Shown piece by piece: positions 1 through 64,000 of a stretch of DNA of 64,000 bases (position 1 is its first letter; each line of letters starts with the position of its first letter). Source of the DNA: Bdellovibrionota bacterium (GTDB taxonomy: Bacteria; Bdellovibrionota_C; UBA2361; OMII01); assembly GCA_044345405.1 (NCBI GenBank), contig JBIJBE010000016.1:11040-75039 (forward strand). Direction: 5' to 3'. A program made the translations under genes and the position numbers. The notes beneath the pieces were generated by a model, which was not told where the DNA came from, did no database searches, and saw nothing but the letters and a program-made list of their open reading frames with translations.

Positions 1-816
1 CGACGTTACGCGCAAGAGGGATACGGCAACACGATGACGATCGATGTCGGCTATCGGACATTCTACGGACGATTCCCCTCACTTGAATTAGAGCGAATCG
101 TGACCAATCTCACGAGTAACGCCCTACGACACGCACCGCGCTCACAGATACGACTTGTGATTGAGGAGCGAGGGGAGCGTATCGTGGTGTCCGTTTGCGA
201 CAATGGGCCGGGGATTCCGGCGAGCACGCTTAAGGCGATCCGAGAGGGAGACGCCGTGCGGAGTGACGGTGAGTCAGGCTGGGGCATAGGCCTTAAGAGT
301 TGTCTTTCGAAGGCTCGCTCCTGGGGAGGCGATGTCTCGATTGTATCGAACGAGCGGGAGGGGACGTGTGTGAGCGTCTCTATTCCAAAAGGGGAGGCGC
401 CCCTTGAGGCGCGACGTTTGGAGGTCGCGGATGGAGGTATCCATCGAGATGATGCCGATACGCGCGTTGATGTGTGCGTTGTTGATGACGACAAGGAGCA
501 TGGACGCTCCCTCTCTAGGCTTTTGCGCGGGTTTGGATTGAAGGTAGGACAAAGTGATTCTCTGGAATCGTTCTTGCGTGATTTCGCCAGTGAAGATGTT
601 CCTTCAATCTTGTGCGACGCGCACATGCCAGATGGTGGCGCGGAGCGGCTGTTGCCTATCCTCGCGAGATCGTCGAAACCTCCCCGTCTCGCGGTAGTTA
701 GTGGAGACTCTTCGGATGACCAGCTCTATCGCCTCGCGGGTCTTGGCGCGCAGGCATTCTTTACGAAGCCTGTTGATGTGGATGAGGTTGTGGCGTGGGT
801 GAGGGGAGGGGGATGA
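1..816 (+). CDS. Hybrid sensor histidine kinase/response regulator, 5'-truncated by the window edge (HATPase_c + REC)
   Basis: Frame is open from base 1. N box NLTSNALRHA, G1 DNGPGI, G2 GWGIGL; C-terminal receiver VVDDD...CDAHMPDG...SG...KP. Confidence 0.88.
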   Translation, partial: RRYAQEGYGNTMTIDVGYRTFYGRFPSLELERIVTNLTSNALRHAPRSQIRLVIEERGERIVVSVCDNGPGIPASTLKAIREGDAVRSDGESGWGIGLKSCLSKARSWGGDVSIVSNEREGTCVSVSIPKGEAPLEARRLEVADGGIHRDDADTRVDVCVVDDDKEHGRSLSRLLRGFGLKVGQSDSLESFLRDFASEDVPSILCDAHMPDGGAERLLPILARSSKPPRLAVVSGDSSDDQLYRLAGLGAQAFFTKPVDVDEVVAWVRGGG

Positions 817-999
817 GTAATGCCTTGTTCGGCAGTCGCTGGAATCAGCGAAGCGGGAGGGCGACCATTCCTCCCTCGACTTTGCTCGGGACAGGCTGGT
901 CGCCGAGAGGTTGCGTGGCGCGCATGATTTCCGCCTCCCGGAGCACGGCGGTCAGGAATGACCGCCCTCCCGTTGTGCGGGTTCTCACCGCGAAACTTT

Positions 1000-1557
1000 C
1001 TACACCGCCTTCGTCGTCCGCGTATCGATCGGCTTCCCAAGAAGCGGCGGAAGATCTGGATGGTGTTGCATACCACCCTGCGAGTGAACGATCTGTTGCC
1101 TCGAACGTTGGATATCGGACTGTAGGTGCATGAGCGCGTCGAGAACGGTCTCTGGGCGTGGTGGACATCCTGGGATGTACATATCAACCGGGATGATCTT
1201 ATCGATGCCGGCTACCGTTGTGTAGTTATCGTAGAATCCACCGGATGACGCGCACGCGCCAAAAGCTACTACCCACTTCGGCTCAGCCATCTGCTCGTAC
1301 ACGCGCAGAAGAACCGGAGCGAGCTTGTGGTTAACGGTACCAACCACCCACAAAAGGTCTGACTGACGAGGGGTGAATCGTGGAAGCGCGGCGCCGAAAC
1401 GATCGGTGTCGTAGTGGGAGCAGTTCACTGACATGAACTCCATGCCGCAGCACGCGGTCACGAACGGGTAGGAGAAGAGGGAATACTTACGAGCCCAGCC
1501 GAGTGCGCTTTCAAGTGTCGTCGTAAAAAACCCGGACTGGTCAGCCGAATAAACCAT
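1000..1557 (-). CDS. nuoB: NADH-quinone oxidoreductase subunit B (stand-alone)
   Basis: WARKYSL..ACCGMEF, PRQSDL..GTV, MAEPKWV..GACA.SGG, PVDMYIPGCPPRPE. Start reset to ATG 1557, which has GGAG upstream. Confidence 0.93.
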   Translation of the reverse strand: MVYSADQSGFFTTTLESALGWARKYSLFSYPFVTACCGMEFMSVNCSHYDTDRFGAALPRFTPRQSDLLWVVGTVNHKLAPVLLRVYEQMAEPKWVVAFGACASSGGFYDNYTTVAGIDKIIPVDMYIPGCPPRPETVLDALMHLQSDIQRSRQQIVHSQGGMQHHPDLPPLLGKPIDTRTTKAV

Positions 1558-1880
1558 GTGAACTCCATCGGTACATCTTCGAGAGGCGGTCTCAAAACCG
1601 TCGCCCCCTATTACTATATAATATGTCGGTGTCCCGCAAATCGCTATTCGACCCGAACTGATGTGGGAATTGGAAAACATGTGTGCGTTCCAACGTGAAG
1701 GCGTGTATGTGCCGACAAAACCCAAGGGCTCTGGCGCAAGCCGCTGATATTGTTGGGTTTATGGCAATTTGCGGAAGCGGTGGTGTTTCGGATCTTCCTA
1801 AAGCTCGCGCCATCACGGGAATACCCCCGACTCCATCCTTCGTGCTACCCTCCAGCTCGCGTTCGTAAGTAAAGATCTTT

Positions 1881-2648
1881 ATGTCAGCGACCCCAGCGAT
1901 GACCCCCCAACAGAAGGAGTTAACCGACACCAAGAGCTCGGGGCTCGCGGCGTACCGTCGGCTCGCTGTGGGAAAGGGCTCGACCCTGCATTTCGTCGCC
2001 TATGAGGTGGTGCAGTTGCTCTTCGGAAACCTCCCAGGCCTTATAGGTTTCGCGACTCGTGCTCTCGCGTATCCCTTCCTCTTTAAGTCATGTGGTCGTC
2101 GACCGGCCCTTGGACGTGGGGTGCTTGTTCGGATTCCTCAGCAGATCTCCCTGGGTAACGGTGTCCTTATCGATGATGGAGCCTCACTTGATGTGCGAGG
2201 AGATGACGCCTCGATTACTATCAAGGATAGGGTCAGTATCGGTCGCCTCTCAACGATCGCCGCGAAGCACGGGCATATTACCCTTGGGGATGGATGTAAC
2301 ATCGGCTCGTATTGCCGCATCGCCACCCAATCACGAGTTGATATCGGAGAGAGCGTACTGATAGGAGCGTATTGCTACGTTGGGCCGGGAAATCACACCG
2401 GTGGTGGCGAGGAAACCCCGTTGATTGAGCAACCGATGGATATCAAAGGTGGCGTTTCGATCGGATCGCATGCGTGGCTCGGCGCGCGAGTAACCATTAT
2501 GGATGGTGTGAGGATCGGGGCGCACGCGGTAGTTGGCGCGCACTCGTTCGTGAAGGATGATGTGCCGGATTACGCGGTGGTTGTTGGAACTCCAGCGAGG
2601 ATCGTAGGCTCCCGTAAGGCCGAGGCCACGCACACTCAAAACGCGTAG
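1881..2648 (+). CDS. Hexapeptide-repeat (left-handed beta-helix) acyltransferase
   Basis: [LIV]-G-x-x-x-x repeats; C-terminal IGSHAWLGARVTIMDGVRIGAHAVVGAHSFVKDDVPDYAVVVGTPAR. Confidence 0.88.
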   Translation: MSATPAMTPQQKELTDTKSSGLAAYRRLAVGKGSTLHFVAYEVVQLLFGNLPGLIGFATRALAYPFLFKSCGRRPALGRGVLVRIPQQISLGNGVLIDDGASLDVRGDDASITIKDRVSIGRLSTIAAKHGHITLGDGCNIGSYCRIATQSRVDIGESVLIGAYCYVGPGNHTGGGEETPLIEQPMDIKGGVSIGSHAWLGARVTIMDGVRIGAHAVVGAHSFVKDDVPDYAVVVGTPARIVGSRKAEATHTQNA

Positions 2649-2657
2649 AGGATATTT

Positions 2658-3617
2658 TTGAGGCCATTTCTCGTACTAGTTTTCTGTGTTGGTATCGTCG
2701 CCCTGGTCGCGGGTGGATTCGTGCTCGTGCGTGACTTTAATCGTACCTTCCCGCAGCTAAAGCCAGGGGTGTACGGAGGAATGCTCGTTCCCGATGGCGA
2801 AGCCGCGGCGATTCCGTGGTGGGTTGAGTCCACGGTCGGGAGCGCTGACATCCTCGTCGCTCTTGGTGTTCCCGGCGTGCCAGCGCAACGCGGCGTTGTG
2901 GTTGAGTCTTCGAGCAAAACGCGACTTCCGCTCATCGTTACCGGTGCTGAGCGGCGATTTCGTATCGTGGGTCGAGAGGATGATAACGGCACCTATGAGG
3001 GCGATTACACGGACCCGATTACCTCGGAGCGTGGAACGTGGCGCCTAAAGCGATATGATATTCCTCCTTTAGAAAAATCCTCGCGCGACGACCTCGTTGA
3101 GTGGGTGACAACCTGGCAGGCGTTGCGATCCGTAGAGACCAAGATCGAGGAGGTCAAAAACTCGTACGATACGGATGAGGAGCGTATTGAAAAATTACAT
3201 CGATACGCTGTCGAGGGTGACTCTCTCCAGAAGGTCGCAAATTCCCGACTTACCTCGACCTCTTCCGCGCTTGATGAGCTAAAGAAGAATAACGCCGTTA
3301 AGAAGGGGGAGCTCGATGAACTGCTTCGGAATATCGATATCAGTAGGCGAGTTTCAAATGAGGGGCGGCTCGTTGATTTGAGTCGTGAAAGCATCACTCG
3401 AGAAGGGAGATGGATCGAGCAGGCGCTCAACATCGCCGCTCCAAATGTATCTGGCAACTTTGACGCCTCCTACGAGCGAGCGCTCAAGGTAAAAGCGCTG
3501 CAAGATCAGATCGCTGATGAGCGAGGGCTTATCCGTAATCTTACGGAGGGTCCTCGATATCGAGAACGTGACGGTGAGCGTGAGAGTGAGGAGGCTTTCT
3601 ATAATGAGCTTCAGTAA
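2658..3617 (+). CDS. Hypothetical membrane-anchored protein with C-terminal coiled coil
   Basis: 319-aa ORF, N-terminal hydrophobic helix, E/K/R-rich helical C-terminal half, 9 bp after the previous stop. Confidence 0.7.
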   Translation: MRPFLVLVFCVGIVALVAGGFVLVRDFNRTFPQLKPGVYGGMLVPDGEAAAIPWWVESTVGSADILVALGVPGVPAQRGVVVESSSKTRLPLIVTGAERRFRIVGREDDNGTYEGDYTDPITSERGTWRLKRYDIPPLEKSSRDDLVEWVTTWQALRSVETKIEEVKNSYDTDEERIEKLHRYAVEGDSLQKVANSRLTSTSSALDELKKNNAVKKGELDELLRNIDISRRVSNEGRLVDLSRESITREGRWIEQALNIAAPNVSGNFDASYERALKVKALQDQIADERGLIRNLTEGPRYRERDGERESEEAFYNELQ

Positions 3618-4428
3618 GACCTCACAGTGCGTAGGCGTCTTGTTCGCTCTCGGTGTTAGCGTCGCTCACGCCTCTCCTGAGCCCGTAACGTTGGTGCAGT
3701 CGGTCGAGATAGCGGCGCTTCCGGATAAGGCGAACGTAGTGGTTTCTCAAGGGGCAACCGTTATCGCCGTCGTCCCCGCCGCAATCGTGGTTCACGATGG
3801 CTCGCCGACGGTGACCGTTGTCGGTCGAGTAACACTGCCGATAGAGGGTGGGCCCTACAAAGCGCTCGTGACGGTATACGCGAAGACCGGTGAGATAGGC
3901 TCGGCTGTTCGCGAGATCAAGGATGTGCGGCTTGAGCCCGCGGTACTGCTCGACGTGTCCGAGCTGAAGCGACGACTTGGCGAGCAGAAGGCTGAGCTGC
4001 ACAAGTGGGATAAGCAGTCGAATGAGCAGAGATCCAGACTCAAAAAGGTGCAGCAGCAGGCTGATACCCTCTCAAAAGTTGGGAAGATCATCGATACTGA
4101 TGATGAGCTTCGCGCGGCGAAGGAGGAAAACGCGCGCCTCGTCGCCTCGATAGCCCTTGCTCAGGAGCGAGCGCTCGCGCTTAAGAGTAAAGAGACCCCA
4201 CCTAACTTCAAGAAACGGGAGGCCGAGATCTCTACCTACCTCAACACGCTCTCAACCGAGCTCAAGGCATCTGAGGAGGGGGGCGCCTTCGATAGCGCCT
4301 CAAAGGAGCTTCAAGAAAAGAAAGATCTCATTGAGGCGACAAAGTACGAACACCTCGATCTCCTCAAAGATGAGCTTGCGGAGATGCGCCGTAAGCGCGA
4401 GGCGTTGGAGCGCAAGGCGGCGGAGTAG
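3604..4428 (+). CDS. Hypothetical exported protein with long coiled coil
   Basis: Signal peptide MSFSK...VSVAHA; beta-rich N-terminal domain then heptad-rich K/E/Q region; overlaps the upstream gene by 14 nt. Confidence 0.7.
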   Translation: MSFSKTSQCVGVLFALGVSVAHASPEPVTLVQSVEIAALPDKANVVVSQGATVIAVVPAAIVVHDGSPTVTVVGRVTLPIEGGPYKALVTVYAKTGEIGSAVREIKDVRLEPAVLLDVSELKRRLGEQKAELHKWDKQSNEQRSRLKKVQQQADTLSKVGKIIDTDDELRAAKEENARLVASIALAQERALALKSKETPPNFKKREAEISTYLNTLSTELKASEEGGAFDSASKELQEKKDLIEATKYEHLDLLKDELAEMRRKREALERKAAE

Positions 4429-4509
4429 GTTGTCGCCCTCCCTAATGTCGGGTTAAACCCCCTCACAATCGTCCTTTTCCCTTCCTCCAATATCGACTAG
4501 TGTAACTGC

Positions 4510-4779
4510 GTGGAAATAGGGCAGAAACAAGATTTGCAACCGCTCGTGGATGCTATCGTCAAACGACGAATGGTTGAGCCATCTATCTTCCTCCTGGAGA
4601 TGTGCAAACCGCTCGTAGGGTGTTTGCGAGAGCTCTATGCGGTGAGTGAGCCTCTGCTGCACACGCTGCTCGGCAGCTCCCTTGCGCCGGCCTTGAAACG
4701 GGCGCTGCAATCATCCGATGACGCAGAGGTGCTGATCCGTGCACTTGAAGAGACCCGTGGGGGCTCACGGAGCGTATGA
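4510..4779 (+). CDS. Small hypothetical protein (PSIFLLEMCKPL motif), first gene of the GlmL-like operon
   Basis: GTG start; ATGA overlap with the next gene; helical amphipathic sequence. Confidence 0.62.
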   Translation: MEIGQKQDLQPLVDAIVKRRMVEPSIFLLEMCKPLVGCLRELYAVSEPLLHTLLGSSLAPALKRALQSSDDAEVLIRALEETRGGSRSV

Positions 4780-5588
4780 GTGGTCTTGAGCACATCACCC
4801 CTGGAATACTCGTTGTTCTCGTCATCGCGGGTATTATCCTGTATCGCGAATTAAAGCGCGCGCAGGGAGGCTACCACCACTTCATTCGCCGCATCCCGGG
4901 CGTTGATGCCGTTGAGGGCGCGGTTGGTCGATGCGCTGAGCTTGGAAGGCCCGTGGTGTTTACGACCGCGCTTACCGATGTGGGCCCCGTACTCTACGCC
5001 TGTCTTGGAGTGCTTCACGCTGTCGCGCGAAAAGTCGCGCAGTACAAATTAAAGTTGATTGTTCCGCAGTATTCCCCTGAGGCCATGGCTCTCGTTGAAG
5101 ATACTGTGCGCGAAGCGTACCGAGATGTTGGTCGAGGAAGCTCCTTTGATCCTGATGGAATTAAGTTCCTTTCGAGCGAACAGTTCGCCTTCGCGTCCGG
5201 ATATATGGGCTTGATGCATCGCGAAAAGGCGGGCGCCGCCTTCATGTTCGGCGCCTTCGCGGCTGAGGCGCTTGTGTTGGCGGAGGCCGGGCAACAGGTT
5301 GGCGCGCGACAGGTCGCGGCGAGCGTGAGTCCAGAGCAGGTCGCGTTCTTCATCTGTACCTGCGACTACACGTTGATCGGCGAAGAGCTCTTCGGAGCTT
5401 CCGCGTATTTGAGTCGTGAGCCGGTCCAGGTGGCGACCCTCGCGGCGCAGGATCGGTTGAAGCTGCTCTTCCTCGGTCTCATCATCCTGGGTGTTCTCTT
5501 GGCGACCCTTCAAGCATGGTATCCCAGCCTCGCCGCATGGATGCCGCATAGGCTGTTGTCCGCTGATTGGAGCTCGCTCGCATGGTAA
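4776..5588 (+). CDS. DUF6754-like membrane protein
   Basis: TM - soluble alpha/beta domain - TM. IRRIPGVDAVEGAVGR.AE.GRP and CDYTLIGEELFGASAYLSREP motifs, recalled as DUF6754. Confidence 0.75.
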   Translation: MSGLEHITPGILVVLVIAGIILYRELKRAQGGYHHFIRRIPGVDAVEGAVGRCAELGRPVVFTTALTDVGPVLYACLGVLHAVARKVAQYKLKLIVPQYSPEAMALVEDTVREAYRDVGRGSSFDPDGIKFLSSEQFAFASGYMGLMHREKAGAAFMFGAFAAEALVLAEAGQQVGARQVAASVSPEQVAFFICTCDYTLIGEELFGASAYLSREPVQVATLAAQDRLKLLFLGLIILGVLLATLQAWYPSLAAWMPHRLLSADWSSLAW

Positions 5589-6649
5589 CGATACAATCAA
5601 CCGACACGAGAATAAAGCTGATCCGGATCTTCACCTTCTTGGGAGGAGTCTACTTCTTTCTCTACTTCGTTCTTCCCGAGAGCGCCGTGACCGCCATCGG
5701 CATGAAGGCGCACCACGAGCAGATATCAAATGGATTTATCGTGATTGGGGCGATGGCGCTCGGGCTCGGATTGTACAATATCGTTCGAGCTCACGGCGCG
5801 CGGGTCGTCTTTCAACGGAGTGGGTGGTTTAACAGCCTCGCATTGCTCGTTGGACTGGTCGCGATGATCGGAGCGACATCGGCTCAGTGGATAGAAAATC
5901 TTCAGAATACAAAAGACATTCGCTCTGTTCAGGTTCTTGGAGAGTTCGCGACCCGTATCGTCGAAGACGCCAAGAGTCCTCCAACTGATCGAGTTGTACC
6001 CCCGTTTGCAGAACGAGTTTCCGCTCTTGTTCGGTATGGAGAGGAGCGCGTAACGCTGATCGAATCGCATACCAACCTCTCGGTAGAGGCTGGTACGAAT
6101 GGCGCCTCAAGCGTTCTCATCGGTGAGGTGCGAGACCGTATCGCGACCACTCGCGCGAAGCTTGGAGAGATTAAGAATGTTTCCTGGGAACAGCCGAGTG
6201 ACGAAAATTTGGGTCGACTGACACAGTTCTCTCAGGACGCCGCGAAGCTCGCCAGTTCTTACTCCATAGTTAAACGCTCTCACGACGCGCATAGCACCTC
6301 GCAGAAGGTATATGACTTCCTCTTCGATGGGCTCTTCAATCAGCTCGGTTCCGCGATGTTCGCCCTGCTCGGTGTGTATATCGCGGCCGCTGCGTATCGG
6401 GCATTCCGTGTTCGCACGATCGAGTCGGGGCTCATGATGACCGCGGCGGTAATTGTGATGCTTGGGCAGATCTCCTTTGGAAAGGAGATCTATGAGCATA
6501 TGCCCTCCATCCGGCAGTGGCTCCTTGAGGTTCCTAATAGCGCGGCGTTCCGAGCGATCCGACTGGGAGCCGGAGTCGCTGGGCTTATGCTCGCTATCAG
6601 AATGTGGCTCTCTATCGAATCGAAATCTTTCTCATCGGGGCGTAAGTGA
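5582..6649 (+). CDS. Conserved polytopic membrane protein (about 6 TM) with a soluble insertion
   Basis: Hydrophobic helices; MFALLG.YIAAAAYRAFRVRT.ES and AAFRAI.LG motifs; overlaps both neighbours. Confidence 0.78.
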   Translation: MVTIQSTDTRIKLIRIFTFLGGVYFFLYFVLPESAVTAIGMKAHHEQISNGFIVIGAMALGLGLYNIVRAHGARVVFQRSGWFNSLALLVGLVAMIGATSAQWIENLQNTKDIRSVQVLGEFATRIVEDAKSPPTDRVVPPFAERVSALVRYGEERVTLIESHTNLSVEAGTNGASSVLIGEVRDRIATTRAKLGEIKNVSWEQPSDENLGRLTQFSQDAAKLASSYSIVKRSHDAHSTSQKVYDFLFDGLFNQLGSAMFALLGVYIAAAAYRAFRVRTIESGLMMTAAVIVMLGQISFGKEIYEHMPSIRQWLLEVPNSAAFRAIRLGAGVAGLMLAIRMWLSIESKSFSSGRK

Positions 6650-7509
6650 TGGGTGGACGTCGGTTGATATACCTTCTCATGATCTTGGCGGTTGGATTGC
6701 CAATCGTATTCGGCATCTCGCAGAAGCCGTCGCGCTTGGTGTCCGCCGAGCGGATGTATGATGTCGTCGAACAGGTGCGAGTACAACCGGGCGAGGTCGC
6801 CATGGTGTGGTTCGATTTCGGTCCTAATACGATAGCCGAGAACGAGCCGCAGGCGCAGGTGTTGATCGAGCACCTCTTCCGTCGTCGGATTCCGGTAGTG
6901 CTCCTCTCGCAGTATCAACAAGCTGAGCGTTTCCTCACCAAGATTCCGAACGAGGTAGCTCAACGGCTTGAGGCTGAGATGCCGGGTCAGCAGTGGCGGT
7001 ACGGCGAGGCGTGGGTGAACGCGGGGTTTCGCCCCGGTGGCGCTATCTTTATCCAATCGATGGTCAACGCGGCCGATGTCTCAAAGTTCCTCGGACGCGA
7101 TGTCAACGGAATGCCTATCAGCCACTATCCAGCGTTCTCCGCGATCGGGGGCGTTGAACGGGTGAAGCTCGTTGGTGAGATAACAGGACTTGTTGGCGTT
7201 TTCGACAATATCATCCAGTTCTTCCAAAAGAATGAGTATCGACCCACAATCGTGCACGGCTGCACCTCGATTACGATTCCAGAGGCGTACATCTTCCTCG
7301 ATTCAGGTCAGTTGAAGGGACTTCTTGAGGGGATAGCGGGGGCAGCGTGGTACTCTGAGGTTCTGAAGGAGCACTTCCCTCATAGTGAAAATAAGGAGCT
7401 CTTGGTGACGAACACGGCGCTTAGCGCCGCTCACATCGTGCTTATCCTACTCATCGTTCTTGGAAACATCGTACCGTTGTTTGAACGTCGGAGGGCGAAT
7501 CATGGATAG
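6649..7509 (+). CDS. Conserved membrane-anchored protein (TM - alpha/beta domain - TM)
   Basis: RRLIYLL.. anchor, SGQLKGLL.G..GAAWY, C-terminal AHIVLILLIVLGNI; TGATG overlap with the upstream stop. Confidence 0.78.
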   Translation: MGGRRLIYLLMILAVGLPIVFGISQKPSRLVSAERMYDVVEQVRVQPGEVAMVWFDFGPNTIAENEPQAQVLIEHLFRRRIPVVLLSQYQQAERFLTKIPNEVAQRLEAEMPGQQWRYGEAWVNAGFRPGGAIFIQSMVNAADVSKFLGRDVNGMPISHYPAFSAIGGVERVKLVGEITGLVGVFDNIIQFFQKNEYRPTIVHGCTSITIPEAYIFLDSGQLKGLLEGIAGAAWYSEVLKEHFPHSENKELLVTNTALSAAHIVLILLIVLGNIVPLFERRRANHG

Positions 7510-8218
7510 CTCCTCAACATGGGCCCTCGCTTCCGTTATCGTTGGTGGACTCGCGACCCTCGCCATCTTTAGCTTCCTTATTAAAGAGAACGGATTCTAT
7601 CGTTTCTTCGAGCACCTCTTCATCGGTATCGCCGCGGGGCTTGGACCGATGCTTATTATCCGCGACTTCTTGTGGCCGAATATCCTGGAGCCGATGTTGG
7701 GTCTTACCATCGTGACCTATCCAGACGGGACCCACTCGGAGTCGTATCAGCCACTCTACCTCCTCTACATCATCCCGATGATATTTGGGTGTCTCTACTA
7801 TTTTATCTATTCGCAGCGGTACTCGTGGCTCGCCAAGCTTGTTATCGGATTTACACTTGGCGCGAGTGGAGCCCTGGCGATTCGAGGCTTCTTCTCTGAG
7901 GCGGTCCCGCAGATAGCGGGAAGCTTTAAACCTCTTGTCGTCTTCGTTGAGGGTAACGTATCCCTCCTGGAGAGCTTTAATAATATCCTCTTCGTCGCCA
8001 CGTTGCTGTTGGTGCTCAACTATTTCTTCTTCACCTTCGGAAAGGAGGGCTCGCTGCAGGGCAAGATAGCGCCGGTCGGGCGGCCGCTTCTTATGGTGTG
8101 CTTTGGAGCGTTCTTTGGCTCAACGGTCATGGCGCGACTCGCCCTTCTCGTCGAGAGAGTGCAGTTTATCGTTCACGATTGGTTCGACGCGGTTGGTACC
8201 CTAGTGGGGATAGGATAG
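7502..8218 (+). CDS. Conserved polytopic membrane protein (about 6 TM)
   Basis: TLAIFSFL.KEN.FYRFFEHLFIG and GR.LLMVCFGAFFGSTVMARLALLVER; GGAGG RBS; overlaps the upstream gene. Confidence 0.78.
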   Translation: MDSSSTWALASVIVGGLATLAIFSFLIKENGFYRFFEHLFIGIAAGLGPMLIIRDFLWPNILEPMLGLTIVTYPDGTHSESYQPLYLLYIIPMIFGCLYYFIYSQRYSWLAKLVIGFTLGASGALAIRGFFSEAVPQIAGSFKPLVVFVEGNVSLLESFNNILFVATLLLVLNYFFFTFGKEGSLQGKIAPVGRPLLMVCFGAFFGSTVMARLALLVERVQFIVHDWFDAVGTLVGIG

Positions 8219-8219
8219 C

Positions 8220-10046
8220 GTGATGAAAACGAATCCCGCGGAGCTCAAGACTGTGCTTGTTACCGATTGTGGCTCAACCACAACAAAAGCGCTTCTCTTT
8301 GAGCGTCGTGAGGATAGGTGGCACCAGACCTTTCGAGGTGAGGCGCCCACGACGGTCGAGGAGCCTACGGCGGACGTGACCATCGGTGCCGTGAACGCAT
8401 TTACGGAGGTTCAGGAGTTAAGTGGTCGAGCGATCGTTACGGAGGGCGAGTCTCCCTTCGTCGTAACGGAAGGTGATCCATCTCAAGGCATCGATCTCTA
8501 TCTCTCGACGAGCTCCGCGGGTGGTGGTTTGCAGATGCTCGTCGCCGGGGTTGTTCGAAATATCACAACTGAGTCCGCTGAGCGCGCGGCGCTTGGCGCT
8601 GGCGCAATCGTGATGGAGTCCGTCTCAGCGGATGATGGACGGGAGGATTACGAGCGGATTGAAAAGATTCGGCATATTAAGCCTGATATCGTTTTAGTGA
8701 CCGGGGGTGTCGATGGCGGCGCGACAAGTCACGTTGTGGAGATGGCGGAGATCCTGGTGGCTGCGTCCCCGCGTCCTCGATTCGGTGATACGTTAAAGCT
8801 GCCGGTTATCTACGCCGGTAACGCCGAGGCGGCCGACGAAGTTGCTCAGATCCTCTCGAAAAAAGCGCAGGTTGTGGTCGTGCCGAATGTCAGACCAACG
8901 CTCGAACAGGAAAACCTCGGTCCGGCGCGCGAAGCGATTCATGAATTTTTCCTCTCGCACGTCATGAGCCACTCACCTGGATATGGGAAGCTCATGTCGT
9001 GGAGTCCGATTGCCATTATGCCCACCCCCGCGGCCGTGGGAGATATCGTGCAGATGTACGCGAAGCAGACGGGACAAAATGTCCTGTGTGTAGATATCGG
9101 AGGAGCTACAACCGATGTTTTCTCAGTGTTTGTAGATCGAGCGGGAGCGCACGCGTTTAACCGCACAGTGAGCGCGAATCTTGGCATGAGTTACTCGGTG
9201 GCGAACGTGCTTGTTGAGGCCGGCGTTTCGAATATAGCCAGGTGGCTTCCCTTTGACCTTAGCGAGACTGAGCTGCGTGACCGTTTGCGTAATAAGATGA
9301 TCCGTCCAACTTCGATCCCGCAGACAGTTCACGACCTCTGGCTTGAGCAGGCGGTATGCAGAGAGGCGCTTCGTCTATCACTCGATCATCACCGCTCCCT
9401 CGCGATCGGTCTTGAAGGGAAGCGAGAGAAGGGGATAGCCGACGTGTTTAAGCAATCCTCAGAGCGTTATGAGCTCGTTGACCTCATGCGCCTCGATGTG
9501 GCGATCGGATCTGGTGGAGTGCTGAGTCATGCTCCCTCACGGATGCAAGCGGCACTCATGCTGGTCGAGGGCTTTGGCTTGCAGGGAATAACGCAGCTCG
9601 CGGTGGATTCTATATTTATGATGCCACACCTGGGGGTTCTGGCGTCCGTGCATCCGCAAGCCGCGCGGGAGGTTTTTGAGAACGATTGCCTGATCTACTT
9701 AGGGCCATCAGTCGTTCCAGTGTATCCCGCTAAACGTCAGGTGCAGGGAGAGTTGGCGACCGTATTCCTTAATAACCAAACCCTTGGCTCCGTCATCGCT
9801 GGCGCCGTAACGCGATTAGCAACCCCAAGCTCGGGTAAGGGAACCCTTCGGGTCGTTCCATCGCACGGGTTTGTGGATGTTGGAGGTGGTCCCGGTAAGC
9901 CGTTCGAACGAGAGGTAACCTTGGGTGAATGTGGTGTCGTGTGTGATGGGCGAAATCGACCTTTCACTTTGCCAGAGCCGCGCGCTGCAGCACAACGAAG
10001 TGTATTTTCCAACCTAGGACTTCTCGGGGAGGCGGCAGATGTCTAA
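8220..10046 (+). CDS. GlmL ('glutamate mutase L')-like ASKHA/actin-fold ATPase
   Basis: Phosphate-1 DCGSTTTK, SSAGGGL, GGVDGG, VIYAGN, PTPAAV, phosphate-2 DIGGATTDVFS, RTVSANLGM. Confidence 0.85.
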   Translation: MMKTNPAELKTVLVTDCGSTTTKALLFERREDRWHQTFRGEAPTTVEEPTADVTIGAVNAFTEVQELSGRAIVTEGESPFVVTEGDPSQGIDLYLSTSSAGGGLQMLVAGVVRNITTESAERAALGAGAIVMESVSADDGREDYERIEKIRHIKPDIVLVTGGVDGGATSHVVEMAEILVAASPRPRFGDTLKLPVIYAGNAEAADEVAQILSKKAQVVVVPNVRPTLEQENLGPAREAIHEFFLSHVMSHSPGYGKLMSWSPIAIMPTPAAVGDIVQMYAKQTGQNVLCVDIGGATTDVFSVFVDRAGAHAFNRTVSANLGMSYSVANVLVEAGVSNIARWLPFDLSETELRDRLRNKMIRPTSIPQTVHDLWLEQAVCREALRLSLDHHRSLAIGLEGKREKGIADVFKQSSERYELVDLMRLDVAIGSGGVLSHAPSRMQAALMLVEGFGLQGITQLAVDSIFMMPHLGVLASVHPQAAREVFENDCLIYLGPSVVPVYPAKRQVQGELATVFLNNQTLGSVIAGAVTRLATPSSGKGTLRVVPSHGFVDVGGGPGKPFEREVTLGECGVVCDGRNRPFTLPEPRAAAQRSVFSNLGLLGEAADV

Positions 10047-11148
10047 GGCGCTCACACCCGCACTAGCTGTTACCTCTCGGGCTACGATTCGTCGCCGCCG
10101 CGATCTTCCGATCGCGGGTGAGGTGCTCGTAAGGGAAGGGGACGTAGTCGCCGGTTCTCAGGTGGTAGCTCGCGCGCAGCTTGATGGTGAGTTGCGGCTG
10201 GTACGGGTCGCGGAGTTACTCGGTATCCCCGCTTCCGATCTTCCAACGGCCTTACGAGTCGTGGAGGGTGACAAGGTCGAAGAGGGCACCCTGATTGCGG
10301 AGCTCCGCGGGCTTTGGGGGCTCTTTCGAAGCACGGTGATGTCACCGATTACTGGAACGGTTGAGTTTATCTCAAGCGCCACAGGACACGTGGGGGTGCG
10401 CGCGCCATCCACGCCCCTTAATCTCTCAGCGTATATTGATGGTCGTGTGGTCGGTGTTGAGCCGCAACGGTCGGTTATCATCGAGGCTGAGAGTACCTTC
10501 GTGCAGGGAATCTTTGGCGTGGGTGGGGAGCGACGGGGAAAACTTCGCGTGCTACCAGTCTCGCCCGATACCGTTTTGACCGAGGAGCATATCCCCGATC
10601 GCGCGGAGGGTGAGGTGCTCGTTGGTGGACATTCGCCAACCAGTGGCGCGCTCGCTAAGGCGGTGAAGGGTGGCGCTGTCGGATGTATCACCGGTTCTAT
10701 CGATGATCGAACGCTCCGTGAGTACGTGGGTTACGATATCGGAGTGGCGTTAACGGGGGACGAGGATGTTTCTATGACCCTCATTTTGACTGAAGGCTTT
10801 GGCTCCCTCTCTCTCAGCGATCGGGTACTCGCTACGCTGCGCGCCATTGATGGTCAGATCGTCTCGATAAATGGGGCCACGCAGGTTCGAGCGGGGGCGC
10901 AACGTCCTGAGATTATCGGCCCGATGGGGCCCGTGCGGCATGACCACGACGGCGGTGAGCGATCGCTCTCGGTGGGGGCTCGTATTCGGGTGATTCGGGT
11001 TCCCTATTTCGGAGTGTTGGGAACTGTAACAGACCTTCCCCATGAACTTTCTCAGATCGAAACGGGAGCGTCTGTGAGGGTGCTCGTCGCCACGCTCGAC
11101 GACGGTCGACAGGTTGCCGTGCCCCGGGCTAACGTGGAGCTGCTATAG
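10039..11148 (+). CDS. Conserved hypothetical protein with barrel-sandwich-hybrid-like repeats and a C-terminal KOW/SH3-like domain
   Basis: GEVLVREGDVV, VVEGDKVEEG, SPITGTV, AYIDGRV repeats; VQGIFGVGGE; LTEGFG; GARIRVIRVPYFG..G.V; VPRANVELL. 8-nt overlap with the ATPase gene. Confidence 0.78.
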   Translation: MSKALTPALAVTSRATIRRRRDLPIAGEVLVREGDVVAGSQVVARAQLDGELRLVRVAELLGIPASDLPTALRVVEGDKVEEGTLIAELRGLWGLFRSTVMSPITGTVEFISSATGHVGVRAPSTPLNLSAYIDGRVVGVEPQRSVIIEAESTFVQGIFGVGGERRGKLRVLPVSPDTVLTEEHIPDRAEGEVLVGGHSPTSGALAKAVKGGAVGCITGSIDDRTLREYVGYDIGVALTGDEDVSMTLILTEGFGSLSLSDRVLATLRAIDGQIVSINGATQVRAGAQRPEIIGPMGPVRHDHDGGERSLSVGARIRVIRVPYFGVLGTVTDLPHELSQIETGASVRVLVATLDDGRQVAVPRANVELL

Positions 11149-11167
11149 CCCGTGAAGGAGCCCTCGC

Positions 11168-12091
11168 ATGTTTGAGAAGATAGCAAAGACCCGCGCGAAG
11201 TTCTGGTTCTTGGGGCTCTCCACTCTTGTGGTCGTTGTGGGGATAGTTGGATATCTGGTGGAGGGGCGTCGGACACTCCCGCTTCCTCCGGTCATGCGGA
11301 TCGTCACCGATCCGGCCTCAAAGGCTCAGCACCTTCAGGTGCCACTTCTTCACTACACCAAGGGCTCGCGATTGAAAGATCAGATAGTCCTTGATTTTGT
11401 CGGCGCCGTACATCTCGGTGAGAAATCGTACTACGGAGATCTCAATAAACGCTTTGCCTCATATGACGCCGTGTTGTTTGAGTTGGTGAGTGATGGGAAT
11501 AACCTACCAGCCATCGGGGAAGAACGACCGGATTCTCTGCTTGGAACCGTGCAGCGAGCCTTTAGCAATCTCCTTGGTCTCTCATTTCAGCTTGATGAGG
11601 TGAACTATCGCGCTAAGAATTTCATACACGCCGACCTTTCCCCCGAGGAATTAAGTGACGCGATGGCGGCGAGAGGGGAGAGCTTGCCTCAACTTCTTAT
11701 GAAGCTCGTTAAGCTCTCAACTGACCCAGAAATTAAAAAATCTCTGGAGGCCAATGGCTACAAGGAGAGTAGTCTGGAGGGGATTAATCCGCTGCTTATT
11801 CTGTTGCGAGGGCCAACGCAGGAGGACCGCTTAAAGATTCGCCGATTCATGGCGCAAGGGCTGGTTGGCTCCGACGCCATGATGAAGGTGCTTGAGGGTG
11901 ATAATGGGTTTTCACTCATCACCGATAGGAATAGTGAGGTCATGGCAGTTCTCAACAGAGAGACCGCACTCGGAAAGCGCAAGATCGCCATATTCTACGG
12001 CGTTGGTCACCTCCCCGATCTACATAAAAGATTCCTAGAGCAGGGCTATCGACTGGCGAAGGTTGAGTGGTTGACCGCTTGGAACATGTGA
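11168..12091 (+). CDS. TraB/GumN (Tiki)-superfamily membrane-anchored protein
   Basis: N-terminal TM; VGAVHLG, VLFEL, DRN, AIFYGVGHLPDL putative metal-ligand motifs. Confidence 0.6.
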   Translation: MFEKIAKTRAKFWFLGLSTLVVVVGIVGYLVEGRRTLPLPPVMRIVTDPASKAQHLQVPLLHYTKGSRLKDQIVLDFVGAVHLGEKSYYGDLNKRFASYDAVLFELVSDGNNLPAIGEERPDSLLGTVQRAFSNLLGLSFQLDEVNYRAKNFIHADLSPEELSDAMAARGESLPQLLMKLVKLSTDPEIKKSLEANGYKESSLEGINPLLILLRGPTQEDRLKIRRFMAQGLVGSDAMMKVLEGDNGFSLITDRNSEVMAVLNRETALGKRKIAIFYGVGHLPDLHKRFLEQGYRLAKVEWLTAWNM

Positions 12092-12101
12092 GGAAGCGCG
12101 T

Positions 12102-12620
12102 ATGAAGGTGATGGAGTATATTCGTCCGGGAGCGATAGTAACGAGGGGATACGCTGAGCGGTTGCTGAAAGGGATAATGCCTGAGAACTTCGCTCGCTTT
12201 CCCCTTACAAACGGCGCTCAGGTAACGATTAATCATCCCGCCTTTGTTTTTGGGCATCTCGCGTTGTACCCGAGTTTGATCGCGGAGATGACCGGGATCT
12301 CGAGTAAGGGAATGGAGATACCGGCGACCTACTCCGATCTCTTCAAGATGGGAGTTCCGTGCCAGGACGATCCGAACGGCACGATCTATCCGTGTATGGA
12401 GGAGATAGTGCGCACGTTTTTTTCGGGCACCGACGCGCTCATCGCGGCACTTGATACGATCTCGCCTGAGAGCCTTGACGTAGTACTTGAAAACCCCTCA
12501 CGTCGGGAACGATTCGGAACGGTCGGGGCTTTTTTGGCGTATATTCTTCTCGCGCACCCACAGTCGCACCTAGGGCAAGTGAGTGGTTGGCGTCGGTGCA
12601 TGGGACTTGGTCCCGCTTAA
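12102..12620 (+). CDS. DinB/YfiT-family protein
   Basis: NHPAFVFGHLA near the N-terminus and HPQSHLGQVSGWRR at the C-terminus (His triad). Confidence 0.8.
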   Translation: MKVMEYIRPGAIVTRGYAERLLKGIMPENFARFPLTNGAQVTINHPAFVFGHLALYPSLIAEMTGISSKGMEIPATYSDLFKMGVPCQDDPNGTIYPCMEEIVRTFFSGTDALIAALDTISPESLDVVLENPSRRERFGTVGAFLAYILLAHPQSHLGQVSGWRRCMGLGPA

Positions 12621-12627
12621 ACCGTGC

Positions 12628-13194
12628 CTATTGCTGCGACATCTTCTGGATCTCCTCATCCTCAAGGAGTACCTTCTTGATGTCCGCCAAGGTGACAAGG
12701 GTTGGTCGCGGACTCACCGGCGAACGTGATTTAGAGAGATCTTTTGTCGCGGTAGCCGCGACCTCTAAGTTGGATACCACCTTCTTCAGCATGCCGTGAA
12801 CCGTTCTCTGCCAGTTCATGAGCTCTTCGATGTGTTGGATCTCCTGGTCTACTTGGTCCAGAGGTGAGTTTTCGTTTATCGGGCTGTTCACACGCTCAAG
12901 GATGCAGAGAGCTTGAGAGTACTCCCGAGTCGCGAGATGATGGCGAACATCGTCATCAACCAGTTCAAGGCGATTGAGGGTCTCTTTGAGTTTTACCCAT
13001 TCGTTGTCTGAGAAGACCGCGCAGTACTCGTCCGAGTGCTTCTCGAGTGTGAGGATGTGACTTCTAAAATCGCCCACCTTCTCTTGAAACCACCGTGATT
13101 GAGCGTAGGCGCGAGCTCGAACGGGATCTCTCACAAAAAAGTACCAGCCGCAAACACCGAGAGCCCCTGCCGCTATCAGAACGAGTGCAAACAT
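12628..13194 (-). CDS. Hypothetical membrane-anchored helical protein
   Basis: 188-aa ORF with N-terminal TM, convergent with the DinB-family gene. Confidence 0.65.
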   Translation of the reverse strand: MFALVLIAAGALGVCGWYFFVRDPVRARAYAQSRWFQEKVGDFRSHILTLEKHSDEYCAVFSDNEWVKLKETLNRLELVDDDVRHHLATREYSQALCILERVNSPINENSPLDQVDQEIQHIEELMNWQRTVHGMLKKVVSNLEVAATATKDLSKSRSPVSPRPTLVTLADIKKVLLEDEEIQKMSQQ

Positions 13195-13435
13195 GAGAAG
13201 AACACCAAAACTATAGACGTCCGTATGAAAGGAGAAGACGGCGAAAAACTGAAAGTTCTAAACGGTTAGGGGCTTTTTAGTGTGCATACCGCAACTCTCT
13301 CCCGCCTCGTCTCCACCGCTACGATGGCCAGCGTGGAGCAAATAATTGAAATGCCTTCGGTTTCGCCTTGTAGTGGCGCCTTACCTGCACCGCCGACGAG
13401 GTCTACGGGTATTTCGTAAAAACCTGGGCAAAGGC

Positions 13436-14293
13436 TTAGAGATCTGTTGTCTCCATCAAGGGGATGCTCTTGGGCTCATCGGGCCAGATCTGTTTGAACG
13501 CTATCTGTGCCTCTTGATCTGGGATCCGCGTGTTGTCTCCATCAAGAAGTAGCGAATCAGGATATCCCGGAACTATCTTCTCGATGAGGACCTGAAGATC
13601 GCTCACCGTGAAAATAATTCGCCAACCCCCGCACCCCATCTGCCGTTGGTTTTCCTGCCACTTGCGAATTCTGCGAGTTCGGTGAATCGATGGATCGCGG
13701 CTGAGCGCGTCCTGAGCCCGATCCATAAAGAAGACACCCCAGTTTTGCCGCAGCCACTCGATCTGAGCGGTGGCGAGAGGGGCGTAGGTTACCGTGTATC
13801 GACTCGGCTCCAGGAGCTTCTCCTCAACGCTTGAGATCCATCCCATAGACGCGTCCGGAAATGCGTCAACCGTTGGGACGTACGGCTTGATATCGAGGAT
13901 CGGCGTTCCGTCCACGAGATCGGTATTACCGACGATGATGTTGAGCTTTTCAATTCCAAGAAGAGGAACCGCTGTTATTCCTATTGGATTCGGGCGATGG
14001 GGTGAGCGGGTAGCAAAGACCCCTCTCCGTGTCGCCTCTCCTCTCGGTGGGAGCACGAGGGGGCGCCACGTTGCGTTTTTGTGAAACCACCAGATGAGCC
14101 AGACGCGATCGAATGAGGAGAGGTCCCTCAAGGCGACGTCGTACCCCTTTCCAGGATAGAGCTGAATAACGTTCCTCTCTTCGTCCGAATTCCTGGGCTG
14201 ATGGGGCGAGTCAAATTTAGTCCGCATGTTAGTGCGGATGACGCCGATCGGCTCAAAGGAGAGAGGTTCTAGGTCTGAGGGCGACTTTGTCAT
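13436..14293 (-). CDS. tsaA: tRNA (N6-threonylcarbamoyladenosine37-N6)-methyltransferase TrmO
   Basis: PIGVI, VWLIWWFH, GVFATRSPHRPNPIG, DLVDGTPILDIKPY. Confidence 0.92.
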   Translation of the reverse strand: MTKSPSDLEPLSFEPIGVIRTNMRTKFDSPHQPRNSDEERNVIQLYPGKGYDVALRDLSSFDRVWLIWWFHKNATWRPLVLPPRGEATRRGVFATRSPHRPNPIGITAVPLLGIEKLNIIVGNTDLVDGTPILDIKPYVPTVDAFPDASMGWISSVEEKLLEPSRYTVTYAPLATAQIEWLRQNWGVFFMDRAQDALSRDPSIHRTRRIRKWQENQRQMGCGGWRIIFTVSDLQVLIEKIVPGYPDSLLLDGDNTRIPDQEAQIAFKQIWPDEPKSIPLMETTDL

Positions 14294-14417
14294 GGCTAGG
14301 CGATCACTATGCCCTTATTTTTCTCGGTAATCTAGGTTAGGGGAGCGGTCTCAAGGGGTAGTATTATCGGTGGGTTAAAAGCTCTGTGCGGGGGAGGATG
14401 CGCCCTCCCCATCCCAC

Positions 14418-14613
14418 GTGAGCGTGCTCGTAAACGTAAACGTGAACGTACACGAAGAAGGGCCGCTAGGTGTGCGGATGGTTTGAGCGCACGGCCCCAC
14501 CCGTTTTCATCGGAGGCTTCCTGGTCCGCGTAGCAATTATCGGATTTCTTATCCCTTTTCTGGGGTCATAGCGATTTGGGTACGTTCACGTTTACGTCTA
14601 CGAGCACGTTCAC
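14418..14613. repeat. 34-bp inverted repeat pair built from ACGTRA-like hexamers, enclosing 128 bp
   Basis: 14418-14451 GTGAGCGTGCTCGTAAACGTAAACGTGAACGTAC versus the reverse complement of 14580-14613: 32/34 identical. Confidence 0.9.
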
Positions 14614-14760
14614 CTCCCAAACGTTCCTCGACACTCTACGGTGCAGGTGTACGTTTGGCCGCGAACCGGCACTAAGCATACCCTCTTCCGACGAACAATC
14701 GGGGTGTTACCCCTCAATTTGCCCCGACTGAGGGATCGGGGTATACCCTTTTGAATTCCT

Positions 14761-15288
14761 ATGAATCAGCACTCTCACACGGCAATTATCGCTTTTGGCG
14801 GCAATCTTGGGGATCCTATCGCGACGTTGCGGCGGGCTCTACCTATGATCGAAGAGGTTGTGGGGCCGATCGTCAAGCTCTCCTCGCTCTACGAAACCAA
14901 GGCGTTGACCTTGCGAGGAGAGGAGCACCCCAACTATGTGAACGCGGTGCTTGAGGTGTCCACCACCTCGGAGCCGGAGGGGATCTTGAGAGAGCTCCTT
15001 CGCATTGAACACGAGCTCGGAAGAGATCGCTCCCCTGACAAACGGTGGGAGCCGAGAACTATCGACCTCGATCTTCTCTTTGTCGGATCGACCGTTCTGA
15101 GCACTCCCTCCCTTAAGGTACCTCATCCAGAGATGGCGAAGCGGGACTTTGTGATAGAGCCGCTAGCCGAGATAGTTGGAGATTTTGTACATCCTATCCT
15201 TGGTGAGAGCATGACCGATCTAAAAGCTGCTCTTCTCGCCAGTGGTGCCGAGCGATTTGTCATTCGCACCTTTCCTTTTGAGCAATGA
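14761..15288 (+). CDS. folK: 2-amino-4-hydroxy-6-hydroxymethyldihydropteridine diphosphokinase
   Basis: IAFGGNLGD, SSLYET, YVNAV, IEHELGR, WEPRTIDLDLL, VPHP, RDFVIEPLAEI. Confidence 0.95.
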   Translation: MNQHSHTAIIAFGGNLGDPIATLRRALPMIEEVVGPIVKLSSLYETKALTLRGEEHPNYVNAVLEVSTTSEPEGILRELLRIEHELGRDRSPDKRWEPRTIDLDLLFVGSTVLSTPSLKVPHPEMAKRDFVIEPLAEIVGDFVHPILGESMTDLKAALLASGAERFVIRTFPFEQ

Positions 15289-15449
15289 TTTTTGAGTCGC
15301 TTGCAAGTTTGTAGCGAGCAGGACTTTGTGTCGCCCCGACGTGAGCGTACCCGAACGAGGTTGCTCCGTTATTCGCCACTCAATCTAGAGAACGTACCCA
15401 GCGTAATCAGAGTGAGGAAAGGGATGTTCGTGTAGGTTGACGTTCATGA

Positions 15450-16268
15450 TCACAGGATGCGCCACTCGGGCATGCTGACATCAGCGGCCGAGAGCGCCTC
15501 CCGTTGTCGCGCCACGTTGTGAACTCGAAGATAGGTAGGGACGTCGTGGGCCACCTGTCGGACGGCCGCAGCTCCAATGCGCGCCGAAATATCATCCTTA
15601 GCCTCAAGATCCATCTCTCCAAGTAGTTTAAGAAATCCCTTTCGAGAGCAACCGAGAAGAATTCCTCCCTGGGTTGAGGCAAGTTCTCCCAAGCTTTCAG
15701 CGATGAGCCATGAGACCTTCGGATCGGAGCTGATAAAGGCGCCCATTCCAGGATCGACGATCAGGCGGTGGTTCTCGATACCGGCGTTGACGCACACCGT
15801 AATCGTCTCCCTGATCCAGGATGAGATTCCAGAGAGCGCCGATTCGAAGGGAAATCCATCTCCAAATTGGTGAGCGCCCCCGTGTGGATTGCACATGAAT
15901 ATATACGACGCGCGACTCAGAGCGACGACACGTAGCATTTCGGGAGATCGTTGGCCCGACACGTCGTTAATAAAAGTGGCGCCGGAGTCGATGGCTCGTC
16001 GCGCTATCTCTGGGTGATGGGTGTCGACGGATATCGGAAGGCGGTGCGCGAGGTGAGAGAGGAGCGGGTTGATACGTCGCCATTCCTCCTCAACTCCCGG
16101 GCAGGTAGAACCTGGTCGCGTCGAGTCTCCTCCGATATCCAGCACATCGACGCCTTCGTCGATCAAACGGCGCGCAGTCTCGGTAAGGCGTTCGTACGAT
16201 ACATCGCCAGTGCTATCAGAGAAGCTATCGGGCGTGCAGTTAAGGATACCTACGATTTTGGTCGCCAT
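15450..16268 (-). CDS. folP: Dihydropteroate synthase
   Basis: GILNCTPDSFSD, DIGGDSTRPG, SVDT, INDVSG, DPGMG, SRKGF, RVHNV. Confidence 0.93.
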   Translation of the reverse strand: MATKIVGILNCTPDSFSDSTGDVSYERLTETARRLIDEGVDVLDIGGDSTRPGSTCPGVEEEWRRINPLLSHLAHRLPISVDTHHPEIARRAIDSGATFINDVSGQRSPEMLRVVALSRASYIFMCNPHGGAHQFGDGFPFESALSGISSWIRETITVCVNAGIENHRLIVDPGMGAFISSDPKVSWLIAESLGELASTQGGILLGCSRKGFLKLLGEMDLEAKDDISARIGAAAVRQVAHDVPTYLRVHNVARQREALSAADVSMPEWRIL

Positions 16269-16383
16269 ACATAGTGGTGTGTAGCACCTTTTCGAGGGGG
16301 CGGCTACGATCAGGGAAAGACCCCGTAATGTGCTATGAGAGAGCGACTAGCGCCCTCATTCTCCGTGGAATACTCTTCTAGGC

Positions 16384-17055
16384 ATGAGCGCTGAGTATCA
16401 TCTGACACCCGAAGAGCAACAGATAGCGGACCGCTTCCATGACCTGTACTACACCAAGCGTGTGGGACCAGGGCATCATCGTATCTGGGAGCAAACGAAG
16501 TGGATGGGGTATCCGGTACTCAAGACACCGGCTGACCTGTGGGTCTATCAGGAGATCCTCTTCGAGACGAAACCGGACCTGGTCATCGAGACAGGAACCT
16601 ACGCAAGTGGTACCACCCTCTTTATCGCGCAGATGATGGATCTGATAGGAAAGGGAAAGATCGTATCGATCGACATCCAGGAGCTCTCTATTCGAGCTCG
16701 TCATCCCCGAATAACGTACCTTTCCGGTTCAAGCGCTGATCCAGCGATCGCCACATCCGCCGCCGCTCATGCGGCGCCGGGCGAGTCGTGTCTCGTGATC
16801 CTTGATTCCGATCACACGCAGGCTCATGTAGCGGCGGAGCTCTCACTCTTTGCTCCCCTTGTAACGGTCGGAAGTTATCTCATCGTTGAGGATTCGAACG
16901 TAAACGGACATCCGGTCTATCCGTCTTTTGGCCCTGGCCCGTATGAGGCGATCTCGGATTTCCTGCGGCGGCATCCGTCATTCGCGCCTGATAAATCTCG
17001 CGAGAAATTCCTCGTGAGTTGGAATCCGAACGGATACCTCCGTAGGGATGCCTAA
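16384..17055 (+). CDS. CmcI/cephalosporin hydroxylase-family (rhamnosyl O-) methyltransferase
   Basis: WMG..VLK.P.DL..YQEI, KPDLVIETGT..GT, VILDSDH...HV..EL, GSYLIVED, PGP..A. Confidence 0.88.
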   Translation: MSAEYHLTPEEQQIADRFHDLYYTKRVGPGHHRIWEQTKWMGYPVLKTPADLWVYQEILFETKPDLVIETGTYASGTTLFIAQMMDLIGKGKIVSIDIQELSIRARHPRITYLSGSSADPAIATSAAAHAAPGESCLVILDSDHTQAHVAAELSLFAPLVTVGSYLIVEDSNVNGHPVYPSFGPGPYEAISDFLRRHPSFAPDKSREKFLVSWNPNGYLRRDA

Positions 17056-17469
17056 AGGCGACTCCCTGAGGAGCTATCGAAGTTCCGTTATGGGGAGAGG
17101 TGGGCGCGGGAACGTTCGCGAAGCTAGAATTTCCCACGCCTTAAATTCTGGCCCATACATCACTGAAATCTTCCTCTTGGCGAGGAGGAGAGCGTTATGA
17201 ACCAGGCCGGAGCGCTTCCGACCATACCCGGACCCAGGTATAGGCATTGGAGTTCTCAGGGGTCTAGATCACGGGTGAGATATTGCTAAGAGCCTAGAAT
17301 CGCGGGTCTTAGCTGACCTTATTGAAGTGCTGCTTTGGAAAATCAGATTTTGGGAGGCAAAGCGGGGAGACAGATATCCACCAAGAAGTCGGCCATGGCC
17401 TAAAATTCTACGTTAATGCTCGGATATGGGGTAAGCTTCGGCTAACGAGGGTCTCGGGAGTGAGAGCGC

Positions 17470-18036
17470 ATGAGAATGGCGTTATGGACAGTAGTGGCGG
17501 TTGTTTTCGCGCTCACCGGGTGTGAGGGTGGCGGGAGCTGCCCATGGGAGCGCCCCTCGTGCTGTGACAACAACCTCTTTGGGTGTGGGCCCTTCGATCT
17601 TCCGCAGGGCTGCTCGTGTGGAGATTACTTCTCCCGTTCCTTCCAAGGCTTTCCAATTCGCTCAAAAGTAGCATCAGTTCGGCAAACCCTGAACACCTCG
17701 GAAGGGACGTGGCGCGCGTCGCTTACCAAGAGTGGCAGTGGCTGTTCCTATCTTAAACGACGGACAACAGCTACCGTGTTGATCCGGGAGCGGAATCAAC
17801 AGGTCACGATGAAATTCCTCGGACTCGCGACGCTGCGTGGAAATCGAGTTGGCCGAAATGTACGCGCCCGTGGGCGAATCTCGGTCCCACTCTCTCGCTG
17901 CTCTGCTGATGTTAGTAGTGAAATCTCCCTCTCCAGCCCAACCGCAGGCAACGTCTCCGGTAAGGTCGATGTGACCTGCGCCACTCAGAATCTCTCGTGC
18001 GCCGCTACCTATTCAGGCGCCCTCAAAAAGATGTGA
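17470..18036 (+). CDS. Cysteine-rich lipoprotein
   Basis: Lipobox ALTG-C; 11 Cys in total, seven clustered at the N-terminus. Confidence 0.72.
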   Translation: MRMALWTVVAVVFALTGCEGGGSCPWERPSCCDNNLFGCGPFDLPQGCSCGDYFSRSFQGFPIRSKVASVRQTLNTSEGTWRASLTKSGSGCSYLKRRTTATVLIRERNQQVTMKFLGLATLRGNRVGRNVRARGRISVPLSRCSADVSSEISLSSPTAGNVSGKVDVTCATQNLSCAATYSGALKKM

Positions 18037-18924
18037 CAGCCCCCTCGGCGCGTCGTGGAGCTCACCGTCTTCGGTCATAGATATCCAGTAGTTTGGGGTC
18101 ACGAGCCACGCGGAGTCGTCGACCTTTTCCAGATCAAGGCGGAGCTCGCTGTTGGTATACCACCCATACATCTCGACAGCCTCTCGAAGCGTTTCCGCGC
18201 ATTCTTCGTTGTACGTTCCCGTGCACGGATACGCGAAGACCTCCTGAATGAACTCCACCAGGAATCCAGTGCGTTGACGAGTAATGCGCGCAAGCTGTCC
18301 CGGTTCATCTGAAGCGTACGATAGAGGGACGAGGATACGTCCACCTTCGTTGAGGCTTTCAAGCCACCGCCTTGGAACGTGGGTGGCTGCCCCGTGGACT
18401 ATCAAGACGTCTAGGGATCGAGCTTTGAAGGGATAGGTGCTTCCATCGGCGTGGAGGCATGTGCTGTTTGGATAGCTGGCGAGGTTGCGCTGGCACTGCT
18501 TCGCGAGCAAGGGGTTAGCCTCCAACGCAAACACTGAGCCGGTCGGTCCAACTAGGTGCGATAGGATTGCGGAGTAGTATCCCAAGCCCGCCCCGATCTG
18601 CGCCACCGTCGAGCCGATATCGATCGACGCGCTCTCCATCACGCTCGCCATGTATGATGGAAGGGCCGTGTTTAACTCTTCCTCTGGGTCGATAGCTACC
18701 ATTACGTTGTGGTACAGGTGATGAGGTTCCGCTGTGGGAGTTAGTTGATAGGTCTCGGTCATCATTCCGGTCGAGAAATGCCACGGGCCTTTCGAAAGGA
18801 ATAATTCCCGGGGAATGGACGCGAAGGCGGAGATGATACGGGGGTCGGAAACCCCAGAGGCCCACCGGATCTCTTCGGCGTACCAGCGTCGTAAAGTCTC
18901 AAGAGAAAATAAATTCATATACAT
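18013..18924 (-). CDS. Protein-L-isoaspartate O-methyltransferase (Pcm)-like protein
   Basis: AFASIPRELF, QIGAGLGYYSAILSHLVG..G.V..LE, L..GGRILVP. Confidence 0.82.
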   Translation of the reverse strand: MYMNLFSLETLRRWYAEEIRWASGVSDPRIISAFASIPRELFLSKGPWHFSTGMMTETYQLTPTAEPHHLYHNVMVAIDPEEELNTALPSYMASVMESASIDIGSTVAQIGAGLGYYSAILSHLVGPTGSVFALEANPLLAKQCQRNLASYPNSTCLHADGSTYPFKARSLDVLIVHGAATHVPRRWLESLNEGGRILVPLSYASDEPGQLARITRQRTGFLVEFIQEVFAYPCTGTYNEECAETLREAVEMYGWYTNSELRLDLEKVDDSAWLVTPNYWISMTEDGELHDAPRGLSHLFEGA

Positions 18925-19041
18925 CCCCGCGATGGAGGGATGTTATGAATTGTCAAAGCTTTAGTCATGCGGAGGGCGCTAAAGGAGCCCTCGGTTCCAC
19001 TTAAAGTAGAGAAAAAGCGTGTCAGTCGCGACTTTCACACT

Positions 19042-19743
19042 TTACGTAAGGTCGAACACGATGATCTCCGAGGGTTCGCCCGCTCCCTTGATTGTAATCA
19101 GCCCCGTCTCTTCGATGGCGACAGCGTCTCCACCCGTTACGGTATCTCCGTTGATGGAGCAGATTCCTTTAATGACGTGAATCCACGCCCCTCTTCCCTC
19201 CTTGAGGTTGTGAGAAATATCTCCCGTGGAGGATAGCGAGGAAACGTACACATGGGAGTCTTGGTTGATCGGAAGGGCGTTATCTCCCTCTCGCTTGCGA
19301 CCGGCGACCCGAACGAGTCGATCGACACGATCCGCGAGAGGAAATTCACGCTGCGCGTACGTCGGCGGTAGCCCATCCGTCTCGGTCTCGATCCAAATCT
19401 GTATGAGATGCACCGGGGTGGTCGGCGATGGGTTGAACTCGGAGTGTCGGATGCCGCGACCGGCGGACATAACCTGCACCTCCCCAGGTCGTAAAACCTC
19501 TCCATGCCCAAGGCTATCTTTGTGCTCAAGAGCACCATCGACGACGATGGTGATGATCTCCATGTCGCGGTGGCCATGCATTCCGAATCCTTTTCCGGGG
19601 GCGATGATGTCATCGTTGATCACCCGTAGGGTGCGAAATCCCATGTTTCGGGGATCGTAGTAGTCACCGAATGAGAATGAGTGACGACTATAGAGCCATC
19701 CTATCTCGGTGAGACCTCGATCGTTAGCTTTTCGGATATACAT
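19042..19743 (-). CDS. Pirin-family protein (YhhW-like quercetinase)
   Basis: WL.SRHSFSF..YYDP, LRVINDD, GFGMHGHRDMEI, HKDSLG, MSAG.GIRHSE.N. Confidence 0.93.
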   Translation of the reverse strand: MYIRKANDRGLTEIGWLYSRHSFSFGDYYDPRNMGFRTLRVINDDIIAPGKGFGMHGHRDMEIITIVVDGALEHKDSLGHGEVLRPGEVQVMSAGRGIRHSEFNPSPTTPVHLIQIWIETETDGLPPTYAQREFPLADRVDRLVRVAGRKREGDNALPINQDSHVYVSSLSSTGDISHNLKEGRGAWIHVIKGICSINGDTVTGGDAVAIEETGLITIKGAGEPSEIIVFDLT

Positions 19744-19822
19744 GAGCACCTCTGGAGATGTTTCCTCTCAGAGTAAGGTTCGGGGATATGAATTTCAAGT
19801 CTAGAGAGACTTGGAAAACTCC

Positions 19823-20839
19823 CTAGTTGAGGCCCCGACGAACCAGCTTCTCAATAGACGGTTGCATAAGGGCCTCAAGCGCCTTACCGGGCTCACCCGC
19901 TCCCGCGTGGAAGCGCAGCCTGTGAAGGAGCACGTACGGCGCCATGTAACGCAGATCATCCTCAGTGGCGTGAGAGCGGCCATTCGTGAGCGCCCACGCT
20001 TTGACGGCGCTCTGTAACATGAGAGCCGCGCGAGTCGAGGCCCCAAATTGAATCATCGGATTGCCGCGAGTTGATTGAACGATATCGATAATTGCTTGGC
20101 GTAGTGGCTGAGCGATGTGAACCTCCTCGCACACCTTGCGCGCGTCGAGAATGTCACTTCGCGTGCATACCGGATCGATCGAGATCGAAGCGTCTCTAAT
20201 AGACGAGTGGTTCTCCAGGATTTCACATTCCGTGGCGCTATCAACGTACGACATCGGAACCTTGAGAAGGAATCGATCGAGCTGGACCTGGGGGAGGGGA
20301 TAGGTACCGGCGATATCGAGAGGGTTTTGCGTGCCGAGAACGAAGAAGAGTTGGTCGAGTGGCCGGGTAACGTTGTCCATCGTGACCTGCTTCTCGGCCA
20401 TACACTCCAGGAACGCTGCCTGAACCTTCGGACCGGTTCGGTTGATCTCATCCGCGAGTACAACGTGAGCGAAGACCGGGCCGTGCATGAAGTGAAACTG
20501 TCCAGTCTTGGGATCAAAGATGTTTACGCCGAGCACGTCGCCCGGGAGCATATCTGGTGTGAACTGAATTCGGCGGAACGGTACGATCGGATCGGACGAG
20601 ACAGATGGGAACTTATTTCTCCCGGGATCGTCAGCGGCGATAAGTCGTCCCAGGGTCTTCGAGAGCGTGGTCTTTCCAGAGCCGGGATAGTCCTCAAGCA
20701 GCACATGCCCATCGGCGACTAACGCCGCAACCACGAGTCGGATGGTGTCAGAGCGACCTCGAATTACCTTTTCAAGAGCCGCGCAAAGCTTGAGCACCGT
20801 CATGCTCGCTGTGGTGAAGTCTTCAGTTTGGACCGACAT
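19823..20839 (-). CDS. MoxR-family AAA+ ATPase
   Basis: GHVLLEDYPGSGKT, RIQFTPDMLPGD, LADEINR, TQNP, GTYPLP..QLDRF. Confidence 0.94.
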   Translation of the reverse strand: MSVQTEDFTTASMTVLKLCAALEKVIRGRSDTIRLVVAALVADGHVLLEDYPGSGKTTLSKTLGRLIAADDPGRNKFPSVSSDPIVPFRRIQFTPDMLPGDVLGVNIFDPKTGQFHFMHGPVFAHVVLADEINRTGPKVQAAFLECMAEKQVTMDNVTRPLDQLFFVLGTQNPLDIAGTYPLPQVQLDRFLLKVPMSYVDSATECEILENHSSIRDASISIDPVCTRSDILDARKVCEEVHIAQPLRQAIIDIVQSTRGNPMIQFGASTRAALMLQSAVKAWALTNGRSHATEDDLRYMAPYVLLHRLRFHAGAGEPGKALEALMQPSIEKLVRRGLN

Positions 20840-22778
20840 TTCGTATCTCCTCTCGAAAAAGAGCATCAGATAATTTGTTTACCACTTCGGGTGAAGCGCT
20901 TCCCTCTACAAGTCGATTCTTGCTCGATTGTCCGGGGCATGAAAAGCGGAGCGCGAGCTTCCCAGGAGTGGTCGGATCGGCTGCGGTAATAGAGCAGAGG
21001 TTACCCTTGCCAGAGGCTTCCCGAAAGGGGCCCGCTTCGAGCGCTGACCGCAGCGAATGTGGGTCGGAGCCAAGGTCGATGGCTACGGGGAGCTGGAAGC
21101 CGTAGTTTCGAAGCTGCGGGGCCGCGGTATAGAAGACTCGATAGGCGAGCTCGCGATATCGGTCAGTGTCCGGAGAGAGGGAGCTCATCCTGCGGAGGGT
21201 GGTATGTACCTTGAGGAGGGTGTCGAATCCCTCCCGACTCCGCTGCATGACCGATTCATACTTATCGTTCGCCCCTCCCGAAAAGAGCCACGACCGCTCG
21301 TTCTCAGCGAGGTACGCGTCATAGAATACCCCAGCGATCGCGCGAGAGTCCTTTGCGCGTTGCGCCTCCACTCGTCGCGACAGCGCTGAGGTTGAGAGTC
21401 CCGCCAGCGCCTCTCCTAATGTGGGATATTCGAGAAGGCTGTCGGTGTTTCTGATGGTTAGGTCTTCGATGTCGTGAAGATCCTCGATGAGGATCTGTCG
21501 AGCGCGTCTCAAGAGCCACCACGCCCTGACTGAGTTAGAGGCGATAGTCTCCTTTTGTGTGAGCCACTCGCTCCAGCTCTCGGTTTGATAAAAACGCAGG
21601 AGATTATTCTGACGAAGGAGCGCTTGAGCAAGCGAGATATTCGCGGCAACCACGAGATCGTCTTGGTTGGTGCCGATCTTTCCGAACCACTGTGTGCCCT
21701 GTAGGGCCGTCTCAAACCGCTTAATCGCCCGATCAACGTTTCCGGTATGGAGGTCGATACGCCCGCGGGCGAGATTCACGAGCGCCGCGTGCTCCTCGTT
21801 GTTACGCAGCGGGAATTGAGCGATGCACCGTTGGAACCCGTCCATCGTGGAGAGCGCCGCGTCTGTTTTGAGTTGCTCGATATAGAGTAACGTTAAGTTA
21901 AGACTTGGAAGAACGTGCTCGCAGCCATCCGGGAGGCTTGTTGCTCGAAGGAATGTTGACTCGGCCTTCACATCGTCGAAGATCTCCTTGTAGACCTCCC
22001 CAGCGTTGTTAAGTGGTGTCGCTGGTTGCCCATCGATGCCTTGAGAAAATTCGTACGCGATGGCTTGGCGAAAGATCTCAAGCGACTCCTGCGGCTGATC
22101 GTTCATGGAGAGAAGGATGCCGAGCATATTGAGGGTTCGTCCGCTCTCAGCTCCAGCGAGGAGTCCCTCTCGAGCTGCTTTGATCGCCTCCTGAACTCGA
22201 CCAAGCTTCATGAGTACCCACGAGCGCGCCCCCGGATACCACTCCGATTGATATCCGTATCCATGGTAGGCGTCGAGGGCGTCGAGGGCGCCTTGGTAGT
22301 TATCGAGGTTCAGCCTGCATTGACTGAGGTAGTAGAGAAGATTGCCGTGCTCCAGTTGAAGGGTGTGGGAGCTATACGGTGGCTTGCCGTTTTTCTTCTC
22401 GAAAAGCTCTTGAGCTCGTTTAATGTATTTAAGCGCGAGCCGGTAGTGTCCTACGTGTACGAGGTAGTACCCGGAGAGAAGATAGTACGCCTTGTATTCG
22501 TTCGGGTCCTTTTGAATGGCTTTGAGAAGCTTCGTACGCGCGTCGAGGGGTCGCTCCGTAGCGAGTAGGAGCGACGCCTCACGGACCAGCTCTTCCGCGG
22601 TCTTATTCTTGTCGTCCGTCGTTGTGATTTCGTCGAAGCCAAAGATATCGAAGGGATCGAAGGGATCGTCTACCGTTTTATCGGATTGGCGAGTTGGTTG
22701 CGCGTCTTGAGCTGTCGCGTTCAACGGCGCGAATAACAGCGCGAGACAACAGAGTGGAGAGAGGTATCTCGTTACCAT
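20823..22778 (-). CDS. Exported tetratricopeptide-repeat protein
   Basis: Signal peptide (..LNATA-Q); several TPR-like helical pairs (e.g. TLNMLGILL, PLNNAGEVY); overlaps both neighbours. Confidence 0.78.
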   Translation of the reverse strand: MVTRYLSPLCCLALLFAPLNATAQDAQPTRQSDKTVDDPFDPFDIFGFDEITTTDDKNKTAEELVREASLLLATERPLDARTKLLKAIQKDPNEYKAYYLLSGYYLVHVGHYRLALKYIKRAQELFEKKNGKPPYSSHTLQLEHGNLLYYLSQCRLNLDNYQGALDALDAYHGYGYQSEWYPGARSWVLMKLGRVQEAIKAAREGLLAGAESGRTLNMLGILLSMNDQPQESLEIFRQAIAYEFSQGIDGQPATPLNNAGEVYKEIFDDVKAESTFLRATSLPDGCEHVLPSLNLTLLYIEQLKTDAALSTMDGFQRCIAQFPLRNNEEHAALVNLARGRIDLHTGNVDRAIKRFETALQGTQWFGKIGTNQDDLVVAANISLAQALLRQNNLLRFYQTESWSEWLTQKETIASNSVRAWWLLRRARQILIEDLHDIEDLTIRNTDSLLEYPTLGEALAGLSTSALSRRVEAQRAKDSRAIAGVFYDAYLAENERSWLFSGGANDKYESVMQRSREGFDTLLKVHTTLRRMSSLSPDTDRYRELAYRVFYTAAPQLRNYGFQLPVAIDLGSDPHSLRSALEAGPFREASGKGNLCSITAADPTTPGKLALRFSCPGQSSKNRLVEGSASPEVVNKLSDALFREEIRNVGPN

Positions 22779-24955
22779 GTACCACCTCCCAACGCGTTTG
22801 TAATGGAGGATGGGTTAATCGCCGCGATGATTCGCTTCCAGCGCGGAGCCTGATTGAGATTCGCGTGAGCGGTCGCGATAGCTTCGATCACCTCCTGCTT
22901 GTTGAGGGATGGGTTCGCGGCATACGTGGCGTAGTTCACCAAGTCGGTAAGGGGAACCAGGACACGCTCAGGAGAGCGCAGCGAGAATTGTTGCCGGGTC
23001 TCTCCGAAGGACCGGCGCACACCCTGGTCGTAGAGGAGCGATGCCACGGAGATGTATCCCCATCGCGCTTTGCTTGCCGCGGTTGGCGCAAGGCGCCATC
23101 CGTGCCGGAGGGATACCTTTACGAGTATAAGGAAAACGCCCACTCCTAGAGCTCCCCAGATGATCAGAGCTTTATTCGGAAGCCACATCGCTTCAGGTTC
23201 TTCCATTCCCGGCTCGTTTTTGGTTGTCTCAGAGGGAAGGATCTCTTCCCCTGGTTCAAGGCTGCCCATCAATTCCTCAAGGAGCTTTGTATCTACCTGC
23301 GTGTCAGCATGACTCTCGACTTGATCGGGTTGTATATCGAATGGTACCCATCCCGTTCCCTGGATGTACGCCTCTGACCACGCGTGTCGGTCGCTCATGC
23401 GAAGGAGGATGTGCCCATCTTTCGCTTGGCTCAGATCGGTGAGGTAGCCTGTACCGATTCGAGCCGGTATCCCGAGCGCCCGAAGCATGTACACCATCGA
23501 GTGCGCGAAATGGACGCAGTAGCCACGGTGATCTCCAAAGAGAAACGGAACAACGGGGTCGTCCTGTGGAGCGACGTTGTGGTTCGGGGTGAGGGTGTAG
23601 ATGGAGGTGCGAGAGAGGTAGTTAGTAAGCGCGTTAATCTTCTCCACCGGGCTCGTGATCCCTTTGGTGATCTCTTCCGCTAGGTCCTTGTACCGTTTGT
23701 CGCTGTGTTGTTGAAGATAGTGGCTTCGAACCTCCTCTGTCCATCGAGGGTCCCCAACCTCAAGTTTCGAGAGTGAGGAGAGTGGGAACGCTGGCGCAAC
23801 TGAGTATGCCCGGTAGGAGGCCTTAAAACGGGAGGGATTTGGGTTTTTAAGTTGGACAATTGAGAGTGGATAATCGACCGCGAACGCGGAATCGTGATCC
23901 GCGAGCGTGTAGATCGATTGAATGAGGGGCGTGCGGGGCGCTAGGTCGGTGTCCTCTTTTCCAGTGAAGGTGGATTGTGGTGAAACGACCGGTAGATCCG
24001 TATCGAAAGCGCGTCCAGCGAACACCATCTCCTTACCACTGAATTGAGAGAGAGCGCTCTCTCTCAGGTAGAGCATCGGGCTGAACGGATTATCCGAGTA
24101 GTCTCCCTCAAGACGGATAAGACCGGCGGGTTGATTAGTACTTCCGAGCGCGGACTGGAATGTTAAAGGGCTTACACCGAGATTCTCTCCCATCCCTACG
24201 CCGTTCGATACCCGAGCGAGCATCGCCGTGTTGTAGTGCTGATAGAGAGCCGCTTGGATCGCGTAGACGATCCCAGCGAGCGCGATAACGAGCGCTGTTG
24301 AGAAGATGAAGCCACGGCGAGCGCGACTCAGCTGCACATTGGTGCGTTCAGCGCGTGGACGTACGGCCTGCGAAGCCAAATAGAGGTAGCAAAGCAAGAA
24401 ACCAAGTAGCGATGATCCCACCACGATAAGCATAGAGAGGTGTGGAATCCCTAGTCGCCACGCGAGCGAGGAGATAATCTTTGGTCGATCGAAGTGGTAG
24501 TCGCGGTGTCCAGCGAAGACGGCGATCGCCGCCGCGGCGAACACGATAGCTTCGAGAGTTACCGCTCCTCGAGCGCGCCAGAATGTCCACGTCGCGCCGG
24601 CTGTTAGAAAGAAGGCGATAAGCGCGAGTTGGGCGTGAAGGTAGAGTCGAGAGATGGAGAAGTACGCGGGAGTAATTCCCGAGAAAATATAGTTAAGCCC
24701 GCCGAAGAGAAGAGCGAGCGCGAGAACGGCTACGCCGAACGAGATAACGAAGGCTAGATTCGTCAGGCGAGTTTGCGCGAGTCGGGATGCTCCGATAACG
24801 CCCAGGATGCCGGCGATAGAGAGGAGAATAGGCGATGTTCCGAGGGGCTCCATGGTGTTGAGGAGCGAAACCGCTAGAACCACTCCAAGAGAACGGAACG
24901 CCAGAACCGCGCGGTACCACGGGATGCTTGGGGATGAGAGCCACGTTTTTATCAT
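22772..24955 (-). CDS. Membrane-bound transglutaminase-like protein (TgpA-like)
   Basis: About 7 N-terminal TMs; catalytic triad GYCVHFA / HAWSEAY / PFD; LRALGIPARIGTGY; ATGA overlap with the DUF58 gene. Confidence 0.88.
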   Translation of the reverse strand: MIKTWLSSPSIPWYRAVLAFRSLGVVLAVSLLNTMEPLGTSPILLSIAGILGVIGASRLAQTRLTNLAFVISFGVAVLALALLFGGLNYIFSGITPAYFSISRLYLHAQLALIAFFLTAGATWTFWRARGAVTLEAIVFAAAAIAVFAGHRDYHFDRPKIISSLAWRLGIPHLSMLIVVGSSLLGFLLCYLYLASQAVRPRAERTNVQLSRARRGFIFSTALVIALAGIVYAIQAALYQHYNTAMLARVSNGVGMGENLGVSPLTFQSALGSTNQPAGLIRLEGDYSDNPFSPMLYLRESALSQFSGKEMVFAGRAFDTDLPVVSPQSTFTGKEDTDLAPRTPLIQSIYTLADHDSAFAVDYPLSIVQLKNPNPSRFKASYRAYSVAPAFPLSSLSKLEVGDPRWTEEVRSHYLQQHSDKRYKDLAEEITKGITSPVEKINALTNYLSRTSIYTLTPNHNVAPQDDPVVPFLFGDHRGYCVHFAHSMVYMLRALGIPARIGTGYLTDLSQAKDGHILLRMSDRHAWSEAYIQGTGWVPFDIQPDQVESHADTQVDTKLLEELMGSLEPGEEILPSETTKNEPGMEEPEAMWLPNKALIIWGALGVGVFLILVKVSLRHGWRLAPTAASKARWGYISVASLLYDQGVRRSFGETRQQFSLRSPERVLVPLTDLVNYATYAANPSLNKQEVIEAIATAHANLNQAPRWKRIIAAINPSSITNALGGGTW

Positions 24956-26262
24956 ACGTGGACCTCCCATTGGCGCTGCAGACACGAAGCGAGAAACGTT
25001 TGATACGATCTGATAGCGTTCTCTGAGCTCGGATCTCGCGTTGGAGTGACAAGCAAACGCGAGAGCTTATCAAGCTTAGTTGAAGTTCGCATGGTGATAA
25101 CGCCAGATGGTCGCGAGAGGCAGAAAACAGGGTTGATCCCTTGAACGCTTAACCAGGCGGCGAGATCCTCAATTTGTTTCGCCTGTCCGGGGACGGCGAG
25201 GCGCTCCGCCGAGATGAAGAGAAGAAGCTTGTTCACCTTGAGGCTGGGTGTCAGTTGGCTACAGTAATCGAGGAGTCCGGCGGCGTCCTGTTGGAGATGT
25301 CCCGCGCTCTCTGGAGTGGCGTCCCACACCGAGTCGATGAGGAGCTCTCGCAAAGCTTCTGGCGAACAGGCTGCGGAGCGACCGTTCGCCCCTTCGCAGC
25401 TCGCGATGATCTCAAGATTGAGACGGGCGAGCGATTCCGCGTACGCGACAACCTGCGCGCATGCCATATCCCCTTCCTTCGCGGCTATGGTGAAGATGAC
25501 AACGAATCCCTCGGGCGTCATTGAAGCCTCAGGGTGTCGAGAGAGAAGTTCTCCTCGTTTAGCGAACGCCTTCCACACAATCTTCTTAACCCCATCTGAG
25601 GGATGGTAGCTCTTAATATCAAAAGGTTCGCCCTGGCGGTTGAAGAGGTCGATCGTCATCTCGCCGGGGCGTTGTGTTGAGCTGAGTACGGGGAGATTGG
25701 AATCATAGGTCGGGACAGGGGCGATCGTGACCGCTGTCTGTTGCGGGATGGTCCAGGAGAAGCGGGTGAGTCCGGTGACATCACGGAGGGTGCACTCGAT
25801 GCCACGGATGTCCCATTCACCACGGTGTGGAAAGCTAAGGTCAACGTGCGCGCGACGATCTCCTTCCGCAAAGCCCGATACGCGAACGAGCGCGGATGAG
25901 GCGCCGGATCGTTCGAACACGAGCCGCATGTCGAGGACAAAGAGGGGAAGGATTCTCGCACCACGAAGCGCGATGAAAACCCGTACCAGCTCGCCAGAGA
26001 CCCCTGGTTGCTCTGGGGTGCCGATCGACGCGGAGAGGTAGCGCTTGAGGGCGACACCGTGCATAACAACCATCGCCGTCGCGATTCCGATGACGATGAG
26101 GAGGGCGTAGGTAAGGGAGGCTGAGATGATGTCGGTACTCTTTCGAACGGGACCGAGAAGGAGATAGAGGAGCAGGAGCAGTGCAGCGACGCTTCGCCCG
26201 CTTAGGGGCCCCAGACCTGGTCGTTCTACAAAGCTGTGGATAACTCTCCGAATGTGGTGCAA
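24952..26262 (-). CDS. DUF58-domain membrane protein (start uncertain; frame is open to 26499)
   Basis: Two TMs, HRGEW, RDVTGL, IKSYHPSDGVKKIVWKAFAKRG (the RxYxxGD..I.W motif). Confidence 0.82.
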   Translation of the reverse strand: MHHIRRVIHSFVERPGLGPLSGRSVAALLLLLYLLLGPVRKSTDIISASLTYALLIVIGIATAMVVMHGVALKRYLSASIGTPEQPGVSGELVRVFIALRGARILPLFVLDMRLVFERSGASSALVRVSGFAEGDRRAHVDLSFPHRGEWDIRGIECTLRDVTGLTRFSWTIPQQTAVTIAPVPTYDSNLPVLSSTQRPGEMTIDLFNRQGEPFDIKSYHPSDGVKKIVWKAFAKRGELLSRHPEASMTPEGFVVIFTIAAKEGDMACAQVVAYAESLARLNLEIIASCEGANGRSAACSPEALRELLIDSVWDATPESAGHLQQDAAGLLDYCSQLTPSLKVNKLLLFISAERLAVPGQAKQIEDLAAWLSVQGINPVFCLSRPSGVITMRTSTKLDKLSRLLVTPTRDPSSENAIRSYQTFLASCLQRQWEVHV

Positions 26263-26354
26263 TATGCCCCGAAGCTTTTCGCTTTTGTCGTTGCGTTTCA
26301 AGTTGTTGCGTAGGTTTTCCACAGTTTGGGCGGGCTGTTGATACGTGTTGAAAA
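26235..26354. promoter_or_regulatory. Cluster of DnaA-box-like 9-mers
   Basis: Perfect TTATCCACA on - (26235-26243); TTTTCCACA on + (26315-26323); GTATCAACA and TTTTCAACA on - (26336-26344, 26346-26354). Confidence 0.55.
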
Positions 26355-26446
26355 CCTCAATGGGTGTACTAAAGGCAGAGGTGTAGTAGCCTCGCCCACT
26401 TACGGAGGAGTGGCTCACAAACTCCCGCCGTCCTGATAAGTTACCA

Positions 26447-28558
26447 ATGACCATGACGAAGGGAAAGAAGCAACAGAGTACCGGTGCAGATTGCGACATC
26501 TCCCTGCGATCTTCGACCTTTATGTCGGATGACGAGTACGCTCAGGTCGGTTCCCTTTTACGGCAGGCCGGCGCCGCTCGTGAGGGGGTGGTGGTAGACC
26601 CTTGCGACCATCCTCGGGGCCGCCTCGGTATATCGCAAAATCCCCTGGGGAGGATGCCCCGCTCCCTTATGACCGCCTTCGGCCTTGAAGACGCGCTCAT
26701 AGACACCTTTGTGCGGGATGCGCGACCTCGCTGCTCTCGATGTGGGATGGCGACGCAACGTTCCGAAGCTCTCAACCACGATCGATGGCCCGATTCGGGG
26801 TACGTGGCGATAGTCGTCGACGGCGTTGAGGAGAGCGTCTCCTTGGAGCAGCAATGTGAACTACTTGATGTCGAGCGAGCTGTTATCGAAGAGATGCTCG
26901 TTCGCAAAGATGACATCGAGGGACGAGAGGGTGAGCCCGTTCTCTCCGTCGCTTCCGCCTCGGATTTGACTCACATTTCACGCGAGGTTGAGCGATGGTT
27001 CTCTCGAGGTGGTGCTCCGTTGCGCCTCGTGCACTTTCCTAGTCGGAGTGATCGTGGTGTTGAGATTCAAAAGCTTTTTAAGGAGTGGCGATGCCCCTCC
27101 TGCGGTGATGCGTATCCAGCCGCGACTCGACAACGAATCGAGGACGCGCCACCGTGCCAGAGGTGTCGAGGGGAGGGGTGGTTGTTAGTAGAGGACGATC
27201 GCTTCGTTGCGTGTGAGGATTGTGACGCTTTCGGTCGGACGTCGTCGTTCGCTCACTATGAGGTCGCGGGCTCCTCGCTTAAGGATCTCCCTCGGGTGAC
27301 TTTTGGTGAGGTGCGTGACTACCTCAGGGGTTCCACGAACTCAGAACGTGATGAGGTCGCTCACAGGATCGACGCGCTCTGTGAAGAGGGTCTGTCAGGA
27401 TATCCTATCGGTACTCCCGTGGCGCTGCTCTCCAAAGGCGAGAAGGTTCTTGCGACTATCGCCTCGGCTCGTGTGTCCGAGCTGCATGACGTTGAGCTCA
27501 TGGTGGACGCTGGTGCCTTAGGTGTTTCGAATTCCTGGATAGATGCCATCGTTCAACGAAATCAGCCTCCCTGCGTGCGTGTGGTGAGTCCTCACGTGAC
27601 TGGTGTCGAGCCGTTCGAGCGGCGGCCCGAGGAGGATCGCGTATGTACCCTTCGAGATGTCGTGTTGGGTCCGCTTGCGATATCGTCGTTCTCTTTTGAT
27701 GTCGGTGGTCTCACCGTTGTGCAAGGGGAGCCAGGGGTCGGAAAGAGTCTTTTGCTGTGGGAGGTCTCAAGACGTTTCAGCAAGCGAAAGAAGCTGGCGC
27801 ACCTCGCTTCGTTTGGCGACCTCAAGCGTTGTCACCTTATCAAATCCGACGCCATTGAGGGTGATGCGGTGATGGAGCTCCTTGGGATCGCGCCTCACAT
27901 CGCCGAACAGGCAGCCCGGACTCGTCATGCTCGAGAGCGAGGTTTTCTCAAGGAGGATTTCCTTCTGTCACGCTCGCGGCACCGGTGCGACTTTTGCAAG
28001 GGGACGCCCTCCGTTGAGAGTGCGAGATGCTCTTTGTGTGATGGCAGCCTCTTTGACCACGTCGTTGGCGGCGTCGTTGTGAATAATGTTCCGTTCGCGG
28101 AGCTGATGCGAAGTTCCTTGGCCCGGGTAGGGGAGGTCCTTTGGGCGGATGACGAGCTGATTGCTATTGTTGAGCGAGTTCCCCTTGAGCTGCGAACTTC
28201 CTTAGAGTTGATGGGAGCTGCCCGTGGGTTATCTCCCGCCGCGCAACGATTTCTCCACACCCTTGGCGCGCTCGCGAGTGTCCTGGCTAGGAAGGGGTCG
28301 CTTGACGGCGATCTCGTTCTTGTGGATGTGCCGTTCGGAACTACCTCGGCGTATCAAGGCGTTTTATTACAGTGTATCAATGAGTTGCGCTCGCGAGGTG
28401 CCACGATTGTGTGCGCCGGCATGCCCGAAACACTCGAAAGTTACTTCTCCTCTGTGGTACGGTTGCGGTTTGTCGCGGAGCCTCGCAGGGGTGAGGATGC
28501 GCGGCGCTTTTTAGATGTTCGAATGACTCGAAAGAGTGAAGTTGTCGTAGAGAGATAA
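26447..28558 (+). CDS. Degenerate UvrA-like protein (probable pseudo-ATPase)
   Basis: Colinear with UvrA: CSRCG, CPSCG, CQRCRG, CEDC, CDFC, CSLC; second Walker A GEPGVGKS; decayed signature motifs LSKGE and LSPAA; Walker B equivalents VDAG and VDVP. Confidence 0.75.
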   Translation: MTMTKGKKQQSTGADCDISLRSSTFMSDDEYAQVGSLLRQAGAAREGVVVDPCDHPRGRLGISQNPLGRMPRSLMTAFGLEDALIDTFVRDARPRCSRCGMATQRSEALNHDRWPDSGYVAIVVDGVEESVSLEQQCELLDVERAVIEEMLVRKDDIEGREGEPVLSVASASDLTHISREVERWFSRGGAPLRLVHFPSRSDRGVEIQKLFKEWRCPSCGDAYPAATRQRIEDAPPCQRCRGEGWLLVEDDRFVACEDCDAFGRTSSFAHYEVAGSSLKDLPRVTFGEVRDYLRGSTNSERDEVAHRIDALCEEGLSGYPIGTPVALLSKGEKVLATIASARVSELHDVELMVDAGALGVSNSWIDAIVQRNQPPCVRVVSPHVTGVEPFERRPEEDRVCTLRDVVLGPLAISSFSFDVGGLTVVQGEPGVGKSLLLWEVSRRFSKRKKLAHLASFGDLKRCHLIKSDAIEGDAVMELLGIAPHIAEQAARTRHARERGFLKEDFLLSRSRHRCDFCKGTPSVESARCSLCDGSLFDHVVGGVVVNNVPFAELMRSSLARVGEVLWADDELIAIVERVPLELRTSLELMGAARGLSPAAQRFLHTLGALASVLARKGSLDGDLVLVDVPFGTTSAYQGVLLQCINELRSRGATIVCAGMPETLESYFSSVVRLRFVAEPRRGEDARRFLDVRMTRKSEVVVER

Positions 28559-28568
28559 AGGTAAAGCC

Positions 28569-29360
28569 GTGACGGACAGAAAGATAACCCGACAAGAATT
28601 GCGAGACATTCTCTACCGACGCCGATACGCAGTGCCGAACGCGGTGACGATCGGAAACATGTTTTGCGGATTTCTCGCTATCATGTACGCGTCCTCTGGT
28701 CGATTAGAGAAGGCGGTTATCGCGGTGCTGATCGCGATCCTACTCGATGGTCTCGATGGTCGAGTGGCTCGACGCTTGAACGCAACGTCAAAGTTCGGAA
28801 TTGAGTTTGACTCGTTCTCCGATGTCGTATCGTTCGGACTCGCTCCGGCGGTGATGATGTATCATTGGGCCTTTCACGCGCGAGCCGATGAGTTCGGGGT
28901 GGCCGTAACCTTCTTCTATGCGCTGTGCGCGGCAAGTCGTCTCGCGCGCTTTAACATCTCCGCCGAGAATTTAAAGAGCTTTACCGGATTGCCCACTCCG
29001 GGAGCGGCGGTCTTCGTTGTTTCCGTCATCAACACCGCTCCGTATGAGCATAACTCCTTGCTGATGACCGTGTTAGGAACCGTGGTCATGCTTGCGATGG
29101 GGTATCTGATGGTCTCTACCATCGAGTTCTTCAGCATCAAGCAATTCAAGCTCGCCGGAGTTAAGTTGAAAGGAAGGCTCCTGATCGGATCGTTGATCGC
29201 ACTCATCTGGTACTCGCCTCCAATAGGGTTGCTTGCCCTGGCGTTTCTGTATGTGGCGAGCGGCCCGTATGGAAAGGTCGCGGACTCTCTGCCATCGTGG
29301 TTGGTTGGTCGACGGCCCGCTCGTCGTGACACCGAGGGCAAGGTTGTCTCTCTCAAGTAA
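28569..29360 (+). CDS. pssA: CDP-diacylglycerol--serine O-phosphatidyltransferase
   Basis: PNAVTIGN..CG, DGLDGRVAR....SKFG.EFDS.SD.VSFG.APA, RLARFN, FTGLPTP. Confidence 0.93.
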   Translation: MTDRKITRQELRDILYRRRYAVPNAVTIGNMFCGFLAIMYASSGRLEKAVIAVLIAILLDGLDGRVARRLNATSKFGIEFDSFSDVVSFGLAPAVMMYHWAFHARADEFGVAVTFFYALCAASRLARFNISAENLKSFTGLPTPGAAVFVVSVINTAPYEHNSLLMTVLGTVVMLAMGYLMVSTIEFFSIKQFKLAGVKLKGRLLIGSLIALIWYSPPIGLLALAFLYVASGPYGKVADSLPSWLVGRRPARRDTEGKVVSLK

Positions 29361-29925
29361 GACCGCCTTTCAATATCTTCATAAGCTCAAGCGCTTTCAC
29401 GAGGTACGGTATCACAGCGCCATCGCTGAGCGCGTACGGTACGTCTTTGGCAGATAGCAGATCGTTCCTCACGCCCGCCTGGATTAGGGCGGCTACATCC
29501 CTCCACTCGATGAACTCCCGTTTGAGGCTACTCTCCAACTCCACGGAGCCTTGCCCATAAAACTGGGTCAGCTCAAGGACGAGCTCAGCCAAATGGGGAT
29601 GAAGCTCTCCGGCGATATCGATCGGCTCCGTTCCTATTGATGCCTTGGTAGTGAGAAAAAGAGTTGTTGCCTTAGCGAGGATAGGATTGGAGAGGAGAAG
29701 TGGAAGGTCCCTGCTCGCTATCCTTCCCCCGTTGCATGCCATAGCGATAGCGATGATATCGGTGGACTCCACTGCGCGACGCATGTGATTTTCCTGTCGT
29801 TCGACGAAGGACCCTTCGCTGATCGACGTTGGTTCTGTTGAGAAATCGGGTAGGAGGCGCGAAAGATGAGCGGCTATCTTTTGGGCCGGTAGGGCTTCCT
29901 TACTCAGGTGTCCGAACAGAGCCAT
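29353..29925 (-). CDS. Hypothetical protein
   Basis: 190-aa ORF from ATG 29925 with a GAGG RBS; follows the methyltransferase gene. Confidence 0.55.
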   Translation of the reverse strand: MALFGHLSKEALPAQKIAAHLSRLLPDFSTEPTSISEGSFVERQENHMRRAVESTDIIAIAMACNGGRIASRDLPLLLSNPILAKATTLFLTTKASIGTEPIDIAGELHPHLAELVLELTQFYGQGSVELESSLKREFIEWRDVAALIQAGVRNDLLSAKDVPYALSDGAVIPYLVKALELMKILKGGLT

Positions 29926-30001
29926 GCACACCTCGCGCGCAATAAAGATCGGAGCCCTCAGCTGAGCTAAGGAGCGCCATCTGTTCGGCATTCAAAAGAG
30001 A

Positions 30002-30640
30002 TTAAGCCGCGGGTCGCACGGTATAGATATTGATCGGGAATAGGTTCAACCACACTCGCTCGCGCTTGAGGTAGCTGATGTACCCTGAATCCTTGAGGTA
30101 CTCATGAACCTGCGCCACCCGATCTCTCCGTTCCGGAGCGCCGACGGTCTCATTAAACTTCCGAACACCGATGTACTCATAGTACGTCATCAAGGTGTTG
30201 GGAGAGCTGATCTCGCGCAGTTTTCTGAAGATAGACTGCACCGTCTCAAGATCGAAATTAACGAATGGAAGAGCGCAGACAATGATGTCGTACATCCTGT
30301 CGCTTGGTAGGTCTTGCGCCGCGCCCAAGAAGAATGAAATTTGGTTTTGTACCCGCTGGTAGTGAGGATCCTGCTCCAACGTCTCCTTCAAGCTCTTCAT
30401 GAAGCGTGGATTGATCTCGCAGATAGTGAGGTGATCGCCTGGTCGCAGCTCCTTCAGGAGCGGAAGGGTCACCGATCCGGTGCCAGGACCGAGCTCAAGG
30501 ATGTTTTTTGGGCCACGGGTAGGGGCACGCAGTGGGGTTATGAGGGCTTGAGCCGCCCAGCGAGATGTTGGGAAGCAAGCGCCGGTGGTCTTGAACTCCA
30601 GCAAAAACTCTCGAAGAAAGACGAGGTTTTCCTTAAACAT
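30002..30640 (-). CDS. Class I SAM-dependent lipid N-methyltransferase (Sinorhizobium PmtA/OlsG-like)
   Basis: FLREF...TTGA..PTS, ILELGPGTG, CEINPRF, IVCALPF.NF, YEY, VWLNLFP. Confidence 0.78.
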   Translation of the reverse strand: MFKENLVFLREFLLEFKTTGACFPTSRWAAQALITPLRAPTRGPKNILELGPGTGSVTLPLLKELRPGDHLTICEINPRFMKSLKETLEQDPHYQRVQNQISFFLGAAQDLPSDRMYDIIVCALPFVNFDLETVQSIFRKLREISSPNTLMTYYEYIGVRKFNETVGAPERRDRVAQVHEYLKDSGYISYLKRERVWLNLFPINIYTVRPAA

Positions 30641-31132
30641 ACCCTTTCCTAACGTCCTCTACACAGTGGCCGACCTGGTGGTTGCGTTCTTCGCGACGCA
30701 CGCCACCCCTGACGAAATCATCTGGGTGGTTATGGCATCTTTCTACCGCCAGTAGCCTAACGGCGCTCCCATGGTAGTGGGGCACGCTGTTGGCGTAAGT
30801 CCCTGAGTTCTCTTCAGGCTGAGGCCGCTTACTGTAGTTCTCTCCGCTCATCCGGTCCAGTGCTTACCAAAAATATCTTTAGCCTCTGACAAAGACCATC
30901 ATCCCCGTCAGAGGGTAATTCCTCGGAGTGCCAACGCCACAGCCCCCTATGCGGACGCTCAGTCTCGCCCACCCCTGGCCCATAGGCGCACGTCACCCCA
31001 AAGGGAAGATCGGAGAACTCCGTAGAGGGCTTAAGTATCTGGAGCTAAATAGTTCACCCCGAAGGCTTTGTAGGGTACAAGCATACGTGTGTTCTCAGTA
31101 TGATAGGTTGAGCACGGGGGCCGGAGGAGTCG

Positions 31133-32749
31133 ATGGATAAGGTGACATTGTGGGAACGTTTCAAGGGTAGGCTCATACACGATGCCGCCACCGGTTTTTC
31201 GCTCGACACGAGCCGCCTCTCCTACGACAACGAGTACCTTACTCGGATGGAGCCTCACATGAATAGGGCTCTCGAAGCGATGAGTGCCCTAGAGCGAGGA
31301 GCTATCGCAAACCCAGATGAGAATCGGATGGTGGGCCACTATTGGCTGAGAGCCCCGGAGTTAGCGCCAACGGATGAGATTCGGGCCGCGATCACAAACA
31401 CGATCGCTCAGATAAAACGTTTCGCCTCTGATGTGCACTCTGGTGTTATCGCCCCAAAGCCGGGCGTTACCTTTTCCCACGTGCTGATTGTCGGTATTGG
31501 CGGCTCGGCGCTTGGGCCGCAGTTCGTCAATCAGGCGCTCAACTCCGTCGCCGACCCGATGACGGTCTCTTTCTTTGACAACACCGATCCGGATGGGATG
31601 GCGAAGGTTCTTTACTCTTTGCCCAACCTTGAGCGCACATTAGTTGTGGTCATATCAAAATCGGGTGGCACCAAGGAGACTCGCAACGGACAGCTCGTCG
31701 CGAAGGCAGCCTTCCAGGCGGCTGGTCTCGACTTTGCATCTCATTTTGTCGCGGTGACAGGGGAGGGAAGTGAGTTGGACGCCACGGCTCGAGCGGAAGG
31801 GTGGATCGCTCGTTTCCCGATGTGGGACTGGGTCGGTGGGCGCACCAGTGAATGTAGCGCGGTCGGACTATTGCCGTTCGCTTTGCAAGGTTTCTCCGTC
31901 GATGAGTTTTTAAGCGGCGCCGCCGCTATGGATGAGATGACTCGTCGAACCATCATTCATGAAAATCCCGCCGCGACTATGGCTCTCGCTTGGTATCACT
32001 GCGGATGTGGCAAGGGAAACAAGGATATGGTGGTGTTACCCTACAAGGACCGACTTGAGCTTTTCAGCAGATATCTGCAGCAGCTCGTTATGGAGAGCCT
32101 TGGTAAGGAACTGGATCTCTCAGGTGCCGTTGTGAATCAAGGTCTCGCGGTATACGGAAATAAGGGTTCCACGGATCAGCACGCCTACGTGCAGCAACTT
32201 CGAGACGGATTGCACAATTTCTTCGCGGTGTTCATTGAGGTGCTCCGAGATAGATCGCCTCGCACGCGGGCTTCGAGTGTTCTCGCAAAACTCCACCCGG
32301 AGAGTTTCGATGTGGAGCCCGGAGTAACGAGTGGTGATTATCTCGCCGGGTTTCTGCTTGGAACGCGCTCCGCTCTCTTTGAGAAAGGTCGTGAGAGCGT
32401 TACGGTAACCGTACCTGAAACGAGCGAACGAACGGTTGGTATGTTGATCGCGCTCTTTGAGCGCGCCGTAGGTCTCTACGCGTCTTTGATTAACATTAAC
32501 GCCTACCATCAACCCGGTGTTGAGGCAGGTAAGAAAGCGGCGGCCCGAGTGTTGGCGCTTCAGGAGAAGGTTGTCGCGTTTGTTCGCAAGGCAGGCTCCC
32601 CAGTGGGAGTTAAGGAGATCGCGGCTGGGGTAGGGAGTCCCGAGGAGGTTGAAACCGTCTTTAAGATCGTTCGCCGACTCGCGGTAAATGAACGCATGAC
32701 GATCGAGCGAGGACCCTCGCTCTTTGAGGACCGTTATCACTGTGCGTAA
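31133..32749 (+). CDS. pgi: Glucose-6-phosphate isomerase
   Basis: [52 protein letters not shown]. Confidence 0.96.
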
Positions 32750-32761
32750 GAGAGCGTTGGC

Positions 32762-35152
32762 ATGTTAGGTGAGCTGCTCGGTATCAGTTTTCACGCGTTC
32801 GGACTTATCGTCCTAATCCTCTTCATGGTGGGGCTCTTCATAACGGAGCGCTTGCCGGTGGATGTTACCGCGATGGGTGTTCTCCTCATCTTGATGGTGG
32901 GAGGATATGTGACGCCTCAGGAGGCCTTTCAGGGCTTCTCCTCGCCAGTTGTCGTGGTGATGGTCTCGACCTTGTTTGTCGCGTCGGCTTTAAAGGCAAC
33001 CGGCGTCAGCGACGCGATGGCGCGTTGGATCCGAGGCTATGCTGGAGGAAATGAGCGCGTCGCGATCGCCGTCATTATGATCGTCGGCGCTATCTTGTCC
33101 GCTTTCATGAACAATATCTCCGCCGCGGCGCTCGTGATGCCCGCTGTAGCGGTGCTCTCGCATGAAACCGAGATTCCTCCCTCTCGTCTCTACCTGCCTC
33201 TGGCGTTCGCCGTAACACTTGGGGGAATGCTCACCCTGATCGGAACTCCGCCGAACATCGTCGCCTCCGAGATAGCTCGACAGAGTGGTGTCGCCACGCT
33301 CTCCTTCTTTGCTTTTACGCCCTACGGCGCGGTCGCGTTAGTGGCCGGTATCATCTTCATGGTCACGGTCGGCATCAATCTTCTTCCGGTACGAAAGACT
33401 CAGCGACTAACTCGGCGCATCACCGATCTTCGCTCTCTCTATCACTTGCAAGATCGATTGTTCTCCGTCCGCGTGCCTGACTCCAGCTTGGTCGATGGCA
33501 AGTCGCTCGGTGACCTCCGGTTTGGCTCTTTGGTGAGCGGGGTTGTCGTTACTATTATTCGAAGTGGTCGAAAGCTCCTCTCTCCCAAGGCGACCGAAAA
33601 GTTACACACGCGCGATGTAATCTTGGTCCGTGGGAATCCTGAGCGTTTCTCAGAGGTGGTAGCTCTTAAGGGACTCGCTTTCACCGCCGTTCCGGACGCC
33701 GCCCTTCGAAAGCTGGCTGAATCCGCCGAGGTCGTTCGATACTCGATCCGGGAGGTGCACCTCGATACGCGGATGATATCGCTCCGTGAGCTCCTGAGAA
33801 CGACCGGGGTCGTTCCACTCTCAGTCGAGCGTGGCTCGCACGACCACGCCTGGGAGGCTCATCCTCCATCTTGGTTTTTGGATTCGCTGGTGCACAAAGG
33901 AGATAAAGTTCTCGGCGCCATCGTTGGTAAATTCTCCGAAGACTCCCCAAAGGTGGATGTTGAGCTTGAGGTGCTTGATAAAGGTGAGGTTGCCCTACGA
34001 GAGAGCCTTCACGCGATGACCGTGCAACCTGAAGGGTGGAGTGGCGCGCCACTTCATCGTCTCTCGCATGAGACGAAGTTGTCGATCCTCGGTCGAATTG
34101 TAAACGGCTCCGACGTTGAGTGGCTCGACGTTCCCGTTATTCATCCCGGTGGGGAGGTGACGGGTGCGCTCCTCTCGGCGGATCATGTGATCCGCGAGGG
34201 TGAGGTGTACTTGGTAAGCGGGTCGCTTGAGGAGGCACAGCGTAAAGCGGCTTTGGGGTCCCTTGTGCTTGAGGGAGAGGCCGCGACCGATGAGCTTGAG
34301 TCAGCTGACGTAGGGATAGTTGAGTTAGTTTTAACTCCCCGATCAGAGTTCATCGGAAAGACCTTGGCGGACCTTCACTTCAGAGAGAAGTTTGATTGTC
34401 AGGTCCTTGCGCTCTGGCGTGATGGTAAGGCACAGATGTCGCTCTCATCGAGCCTTCCTCTTATGTACGGAGACGCGCTTCTCGTGCAAGGCGCTCGCAC
34501 GAGCTTGAGTGTGTTGGCGAAGGAGCCGGATTTCCTCTTGCTCTCTGAACATCGTCAGTCGCCCCGACTCTCAATTCGGTCGGCATTCGCGATTGTCGCC
34601 CTCTTTATGCTCATGTTCACCCCGCTGGTAACCGGGATGGCGGTTCATGAAGCCGCGTTTATCTCGGCGTGTGTGTGTGTATTTTGTGGCGCGATTACGA
34701 TGGAGCAGGTCTATCGCGAGATAGATTGGCGGGTCGTATTCCTTCTCGCGTTGATAATTCCACTCGGGCACGCGGTTGGAAACATGACCTCGGGCGAGGG
34801 CGCGGCGCGAGCTCTCGCGGATGTCGCGACCGCGACGCCGGAGGTGCTCCTATTGTTGGCGTTCCTGTGCGCTGGAAGCGTCTTGAGTCAGGTTATCGAT
34901 AGTTCAGTCGCTGTTATCTTTTTAGGCCCGATCGCTATTGGGCTCGGTAAGTACACAGGTGGAAACCAATTGAGTCTTCTGCTGGCGGTGACGCTCGGAA
35001 GCTCGCTCGCCTTCATGCTACCAACGAGCTGCCGATCTAACATGCTCGTAACGGGGGCAGGTGGGTACAGGGTCGGTGACTTCCTTCGAGTAGGTATTCC
35101 CTTCACGATCGTTGTTGGAGCCGCGCTGTTGGCGGCACTGACACTTTTCTAG
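32762..35152 (+). CDS. SLC13/CitMHS-family permease with TrkA-C (RCK_C) domains
   Basis: LSAFMNN, GGMLTLIGTPPNI, central GK.L.DL.F repeats, C-terminal AFMLP...N.LV.G.GGY...DF.RVG.P. Confidence 0.9.
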   Translation: MLGELLGISFHAFGLIVLILFMVGLFITERLPVDVTAMGVLLILMVGGYVTPQEAFQGFSSPVVVVMVSTLFVASALKATGVSDAMARWIRGYAGGNERVAIAVIMIVGAILSAFMNNISAAALVMPAVAVLSHETEIPPSRLYLPLAFAVTLGGMLTLIGTPPNIVASEIARQSGVATLSFFAFTPYGAVALVAGIIFMVTVGINLLPVRKTQRLTRRITDLRSLYHLQDRLFSVRVPDSSLVDGKSLGDLRFGSLVSGVVVTIIRSGRKLLSPKATEKLHTRDVILVRGNPERFSEVVALKGLAFTAVPDAALRKLAESAEVVRYSIREVHLDTRMISLRELLRTTGVVPLSVERGSHDHAWEAHPPSWFLDSLVHKGDKVLGAIVGKFSEDSPKVDVELEVLDKGEVALRESLHAMTVQPEGWSGAPLHRLSHETKLSILGRIVNGSDVEWLDVPVIHPGGEVTGALLSADHVIREGEVYLVSGSLEEAQRKAALGSLVLEGEAATDELESADVGIVELVLTPRSEFIGKTLADLHFREKFDCQVLALWRDGKAQMSLSSSLPLMYGDALLVQGARTSLSVLAKEPDFLLLSEHRQSPRLSIRSAFAIVALFMLMFTPLVTGMAVHEAAFISACVCVFCGAITMEQVYREIDWRVVFLLALIIPLGHAVGNMTSGEGAARALADVATATPEVLLLLAFLCAGSVLSQVIDSSVAVIFLGPIAIGLGKYTGGNQLSLLLAVTLGSSLAFMLPTSCRSNMLVTGAGGYRVGDFLRVGIPFTIVVGAALLAALTLF

Positions 35153-35194
35153 TGGTAGTAACGGAGTGTAATGAATTCTCTAGGCACTCGGTTC

Positions 35195-35500
35195 TCAGAG
35201 CCGAGGGGGGGCGCGTAAAGTTCGAACGTCGATAACATCCACGTGAGCTTGTAACGCCGCGAGGACCTCGTCAGAGATCGTGCCGTTCGCCATCGTGATC
35301 AGTTCCTGAATAGCTGTCATGCAGAGGTTGACATGGTCCCAATCGGGACACTCCTCGCTTCCAACCCGCATCTGTATCGTTATCTCCCGCCATTCCGTTT
35401 TGCTCCACGGATTGAGGAGGGCCCACATGGAGGGAGCGTCGATGGAGGTCGGTCCTGAGAGTTTGACCTGCCATGTTTCGTGAGGTGTTTCGATGCTCAT
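35195..35500 (-). CDS. Small hypothetical protein
   Basis: 101-aa ORF with GGAGG RBS and ATGA overlap with the upstream ORF. Confidence 0.45.
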   Translation of the reverse strand: MSIETPHETWQVKLSGPTSIDAPSMWALLNPWSKTEWREITIQMRVGSEECPDWDHVNLCMTAIQELITMANGTISDEVLAALQAHVDVIDVRTLRAPPRL

Positions 35501-35721
35501 CTTTTCCCTCCAACAACCTCTCCCCGCATCATCGCTCCCGTGTCGAATAACTTCTCGTCCCATCGCTGGGCGACGGAGGTGGCAGTGTGTCGGGGTAATG
35601 AAGCGGTTTTGGGATCTGAGAAGTGCTCGGAAACGGTGAGTTGAGAGAGGTCAGTGTTGTGGCGGCCTGCCGCCCTGTGAGGATCGGTGGTCTGGGGTCC
35701 CTGTCGGATCATGTCTGCCAT
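35497..35721 (-). CDS. Small hypothetical protein
   Basis: 74-aa ORF with GGAGG upstream, coupled to the next ORF; no motif recognised. Confidence 0.35.
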   Translation of the reverse strand: MADMIRQGPQTTDPHRAAGRHNTDLSQLTVSEHFSDPKTASLPRHTATSVAQRWDEKLFDTGAMMRGEVVGGKR

Positions 35722-36013
35722 AACGTATCGCCTCCCTTACCTGTAGATCGGGTAGCAACCTGGATTCTTAATAATTGGATGCCGCAAAGGGGATTTTAGT
35801 TCGCTCAGTAGAACGGAACTTGAAAAGCGACCCCCTAAGGTGTTGAATATTGGTTGGCGAGCTCCGTGAGTACACGGCAGCTTTGAAATCAGGATGGGCA
35901 GCGGTTAGTTGAGTTTAATTCGCGCCGCCGGTGTGGCTGACCGAACACAGTTGTCGGTGCTAGCGGCACATAGTAGAACAGCGGCCGACAGTAATTTTCG
36001 CGAATAGGAAGGT

Positions 36014-36529
36014 ATGGCAAAGAGCAACGAAAAGATCACCATGAAAGGAAATGCCCTTACAGTTGAGGGGCGATGCATCGAAGAGGGGACACAGGCACCA
36101 GCTTTTAAACTCACTGCTCCTGACATGTCGGATGTGACCAACGCAACGTATGCTGGCAAAGTGCTCGTTCTTGTCTCGATCCCAAGCATCGACACCCCAG
36201 TGTGCGCGATGGAGACCAAGAAGTTTAACCAAGAGGCCGCAGCCCTCTCCCAAGATGTTGTTATCGCGTCTGTAAGTCGTGATCTCCCCTTCGCGCTCAA
36301 GCGTTGGTGCGCGGCCGAGGGCGTCGAGCGCGTGGTAACGCTCAGTGACCACAAGCACCGAGGCTTTGGTAAGGAGTACGGTGTTGAGCTTCCTGACCTT
36401 GGGCTCCTCGCCCGCGCTCTCTTTGTTGTTGATAAGAGCGGAAAGGTGGTACACGTAGACTATGTCACTGAAATCGCCGAAGAGCCGGATTACGCCGCAG
36501 CTCTCTCCGCAATTAAAAAATCTCTCTAG
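36014..36529 (+). CDS. tpx: Thiol peroxidase (atypical 2-Cys peroxiredoxin)
   Basis: PSIDTPVC...TKKFN, SRDLPFA.KRWC.AEG, LLARALFVVD, EPDY. Confidence 0.95.
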   Translation: MAKSNEKITMKGNALTVEGRCIEEGTQAPAFKLTAPDMSDVTNATYAGKVLVLVSIPSIDTPVCAMETKKFNQEAAALSQDVVIASVSRDLPFALKRWCAAEGVERVVTLSDHKHRGFGKEYGVELPDLGLLARALFVVDKSGKVVHVDYVTEIAEEPDYAAALSAIKKSL

Positions 36530-37565
36530 TCAGAGGCCCCGTTCCACTCGTTTAAGCTGGAGGGAGTTAGCCACGCGTGGAGCGACATCGACCGGTGTCG
36601 CGCTATGCGTGGTTATTTTTTTTGCGAGTGGTTGCAAAGGAAGGCCGGAAGTTCGAGTGGCGCCCGTCACCAAATCGCATGTCGAGGCTACGGTATCGAG
36701 TGTGAATTCCGGAACCGTTCGCGCGGAAGGCAACACCGAGCTCGCGTTCGGCACCGTTGGTCGGGTCAAGGAGGTCAACGTCACGCTCGGTGATTCCGTC
36801 AAGCAGGGAGAGATCTTAGCCAAGGTCGAAAACGACGATCTGAAATCCCGGCTTCAATCAACGCTCGAGGAGTATGAGCGATCGCAACGTTTGAGTAAGA
36901 GTGACGCGATGTCGCAAAGCGGAGTGACCCAAGCTCGGGCAAACTATGACGCCGCTGTTACCGCGTATGAGAAGAGCCTCATCAAAGCGCCGTACGATGG
37001 AATAGTCGCTGAGCTGAACCTCGAGGTTGGAGAGCTCTCTCAGATAACCGCAGTGATTCCGCAAGCGCCCATTCGAATCGTTGATGTGAAGCCCCGCTAC
37101 GTTCGGGCTGAGATAGACGAGGTCGATCTACCTAAGGTGAAGGTTGGTCTGCCCGCTCGAGTAAAGATTCTCGCTATTCGCAAAGAGCCGTTTAAAGCGC
37201 GCGTGCGAAAGGTCATCCCATTTGTCAGCAGTATTCGCGAGCAGGATCGAACCTCTGAGATAGAGCTCGATATCGACAGTGAAGGGCTTCTTCTTCCCGC
37301 TGGAGCATCGGCTGACGTCGAAGTTGTTACGGACACGAAAGATGATGTCCTGACCGTGACATCGAGGGCGCTCCTTGGACGGGGAGATGATCGGTACGTG
37401 TATGTCCTGAGCGGCGCCAAGCTCAAAAAGACCCCAGTAAAGATCGGAATCTATGGGTACACGGTGAGTGAGATAGTCTCAGGGCTTTCTCCATCGGATG
37501 AGGTAGTTCTTCCATCGGATAAGTTCGAACTAGCCGATGGATTGCGAGTAGCTGTGGTTAGGTAG
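36462..37565 (+). CDS. Efflux periplasmic adaptor subunit (MacA-like); start uncertain
   Basis: Anchor/lipobox FFASGC, GRVKEV.V..GD.V..G, IKAPYDGIV, EIDEVD..KVKVG. Confidence 0.88.
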   Translation: MSLKSPKSRITPQLSPQLKNLSSQRPRSTRLSWRELATRGATSTGVALCVVIFFASGCKGRPEVRVAPVTKSHVEATVSSVNSGTVRAEGNTELAFGTVGRVKEVNVTLGDSVKQGEILAKVENDDLKSRLQSTLEEYERSQRLSKSDAMSQSGVTQARANYDAAVTAYEKSLIKAPYDGIVAELNLEVGELSQITAVIPQAPIRIVDVKPRYVRAEIDEVDLPKVKVGLPARVKILAIRKEPFKARVRKVIPFVSSIREQDRTSEIELDIDSEGLLLPAGASADVEVVTDTKDDVLTVTSRALLGRGDDRYVYVLSGAKLKKTPVKIGIYGYTVSEIVSGLSPSDEVVLPSDKFELADGLRVAVVR

Positions 37566-37579
37566 CGGAGGGCGCCACG

Positions 37580-38278
37580 ATGTCCCTCATTACAACCGAG
37601 AAACTGAACAAGATATTCACTCGAGGCGATGAGACAATTCAGGCGATTCGCGATCTCGTCCTTTCGGTAGAGGCTGGGGAGTTCATTTCGATTACCGGGG
37701 CATCGGGAAGTGGTAAGTCAACGCTTCTCTATATCTTGGGGCTCCTCGATAAGCCCACTAGTGGTCGGTACCTGCTTCAAGGTCAACCCGTTGAAAATCT
37801 CTCTGATACAGAGTTAGCCGCCCTGCGAAATAAGTTCATGGGGTTCGTATTTCAGAGCTTCCACCTCTTGCCTCGAGCGAGCGCGTTGCGAAATGTGATG
37901 ATGCCCCTCGTGTACGCGGCAACCTCTGGAGGTGGCATCAGCGAAGCGGAGCAGCGGGAACGAGCCATGACCGCCCTTGATATCGTTGGTCTCAAGGATC
38001 GGATGAACCATCGCCCGAATGAACTCTCTGGTGGTCAGCGACAGCGTGTGGCGATCGCCAGAGCTATCGTTAATAACCCGAAGCTACTCTTCGCCGATGA
38101 GCCAACCGGCAACCTCGACTCAAAGAGCGGTAACGATATCCTGACCCTCTTTGAACGACTGCACGGGCAAGGTGTAACGATCCTTATGGTGACCCACGAT
38201 CAGGCTATCGCGGCGCGCGCTCACAGGCAGTTGGTGCTGAGGGATGGCGCCTTAGTGGAGGATCGTCGTGGGACTTAA
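37580..38278 (+). CDS. ABC transporter ATP-binding protein (MacB/LolD family)
   Basis: GASGSGKS, GFVFQSFHL, LSGGQRQRVAIARA, ADEPTGNLD, VTHD. Confidence 0.95.
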   Translation: MSLITTEKLNKIFTRGDETIQAIRDLVLSVEAGEFISITGASGSGKSTLLYILGLLDKPTSGRYLLQGQPVENLSDTELAALRNKFMGFVFQSFHLLPRASALRNVMMPLVYAATSGGGISEAEQRERAMTALDIVGLKDRMNHRPNELSGGQRQRVAIARAIVNNPKLLFADEPTGNLDSKSGNDILTLFERLHGQGVTILMVTHDQAIAARAHRQLVLRDGALVEDRRGT

Positions 38279-39476
38279 AGAGGTCATTCGGCTCGCGGTT
38301 GAATCACTCCTCGCGCAGAAGTTGCGAACAGCCCTGACTATCCTCGGAATGGTGATCGGTGTCGGAGCGATCGTCTTGCTCGTGTCCCTTGGTCAGGGAG
38401 CGAAAAATTATGTGACGAGTGAATTCGAGGGGCTTGGAACGAACCTGATCGTCATTCAGCCCGGTAAGTCTGACAAGAAGGGGCACATGGGCCCCCCTGT
38501 GGGTGCCGCTCAGCGCAAGATGACAACAGCGGATGTCATGGCGATTGAGAAGCGTGCGTTGAACGTGGAAGCCGTTTCAGGACTCGTACTCGGAACGGTG
38601 TCGGTTCGTTTTGAGGACGCGCTCAGTAATATCACCGTTTTCGGTACTAACGAGCAATTTCCTCACATCCTCTCGGTACCGATCGGCCGTGGGCAGTACT
38701 TTACCAGAGAGGAGGACGAGTATGGCCGGCGGGTCGTGGTACTCGGACGCAACGTCGTGAATGAGCTTTTTGGCGAGGCGGATCCGATCGGACAAACGGT
38801 GAAGCTCAATGAGAGTGAGTATCGGGTTATCGGGGTGCTCCAGCCGATGGGAAATAAGCTCGGTTTGGACTTCGACGAGCTTGGGTTTATTCCGACGGAG
38901 GCGGCGCTCAAGCTCTTTAATGACGACAAGTTGTTTGGCATTCGAGCAAAGGCCTCCTCTCGTGTGGGTGTTGATGACGCGGTCGCTGAGATCTCTGAGA
39001 TCTTAAAGGAACGCCGAGATGGAGAGGAGGACTTTACGGTACTCACCCAGGTCTCGATGATGGAGAGTATGAACACCATCCTCAACATGTTGACCTACGT
39101 TCTGGCCGCCATAGCCGCTATCTCAATGCTCGTAGGTGGTATCGGTATCATGAACATCATGTGGGTGACGGTCGTGGAGAGAACGCAAGAGATCGGTATT
39201 CGTCGAGCCGTGGGTGCTCGGCGGATCGATATCTTAAAGCAACTCTTGGCTGAGGCTGTCGCGCTCTCTGTTTTGGGAGGCGCCGTTGGTGTGGGAGGCG
39301 CCGTAGTTATCACCCTCGGACTCTTCTTCGCGTTCCCATCCTTCGACATGCGGGCCCCGATTTGGATCATCATTCCCGCCTTCTTAGTCGCGTTTGTTGT
39401 AGGGGTTGTGTTCGGTGTCGTGCCAGCGTGGAGAGCGTCTCGGATTGAGATCCTCGACGCGCTTCGGTACGAGTAG
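38268..39476 (+). CDS. ABC transporter permease (MacB/FtsX family)
   Basis: RTALTILGMVIGV, VGGIGIMNIM..TV.ERT.EIGIRRAVGA, PAWRASR....ALRYE. Confidence 0.94.
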   Translation: MGLKEVIRLAVESLLAQKLRTALTILGMVIGVGAIVLLVSLGQGAKNYVTSEFEGLGTNLIVIQPGKSDKKGHMGPPVGAAQRKMTTADVMAIEKRALNVEAVSGLVLGTVSVRFEDALSNITVFGTNEQFPHILSVPIGRGQYFTREEDEYGRRVVVLGRNVVNELFGEADPIGQTVKLNESEYRVIGVLQPMGNKLGLDFDELGFIPTEAALKLFNDDKLFGIRAKASSRVGVDDAVAEISEILKERRDGEEDFTVLTQVSMMESMNTILNMLTYVLAAIAAISMLVGGIGIMNIMWVTVVERTQEIGIRRAVGARRIDILKQLLAEAVALSVLGGAVGVGGAVVITLGLFFAFPSFDMRAPIWIIIPAFLVAFVVGVVFGVVPAWRASRIEILDALRYE

Positions 39477-39575
39477 AGTTTGCTTAACTTGATTTGCGCG
39501 CTGTTCCGGCGCACCTACCTTTTCGAGCGGTGCGAGTAGGGTGCGGTAAAAGAGTACGGTTCCACGAGGGCATAT

Positions 39576-39899
39576 ATGAATGAGGCTCTCTCTACAAACG
39601 CGCGCTATGTGACGGTAACGGTCGTAGGAACCCTGGTGGTTAGTTTCAGTGGTTGTAGTCCTTCGTATTCGATCGTGGCGAATCCCACCGAGCCTTGGGA
39701 GGATGAAATAGCTCGGGAGCGACAAGCTGTCCGTGAATCGGAATCGAGCTCCTCGCAAGCTGCGGTTGGTAGACAGAGGTACGACACTGACGGGAATGTT
39801 GAAAAAAAACCTGAACACAGCGCTGTTGTGGTAGCACTTACCGATATTATCGCCTTTCCATTCCGAGGGGCCGGATGGCTGGCGCAGCAGATATTTTGA
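39576..39899 (+). CDS. Small hypothetical lipoprotein
   Basis: Lipobox SFSG-C; C-terminal amphipathic DIIAFPFRGAGW. Confidence 0.6.
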   Translation: MNEALSTNARYVTVTVVGTLVVSFSGCSPSYSIVANPTEPWEDEIARERQAVRESESSSSQAAVGRQRYDTDGNVEKKPEHSAVVVALTDIIAFPFRGAGWLAQQIF

Positions 39900-40001
39900 G
39901 GCCCGTAGCGAGATGACGCACTCTACTACTTGAAGAGTGAAGGTACCGCGGAGAAGAGAAACCTGACAAAGAGAAAAGAGGGGAGTCCGTTCCCACTCTT
40001 T

Positions 40002-40637
40002 CTATCTTTTTCCACGCCACTGCTGCACAAGCAATCGCGCGTCAACTGAGATCCCGTAGGTGGCGAGGTACGACAAGAATATGTCGATCTCAGCACCCGT
40101 CGCGTGTTCATTTGGAAGATACTTACTGGTCTTCCAAAGGAGCCACGCGGCAAACGGATCCTTGGCAACTTTCCAGGCGTCTCGCTTGGTGGTGCCAAAG
40201 AGCACAATTCCCTCAGCGACCGGGGTCGTGAAGGTCCTAATCTCCTCACAGAAGAACTTCAATCGTTCTGAGTCTGTGATGAGGTACGAGACCTCAATAA
40301 ACCGTCGGTCGTCCGGATACGGAATGGTGAACATTCCGGCCCGAGGAAGGGTGATGAAGGCTTCCCGTGGATAGACGTGCCATCCAGGGGAGTATACCTT
40401 CTCCGTTCCTACGCCGATCTGACCGCCCGGCACCCACCGACCCATGGTCAGCGCGCCGAGTACGGTCAAAGCTAAGACAACGCATGTCGCCCACCTCAGA
40501 GATCGCTTCCACAAGGAGCGATCTACGTTGTGGTACGCCGCCCTACCCGCTACGAACGCGATGTAGATGGCGGCTGCGACAATCGCGGCAAACACGTACG
40601 TGTTCACCGCCGGAATATAAGACAGAGTTGAAAACAT
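40002..40637 (-). CDS. Hypothetical membrane protein with an SPFH-like N-terminal motif
   Basis: Two TMs then VPGGQIGV....YSPGWHVYP; AAGGAGG RBS 6 nt before ATG 40637. Confidence 0.6.
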   Translation of the reverse strand: MFSTLSYIPAVNTYVFAAIVAAAIYIAFVAGRAAYHNVDRSLWKRSLRWATCVVLALTVLGALTMGRWVPGGQIGVGTEKVYSPGWHVYPREAFITLPRAGMFTIPYPDDRRFIEVSYLITDSERLKFFCEEIRTFTTPVAEGIVLFGTTKRDAWKVAKDPFAAWLLWKTSKYLPNEHATGAEIDIFLSYLATYGISVDARLLVQQWRGKR

Positions 40638-40644
40638 GAAAAAC

Positions 40645-40714
40645 CTCCTTTCTCTGCGGTACCTCCGCGACACCACCTCGTAAGAAGGTGTCGCCGGAGC
40701 ACAGGAGAGAGGAG
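40645..40714 (-). promoter_or_regulatory. Long 5'-UTR hairpin pairing with the Shine-Dalgarno sequence
   Basis: On -: CTCCT-CTCTC-C-TGTG-CTCCG-G-CGACACC...GGTGTCG-CGGAG-GTAC-CGCA-GAGAA-AGGAG. Confidence 0.55.
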
Positions 40715-40901
40715 CTGAAAGCTTATGGAGCCTCGCATAGGGGAAGCGCCTAAGGAATAGCGGTCCATGTGCGCTTGGTGAGCGGTATTAGTTGGTATTA
40801 GTGAGCTTCTTAGGCTACGAATAACTCGTATGCTGTTGAATTGAATCGAGAATGTGCCTTTCAATCGGATGCAGAGTGTGCCCCTCTCCGGATAGGGGGA
40901 C

Positions 40902-42368
40902 ATGAAGTTCGTGAAGGCTTTATTGGTTGCTCTAGTTCTCTCGCATGGCGCCTATGCCGAGGGATTTTCGCCTTTCAGAACTACGACCACAAAAAAAGTT
41001 TCCAAACGCGCTCGAACGCATACCACATCCGTGGCGCGTGGCTATACCGCCGGTCTCATTCCAACCATCACATTCACGACGCGCTTGCACACCGAAGGAA
41101 ACGTTCGGGTGTCACTTAACGTTCAAAAAGCGGTCAACTGGAGCGCCACTATCTCAAAAGATGGATATCAGCACATCGATTCGCCTCGCCTCGAGCTCTA
41201 TCAAGGCGAGGTTTATATTCGCGGTGTTCGGTATCCAGCGGCCGCCTCGGTCGTTGGGAAGAATATCGTCCTCTCCTTTCCGGGGCGCCAACGTGGGAGC
41301 AGGTCTTCTCGACAACGAATCTTTACTCTTACGACTCCTGTTGTAGCGGAGGGAACATCGTCCGTCAGAGTCGCCAGCTCTCCGTCGTCCGTATTTCACA
41401 ATAAGACGTGTGGTCACGATCATTCAAATAGCGACGCTCCGGCGCACGCCATGACGATTGAGCCTTTAAACGGAGGTCTACCTCAAACCAAGATGTACCA
41501 TGTGCTTACCTTGAGCACCGTCGCGGACCCAGCGTTGTACGCCAAATACGGAGACGCCACCAATTCTCACGTAGCTGGTATCGTGAACGCCGCTGAGGCG
41601 CTCTTTGAGCGCCAACTTGGAATTCGATTTCAGATAGTAAAGCAACATGTCTACGCCGATATCGGGGCGCTCTCTATTCCCGAAACTGATCCGGCGCGTT
41701 TCCTGAAGGCTTTCGCTTCGAGCACGGAGAACGCCGCAGTCATGGGGCGGAATGTGTCTTCGTTCGACGATGATGTTGATCTCAAGCACCTCTTCACGGG
41801 CAAAGACTTAGACGGTACCACGATTGGGATCGCCTATGTTGGAGCGGTGTGTTACCAGCCGAAGTTCGCCTATAGTTTGACGCAGGTCACTGCAGGTGGG
41901 GGAGCTCCGTACTACTTCGCGCATGAGATAGGACACAATCTCGGCGCGCGTCACGATATGGTTGGATTCGGCGCCATGAGTGTGATGTCCCCTAATATCT
42001 TAGTGGGTTCCTCTTTCTCTCAGAACAGCCTCACGCAGATTAATGAGCACCTCTTTCATTTTGGAAGTTGTCTTGAGCTCAAAGCGATGGCACCGAGCCT
42101 GACGAACTCCAGCATCTCCTTGAGCGCGACCGGAAATCGCGCCGCGGTTAAATTCTCAGGTAAGCTCATTTCACGAAACGGAGAGTCTATCGTTGGGGCG
42201 CCAGTCAAGTTGAGCATCGGAAAAAAGGTCGCCTCTCTTACCACTAACTCGACCGGTCGATTCTTCTACGTCACGTCGAGACGCAAGCTCCGAAGGTCGA
42301 CCGTTGTGGTAGCCGCCACCGCCGGACGCGAGGCGGTTTCGAGGAGTCTCAGGATTTCAAACCTCTAG
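40902..42368 (+). CDS. Secreted M12B/reprolysin-like zinc metalloprotease
   Basis: Signal peptide; cysteine-switch-like TCGHDH; HLFTG, GIAYVGAVC, HEIGHNLGARHD, Met-turn SVMSP. Confidence 0.9.
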   Translation: MKFVKALLVALVLSHGAYAEGFSPFRTTTTKKVSKRARTHTTSVARGYTAGLIPTITFTTRLHTEGNVRVSLNVQKAVNWSATISKDGYQHIDSPRLELYQGEVYIRGVRYPAAASVVGKNIVLSFPGRQRGSRSSRQRIFTLTTPVVAEGTSSVRVASSPSSVFHNKTCGHDHSNSDAPAHAMTIEPLNGGLPQTKMYHVLTLSTVADPALYAKYGDATNSHVAGIVNAAEALFERQLGIRFQIVKQHVYADIGALSIPETDPARFLKAFASSTENAAVMGRNVSSFDDDVDLKHLFTGKDLDGTTIGIAYVGAVCYQPKFAYSLTQVTAGGGAPYYFAHEIGHNLGARHDMVGFGAMSVMSPNILVGSSFSQNSLTQINEHLFHFGSCLELKAMAPSLTNSSISLSATGNRAAVKFSGKLISRNGESIVGAPVKLSIGKKVASLTTNSTGRFFYVTSRRKLRRSTVVVAATAGREAVSRSLRISNL

Positions 42369-42641
42369 GTGCTCGCGCACGATCGGACACGTTACTGCGA
42401 TAGTTTGTCGGACAGGCTTGCCTGATAAGTCTTAGAAGTGTCAATCAATAATGGGAGTTGCGGGCAAAAGATGCCGCTCCATTTCTAGTCGGCGTCAGAC
42501 CCTCAAGTTCTTGTAAGTATGAGTCGACATTGACCTTGCAAGTGGTTTAGCCAGGATTACACGAGTTTCTCGCACATACGGGTTTAGCGTATGGCTATAC
42601 TCGTCTTATCCCCCAAAAACGAACTCTTAGGTATAGGACCT

Positions 42642-44708
42642 ATGAACGGACACACTCTACGCCAAGCCTTACGTGCGCTGATCGTTGTTTTGTATGCGGG
42701 GATGTCATCGCTTCCGGCGGTCGCCCAGAGCTCTCCTGAGGGTTTTGCAGGGGGGAGTAGGACGAGTACGACAACATCGTGCGACTCGTGCTGCTCGATA
42801 TCAAATTTTAATTGCTCAAATTCCGCTGTCAAAATCTACATTAACGATAACCTTGATAGCTGCTTGGTCTGTACCGATAAACTTGAAGCGCGGGCGCGTG
42901 GTTGTGGCATGATTCCATCGGATGAATGTCCGGTGTGCCCGACCCCAGCTACCTGTCCAGCATGTCCCAACCCTGGGACCCCGGGCACATGTCCAACGCC
43001 CGTTGTATGCGCAAGTGGTACCCAACCAGCGTGTCCTACCCCTGTGGTGTGTACGAATTCCTGCCCGATCAAAGGGTGCCCTCCTGGTGAGTCTTTATGG
43101 AATCCCGATTCGCCGGCGTGTGAGTGTGTGAAGGACCCCTGCACGAAGATCGGTGATCTCACGAAGATTGCCATACATCGGTATCACCCCAATTCCGAGC
43201 CCAACAGCGATTTCATGGCTTCCTTTGCGGACGGCCAAGGAAAAGAGCTTCTCAACTCGACGTCTCTCAACGAAGCTTCTCCTTGTATGGAGAGCGCTCG
43301 AAGCACATGCTCCGCTAATCTCGTCGGCTCTCAGTTTGGGTTTTATTCGTATCGTCTTCCAGACAGGCGCCAAATCGGCATCTCCGCGGCTGATGGCATT
43401 GAGTACACGAAAGCCTACAACGAATACGTAGCCAAGGCGAGAGCGGCTGGTAATGACCCGGCTTCACCGGCCGAATTTGCGGCTGGTTTCCGCAGTGCCA
43501 TTAAGTACATGGACACCTGCATCAAGTCCTCTTTGCAGATCCGGTACGGTGTCGGAGCGCTTACGGCGCAAGCGAGGACCGTAATTAATGGCGTGTGGGG
43601 TGAACATCTTCAAGGAACTGCACTTCTCTACAAAGATTGTCGTCCTGTTGAGCCATGGAAGCAGCAGCTGCTGAGTGAAGCTAAGTGTTCCGTCGCGATA
43701 TCAGCGAGCTTCAACGAGTTCACGACCCCTGTTTCTCTCCTATGGTCGTCTGATGTGAAGATTCGAGAGGTCGCGTCTCGCTCCAAGTTCCCGCTTAATC
43801 CGAAGGACGCGGGCAAGTGGTTCGTGTGGCGGGGGTCAGGGCTTACCCCTCTCGTCGTATGGGATCCGGATAAGAGCGGTATGATTCTGGGCGCCGCACA
43901 GCTCTTTGGCACACACACGTGGGGGAAGGAGTGGAAGCACGGCTATGAGCCTCTTACTACCCTGGATAAAAACGCTAACGGGTGGCTTGAGGGAGATGAG
44001 CTTAAAGATCTCTCGCTCTGGTTCGACTTCAATCAGGACGGTATCTCAGATAGAGGCGAGGTTAAGCAACTTTCCGATGTCGGTGTCACAGCGCTCGGTG
44101 TGAAGGTCACCGCCACCGATAAGAAGAGCGGAGAGGTTCACGCCGCGCAAGGTTTCCGTCGTACCGTAAACGGAACTGTCGTCGAAGGAGCCTCAGTTGA
44201 CTGGTTCAGCGGTACCGAAGATGGTCGTTTCGGTATGGAAGCGTTGGAAGAAAGCCCTGTCGAGATGGCTAAAAATATCGACCAAGCGACCATGTCCACG
44301 GCGTTTGATCCGCTCGACGCGGTAAGCGGGCTGTGGGATTGGCGAGTTGTTGATCAGGCGTCCGGGGAGCTTCCCGAAAACATGCCGCACGGCACGTTGG
44401 TCCTCTATTCGACCAACAAAAAGATCGAGGGCACTGTGTACGTGATGGACCAGTTCGCCCCTAATCGAAGTGGAATAGGCGAGCGTGTCTCGTATCAGTC
44501 TATCTCTGGCGCAGCTGAAGCCGGAGCCAAAGGACAGCCTCGCGTAACCTTCTCCTCTCAGAATCAAGCTGGCGGCTCAGTAGAGAGCGTCGCCCAGCTT
44601 TCAGAGGATGGTATGTACCTGGCCGGCATTACCACTGAACAGCAGGAGCGCGGGAAAGCTCCTGTGAAGTACGCGTGGGTCGCTCGGCGCGCTCCGATCG
44701 GAAAGTAG
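42642..44708 (+). CDS. Secreted protein with a Cys/Pro-rich repeat region and an EF-hand-like Ca-binding domain
   Basis: Signal peptide; CPxP repeats; QLFG...GY..L..LDKNANGWLEGDEL..L.LWFDFNQDGISDRGEV..L...GV. Confidence 0.75.
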   Translation: MNGHTLRQALRALIVVLYAGMSSLPAVAQSSPEGFAGGSRTSTTTSCDSCCSISNFNCSNSAVKIYINDNLDSCLVCTDKLEARARGCGMIPSDECPVCPTPATCPACPNPGTPGTCPTPVVCASGTQPACPTPVVCTNSCPIKGCPPGESLWNPDSPACECVKDPCTKIGDLTKIAIHRYHPNSEPNSDFMASFADGQGKELLNSTSLNEASPCMESARSTCSANLVGSQFGFYSYRLPDRRQIGISAADGIEYTKAYNEYVAKARAAGNDPASPAEFAAGFRSAIKYMDTCIKSSLQIRYGVGALTAQARTVINGVWGEHLQGTALLYKDCRPVEPWKQQLLSEAKCSVAISASFNEFTTPVSLLWSSDVKIREVASRSKFPLNPKDAGKWFVWRGSGLTPLVVWDPDKSGMILGAAQLFGTHTWGKEWKHGYEPLTTLDKNANGWLEGDELKDLSLWFDFNQDGISDRGEVKQLSDVGVTALGVKVTATDKKSGEVHAAQGFRRTVNGTVVEGASVDWFSGTEDGRFGMEALEESPVEMAKNIDQATMSTAFDPLDAVSGLWDWRVVDQASGELPENMPHGTLVLYSTNKKIEGTVYVMDQFAPNRSGIGERVSYQSISGAAEAGAKGQPRVTFSSQNQAGGSVESVAQLSEDGMYLAGITTEQQERGKAPVKYAWVARRAPIGK

Positions 44709-44729
44709 CGCTTGCGTCCGCGGGTGAAG

Positions 44730-44755
44730 GAGAGGCATCCTCAGTAATGCCTCTC
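44730..44755 (+). terminator. Possible terminator hairpin
   Basis: GAGAGGCAT-8 nt-ATGCCTCTC just after the stop at 44708; no clear U-tract. Confidence 0.35.
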
Positions 44756-44784
44756 TATCGTTCGTAGATGTTACAGGGTTACTC

Positions 44785-45930
44785 GTGATGACATCCCGTT
44801 CCGCCGCTCTCCATCACCTTTCGAATTTTTTAGAGCGAGTACCTCACTATGCCTCTCAACGGAACTTCGATAGACCGGGCCACGCCGAGGTTTCCTGCCT
44901 ATCCAAATGGATTCGCTATCGGGTTATCACTGAAGAGGAGTGCGTCGCCGCCGTGTTCGCGCGCCATCCGTTTGAGGTAGCTGAGAAGTTCGTACAGGAG
45001 GTCCTGTGGCGTACCTATTGGAAAGGGTGGCTCGAGCTTCGTCCTCAGGTATGGAGATCCTTTCGCGCTGGTGTAGAGCGTTTCAACGACGAGGGGTTTC
45101 CTGAGGGATATCTCCAGGCGATTGAGGGGAGAACCGGACTTTCATTCTTTGATGAGTGGGTCCAAGAGCTCCGCCTTACTGGCTATCTTCACAACCATAC
45201 CAGGATGTGGTTCGCGAGTGTGTGGATCTTTACGCTGCGGTTGCCATGGCAACTTGGGGCGGATTTTATGTATCGCCATCTCCTTGATGGAGATCCCGCC
45301 TCGAACACCTTGTCGTGGCGGTGGGTCGGGGGGCTCCAAACCCCGGGTAAGATCTACGTCGCGAGACCTGATAACATCGAGAAGTATTCAGAAGGCCGAT
45401 GGCGTCCCAAGGAGTCCGAGCTCAATCTGAATCCCACCCCCCTGCGTATGGATGACATCGGAGCCATCGTACCCCTGGAGCCTCTCTCTGCCGACCTGCC
45501 CCGCCCGGGAGACTCTGTGCTTGTCCATGACGACGATCTGTCAGTGGATCTGTCCCAGGAGTTTTCATCAACTGGGCTTGCTTTTCTGATGTGGACACCG
45601 ATTTGTGGCGAGGGTTCCCCTTTGGTTCTCAGCCATCAAGAGGGTCTGCGGCGTGATGCGGTCGAAAGGATGGGAGCAGCGTATGTGAATGACGCCGAAG
45701 CGATTATTCAGGAAATGAAGCGAGGTCCTTCGAGGCGATTGCATGTGATGCTTCCCCCATGCGGTGAAGTTCGTTCGGATTTCGACCGTCTCGCTGAGGT
45801 TTTGTCATCTCACGGTGTTGAGGTGCTGCTCCACCGTCGAAGATGGGACTCGCTCTACTTCCCGTTTGCCAAATCCGGCTTCTTCCCCTTTTGGTCAGCC
45901 GTTAAGCGGCGTCTTGAGCGCGAGTCGTAA
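44785..45930 (+). CDS. Short photolyase with N-terminal FAD-binding domain (NewPHL-like)
   Basis: Y...RNFD, KFVQEV.WRTYWKGWLE.RP, GYLHNHTRMWFAS.W, LLDGDPASN.LSWRWV.GL, C-terminal RRWD....P.A..GFFPF; 381 aa. Confidence 0.85.
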   Translation: MMTSRSAALHHLSNFLERVPHYASQRNFDRPGHAEVSCLSKWIRYRVITEEECVAAVFARHPFEVAEKFVQEVLWRTYWKGWLELRPQVWRSFRAGVERFNDEGFPEGYLQAIEGRTGLSFFDEWVQELRLTGYLHNHTRMWFASVWIFTLRLPWQLGADFMYRHLLDGDPASNTLSWRWVGGLQTPGKIYVARPDNIEKYSEGRWRPKESELNLNPTPLRMDDIGAIVPLEPLSADLPRPGDSVLVHDDDLSVDLSQEFSSTGLAFLMWTPICGEGSPLVLSHQEGLRRDAVERMGAAYVNDAEAIIQEMKRGPSRRLHVMLPPCGEVRSDFDRLAEVLSSHGVEVLLHRRRWDSLYFPFAKSGFFPFWSAVKRRLERES

Positions 45931-46666
45931 GTGCTCGCCAGCACGACCGTGGAGTCGGAAAAAATGGAAGCTCTCGCATATGAGTTTCAAATGTGGGCCC
46001 AAACGCTTTGAGGAGGCGTCTCTCTTTCACGCGGGGACCGACCACGCAGTACGTCACAAAGATAGTCGCGACAATGAGGTGGTCGATGTTCCAGACGGGG
46101 CCAGTGGTGGATACAAGTGCCATCGCAAAGTAAACCGGATGGCGACATATCCTGTAGAGCCCATGTTGTGGAAATGAGCTGTAGACAGGCGCCTTGCCGC
46201 GGTACACCGCGGTCCATCCGAGAAATCCCATCTGCGTTCCGAGGCCAGCATTGGTCATCGCGATAGCGAGAAGGATCCAGCTCGCTCCGTAGATGGTCGT
46301 CCATGCCAACATGAGTGGTTGTGGAGGACGCCACTCAAACGAGCCGATGTGAACCCAGAGCGTGAACAGAAGGAGCAGTTGCGTGGAGGCGGCGATAACG
46401 AAGGTGGTTGTCACCAGATGTTTTCCGAGTTCACCTGGAAAGAGGCGACTGAGGAACGCGCGCCCCGAGGGGCGCAGCATGACCGAGTGAAGAAGGGGGA
46501 ATTGGAGGAGTAGGATGAGATCGATTGCGAGAGCGGCGCCCCACGATAGAGAGGGGGAAGAGATGCGCATGGAGCCGAAGAGCGCCGCCCTCATCACGCC
46601 GACCGCGCCGGCGAAGGAGAGGTGGCAGAGAATGCCAAGAGAGAGCGCGAGAAGTCGTATCTTCAT
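45902..46666 (-). CDS. MddA/nurim-like integral membrane methyltransferase (ICMT superfamily)
   Basis: Multiple TMs; LHSVMLR, GLYRICRHPVY, E.RL...FG. Confidence 0.68.
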   Translation of the reverse strand: MKIRLLALSLGILCHLSFAGAVGVMRAALFGSMRISSPSLSWGAALAIDLILLLQFPLLHSVMLRPSGRAFLSRLFPGELGKHLVTTTFVIAASTQLLLLFTLWVHIGSFEWRPPQPLMLAWTTIYGASWILLAIAMTNAGLGTQMGFLGWTAVYRGKAPVYSSFPQHGLYRICRHPVYFAMALVSTTGPVWNIDHLIVATIFVTYCVVGPRVKERRLLKAFGPTFETHMRELPFFPTPRSCWRALTTRAQDAA

Positions 46667-46823
46667 ACTGGGTGCAAAAAAGGCTCGATACGGAGGAGGA
46701 TAGCCTATCGGCGCGGCCGAGGACCATCATCCCATGAAGATGGCGGAGGGTTATCGCGCCCTATGGCGCTTTTCAGGTGGGTGGTGCATCTTGAGGGGAA
46801 CGGCCCACTCCCCAAGGATAGCC

Positions 46824-47429
46824 ATGAAGAACGTGCTTCTCGCGTCTATCGCGACCCTCCTCTCAGTAATTCCCGCGACTCCACGACGAGCGATGGCGGA
46901 TACCTGGAACCTGCCAAGTCCGTTGAATGACTCTAACACTAAGGTCTCCTTCGTCGTTGATTCGACCTGGCACACCGTCAACGGAACGACGAGAGATCTT
47001 AATGGTTCTGTGGTCTTGAAGGATAAAAACGATCCGCTCTCGATCGTGGTCGATCTGAAAATTCAAGTGAAGACCTTTGATACCGATTGGGATAGTCGGG
47101 ACGAGAAGTTGCAAGAATGTATGGCGTCGGACACCTATCCTGTGGCGTCTTTTAGATCGACCCGTCTCTCTGATAACTGCAAACCGACCGTCATTGATAT
47201 CGCCGGAAAGTGTTCCGGAACATTGACCGGTATCATCACGATGCGAGATGTTTCTAAAGAGGTCGCTCTTCCCGTTTCTATAACCAAGGAGCATGATAGC
47301 TACCTCATCAGCGGAGCGCTTCCTGTGACGTGGGCGGACTACAACATTGAGGATCCCTCGATCCTCATAGCCAAGCTCGACCCAGTCGTTACTATCTCGT
47401 ACCAGACGAAGATACCGCTGAAACGGTAA
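46824..47429 (+). CDS. YceI-family lipid/polyisoprenoid-binding protein
   Basis: Signal peptide; V.G, FDT....RDEKL, YPVASF.S, G.ITMRDVSK.V, DYNI. Confidence 0.85.
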   Translation: MKNVLLASIATLLSVIPATPRRAMADTWNLPSPLNDSNTKVSFVVDSTWHTVNGTTRDLNGSVVLKDKNDPLSIVVDLKIQVKTFDTDWDSRDEKLQECMASDTYPVASFRSTRLSDNCKPTVIDIAGKCSGTLTGIITMRDVSKEVALPVSITKEHDSYLISGALPVTWADYNIEDPSILIAKLDPVVTISYQTKIPLKR

Positions 47430-47609
47430 CTAGTGTCCCTTTCAGCGAGTTTTGTGCGGATGAGGCCGAACCCTAGTCGCAAGAGACACTAGTAGACTCT
47501 ATAGTTTTTCGCCGCAAAATGCGGCTAAAACGAACAGCCCTAGCGCGGCTTATGGGGCTTTTGAGGTGGGGAAAAATTTATTGAAAGCCGCACAAGAGGC
47601 TCCGTCACC

Positions 47610-48650
47610 ATGTCTTTCGTTCAGTCAGTTGTTACCGCGCTTCCACCGTATCGCTATTCAACCAAGGAGATTACCGAGAAGGCGGGATCGTGGTTGAAAA
47701 ACTCCGAACAAGAGCGTGCGCTCTTTGAACGATTGGCGAACTCAACTAAGATCGAGCACCGCAACTTCGCGCTTCCGATCGATGATCTCTTGGCTCTTAG
47801 TGGCCCAGCGGTCCGTGCCCAGATTTTCAAGGAGATGGGTGGGAGCCTTCTTAGGGATGTTCTCTCTCAAGCCATGGAGGTCACAGCAACCGATCCCCGG
47901 GAGGTGGGAGCTTTGCTCTCAACCTCGTGTTCAGTTCCAACGATTCCGGCCATTGACGCTTCAGTGGTTGGGGACCTCGGTATGCGAGAGACTCTACTTA
48001 GACTCCCCGTTTTTCAGTACGGATGCGCCGGTGGTGCAATTGGCATCTCTCTCGGTCGGCACCTGTGCGCGACGACTGGAGTAACGCTCCTCGCTTCAGT
48101 TGAGCTTTGCTCCCTCGTGTATCAAGGCGCAGACCTGCAGGCGGGCAATATAGTTGGGTCCGCGATCTTCGGGGACGGCGCCGCGTGCGTGGTCATCTCT
48201 CCCGAGAGAGGGCCACTCAGAATTGTCGACTCCCAGTCTTTCCTGATTCCCGATACGAGCGATCTCATGGGGTACGACATCTTTGATGATGGGACGCATC
48301 TCCGCTTGGATAGAGAGATACCGCAGGCGCTTCTCTCCGCCGCGCCGAAAGCGATAGATTCATTCCTCAGGAACGCTGGTCTTTCCCCAACGGACGTTCG
48401 CTGGTGGCTCTTTCATCCAGGGGGCGCCAAGATCCTCTCAAGCCTTGAGGAGACCCTCTCCGTCTCTCGATCGCAAACGCGGTGGAGTTGGGAGAGTTTG
48501 CGAGACCACGGTAATATGTCATCCGCTTCTATCCTCTTCGCCTTGAAGAGCTTCCTCGATGATAAGGAATACGAGCCGGGTGATAGGATGGTGATGCTTG
48601 GAGTCGGGCCAGGATTAACGCTCCAGCTCAATCTTTTTGAGTGTTGTTAA
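47610..48650 (+). CDS. Type III polyketide synthase (SrsA/BpsA-like)
   Basis: Catalytic triad GCAGG / FHPGG / GNMSSAS; VELCSL; FGDGAA; GPG. Confidence 0.93.
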   Translation: MSFVQSVVTALPPYRYSTKEITEKAGSWLKNSEQERALFERLANSTKIEHRNFALPIDDLLALSGPAVRAQIFKEMGGSLLRDVLSQAMEVTATDPREVGALLSTSCSVPTIPAIDASVVGDLGMRETLLRLPVFQYGCAGGAIGISLGRHLCATTGVTLLASVELCSLVYQGADLQAGNIVGSAIFGDGAACVVISPERGPLRIVDSQSFLIPDTSDLMGYDIFDDGTHLRLDREIPQALLSAAPKAIDSFLRNAGLSPTDVRWWLFHPGGAKILSSLEETLSVSRSQTRWSWESLRDHGNMSSASILFALKSFLDDKEYEPGDRMVMLGVGPGLTLQLNLFECC

Positions 48651-49273
48651 TGTCTGCGTTGTTTTGGGTGCTCTTCGGGTACTGCGTTCTTGAGCGTCTT
48701 GGTGAGCTCATCATATCTCGACGCAATCAAGACAAGATGAAGGCCAATGGGTTCTCAGAGAAGGAGACCTTGGCTGGAGTGCGTTGGATGATCGCGCTTC
48801 ATACCTCGTGGTATGTGGCGATGCTCGTTGAGGTGGTGAGCTTTCCATCGATTGTACCATCGGTTATTGGTTTCGGCGCCGCGGCAGCTTTTCTGATGGC
48901 GCAGGTCTTGCGATTCTGGGCTCTTCGGACGCTCGGGAGCTTTTGGAATATCTCGGTTGTCACAACCGACGGGGTTGGCCCGCGGTTTGTCTCTCACGGT
49001 CCCTATCGGTTTATTAGGCATCCCAACTACTTGGTCGTTATCATCGAGATAGCGACCCTTCCCCTTGTTGGAGGCGCCGTGTGGACCTCATCGATCTTCA
49101 CCCTTTTAAATGGTCTCGTTCTCGCTCGTCGAATCCCCTTAGAGGAGTCTCATCTCTTTCGCATTTCGGGATATCGAGATGTAATGGGAGGGAAGGGGAG
49201 ATTTATACCCTGTGACCTATTCGGACGGCGATGCGCGGAACACCTCACAAAGAAGGACGAGTTGTCATCATAG
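48650..49273 (+). CDS. Isoprenylcysteine carboxyl methyltransferase-family protein (SrsB/BpsB-like)
   Basis: RL.EL..SRRN, LRFWA..TLG.FW, GPYRFIRHPNYLVV..E, RI..EE; TAATG overlap with the PKS gene. Confidence 0.88.
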   Translation: MSALFWVLFGYCVLERLGELIISRRNQDKMKANGFSEKETLAGVRWMIALHTSWYVAMLVEVVSFPSIVPSVIGFGAAAAFLMAQVLRFWALRTLGSFWNISVVTTDGVGPRFVSHGPYRFIRHPNYLVVIIEIATLPLVGGAVWTSSIFTLLNGLVLARRIPLEESHLFRISGYRDVMGGKGRFIPCDLFGRRCAEHLTKKDELSS

Positions 49274-50427
49274 GAGCTTCCCTCGCGGGCTCAATCACCG
49301 CGATCGAGTTAGCCCGCGCCGGCGCCCACGTCACCCTGATCGATAAAGAGACGTTCCCCCGTCGTAAACCTTGTGGTGAAGGGTTGTCCGCTCGTGGTCA
49401 AGCGGAACTCGCCGCGGCCGGGTGTTCGCTGGACGATCTTTCGTGTTCGTATCGGCCTCTCAATGGCTATCGAATCTTTCAGGGCTCTCGTTCCCTTGAG
49501 ATACCCGATCGCGCGGGACTGGTCGGCGTCACCCGGATGGACCTCGACGCCGCGCTCCTATCGTACGCCGCGCGGTTCCCCACCGTCGATGTGGTTCTCG
49601 GCGCGAAAGCGTCAGTACGGGAGGCACGACCGGGATATTGTAAAGTTAAGGTTGGAGCGAGTGAGGTGATTGGCGATTCGCTGATCGTCGCTGATGGTGC
49701 GACCTCGCCTACGCTTCGGGCTCTCGGTCGCTCTCTTCCGATTCCTCGTAATCCCCGTCTTGGAACAAGCTCTGTCTGGCGGCTGGTCGGAGGCTCCCTT
49801 ACTTCTAAAGTTCATACGGTGCTCGTTCGTAGAGGTGAGATCTACCTGACCCCTCTCGCGAACGGATTAGTAAACGTCTCGGCGCTTGGAGACCGCGCCT
49901 TAATCCAACCCTTCGCGCGAGAGCGATCCCTACGCGTGCGGATGGATGCGATCTCAGACATGATGGGTGTTTCGCTTGAACTGGTATCTCCGCCTCTGAG
50001 CTGTGGAGCTCTGAACACCATGTATCGGTGTGCGAGCGTTCGGGGCGCCTATGTAGTGGGTGATGCGTGTGAGACCTTTGACCCGTGCGCCGGGTTTGGA
50101 ATGGCGCATGCCCTTATTTCGGGTCGATTAGCGGCATGGTGTTTGCTGCGAGGCCTTAAAGAAACGAACCCTTCAGAGGCGGCTCGCATGTACGCGCTGG
50201 AGCGAGAAGAGCGGATTCGAGATGTGCGGGGATTCGCGCGCCTCACTTCAGCCACGATGACGAGTGGAGTGGGGCGAATGAGCTTGCCTTTTATCGTCTC
50301 CACCGGACTCGCCGCGCGGGTTTCTCATTCGGTCCATGCGGTGCATACCGGAGGCGCTGTGAGGAGCGTAGTGTCTCTTCTTGGTGGACTCGCGCGGGGG
50401 GCTCAACCTGAATTCGCTGAGGCTTAA
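49231..50427 (+). CDS. FAD-dependent monooxygenase/oxidoreductase (geranylgeranyl-reductase-like; SrsC position)
   Basis: VVIIGASLAG, FPRRKPCGEGL, R..LD..L, VADG, VGDA....DP..G.GM..A. Confidence 0.85.
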   Translation: MRGTPHKEGRVVIIGASLAGSITAIELARAGAHVTLIDKETFPRRKPCGEGLSARGQAELAAAGCSLDDLSCSYRPLNGYRIFQGSRSLEIPDRAGLVGVTRMDLDAALLSYAARFPTVDVVLGAKASVREARPGYCKVKVGASEVIGDSLIVADGATSPTLRALGRSLPIPRNPRLGTSSVWRLVGGSLTSKVHTVLVRRGEIYLTPLANGLVNVSALGDRALIQPFARERSLRVRMDAISDMMGVSLELVSPPLSCGALNTMYRCASVRGAYVVGDACETFDPCAGFGMAHALISGRLAAWCLLRGLKETNPSEAARMYALEREERIRDVRGFARLTSATMTSGVGRMSLPFIVSTGLAARVSHSVHAVHTGGAVRSVVSLLGGLARGAQPEFAEA

Positions 50428-51815
50428 CCGCGGATGTCATGCATCTCAGACGAGGGCGAGAGGCGCTTTACCGCTTCCCGGAATTGTTCACCTCTATCGC
50501 GATAATCCTTGAACACTGAGAAGCTCGACGAAGCGGGTGACATAACACAGATCTTCCCCGCGCTCGTTAGATCGTAGGCCGCTTGGACGGCGGCGTTCAT
50601 CGATTCAACGTCCATCCGTGTGTACTCTCGTTGAGGAGCGGCCGCCTTCGCGGCATCCCATATCTTTTGACCGGTTGTGGGAAAGAGGATCAGGTTTTTA
50701 ACCTTTGACGCCGCAAGCGCTGGCCCCACGGGAGTCATGTCGACACCACGATCGAATCCGCCAGCGATAACCGTTTCGACCTTATCGCCGAGCGCTACGA
50801 GCGCGTGCGCGAGAGCCTCAGGGATGGTGGCGAGAGAGTCGTTATAGAAAGAGATTTCGTGTCGAGTGGCGACGAACTCAAGCCGATGTTCCAAGGGTTT
50901 GAAGTTTTGTAATCCCTTTTGGATCTGCGCTATGGAACCGCCGAAGGCCACGCCGCACGTAATAGCGGCAAGGGCGTTCTGCAGGTTGCCTGGGCCGATA
51001 ACGGGAAGATCCTCAGTTCGCAGTACGGCGAGGCGTTCGCCGTCCTTCGTAATCATAATATTACCCTTATCGACGCTCGTTGTGCTGTTGAAGCTGTGGC
51101 CTTCATTAAAGTGGAGACGCGATCCAAGAAAACCGCTCGTGATATTTGTAAGGAGCTCAGTTGTCTCGTTGGTAATGAGGAAGTTTCCAGCGGTTTGGTG
51201 CCGTCCGATATTCGCTTTCGCCGCGCTGTAGGCATCGAATCCGCCATGGTAATCGAGGTGCTCGGGAACGATGTTGAGGAGTATCGCCACGTCCGGGCTC
51301 CGGCGGAGGTCCTCAAGTTGATAGCTTGAGAGCTCAACGACAAATACCGTATTCGCGGTCGCCCCGGCGAGGTGGCTCAGCATCGGAGTGCCGATGTTTC
51401 CCACTAATCGAACGTCAGGAACGATCTGATTCAGTATAGAGGCGGTGAGAGATGATGTCGTACTCTTTCCCTTGGTACCGGTGATGCCAACGATGCGTCC
51501 GGGACACTCCGCGAAGAAGATATTGGTCGCTGAAGTGAGGTGGGCGTTCGCTCCCATGAAGGGCTTAATGAGACGGATGCTCACGCCCGGGGATCGAACG
51601 ATAGTGTCAAAAGAGTGCGCCGAAGCGAGATAGGTTGGGCCCATGAATACCTCAACGCCGTCCGGAATACCCGCGTTTGCGCTGTCGATGTTGTGGTCGG
51701 CTATCCCTATGCGCGCGTTCGGATGTCGGCTACGAATATATTCGAGGACGCTCCGTCCTTCGCGCCCGAATCCAACGATCAGAAACGAATCTCCACGAAG
51801 CTCAGGGTTTCTCAT
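50424..51815 (-). CDS. murD: UDP-N-acetylmuramoyl-L-alanine--glutamate ligase (MurD2-type by context)
   Basis: RSPGV, GITGTKGKSTT, GNIG, ELSSYQL, EHLDYHG, HRLE, YNDSLAT, SPA.SSF..F..Y..RG; ATGA-coupled to murL. Confidence 0.92.
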   Translation of the reverse strand: MRNPELRGDSFLIVGFGREGRSVLEYIRSRHPNARIGIADHNIDSANAGIPDGVEVFMGPTYLASAHSFDTIVRSPGVSIRLIKPFMGANAHLTSATNIFFAECPGRIVGITGTKGKSTTSSLTASILNQIVPDVRLVGNIGTPMLSHLAGATANTVFVVELSSYQLEDLRRSPDVAILLNIVPEHLDYHGGFDAYSAAKANIGRHQTAGNFLITNETTELLTNITSGFLGSRLHFNEGHSFNSTTSVDKGNIMITKDGERLAVLRTEDLPVIGPGNLQNALAAITCGVAFGGSIAQIQKGLQNFKPLEHRLEFVATRHEISFYNDSLATIPEALAHALVALGDKVETVIAGGFDRGVDMTPVGPALAASKVKNLILFPTTGQKIWDAAKAAAPQREYTRMDVESMNAAVQAAYDLTSAGKICVMSPASSSFSVFKDYRDRGEQFREAVKRLSPSSEMHDIRG

Positions 51816-53254
51816 GCGAGCTCCTTGAGAAGGCGCTGAAGCCGCTGTGCGTATTCTGATGGAAGTTCGTGGTCATCGCTCCATGCGATGAGGGTCTCCC
51901 GCGCGTTGTGTAGCGAGGGGAGGATGTTTTGTCGCCTGAGTTTCTCAGCGATCGCCTCCAATCCGGTGGGTGCCGGGATTCCCTCCTGCGCGTAGCGCGC
52001 GAGTGTCAGCACGAGCGCGTCACGTGATTCCCCTATGGTGCCCACACACTCAAGTGGTTTGTGATCTCGTACGCCGGTAAGCTCCTCAATCGCTGAGAGG
52101 ATCTCGGGAACCTCAAAGAGGTCTTTTCCAAAGATGGATGCGCGATGATCCGGTGAGGTAAATGGCGCGATAGTGAGGCACACAAAGGCGCATTTTGGGC
52201 ACTTCCCGCACCACTTGTCATCTCGTTGCCCCACGTTACAACTGCGGAAGGAGTGAAGGTGGCGCGGGGCGAGTCGGGCGAATAGTCCGCTCACCTGCAG
52301 ATCGTAGAGGGGGCGAATGATGCTGTAGTACGACGCGCATCCAGGGAAGTGCTCAGCGGCGTAGGCTCGAAATCTTCGTTCGAACCGAACGCCCTTTGAG
52401 TACTGATGATTGATCGCGAGTCCGTGAAAGATCGTGTTCTCCTCGCTCGCGCTCCGTTCGTTAGACACGATCACTGAGCCGAGACCATACATCTCCGCGA
52501 TCATGGTGCCTAAAAACGCGAGATAGGCGGAAAATGGGGTATGTCCGTTGAGATACCCCTGAGCGTTCATTTCGATGAGCTGTGTATCGATCGTTCGGCG
52601 AACGACGAGAGGCTCGCCGTAGCCAGCGATAGTAATGCTTTCACTCGCGGAACGAGATGGATTGAGCATGAGCGTTTCGCGACGGACGTTTGGATTGAAC
52701 GCCTTGAGCATCTCTAGGGTAAGGGAAGAGTCCTTTCCGCCCGCCGCCATGACGAGCTCGCCGTTTTTGGTGGTAGCGTCGCCTTGAGCGCTTCGTGGAA
52801 GTGGACGATCTCCCCGCGACTCTATGGAGAGCAGCCCGTCTTGGCTCGGGTCTATATCATTGACGAAGTAGAACTCTCCGAGTCCATTGATGAAGAGATC
52901 GTGCCACCACGCACGCTCATCTTCCGTCAATCGATAGCCATCGATGATGACGCGCGGGGGGCATGCCGCTTTCCAGTAGCTAAGAACCTCAACCATCCCA
53001 AGGTGAAAGAGGTACGGGGCAAGTTTACTCTCCACTATCTCGGTGGCCGGAAGAGAAATCGCCGGAAAAGAAATCGCCGGAAAAGAAATCGCCGGAAAAG
53101 AAATCGATGGACGAAATTGGATAGAAGGCTCTAGATCTATCAGGAAGGTCGCTTGAAAGGTGTCGCCGTGACGTACGAGGGTGTACCCCCGGTAGGTGAG
53201 GGTGGGGTGTTTAGAACGAAGCGTTGTAAACGTCGAGGTCACGATAGATTCCAT
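51812..53254 (-). CDS. murL: UDP-MurNAc-L-Ala-L-Glu epimerase MurL
   Basis: SYWKA, GLGEFYF.N, GGKDS, NGHTP, SNERSA, NHQYSK, FRSCN, WCGKCPKC, KPLECVG. Confidence 0.88.
   Translation of the reverse strand: MESIVTSTFTTLRSKHPTLTYRGYTLVRHGDTFQATFLIDLEPSIQFRPSISFPAISFPAISFPAISLPATEIVESKLAPYLFHLGMVEVLSYWKAACPPRVIIDGYRLTEDERAWWHDLFINGLGEFYFVNDIDPSQDGLLSIESRGDRPLPRSAQGDATTKNGELVMAAGGKDSSLTLEMLKAFNPNVRRETLMLNPSRSASESITIAGYGEPLVVRRTIDTQLIEMNAQGYLNGHTPFSAYLAFLGTMIAEMYGLGSVIVSNERSASEENTIFHGLAINHQYSKGVRFERRFRAYAAEHFPGCASYYSIIRPLYDLQVSGLFARLAPRHLHSFRSCNVGQRDDKWCGKCPKCAFVCLTIAPFTSPDHRASIFGKDLFEVPEILSAIEELTGVRDHKPLECVGTIGESRDALVLTLARYAQEGIPAPTGLEAIAEKLRRQNILPSLHNARETLIAWSDDHELPSEYAQRLQRLLKELA
53046..53105. 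repeat. In-frame 15-bp tandem repeat x4 (GCCGGAAAAGAAATC) inside murL
   Basis: Three exact copies plus one with a single mismatch; encodes ISFPA x3 + ISLPA. Confidence 0.95.
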
Positions 53255-53397
53255 CCAGCTATGGCCGTAGCGAACCGGAGGAAGGCTACCACGATCACGA
53301 TGGGAGTAGTAGAACCGGGAAGTGAGAAAAGGGGCAATAGTTGCGGTCGGTTGCCCGCCCAGCGAGTGTCCTCGTGCGCTAAGCCGCCTGGAGTCTA

Positions 53398-54615
53398 ATG
53401 TCCATGAATGTTCTTTCCGTTCGTATCGACCGTTTTCTGATAGCCGCCGCGCTGGGCTTAGCTGTGGCTATCATCGGAGCGCTCTCGATTGAACAGGCCC
53501 CGTCTGCGGCCATCGTTCGTGGAGATTTTCCCGCCTTCTACGCTATGGCGACCCTTGCGGATCGGAGGGATGGCGCGCGGCTCTACGACCTTGAAACGCA
53601 GCGACAGGTTCAAAACGAGCTATGGCCCTCGCTTGAAGGGTCTGTTCTGCCGATGGCATATCCCGCGTTTCTCGCCTTTTGTCTGGAGCCACTCGCGGAG
53701 CTCTCCCCATCGAACGCTCGATTAGCGTGGATCCTTGCTATGACGCTCTGCGTAGCTCTAGCTGGTGCGCTGATAGCGAGAACCTCGCCATTCCTCAGGG
53801 GGCTGACATGGCAGGTGATCGTTACATCGCTTCTCTTCGCACCGCTGTTTTTGGGGGTGATTGGTGGACAGATCGTTGGTTTGAGCGTGTTGCTGTACGC
53901 CGCGCTCCTCTTTCTTGATCGACGACAAAAAAAGGAGATGGAGATCCCTATCGGTATTCTGGCTGGGCTCTGGATGTACAAACCGCACTTCGCGTTGGCG
54001 ATCGTGTTTGTCTTCCTCGTGCAGTCCCGGTGGCGTGCAATTGGAGCGTGTTTCACGACGTGCGCTGTCCTCTGGTCGCTCGGAGCGTTGGTCGCGGGAG
54101 TTGATTGGCTCTCTCGGTGGTACGCGTTCGCGAGGGGATTCTCGCACATTGATCTGGTGAGTAACGCGCCGCAAATGACCGGTATCGTGCCGTTCCTGTA
54201 TGTTGTGAACGATTGGATGTCAGGGCAAGAGCATGTAGGAGCTGAGACATGGGGTGCGCTTACCCTCTTTTTCGCCCTCGTCGTGCCATCCGTTCTCGCG
54301 TTCGTATCTCGGCGCGGAGGCTCGAGCGGGCCAAATCTGGGGCTCCTTGCCGTGGGACCCCTTATCGTGTTGTTTGCTCCCGCCGTTAATTTCTATGATC
54401 TCGCTCTCGCGGCTCTTCCCCTTATGATTCTCTTTCAGCCGAATCAACCTGCGGATCGTCTCCTCGCTGGCGCTCTCCTAGCGTTGAGCCAGATCGTTAT
54501 CCTTCTAAAGGATAGCGGCGTAGCTGGGAGTTGTTTTGTGCTCGCGTTATGTCTCTCGTATATCCTTATCAAAGCCGCGGCTCGAGAGGTCCCAGCGAAC
54601 GTCGTCGAGCGGTGA
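53398..54615 (+). CDS. GT87/DUF2029-family membrane glycosyltransferase
   Basis: DF.AFY, LYD...Q, AYPAF, GQ, KPHF, YDL; about 10 TMs. Confidence 0.8.
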   Translation: MSMNVLSVRIDRFLIAAALGLAVAIIGALSIEQAPSAAIVRGDFPAFYAMATLADRRDGARLYDLETQRQVQNELWPSLEGSVLPMAYPAFLAFCLEPLAELSPSNARLAWILAMTLCVALAGALIARTSPFLRGLTWQVIVTSLLFAPLFLGVIGGQIVGLSVLLYAALLFLDRRQKKEMEIPIGILAGLWMYKPHFALAIVFVFLVQSRWRAIGACFTTCAVLWSLGALVAGVDWLSRWYAFARGFSHIDLVSNAPQMTGIVPFLYVVNDWMSGQEHVGAETWGALTLFFALVVPSVLAFVSRRGGSSGPNLGLLAVGPLIVLFAPAVNFYDLALAALPLMILFQPNQPADRLLAGALLALSQIVILLKDSGVAGSCFVLALCLSYILIKAAAREVPANVVER

Positions 54616-54634
54616 GTCGCGGAAGAAGGGGGAG

Positions 54635-55228
54635 CTATCCCTCTGAGAGCCATCCTCGCTCGACCGCTTCATCGACCTGCCTTACGACGTAATCCCATAA
54701 GCGGGGAGCCGCGCTTTGGATGAATTCGTTTCGTTTGAGTACTTGCGAACGTGAGGGAGAATGGTGCCTCCAGCTCCCTCCTTCGTTTGCCACATTCATG
54801 AGGAGCGGGGCTACTCGATCAATCGCCACCGCGTAGCGGGATTCAGGGGTATCTCGTCTTTCGAATTCAAGCCAGAGCTCTAGAAATTCCTTTCCTTGAT
54901 GCTCGGGAAGGAGTCCGAACAGACGCTTCGCCGCGCGAAGTTCCTTCTCTGGTTGCTCATCCAAGACGGATTGGGACGCGAACGCGAAGGTGTCTCCCGC
55001 GTCGATTTCCACGATGTCGTGAACAAGAAGGAGGCGAATAACCCGATTCAGATCGATCGGCTCATCAACATAGTCATGCAGTACATGAGCTATCAGACAG
55101 ATATGCCAGCTATGTTCCGCGCTGTTTTCTCGCCGGTTATCGTCGGTTTTCACTCGTGCGAGTCGGTAGACCCCCTTTAATGTATCGAGTTCACGGATGA
55201 AGGCGAGTTGAGCGTCAAGATTCTGCAT
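54635..55228 (-). CDS. HD-domain phosphohydrolase (YfbR/HDDC2-like)
   Basis: LK.V.R, RENSAEHSWH, HDIVEIDAGD, LWLEFE, AIDR. Confidence 0.9.
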   Translation of the reverse strand: MQNLDAQLAFIRELDTLKGVYRLARVKTDDNRRENSAEHSWHICLIAHVLHDYVDEPIDLNRVIRLLLVHDIVEIDAGDTFAFASQSVLDEQPEKELRAAKRLFGLLPEHQGKEFLELWLEFERRDTPESRYAVAIDRVAPLLMNVANEGGSWRHHSPSRSQVLKRNEFIQSAAPRLWDYVVRQVDEAVERGWLSEG

Positions 55229-55288
55229 GGGCGAGATGGTAGGGACGTCGCACCTGTTGAGCAAGAATTTAGTGATATGGCCTTCAGA

Positions 55289-56224
55289 TTAGGATTCCTG
55301 TCCTTTCTCATCCATGAGGATTTTTGCCCATAGCTCGGCCGGCACGTCGGGAAAGAGCCCCTTCTCTCCGTGTCGAAGGTGTTCCAGCTCCAGTAGGGCT
55401 CGCTCGACTCGATTTTCTGTGGCTGGAAGGAGGGAGAGGATTTCAAGGGTATGGAGAAACCGGTCTGCCACGGCGGGTCCCCGTTGGAACGCCTTGTTGA
55501 GGTGAACGGCGAGATCAAAATCCGAAAATGATGTCTCCTCAGGGATGCCCGTGATGGACCAGTTCTCGCCCAAGACGCCCCCCTCCGCGTACAAACGAAC
55601 CATCTTGAGTAGTGAGGTGCCGAGCAGGCTCGGCGCTTTATGAAGCGTGCCGCTCCGGTATCGCGAGGGGCGCAGAACGTGTCCGATCGTATCGAGCGCG
55701 CACAGGAGAGATGCGTGAACGACATCATCAATCGCCGTGACTTCGTTAATCGTGAGGTCGCGAGAGCGGAGGTAGCCACCGAGGTCTCGAATGAGCTCAA
55801 CCCTCGCGCCGTGTTCGAAGTCCCGCCCCATAAACGCTCTGCCAACTTCATCGTCGGCAGGGATTCGATGGATGCCCCTACGAACAAGGTCGATATCTCT
55901 CGGTTGTTGAGCTGCTCGTAGTGAAAGGCGAGAGGCTAACGCCTCTCGGGCCGCCCCTCCTTTAACCCCAAATCCAACGGGTATTCCCAAGGATGAGAGC
56001 GTCGCCGCGGGAAGAGGGAGTGAAAGGACGTCATCCTCGAAGGGACAGGGGAGCGACAGATGTTCCTCTATAAAGGAGAGGGCATCGTGAATGGCGCGCC
56101 GAGAGCTGTAGCTTTGAATTAATTGACTGGCGAGAGATTGAGCCCGAGCTTGGAGAGGCGAGAGAGGGCGCTCAGGTGAAAGGGAGCGTTGAGAGATGCT
56201 GAGGGTTGAGCCTTGAATCCACAT
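55289..56224 (-). CDS. Divergent class II (CCA/poly(A)-polymerase-like) nucleotidyltransferase
   Basis: GGAARE...PRDIDL (motif A), RSRDLTIN (motif B), LLKMVRL in place of LRxxRF; no EDxxR. Confidence 0.6.
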   Translation of the reverse strand: MWIQGSTLSISQRSLSPERPLSPLQARAQSLASQLIQSYSSRRAIHDALSFIEEHLSLPCPFEDDVLSLPLPAATLSSLGIPVGFGVKGGAAREALASRLSLRAAQQPRDIDLVRRGIHRIPADDEVGRAFMGRDFEHGARVELIRDLGGYLRSRDLTINEVTAIDDVVHASLLCALDTIGHVLRPSRYRSGTLHKAPSLLGTSLLKMVRLYAEGGVLGENWSITGIPEETSFSDFDLAVHLNKAFQRGPAVADRFLHTLEILSLLPATENRVERALLELEHLRHGEKGLFPDVPAELWAKILMDEKGQES

Positions 56225-56263
56225 CTCGCAACGAGCCTCTGCCTGAAGCTGAAAAGAGAGGTT

Positions 56264-64000: not shown

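What the first reader, a model, noticed from the sequence alone, without database searches (positions are those of the whole stretch)
4510..11148. Candidate undescribed membrane machine: four membrane proteins, a GlmL-like ASKHA ATPase and a barrel-sandwich/KOW protein, without glutamate mutase
Seen: seven co-oriented genes whose junctions all overlap or abut (ATGA, TGATG, 7-8 nt overlaps, one 1-nt gap), as expected for subunits of one complex. The 608-aa protein has intact actin-fold motifs (DCGSTTTK, DIGGATTD). Known: GlmL/MutL was named from clostridial glutamate mutase operons, where it is thought to be an ATP-dependent reactivating chaperone for the B12 enzyme GlmE/GlmS. No mutase or B12-binding gene is in this window. 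From memory, a similar DUF6754 + 'glutamate mutase L' neighbourhood recurs in unrelated bacteria and archaea with no assigned function (not verified here). Inference: the ATPase has been recruited to power or regulate an uncharacterised membrane complex, such as a non-ABC transporter, translocase or envelope-remodelling machine, with the 369-aa protein as cytoplasmic adaptor.
Basis: partly seen in the sequence, partly recalled or inferred. Interest (0 to 1): 0.88.

Follow-up and report, generated by a model that had tools for sequence, protein, structure and literature searches.

The report
Conserved actin-fold ATPase membrane system
Seven tightly packed genes encode four membrane proteins, a small helper protein, an actin/Hsp70-fold ATPase wrongly named after glutamate mutase and a three-domain partner protein; the same set recurs together in several little-studied bacterial phyla and its function is still unknown.

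Summary
Window 4510-11148 (+) holds seven overlapping or abutting genes: g1 (89 aa), g2 (DUF6754), g3, g4 and g5 (membrane proteins with no Pfam family), g6 (about 607 aa, Pfam MutL/GlmL, intact ASKHA motifs) and g7 (369 aa).

The set is a real unit. All six of g2-g7 lie in the window's order in 54 of 79 genome loci; 17 more are cut by a contig end. Other phyla show a second order (g1-g6-g7-g2-g3-g4-g5), split forms and duplicated membrane modules.

In two even samples of 41 genomes from two other phyla, DUF6754 and g7 occur in exactly the same genomes (10 and 3). In the Planctomycetota sample the long MutL form is in those same 10.

None of the 16 carrier genomes tested has the glutamate mutase E chain. 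A true GlmL lying next to GlmE is only 29% identical to g6.

g7 folds as barrel-sandwich, swivelling domain and KOW. The DUF6754 domain is a cytoplasmic Rossmann-like fold. In other phyla g2 carries beta-propeller or fibronectin-type outer domains.

No function could be assigned. My best reading is an ATP-driven inner-membrane machine. No publication was found.

The parts
4510..4779 (+). g1: small soluble helical protein (89 aa from GTG 4510; the start codon is uncertain)
   Evidence: ORF. No Pfam or NCBIfam family. Homologues sit at the head of the cluster in type 1, type 2 and split loci and share a conserved hydrophobic-helix motif (alignment A7; positions).
4776..5588 (+). g2: DUF6754 protein. 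A transmembrane helix, a cytoplasmic Rossmann-like domain (about residues 40-215) and a second transmembrane helix
   Evidence: Pfam PF20539, E 2.8e-79. Model has pLDDT 89.7. Fold searches return only generic Rossmann-like matches, Z about 10 in a flat list. 38 invariant columns in 28 sequences. Topology is my own reading from charge distribution and from type 2 forms that carry an N-terminal signal/TM plus an outer domain.
5582..6649 (+). g3: polytopic membrane protein, about 6 TM, with a variable helical insert between TM3 and TM4
   Evidence: ORF, hydropathy, alignment A4. No Pfam family in any of 19 members even at E<=5. The type 2 orthologue is 220 aa with 6 hydrophobic segments and no insert.
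6646..7509 (+). g4: a transmembrane helix, a conserved soluble domain (probably extracytoplasmic) and a second transmembrane helix
   Evidence: ORF, hydropathy, alignment A3 with 31 invariant columns. No Pfam family in 18 members at E<=5. The sidedness is my reading from flanking charges, not from a predictor.
7502..8218 (+). g5: polytopic membrane protein, about 6 TM
   Evidence: ORF, hydropathy, alignment A6 with 37 invariant columns. Only sub-threshold Pfam hits in 20 members.
8220..10046 (+). g6: long-form MutL/GlmL-family ASKHA (actin/Hsp70-fold) ATPase with a C-terminal extension of about 120 aa
   Evidence: Pfam PF13941, 411.5 bits. Below all three NCBIfam GlmL-type cut-offs. Phosphate-1, phosphate-2 and adenosine motifs are invariant in 16 orthologues. 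29% identical to a GlmE-adjacent GlmL. No solved relative by sequence.
10039..11148 (+). g7: soluble three-domain protein with a barrel-sandwich hybrid, a swivelling beta/beta/alpha domain and a KOW/SH3-like domain
   Evidence: Model has pLDDT 87.0. Foldseek top hit is T. maritima NusG 2xhc, E 1.2e-5. VIA-align: residues 152-296 against PTS enzyme I N-domain 2wqd, Z 9.8; residues 51-123 against NqrA 4u9o, Z 8.2, and RnfC 8ahx_C, Z 7.8; residues 307-369 against NusG C-terminal domain 1m1g, Z 8.4. Alignment A2.
1881..4428 (+). Lineage-specific upstream neighbours: a hexapeptide acyltransferase (1881-2648) and two coiled-coil envelope proteins (g0a 2658-3617; g0b 3517/3604-4428)
   Evidence: Hexapep Pfam hit. 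The acyltransferase was found upstream in 26 of 79 genome loci. g0a and g0b were found upstream in many loci of the window's own lineage but not in other phyla. Their membership of the system is uncertain.
11168..12620 (+). Downstream co-oriented genes: g8 (307 aa, N-terminal TM, no family) and g9 (172 aa, DinB_2)
   Evidence: ORFs. Pfam results. g8 homologues lie downstream only in close relatives. Probably co-transcribed, but not part of the conserved set.

Best explanation
The seven genes encode one conserved two-module system of the cytoplasmic membrane.

The membrane module is g2-g5. It comprises the DUF6754 protein with a cytoplasmic Rossmann-like domain, two polytopic subunits of about 6 TM each, and a bitopic protein with an outward-facing conserved domain. 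The soluble module is g6-g7: a long-form GlmL-family ASKHA ATPase and a partner built of a barrel-sandwich, a swivelling domain and a KOW domain. The small protein g1 travels with either module.

Shown here:
- The seven families are linked in gene order and in genome-level presence or absence across at least three phyla.
- The ATPase motifs are intact.
- The ATPase has nothing to do with glutamate mutase in these genomes.
- The outer parts vary between lineages (coiled coil, fibronectin-type, beta-propeller), while the cytoplasmic and membrane parts stay constant.

Inferred mechanism:
- ATP binding and hydrolysis close and open the actin-fold ATPase.
- g7, through its mobile swivelling domain, couples this movement to the cytoplasmic DUF6754 domain and the transmembrane bundle.
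- The resulting conformational cycle does work at or across the membrane. That work is either moving a substrate or driving the outward-facing domains, in the way mechanotransmitting ABC systems do. Here the motor would be an actin/Hsp70-fold ATPase instead of a P-loop ATPase.

The substrate or target is unknown.
For: Gene order:
- All six of g2-g7 lie in the window's order in 54 of 79 genome loci found through DUF6754. Another 17 are cut by a contig end within 70 bases of the last hit.
- A second order, g1-g6-g7-g2-g3-g4-g5, occurs in other lineages (L153, L165, L166, L182-L186).
- G154 has a split form, with g2-g5 at one place and g1-g6-g7 at another.
- L165 and L183 have tandem duplicated membrane modules behind a single soluble module.

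Co-occurrence:
- In an even sample of 41 genomes of the phylum of G001 (its record is titled Planctomycetota), DUF6754 is in 10.
- g7 at E<1e-119 is in exactly those 10. Among the other 31 there is only one 20-bit match.
- The long MutL form at E<1e-120 is in the same 10. Among the other 31 there is only one 102-bit match, and it lies next to GlmE.
- In a sample of 41 genomes of the phylum of G169, DUF6754 and g7 are in the same 3. Each sample includes its seed genome.
- Five Planctomycetota-titled genomes whose g2-g5 loci lack g6 and g7 all carry both elsewhere, as an adjacent pair in 4 of the 5.
- DUF6754 is in 117 of the 124 genomes held for the window's own phylum, and in 72 of 73 high-quality ones.

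Other support:
- The ATPase motifs are invariant in 16 orthologues.
- The junctions suggest translational coupling.
- Folds were predicted.
- Outer domains vary. Of the 120 long DUF6754 proteins listed, 43 carry PF13360 and 9 carry PF00041. A type 2 g2 has a signal/TM plus an outer domain ahead of DUF6754.
Against: - No physical contact, ATPase activity or transport has been shown for any member.
- No biochemical activity is established even for true GlmL (recalled).
- g7 is not always encoded beside g6. In 80 metagenome loci found through g7, 46 show g7 alone. Some of these have 5-10 kb on both sides and lie among housekeeping genes such as TatC, a response regulator with a histidine kinase, LpxB, AccA, Era and RF2. 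Whether those genomes hold the other genes elsewhere could not be tested.
- Neither polytopic subunit matches any transporter family in Pfam, and their folds were not predicted.
- No motor of this kind is known for any membrane machine, so the prior is low.
- The many invariant polar residues in the soluble domains of g2 and g4 would fit enzymes as well as a conformational relay.
Confidence: 0.42

Rival explanations
1. Chaperone or reactivase logic. The membrane module is a membrane-bound enzyme complex with catalytic soluble domains in g2 (cytoplasmic) and g4 (outer face). g6/g7 are not a motor. They act as an ATP-dependent maintenance factor that opens the Rossmann-like DUF6754 domain to load or exchange a cofactor or ligand. 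This is what is proposed for GlmL with the Rossmann-like B12-binding subunit GlmS, and known for the diol dehydratase reactivase DdrAB.
For: - g6 belongs to the MutL/GlmL Pfam family.
- The partner g7 holds a swivelling beta/beta/alpha domain. As I recall, the reactivase DdrA combines an actin-fold ATPase domain with a swivelling domain and acts on a Rossmann-like subunit. This resemblance is recalled and was not tested here.
- The DUF6754 domain is Rossmann-like.
- g2 and g4 have many invariant Asp, Glu, His, Arg, Ser, Thr and Cys residues, as enzymes do.
- One soluble module can serve two membrane modules.
Against: - No cofactor-binding motif was recognised in g2. No B12-binding Pfam domain was found in the cluster.
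- No cobalamin or other riboswitch was found in the window or in four related loci.
- g7 did not match the Pfam family of the reactivase swivelling domain at E<=0.01.
- No enzyme family was recognised for g2 or g4.
Confidence: 0.2
2. Membrane-anchored actin-like cytoskeleton. g6 polymerises on the cytoplasmic face and is tethered by g7/g1 to the membrane module. The module's outer domains hold on to wall or surface structures, for cell shape, division or surface motility, in the manner of MreB-RodZ-MreCD or PilM-PilN.
For: - g6 has the actin fold with intact nucleotide motifs.
- The cluster pairs it with bitopic and polytopic membrane proteins, and in the window's lineage with coiled-coil envelope proteins.
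- The outer domains are adhesion-type modules in other phyla.
Against: - A review's tree set lists glutamate mutase among the non-polymerising enzymes of the actin superfamily (PMC5597319, passages read).
- No polymer-forming family matched g6.
- The high conservation of intramembrane polar residues in g3 and g5 is not explained by a simple anchor.
Confidence: 0.1
3. Transmembrane sensor. g2, with its variable outer domain and constant cytoplasmic domain, is a receptor. g6/g7 are its cytoplasmic signalling or adaptation partners.
For: - Variable outer domains on a constant cytoplasmic domain are typical of receptors.
- Two-component genes lie next to some loci. A CHASE kinase and a receiver protein lie upstream of L074. 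A response regulator and a kinase lie downstream of g7 in 22 and 15 of 80 metagenome loci.
Against: - Those neighbours are lineage-specific and absent from the window and most loci.
- Two conserved 6-TM subunits and near-universal presence in a phylum are unusual for a sensor.
- No output domain was recognised.
Confidence: 0.08
4. Classical annotation. g6 is the glutamate (methylaspartate) mutase accessory protein GlmL, or the ornithine-pathway Or-4 protein, and its neighbours are unrelated genes.
For: Pfam family MutL, and the best NCBIfam hits are GlmL-type models.
Against: - Scores are far below the equivalog cut-offs: 224 against 475 bits, and 217 against 600.
- No Met_asp_mut_E is found in the 99.4%-complete genome, in any of 10 carriers of one sample, or in 5 further carriers.
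- True GlmL genes next to GlmE exist in the same phylum. They are short and only 29% identical to g6.
- g6 co-occurs perfectly with g7 and DUF6754.
Confidence: 0.01

Closest known systems
GlmL/MutL, the methylaspartate (glutamate) mutase accessory protein (Pfam PF13941, NCBIfam NF040745, TIGR01319)
   Same: Same Pfam family and the same actin/Hsp70 (ASKHA) fold motifs. Alignable over about 416 residues.
   Different: - Only 29% identical to a GlmE-adjacent GlmL, against 52-82% among cross-lineage orthologues of g6.
- About 120-150 aa longer.
- Below the equivalog and subfamily cut-offs.
- Never next to a mutase here. Instead it is linked to g7 and four membrane proteins.
B12-enzyme reactivases: diol dehydratase reactivase DdrAB and EutA (recalled from the literature, not tested here)
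   Same: An actin-fold ATPase works together with a swivelling domain on a Rossmann-like partner. In this system g6, the swivelling domain of g7 and the Rossmann-like g2 domain give the same three ingredients.
   Different: The ingredients sit on three separate proteins, one of them membrane-anchored. No B12 enzyme, B12-binding domain or riboswitch is linked. No sequence match to the reactivase families was seen.
Mechanotransmitting ABC systems (MacB, LolCDE and FtsEX type; recalled)
   Same: A cytoplasmic ATPase, a small set of membrane subunits and lineage-variable outward-facing domains that could do work outside the membrane.
   Different: There is no ABC or any other P-loop ATPase in the cluster, and no FtsX or MacB-type Pfam match in g2-g5. 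The motor would have a different fold.
RnfC / NqrA, the peripheral subunits of RNF and Na+-NQR
   Same: The N-terminal barrel-sandwich domain of g7 resembles theirs: NqrA 4u9o, Z 8.2, 64 residues aligned; RnfC 8ahx_C, Z 7.8. The Pfam RnfC_N hit is 23.9 bits, just under the 25.6 cut-off.
   Different: There is no NADH-, flavin- or Fe-S-binding domain and no Rnf/Nqr membrane subunit family in the cluster.
PEP-utilising enzyme mobile (phosphohistidine) domains: PTS enzyme I, rifampin phosphotransferase and the C-terminal domain of pyruvate kinase
   Same: The central domain of g7 has the same swivelling fold: 2wqd, Z 9.8, 106 residues aligned, 19% identity; 5hv1, Z 8.9; 2e28, Z 8.4.
   Different: There is no invariant histidine in 16 g7 sequences. 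No Pfam PEP-utilizers hit was found.

Membership tests
GlmL, methylaspartate mutase accessory protein (NCBIfam NF040745 equivalog) | Score at or above the curated equivalog cut-off (475 bits) | tested here: not met
   224.1 bits. Also below Or-4 (217.3 against 600) and TIGR01319 (173 against 204.05).
GlmL, methylaspartate mutase accessory protein | Encoded with glutamate mutase genes glmE/glmS | tested here: not met
   No Met_asp_mut_E in the own genome. B12-binding domains occur only on other contigs. 0 of 10 and 0 of 5 other carrier genomes have GlmE. True GlmL lies beside GlmE in L168.
Pfam MutL (PF13941) / ASKHA superfamily | Full-length match over the gathering score, with phosphate-1, phosphate-2 and adenosine motifs | tested here: met
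   411.5 bits over model positions 1-450. The motifs are invariant in 16 orthologues.
DUF6754 (PF20539) | Match over the gathering score | tested here: met
   266.3 bits against a cut-off of 27. It is the only copy in the genome.
ABC or other P-loop-driven transporters | A P-loop nucleotide-binding subunit and a recognised permease family in the cluster | tested here: not met
   No such Pfam or NCBIfam family in any of the 7 proteins or their neighbours.
RnfC / NqrA | Barrel-sandwich N-domain together with nucleotide/flavin and Fe-S domains, and Rnf/Nqr membrane partners | tested here: not met
   Only the N-domain resembles them (Z 8.2 and 7.8). RnfC_N is below its cut-off, and no other Rnf/Nqr domain was found.
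PEP-utilizers mobile domain | Swivelling fold with a conserved phospho-accepting histidine | tested here: not met
   The fold is similar (Z 9.8), but alignment A2 has no invariant His.
B12-enzyme reactivases (DdrA/DdrB, EutA) | Sequence membership of the reactivase families and linkage to a B12-dependent enzyme | tested here: inconclusive
   No Pfam hit to these families and no PDB sequence hit. The structural likeness to DdrA was not compared directly.
Polymer-forming bacterial actins (MreB, FtsA, ParM, MamK) | Membership of those families; filament formation | not testable with these tools
   No Pfam hit to them. Polymerisation needs experiment.

The most novel reading that the evidence does not exclude
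This is a new class of primary membrane machine whose motor is an actin/Hsp70-fold (ASKHA) ATPase rather than a P-loop, P-type or rotary ATPase. A shared soluble motor (g6 and g7, with g1) drives one or more four-subunit membrane modules. The lineage-specific outer domains of those modules (beta-propeller, fibronectin-type, coiled coil) act on the cell envelope. The system is widespread in poorly studied phyla and close to universal in at least one.
Probability: 0.3. Interest if true: 0.92.

Novelty: categorically new. Interest (0 to 1): 0.8.

Why it matters
Every known ATP-driven membrane machine uses one of a handful of motor folds. If this reading is right, it adds an actin/Hsp70-fold ATPase as the motor.

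Even with the mechanism unproven, the result has practical value:
- It defines a seven-family signature. Six of the families have no function at all, and three of those have no Pfam entry.
- It shows that 'glutamate mutase L'-type names (Pfam MutL, TIGR01319) point the wrong way for the many long-form proteins of this clade.
- It shows that DUF6754 is present in 117 of 124 genomes of one phylum. The seven genes form one cluster in 54 of 79 loci, most of them from that lineage. This suggests a core cellular function.
- It predicts partners that can be tested directly in cultivable carriers.

Tried and rejected
- **Complex prediction.** A job with g7 + g1 + the cytoplasmic domain of g2 (residues 33-228), with g2 as the partner, returned 'no answer'. 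It is neither support nor evidence against binding. No other pair could be sent, because the cap is one job.
- **PDB hit of the g4 profile.** The g4 profile matched 8h2i_cU 'P22' at E 3.3e-9. On inspection this is the sum of nine 0.4-3.9-bit matches to a repeated 43-residue unit, so I rejected it as an artefact.
- **Other profile searches against PDB sequences.** g2 and g3 gave nothing meaningful. g6 gave nothing either as a single sequence or as a profile.
- **Fold searches for g2.** Foldseek found no match at E<=0.001. VIA-align gave a flat list of generic Rossmann-like folds, so no family could be named.
- **Pfam scans of all aligned members.** Scans of g3, g4 and g5 at E<=5 gave only scattered sub-threshold hits. 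Examples are LptF_LptG in 1 of 19 members and DUF2975 in 3 of 20. I did not take these as leads strong enough to report as relationships.
- **Profile-profile comparisons.** g2 against g4 and g3 against g5 showed no homology.
- **ESM Atlas.** g7 returned only unnamed clusters. g4 returned no usable hit. The Atlas held no model for either.
- **Riboswitch test of a cobalamin link.** Rfam at gathering thresholds on the window, L166, L184, L186 and L189 found only the window's rRNA genes.
- **Promoter and terminator scan of 1500-13300.** It found fewer sites than in shuffled sequence, so it gives no operon boundaries.
- **Neighbour clustering around type 2 and split loci.** This showed no further conserved partner, except a small membrane protein of about 160 aa upstream of g1 in 5 of 19 loci. 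That protein has no family.
- **Literature.** 0 papers for 'DUF6754', 'GlmL'+'ASKHA', 'TIGR01319' and 'PF13941'. One unrelated paper came up for 'GlmL'+'glutamate mutase' (listing only). In one search I used one review (PMC5597319) and read two passages of it. 'GlmL' as a whole word gave 124 papers; the 20 listed were unrelated, mostly the unit g/ml. The library is only open-access PMC and bioRxiv, so a description in a subscription journal cannot be excluded. Supplementary files were not asked for.
- **Unused job.** The search of protein representatives was not used. The best-150 list would have held only close family members.
- **Not tested.**
  - occurrence in archaea;
  - the folds of g3, g4, g5 and the g6 C-terminal extension (structure jobs capped at 2);
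  - whether genomes with a solitary g7 hold the other six genes.

Full report
**Observation**

Window 4510-11148 (+) holds seven co-oriented ORFs. Their junctions overlap or abut: ATGA, a 7-nt overlap, GTGATG, an 8-nt overlap, a 1-nt gap and an 8-nt overlap.

I call them g1 (4510-4779), g2 (4776-5588), g3 (5582-6649), g4 (6646-7509), g5 (7502-8218), g6 (8220-10046) and g7 (10039-11148).

A hydropathy scan finds hydrophobic segments in g2 (both ends), g3, g4 (both ends) and g5, and none in g1, g6 or g7. Base composition is even across the region, at GC 0.53-0.60.

**What the proteins are**

Pfam and NCBIfam results:
- g2 is DUF6754 (E 2.8e-79).
- g6 is MutL PF13941 (411.5 bits).
- g7 has only sub-threshold barrel-sandwich hits. 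RnfC_N scores 23.9 bits against a cut-off of 25.6.
- g1, g3, g4 and g5 have no family. Scans of 19, 18 and 20 aligned orthologues of g3, g4 and g5 at E<=5 still find none.
- NCBIfam puts g6 nearest the GlmL-type models but far below their cut-offs: 224 against 475, 217 against 600 and 173 against 204.

All three are invariant in 16 orthologues.

**The set is a unit**

A scan of one genome per species with a DUF6754 alignment gave 79 loci. By tblastn with the window's proteins:
- all six of g2-g7 lie in the window's order on one strand in 54 loci;
- 17 more loci stop at a contig end within 70 bases of the last hit;
- the remaining 8 have g2-g5, or part of them, without g6 or g7 behind them. All 8 records are titled Planctomycetota.

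I searched five genomes in which a g2-g5 locus shows no g6 or g7: four of those 8 and L081, one of the 17. All five hold a long MutL gene and a g7 gene elsewhere, as an adjacent pair in four.

An independent scan of metagenome contigs with a g7 alignment gave 80 loci. By tblastn:
- 5 have the window's order;
- 3 have a second order, g6-g7-g2-g3-g4-g5;
- 23 have g6-g7 only;
- 3 are otherwise partial;
- 46 have g7 alone.

Many of these contigs are short. Some solitary g7 genes, however, have 5-10 kb on both sides and sit among housekeeping genes such as TatC, a response regulator with a kinase, LpxB, AccA, Era and RF2. This is the main result against strict linkage. I could not test whether those organisms carry the other genes elsewhere.

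Regions fetched from further genomes show:
- the window's order (type 1) in L073, L189 and L190;
- the second order with g1 in front (type 2: g1-g6-g7-g2-g3-g4-g5) in L153, L165, L166 and L182-L186;
- a split form in G154, with g2-g5 at one place and g1-g6-g7 about 270 kb away;
- two tandem membrane modules behind one soluble module in L165 and L183.

g1 homologues share a conserved motif across all these forms, so g1 is a real member of the set.

**Genome-level co-occurrence**

In an even sample of 41 genomes of the phylum of G001 (its record is titled Planctomycetota; the sample includes G001 itself):
- DUF6754 is found in 10.
- g7 at E<1e-119 is found in exactly the same 10. The other 31 have only one 20-bit match.
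- Long MutL at E<1e-120 is found in the same 10. The other 31 have only one 102-bit match, in G167.

In a sample of 41 genomes of the phylum of G169 (its record is titled Victivallales; the sample includes G169), DUF6754 and g7 are each found in the same 3.

In the window's own GTDB phylum, of which only 124 genomes are held, DUF6754 is in 117. Among high-quality genomes it is in 72 of 73. The genomes within each sample are related, so these counts are not independent trials. Even so, the match of presence and absence is exact.

**Independence from glutamate mutase**

- The window's genome (99.4% complete) has one MutL gene, one DUF6754 gene and no Met_asp_mut_E match. Its five B12-binding-domain matches lie on other contigs.
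- In the Planctomycetota sample GlmE is found in G135 and G167 only, and in none of the 10 carriers. In G167 it lies beside the weak short MutL match.
- Five further carriers have no GlmE.
- G003 carries the long form, and also a short MutL (484-aa ORF) directly upstream of GlmE. That true GlmL is 29% identical to g6 over 416 residues, whereas orthologues of g6 from other lineages are 52-82% identical (two more divergent orthologues are 34-35%).

So g6 belongs to a distinct long-form clade of the family.

**Folds and topology**

The g2 model (pLDDT 89.7) is a helix, a seven-stranded Rossmann-like alpha/beta domain (about residues 40-215) and a helix. Fold searches return only generic Rossmann-like matches.

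The g7 model (pLDDT 87.0) has three parts:
- a barrel-sandwich hybrid region (NqrA Z 8.2; RnfC Z 7.8; T. maritima NusG domain II by Foldseek, E 1.2e-5);
- a swivelling beta/beta/alpha domain at residues 152-296 (PTS enzyme I N-domain Z 9.8; rifampin phosphotransferase Z 8.9; pyruvate kinase C-domain Z 8.4; RraA Z 8.7);
- a KOW/SH3-like end (NusG C-terminal domain Z 8.4; Spt5 KOW domains).

These Z values are only a little above what unrelated models reach, so they name folds and not families. No histidine is invariant in g7.

Sidedness is my own reading, not the output of a predictor. Positive charges follow TM1 and precede TM2 of g2, so its domain should be cytoplasmic. Type 2 g2 proteins confirm this: they carry a signal/TM segment and an extra domain ahead of TM1. 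g4 has positive charges at both termini, so its conserved domain should face outward. g3 has about six TM segments, with a variable helical insert between TM3 and TM4 that is missing in type 2.

**Variable outside, constant inside**

A search for longer DUF6754 proteins found 705 at E<=0.001 among 3435 candidates. Of the 120 listed, 43 carry PF13360 and 9 carry PF00041 ahead of DUF6754.

Sources name some of the PF13360 proteins PQQ-like beta-propeller or BamB-like. PF00041 is fibronectin type III by my recall. Organism names include Eremiobacterota, Armatimonadetes, Vulcanimicrobiota, Cloacimonadota, Edwardsbacteria and Brocadiia.

In the window's own lineage the outer elaboration is instead the coiled-coil insert of g3. 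Two upstream coiled-coil envelope proteins may also belong to it.

**How it most likely works**

Shown: seven linked families, an intact actin-fold ATPase, two modules that can be separated or multiplied, constant cytoplasmic and membrane parts, and variable outer parts.

Inferred: the soluble module is the energy-converting part and the membrane module is the working part. I think the ATPase cycle of g6 is passed through the mobile domain of g7 to the cytoplasmic DUF6754 domain and the transmembrane bundle. It then either moves a substrate or drives the outer domains (confidence 0.42).

The chief rival keeps the logic proposed for GlmL and known for DdrAB: an ATP-dependent factor that opens a Rossmann-like client to exchange a ligand, with g2 and g4 as catalytic domains of a membrane enzyme (0.2). 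The resemblance to DdrA is recalled and was not tested. A membrane-anchored actin-like filament (0.1) and a sensor (0.08) remain possible. The classical GlmL reading is refuted (0.01).

**Comparison, novelty and limits**

g6 is a member of Pfam MutL but not of the GlmL equivalog. g2 is a member of DUF6754. The other five proteins belong to no described family.

No ABC or other P-loop ATPase, no Rnf/Nqr subunit and no PEP-utilizer histidine is present. I found no paper that names DUF6754, TIGR01319 or PF13941, within a library that lacks most subscription journals.

On present evidence the system fits no known kind of machine. Its function is unknown, no interaction has been shown, the folds of g3, g4 and g5 were not predicted, and the lineages with a solitary g7 remain unexplained.

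Noticed in passing
window 57424-62772 (+): A complete rRNA operon: 16S at 57424-58938, 23S at 59542-62478 and 5S at 62662-62772. It could be used to place the organism.
   Followed up: no
window 1881-2648 (+): A hexapeptide-repeat acyltransferase (Pfam Hexapep) with a hydrophobic N-terminal part. It lies upstream of the cluster in 26 of 79 related genome loci, including the very divergent L085 and L086, but not in other phyla. It may be a lineage-specific accessory.
   Followed up: partly
window 2658-3617 and 3517-4428 (+): Two coiled-coil proteins with an N-terminal anchor or signal peptide, directly upstream of g1. They are conserved upstream in the window's lineage at 23-82% identity and have no Pfam family.
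   Followed up: partly
L183 and L165: Two tandem copies of the membrane module g2-g3-g4-g5 follow a single g1-g6-g7 module. This suggests that one soluble module serves several membrane modules.
   Followed up: partly
G151:C4:99386-102327 and G140:C95:24408-27346: A third, divergent MutL-like gene (about 365 bits) lies next to a weak g7-like match (E 1e-47 and 2e-45) that has an in-frame stop (TGA in one, TAG in the other). It is either a decaying copy or a diverged paralogous pair.
   Followed up: no
L168 (G003:C66) and G167:C22: Genuine short MutL/GlmL genes lie directly beside the glutamate mutase E chain, in the same phylum as carriers of the long form.
   Followed up: yes
L085 4034-6448 (+): An 804-aa double ATP-grasp protein (D-Ala-D-Ala ligase and L-amino-acid ligase type domains) lies upstream of the divergent cluster in L085. 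It was not seen near the window's cluster.
   Followed up: no
L092, L098, L101, L102, L108 and other metagenome loci: A solitary g7 homologue (about 50% identical) sits in a recurrent block: a 460-aa protein with no family, TatC, g7, an OmpR-type response regulator and a PAS histidine kinase. Another lineage has LpxB-like, g7, a 293-aa protein, AccA and Era.
   Followed up: partly
window 1-816 (+) and 1000-1725 (-): By eye only, not scanned: the window starts inside a histidine-kinase/receiver hybrid. The minus-strand ORF at 1000-1725 looks like the NuoB subunit of complex I.
   Followed up: no
L166 6150-7637 and 14562-17254: The type 2 cluster on a 2.68-Mb contig is flanked by a glycine dehydrogenase subunit, a polytopic membrane protein with TPR repeats and a lipoate-protein ligase. 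These neighbours are not conserved in the other loci examined.
   Followed up: partly
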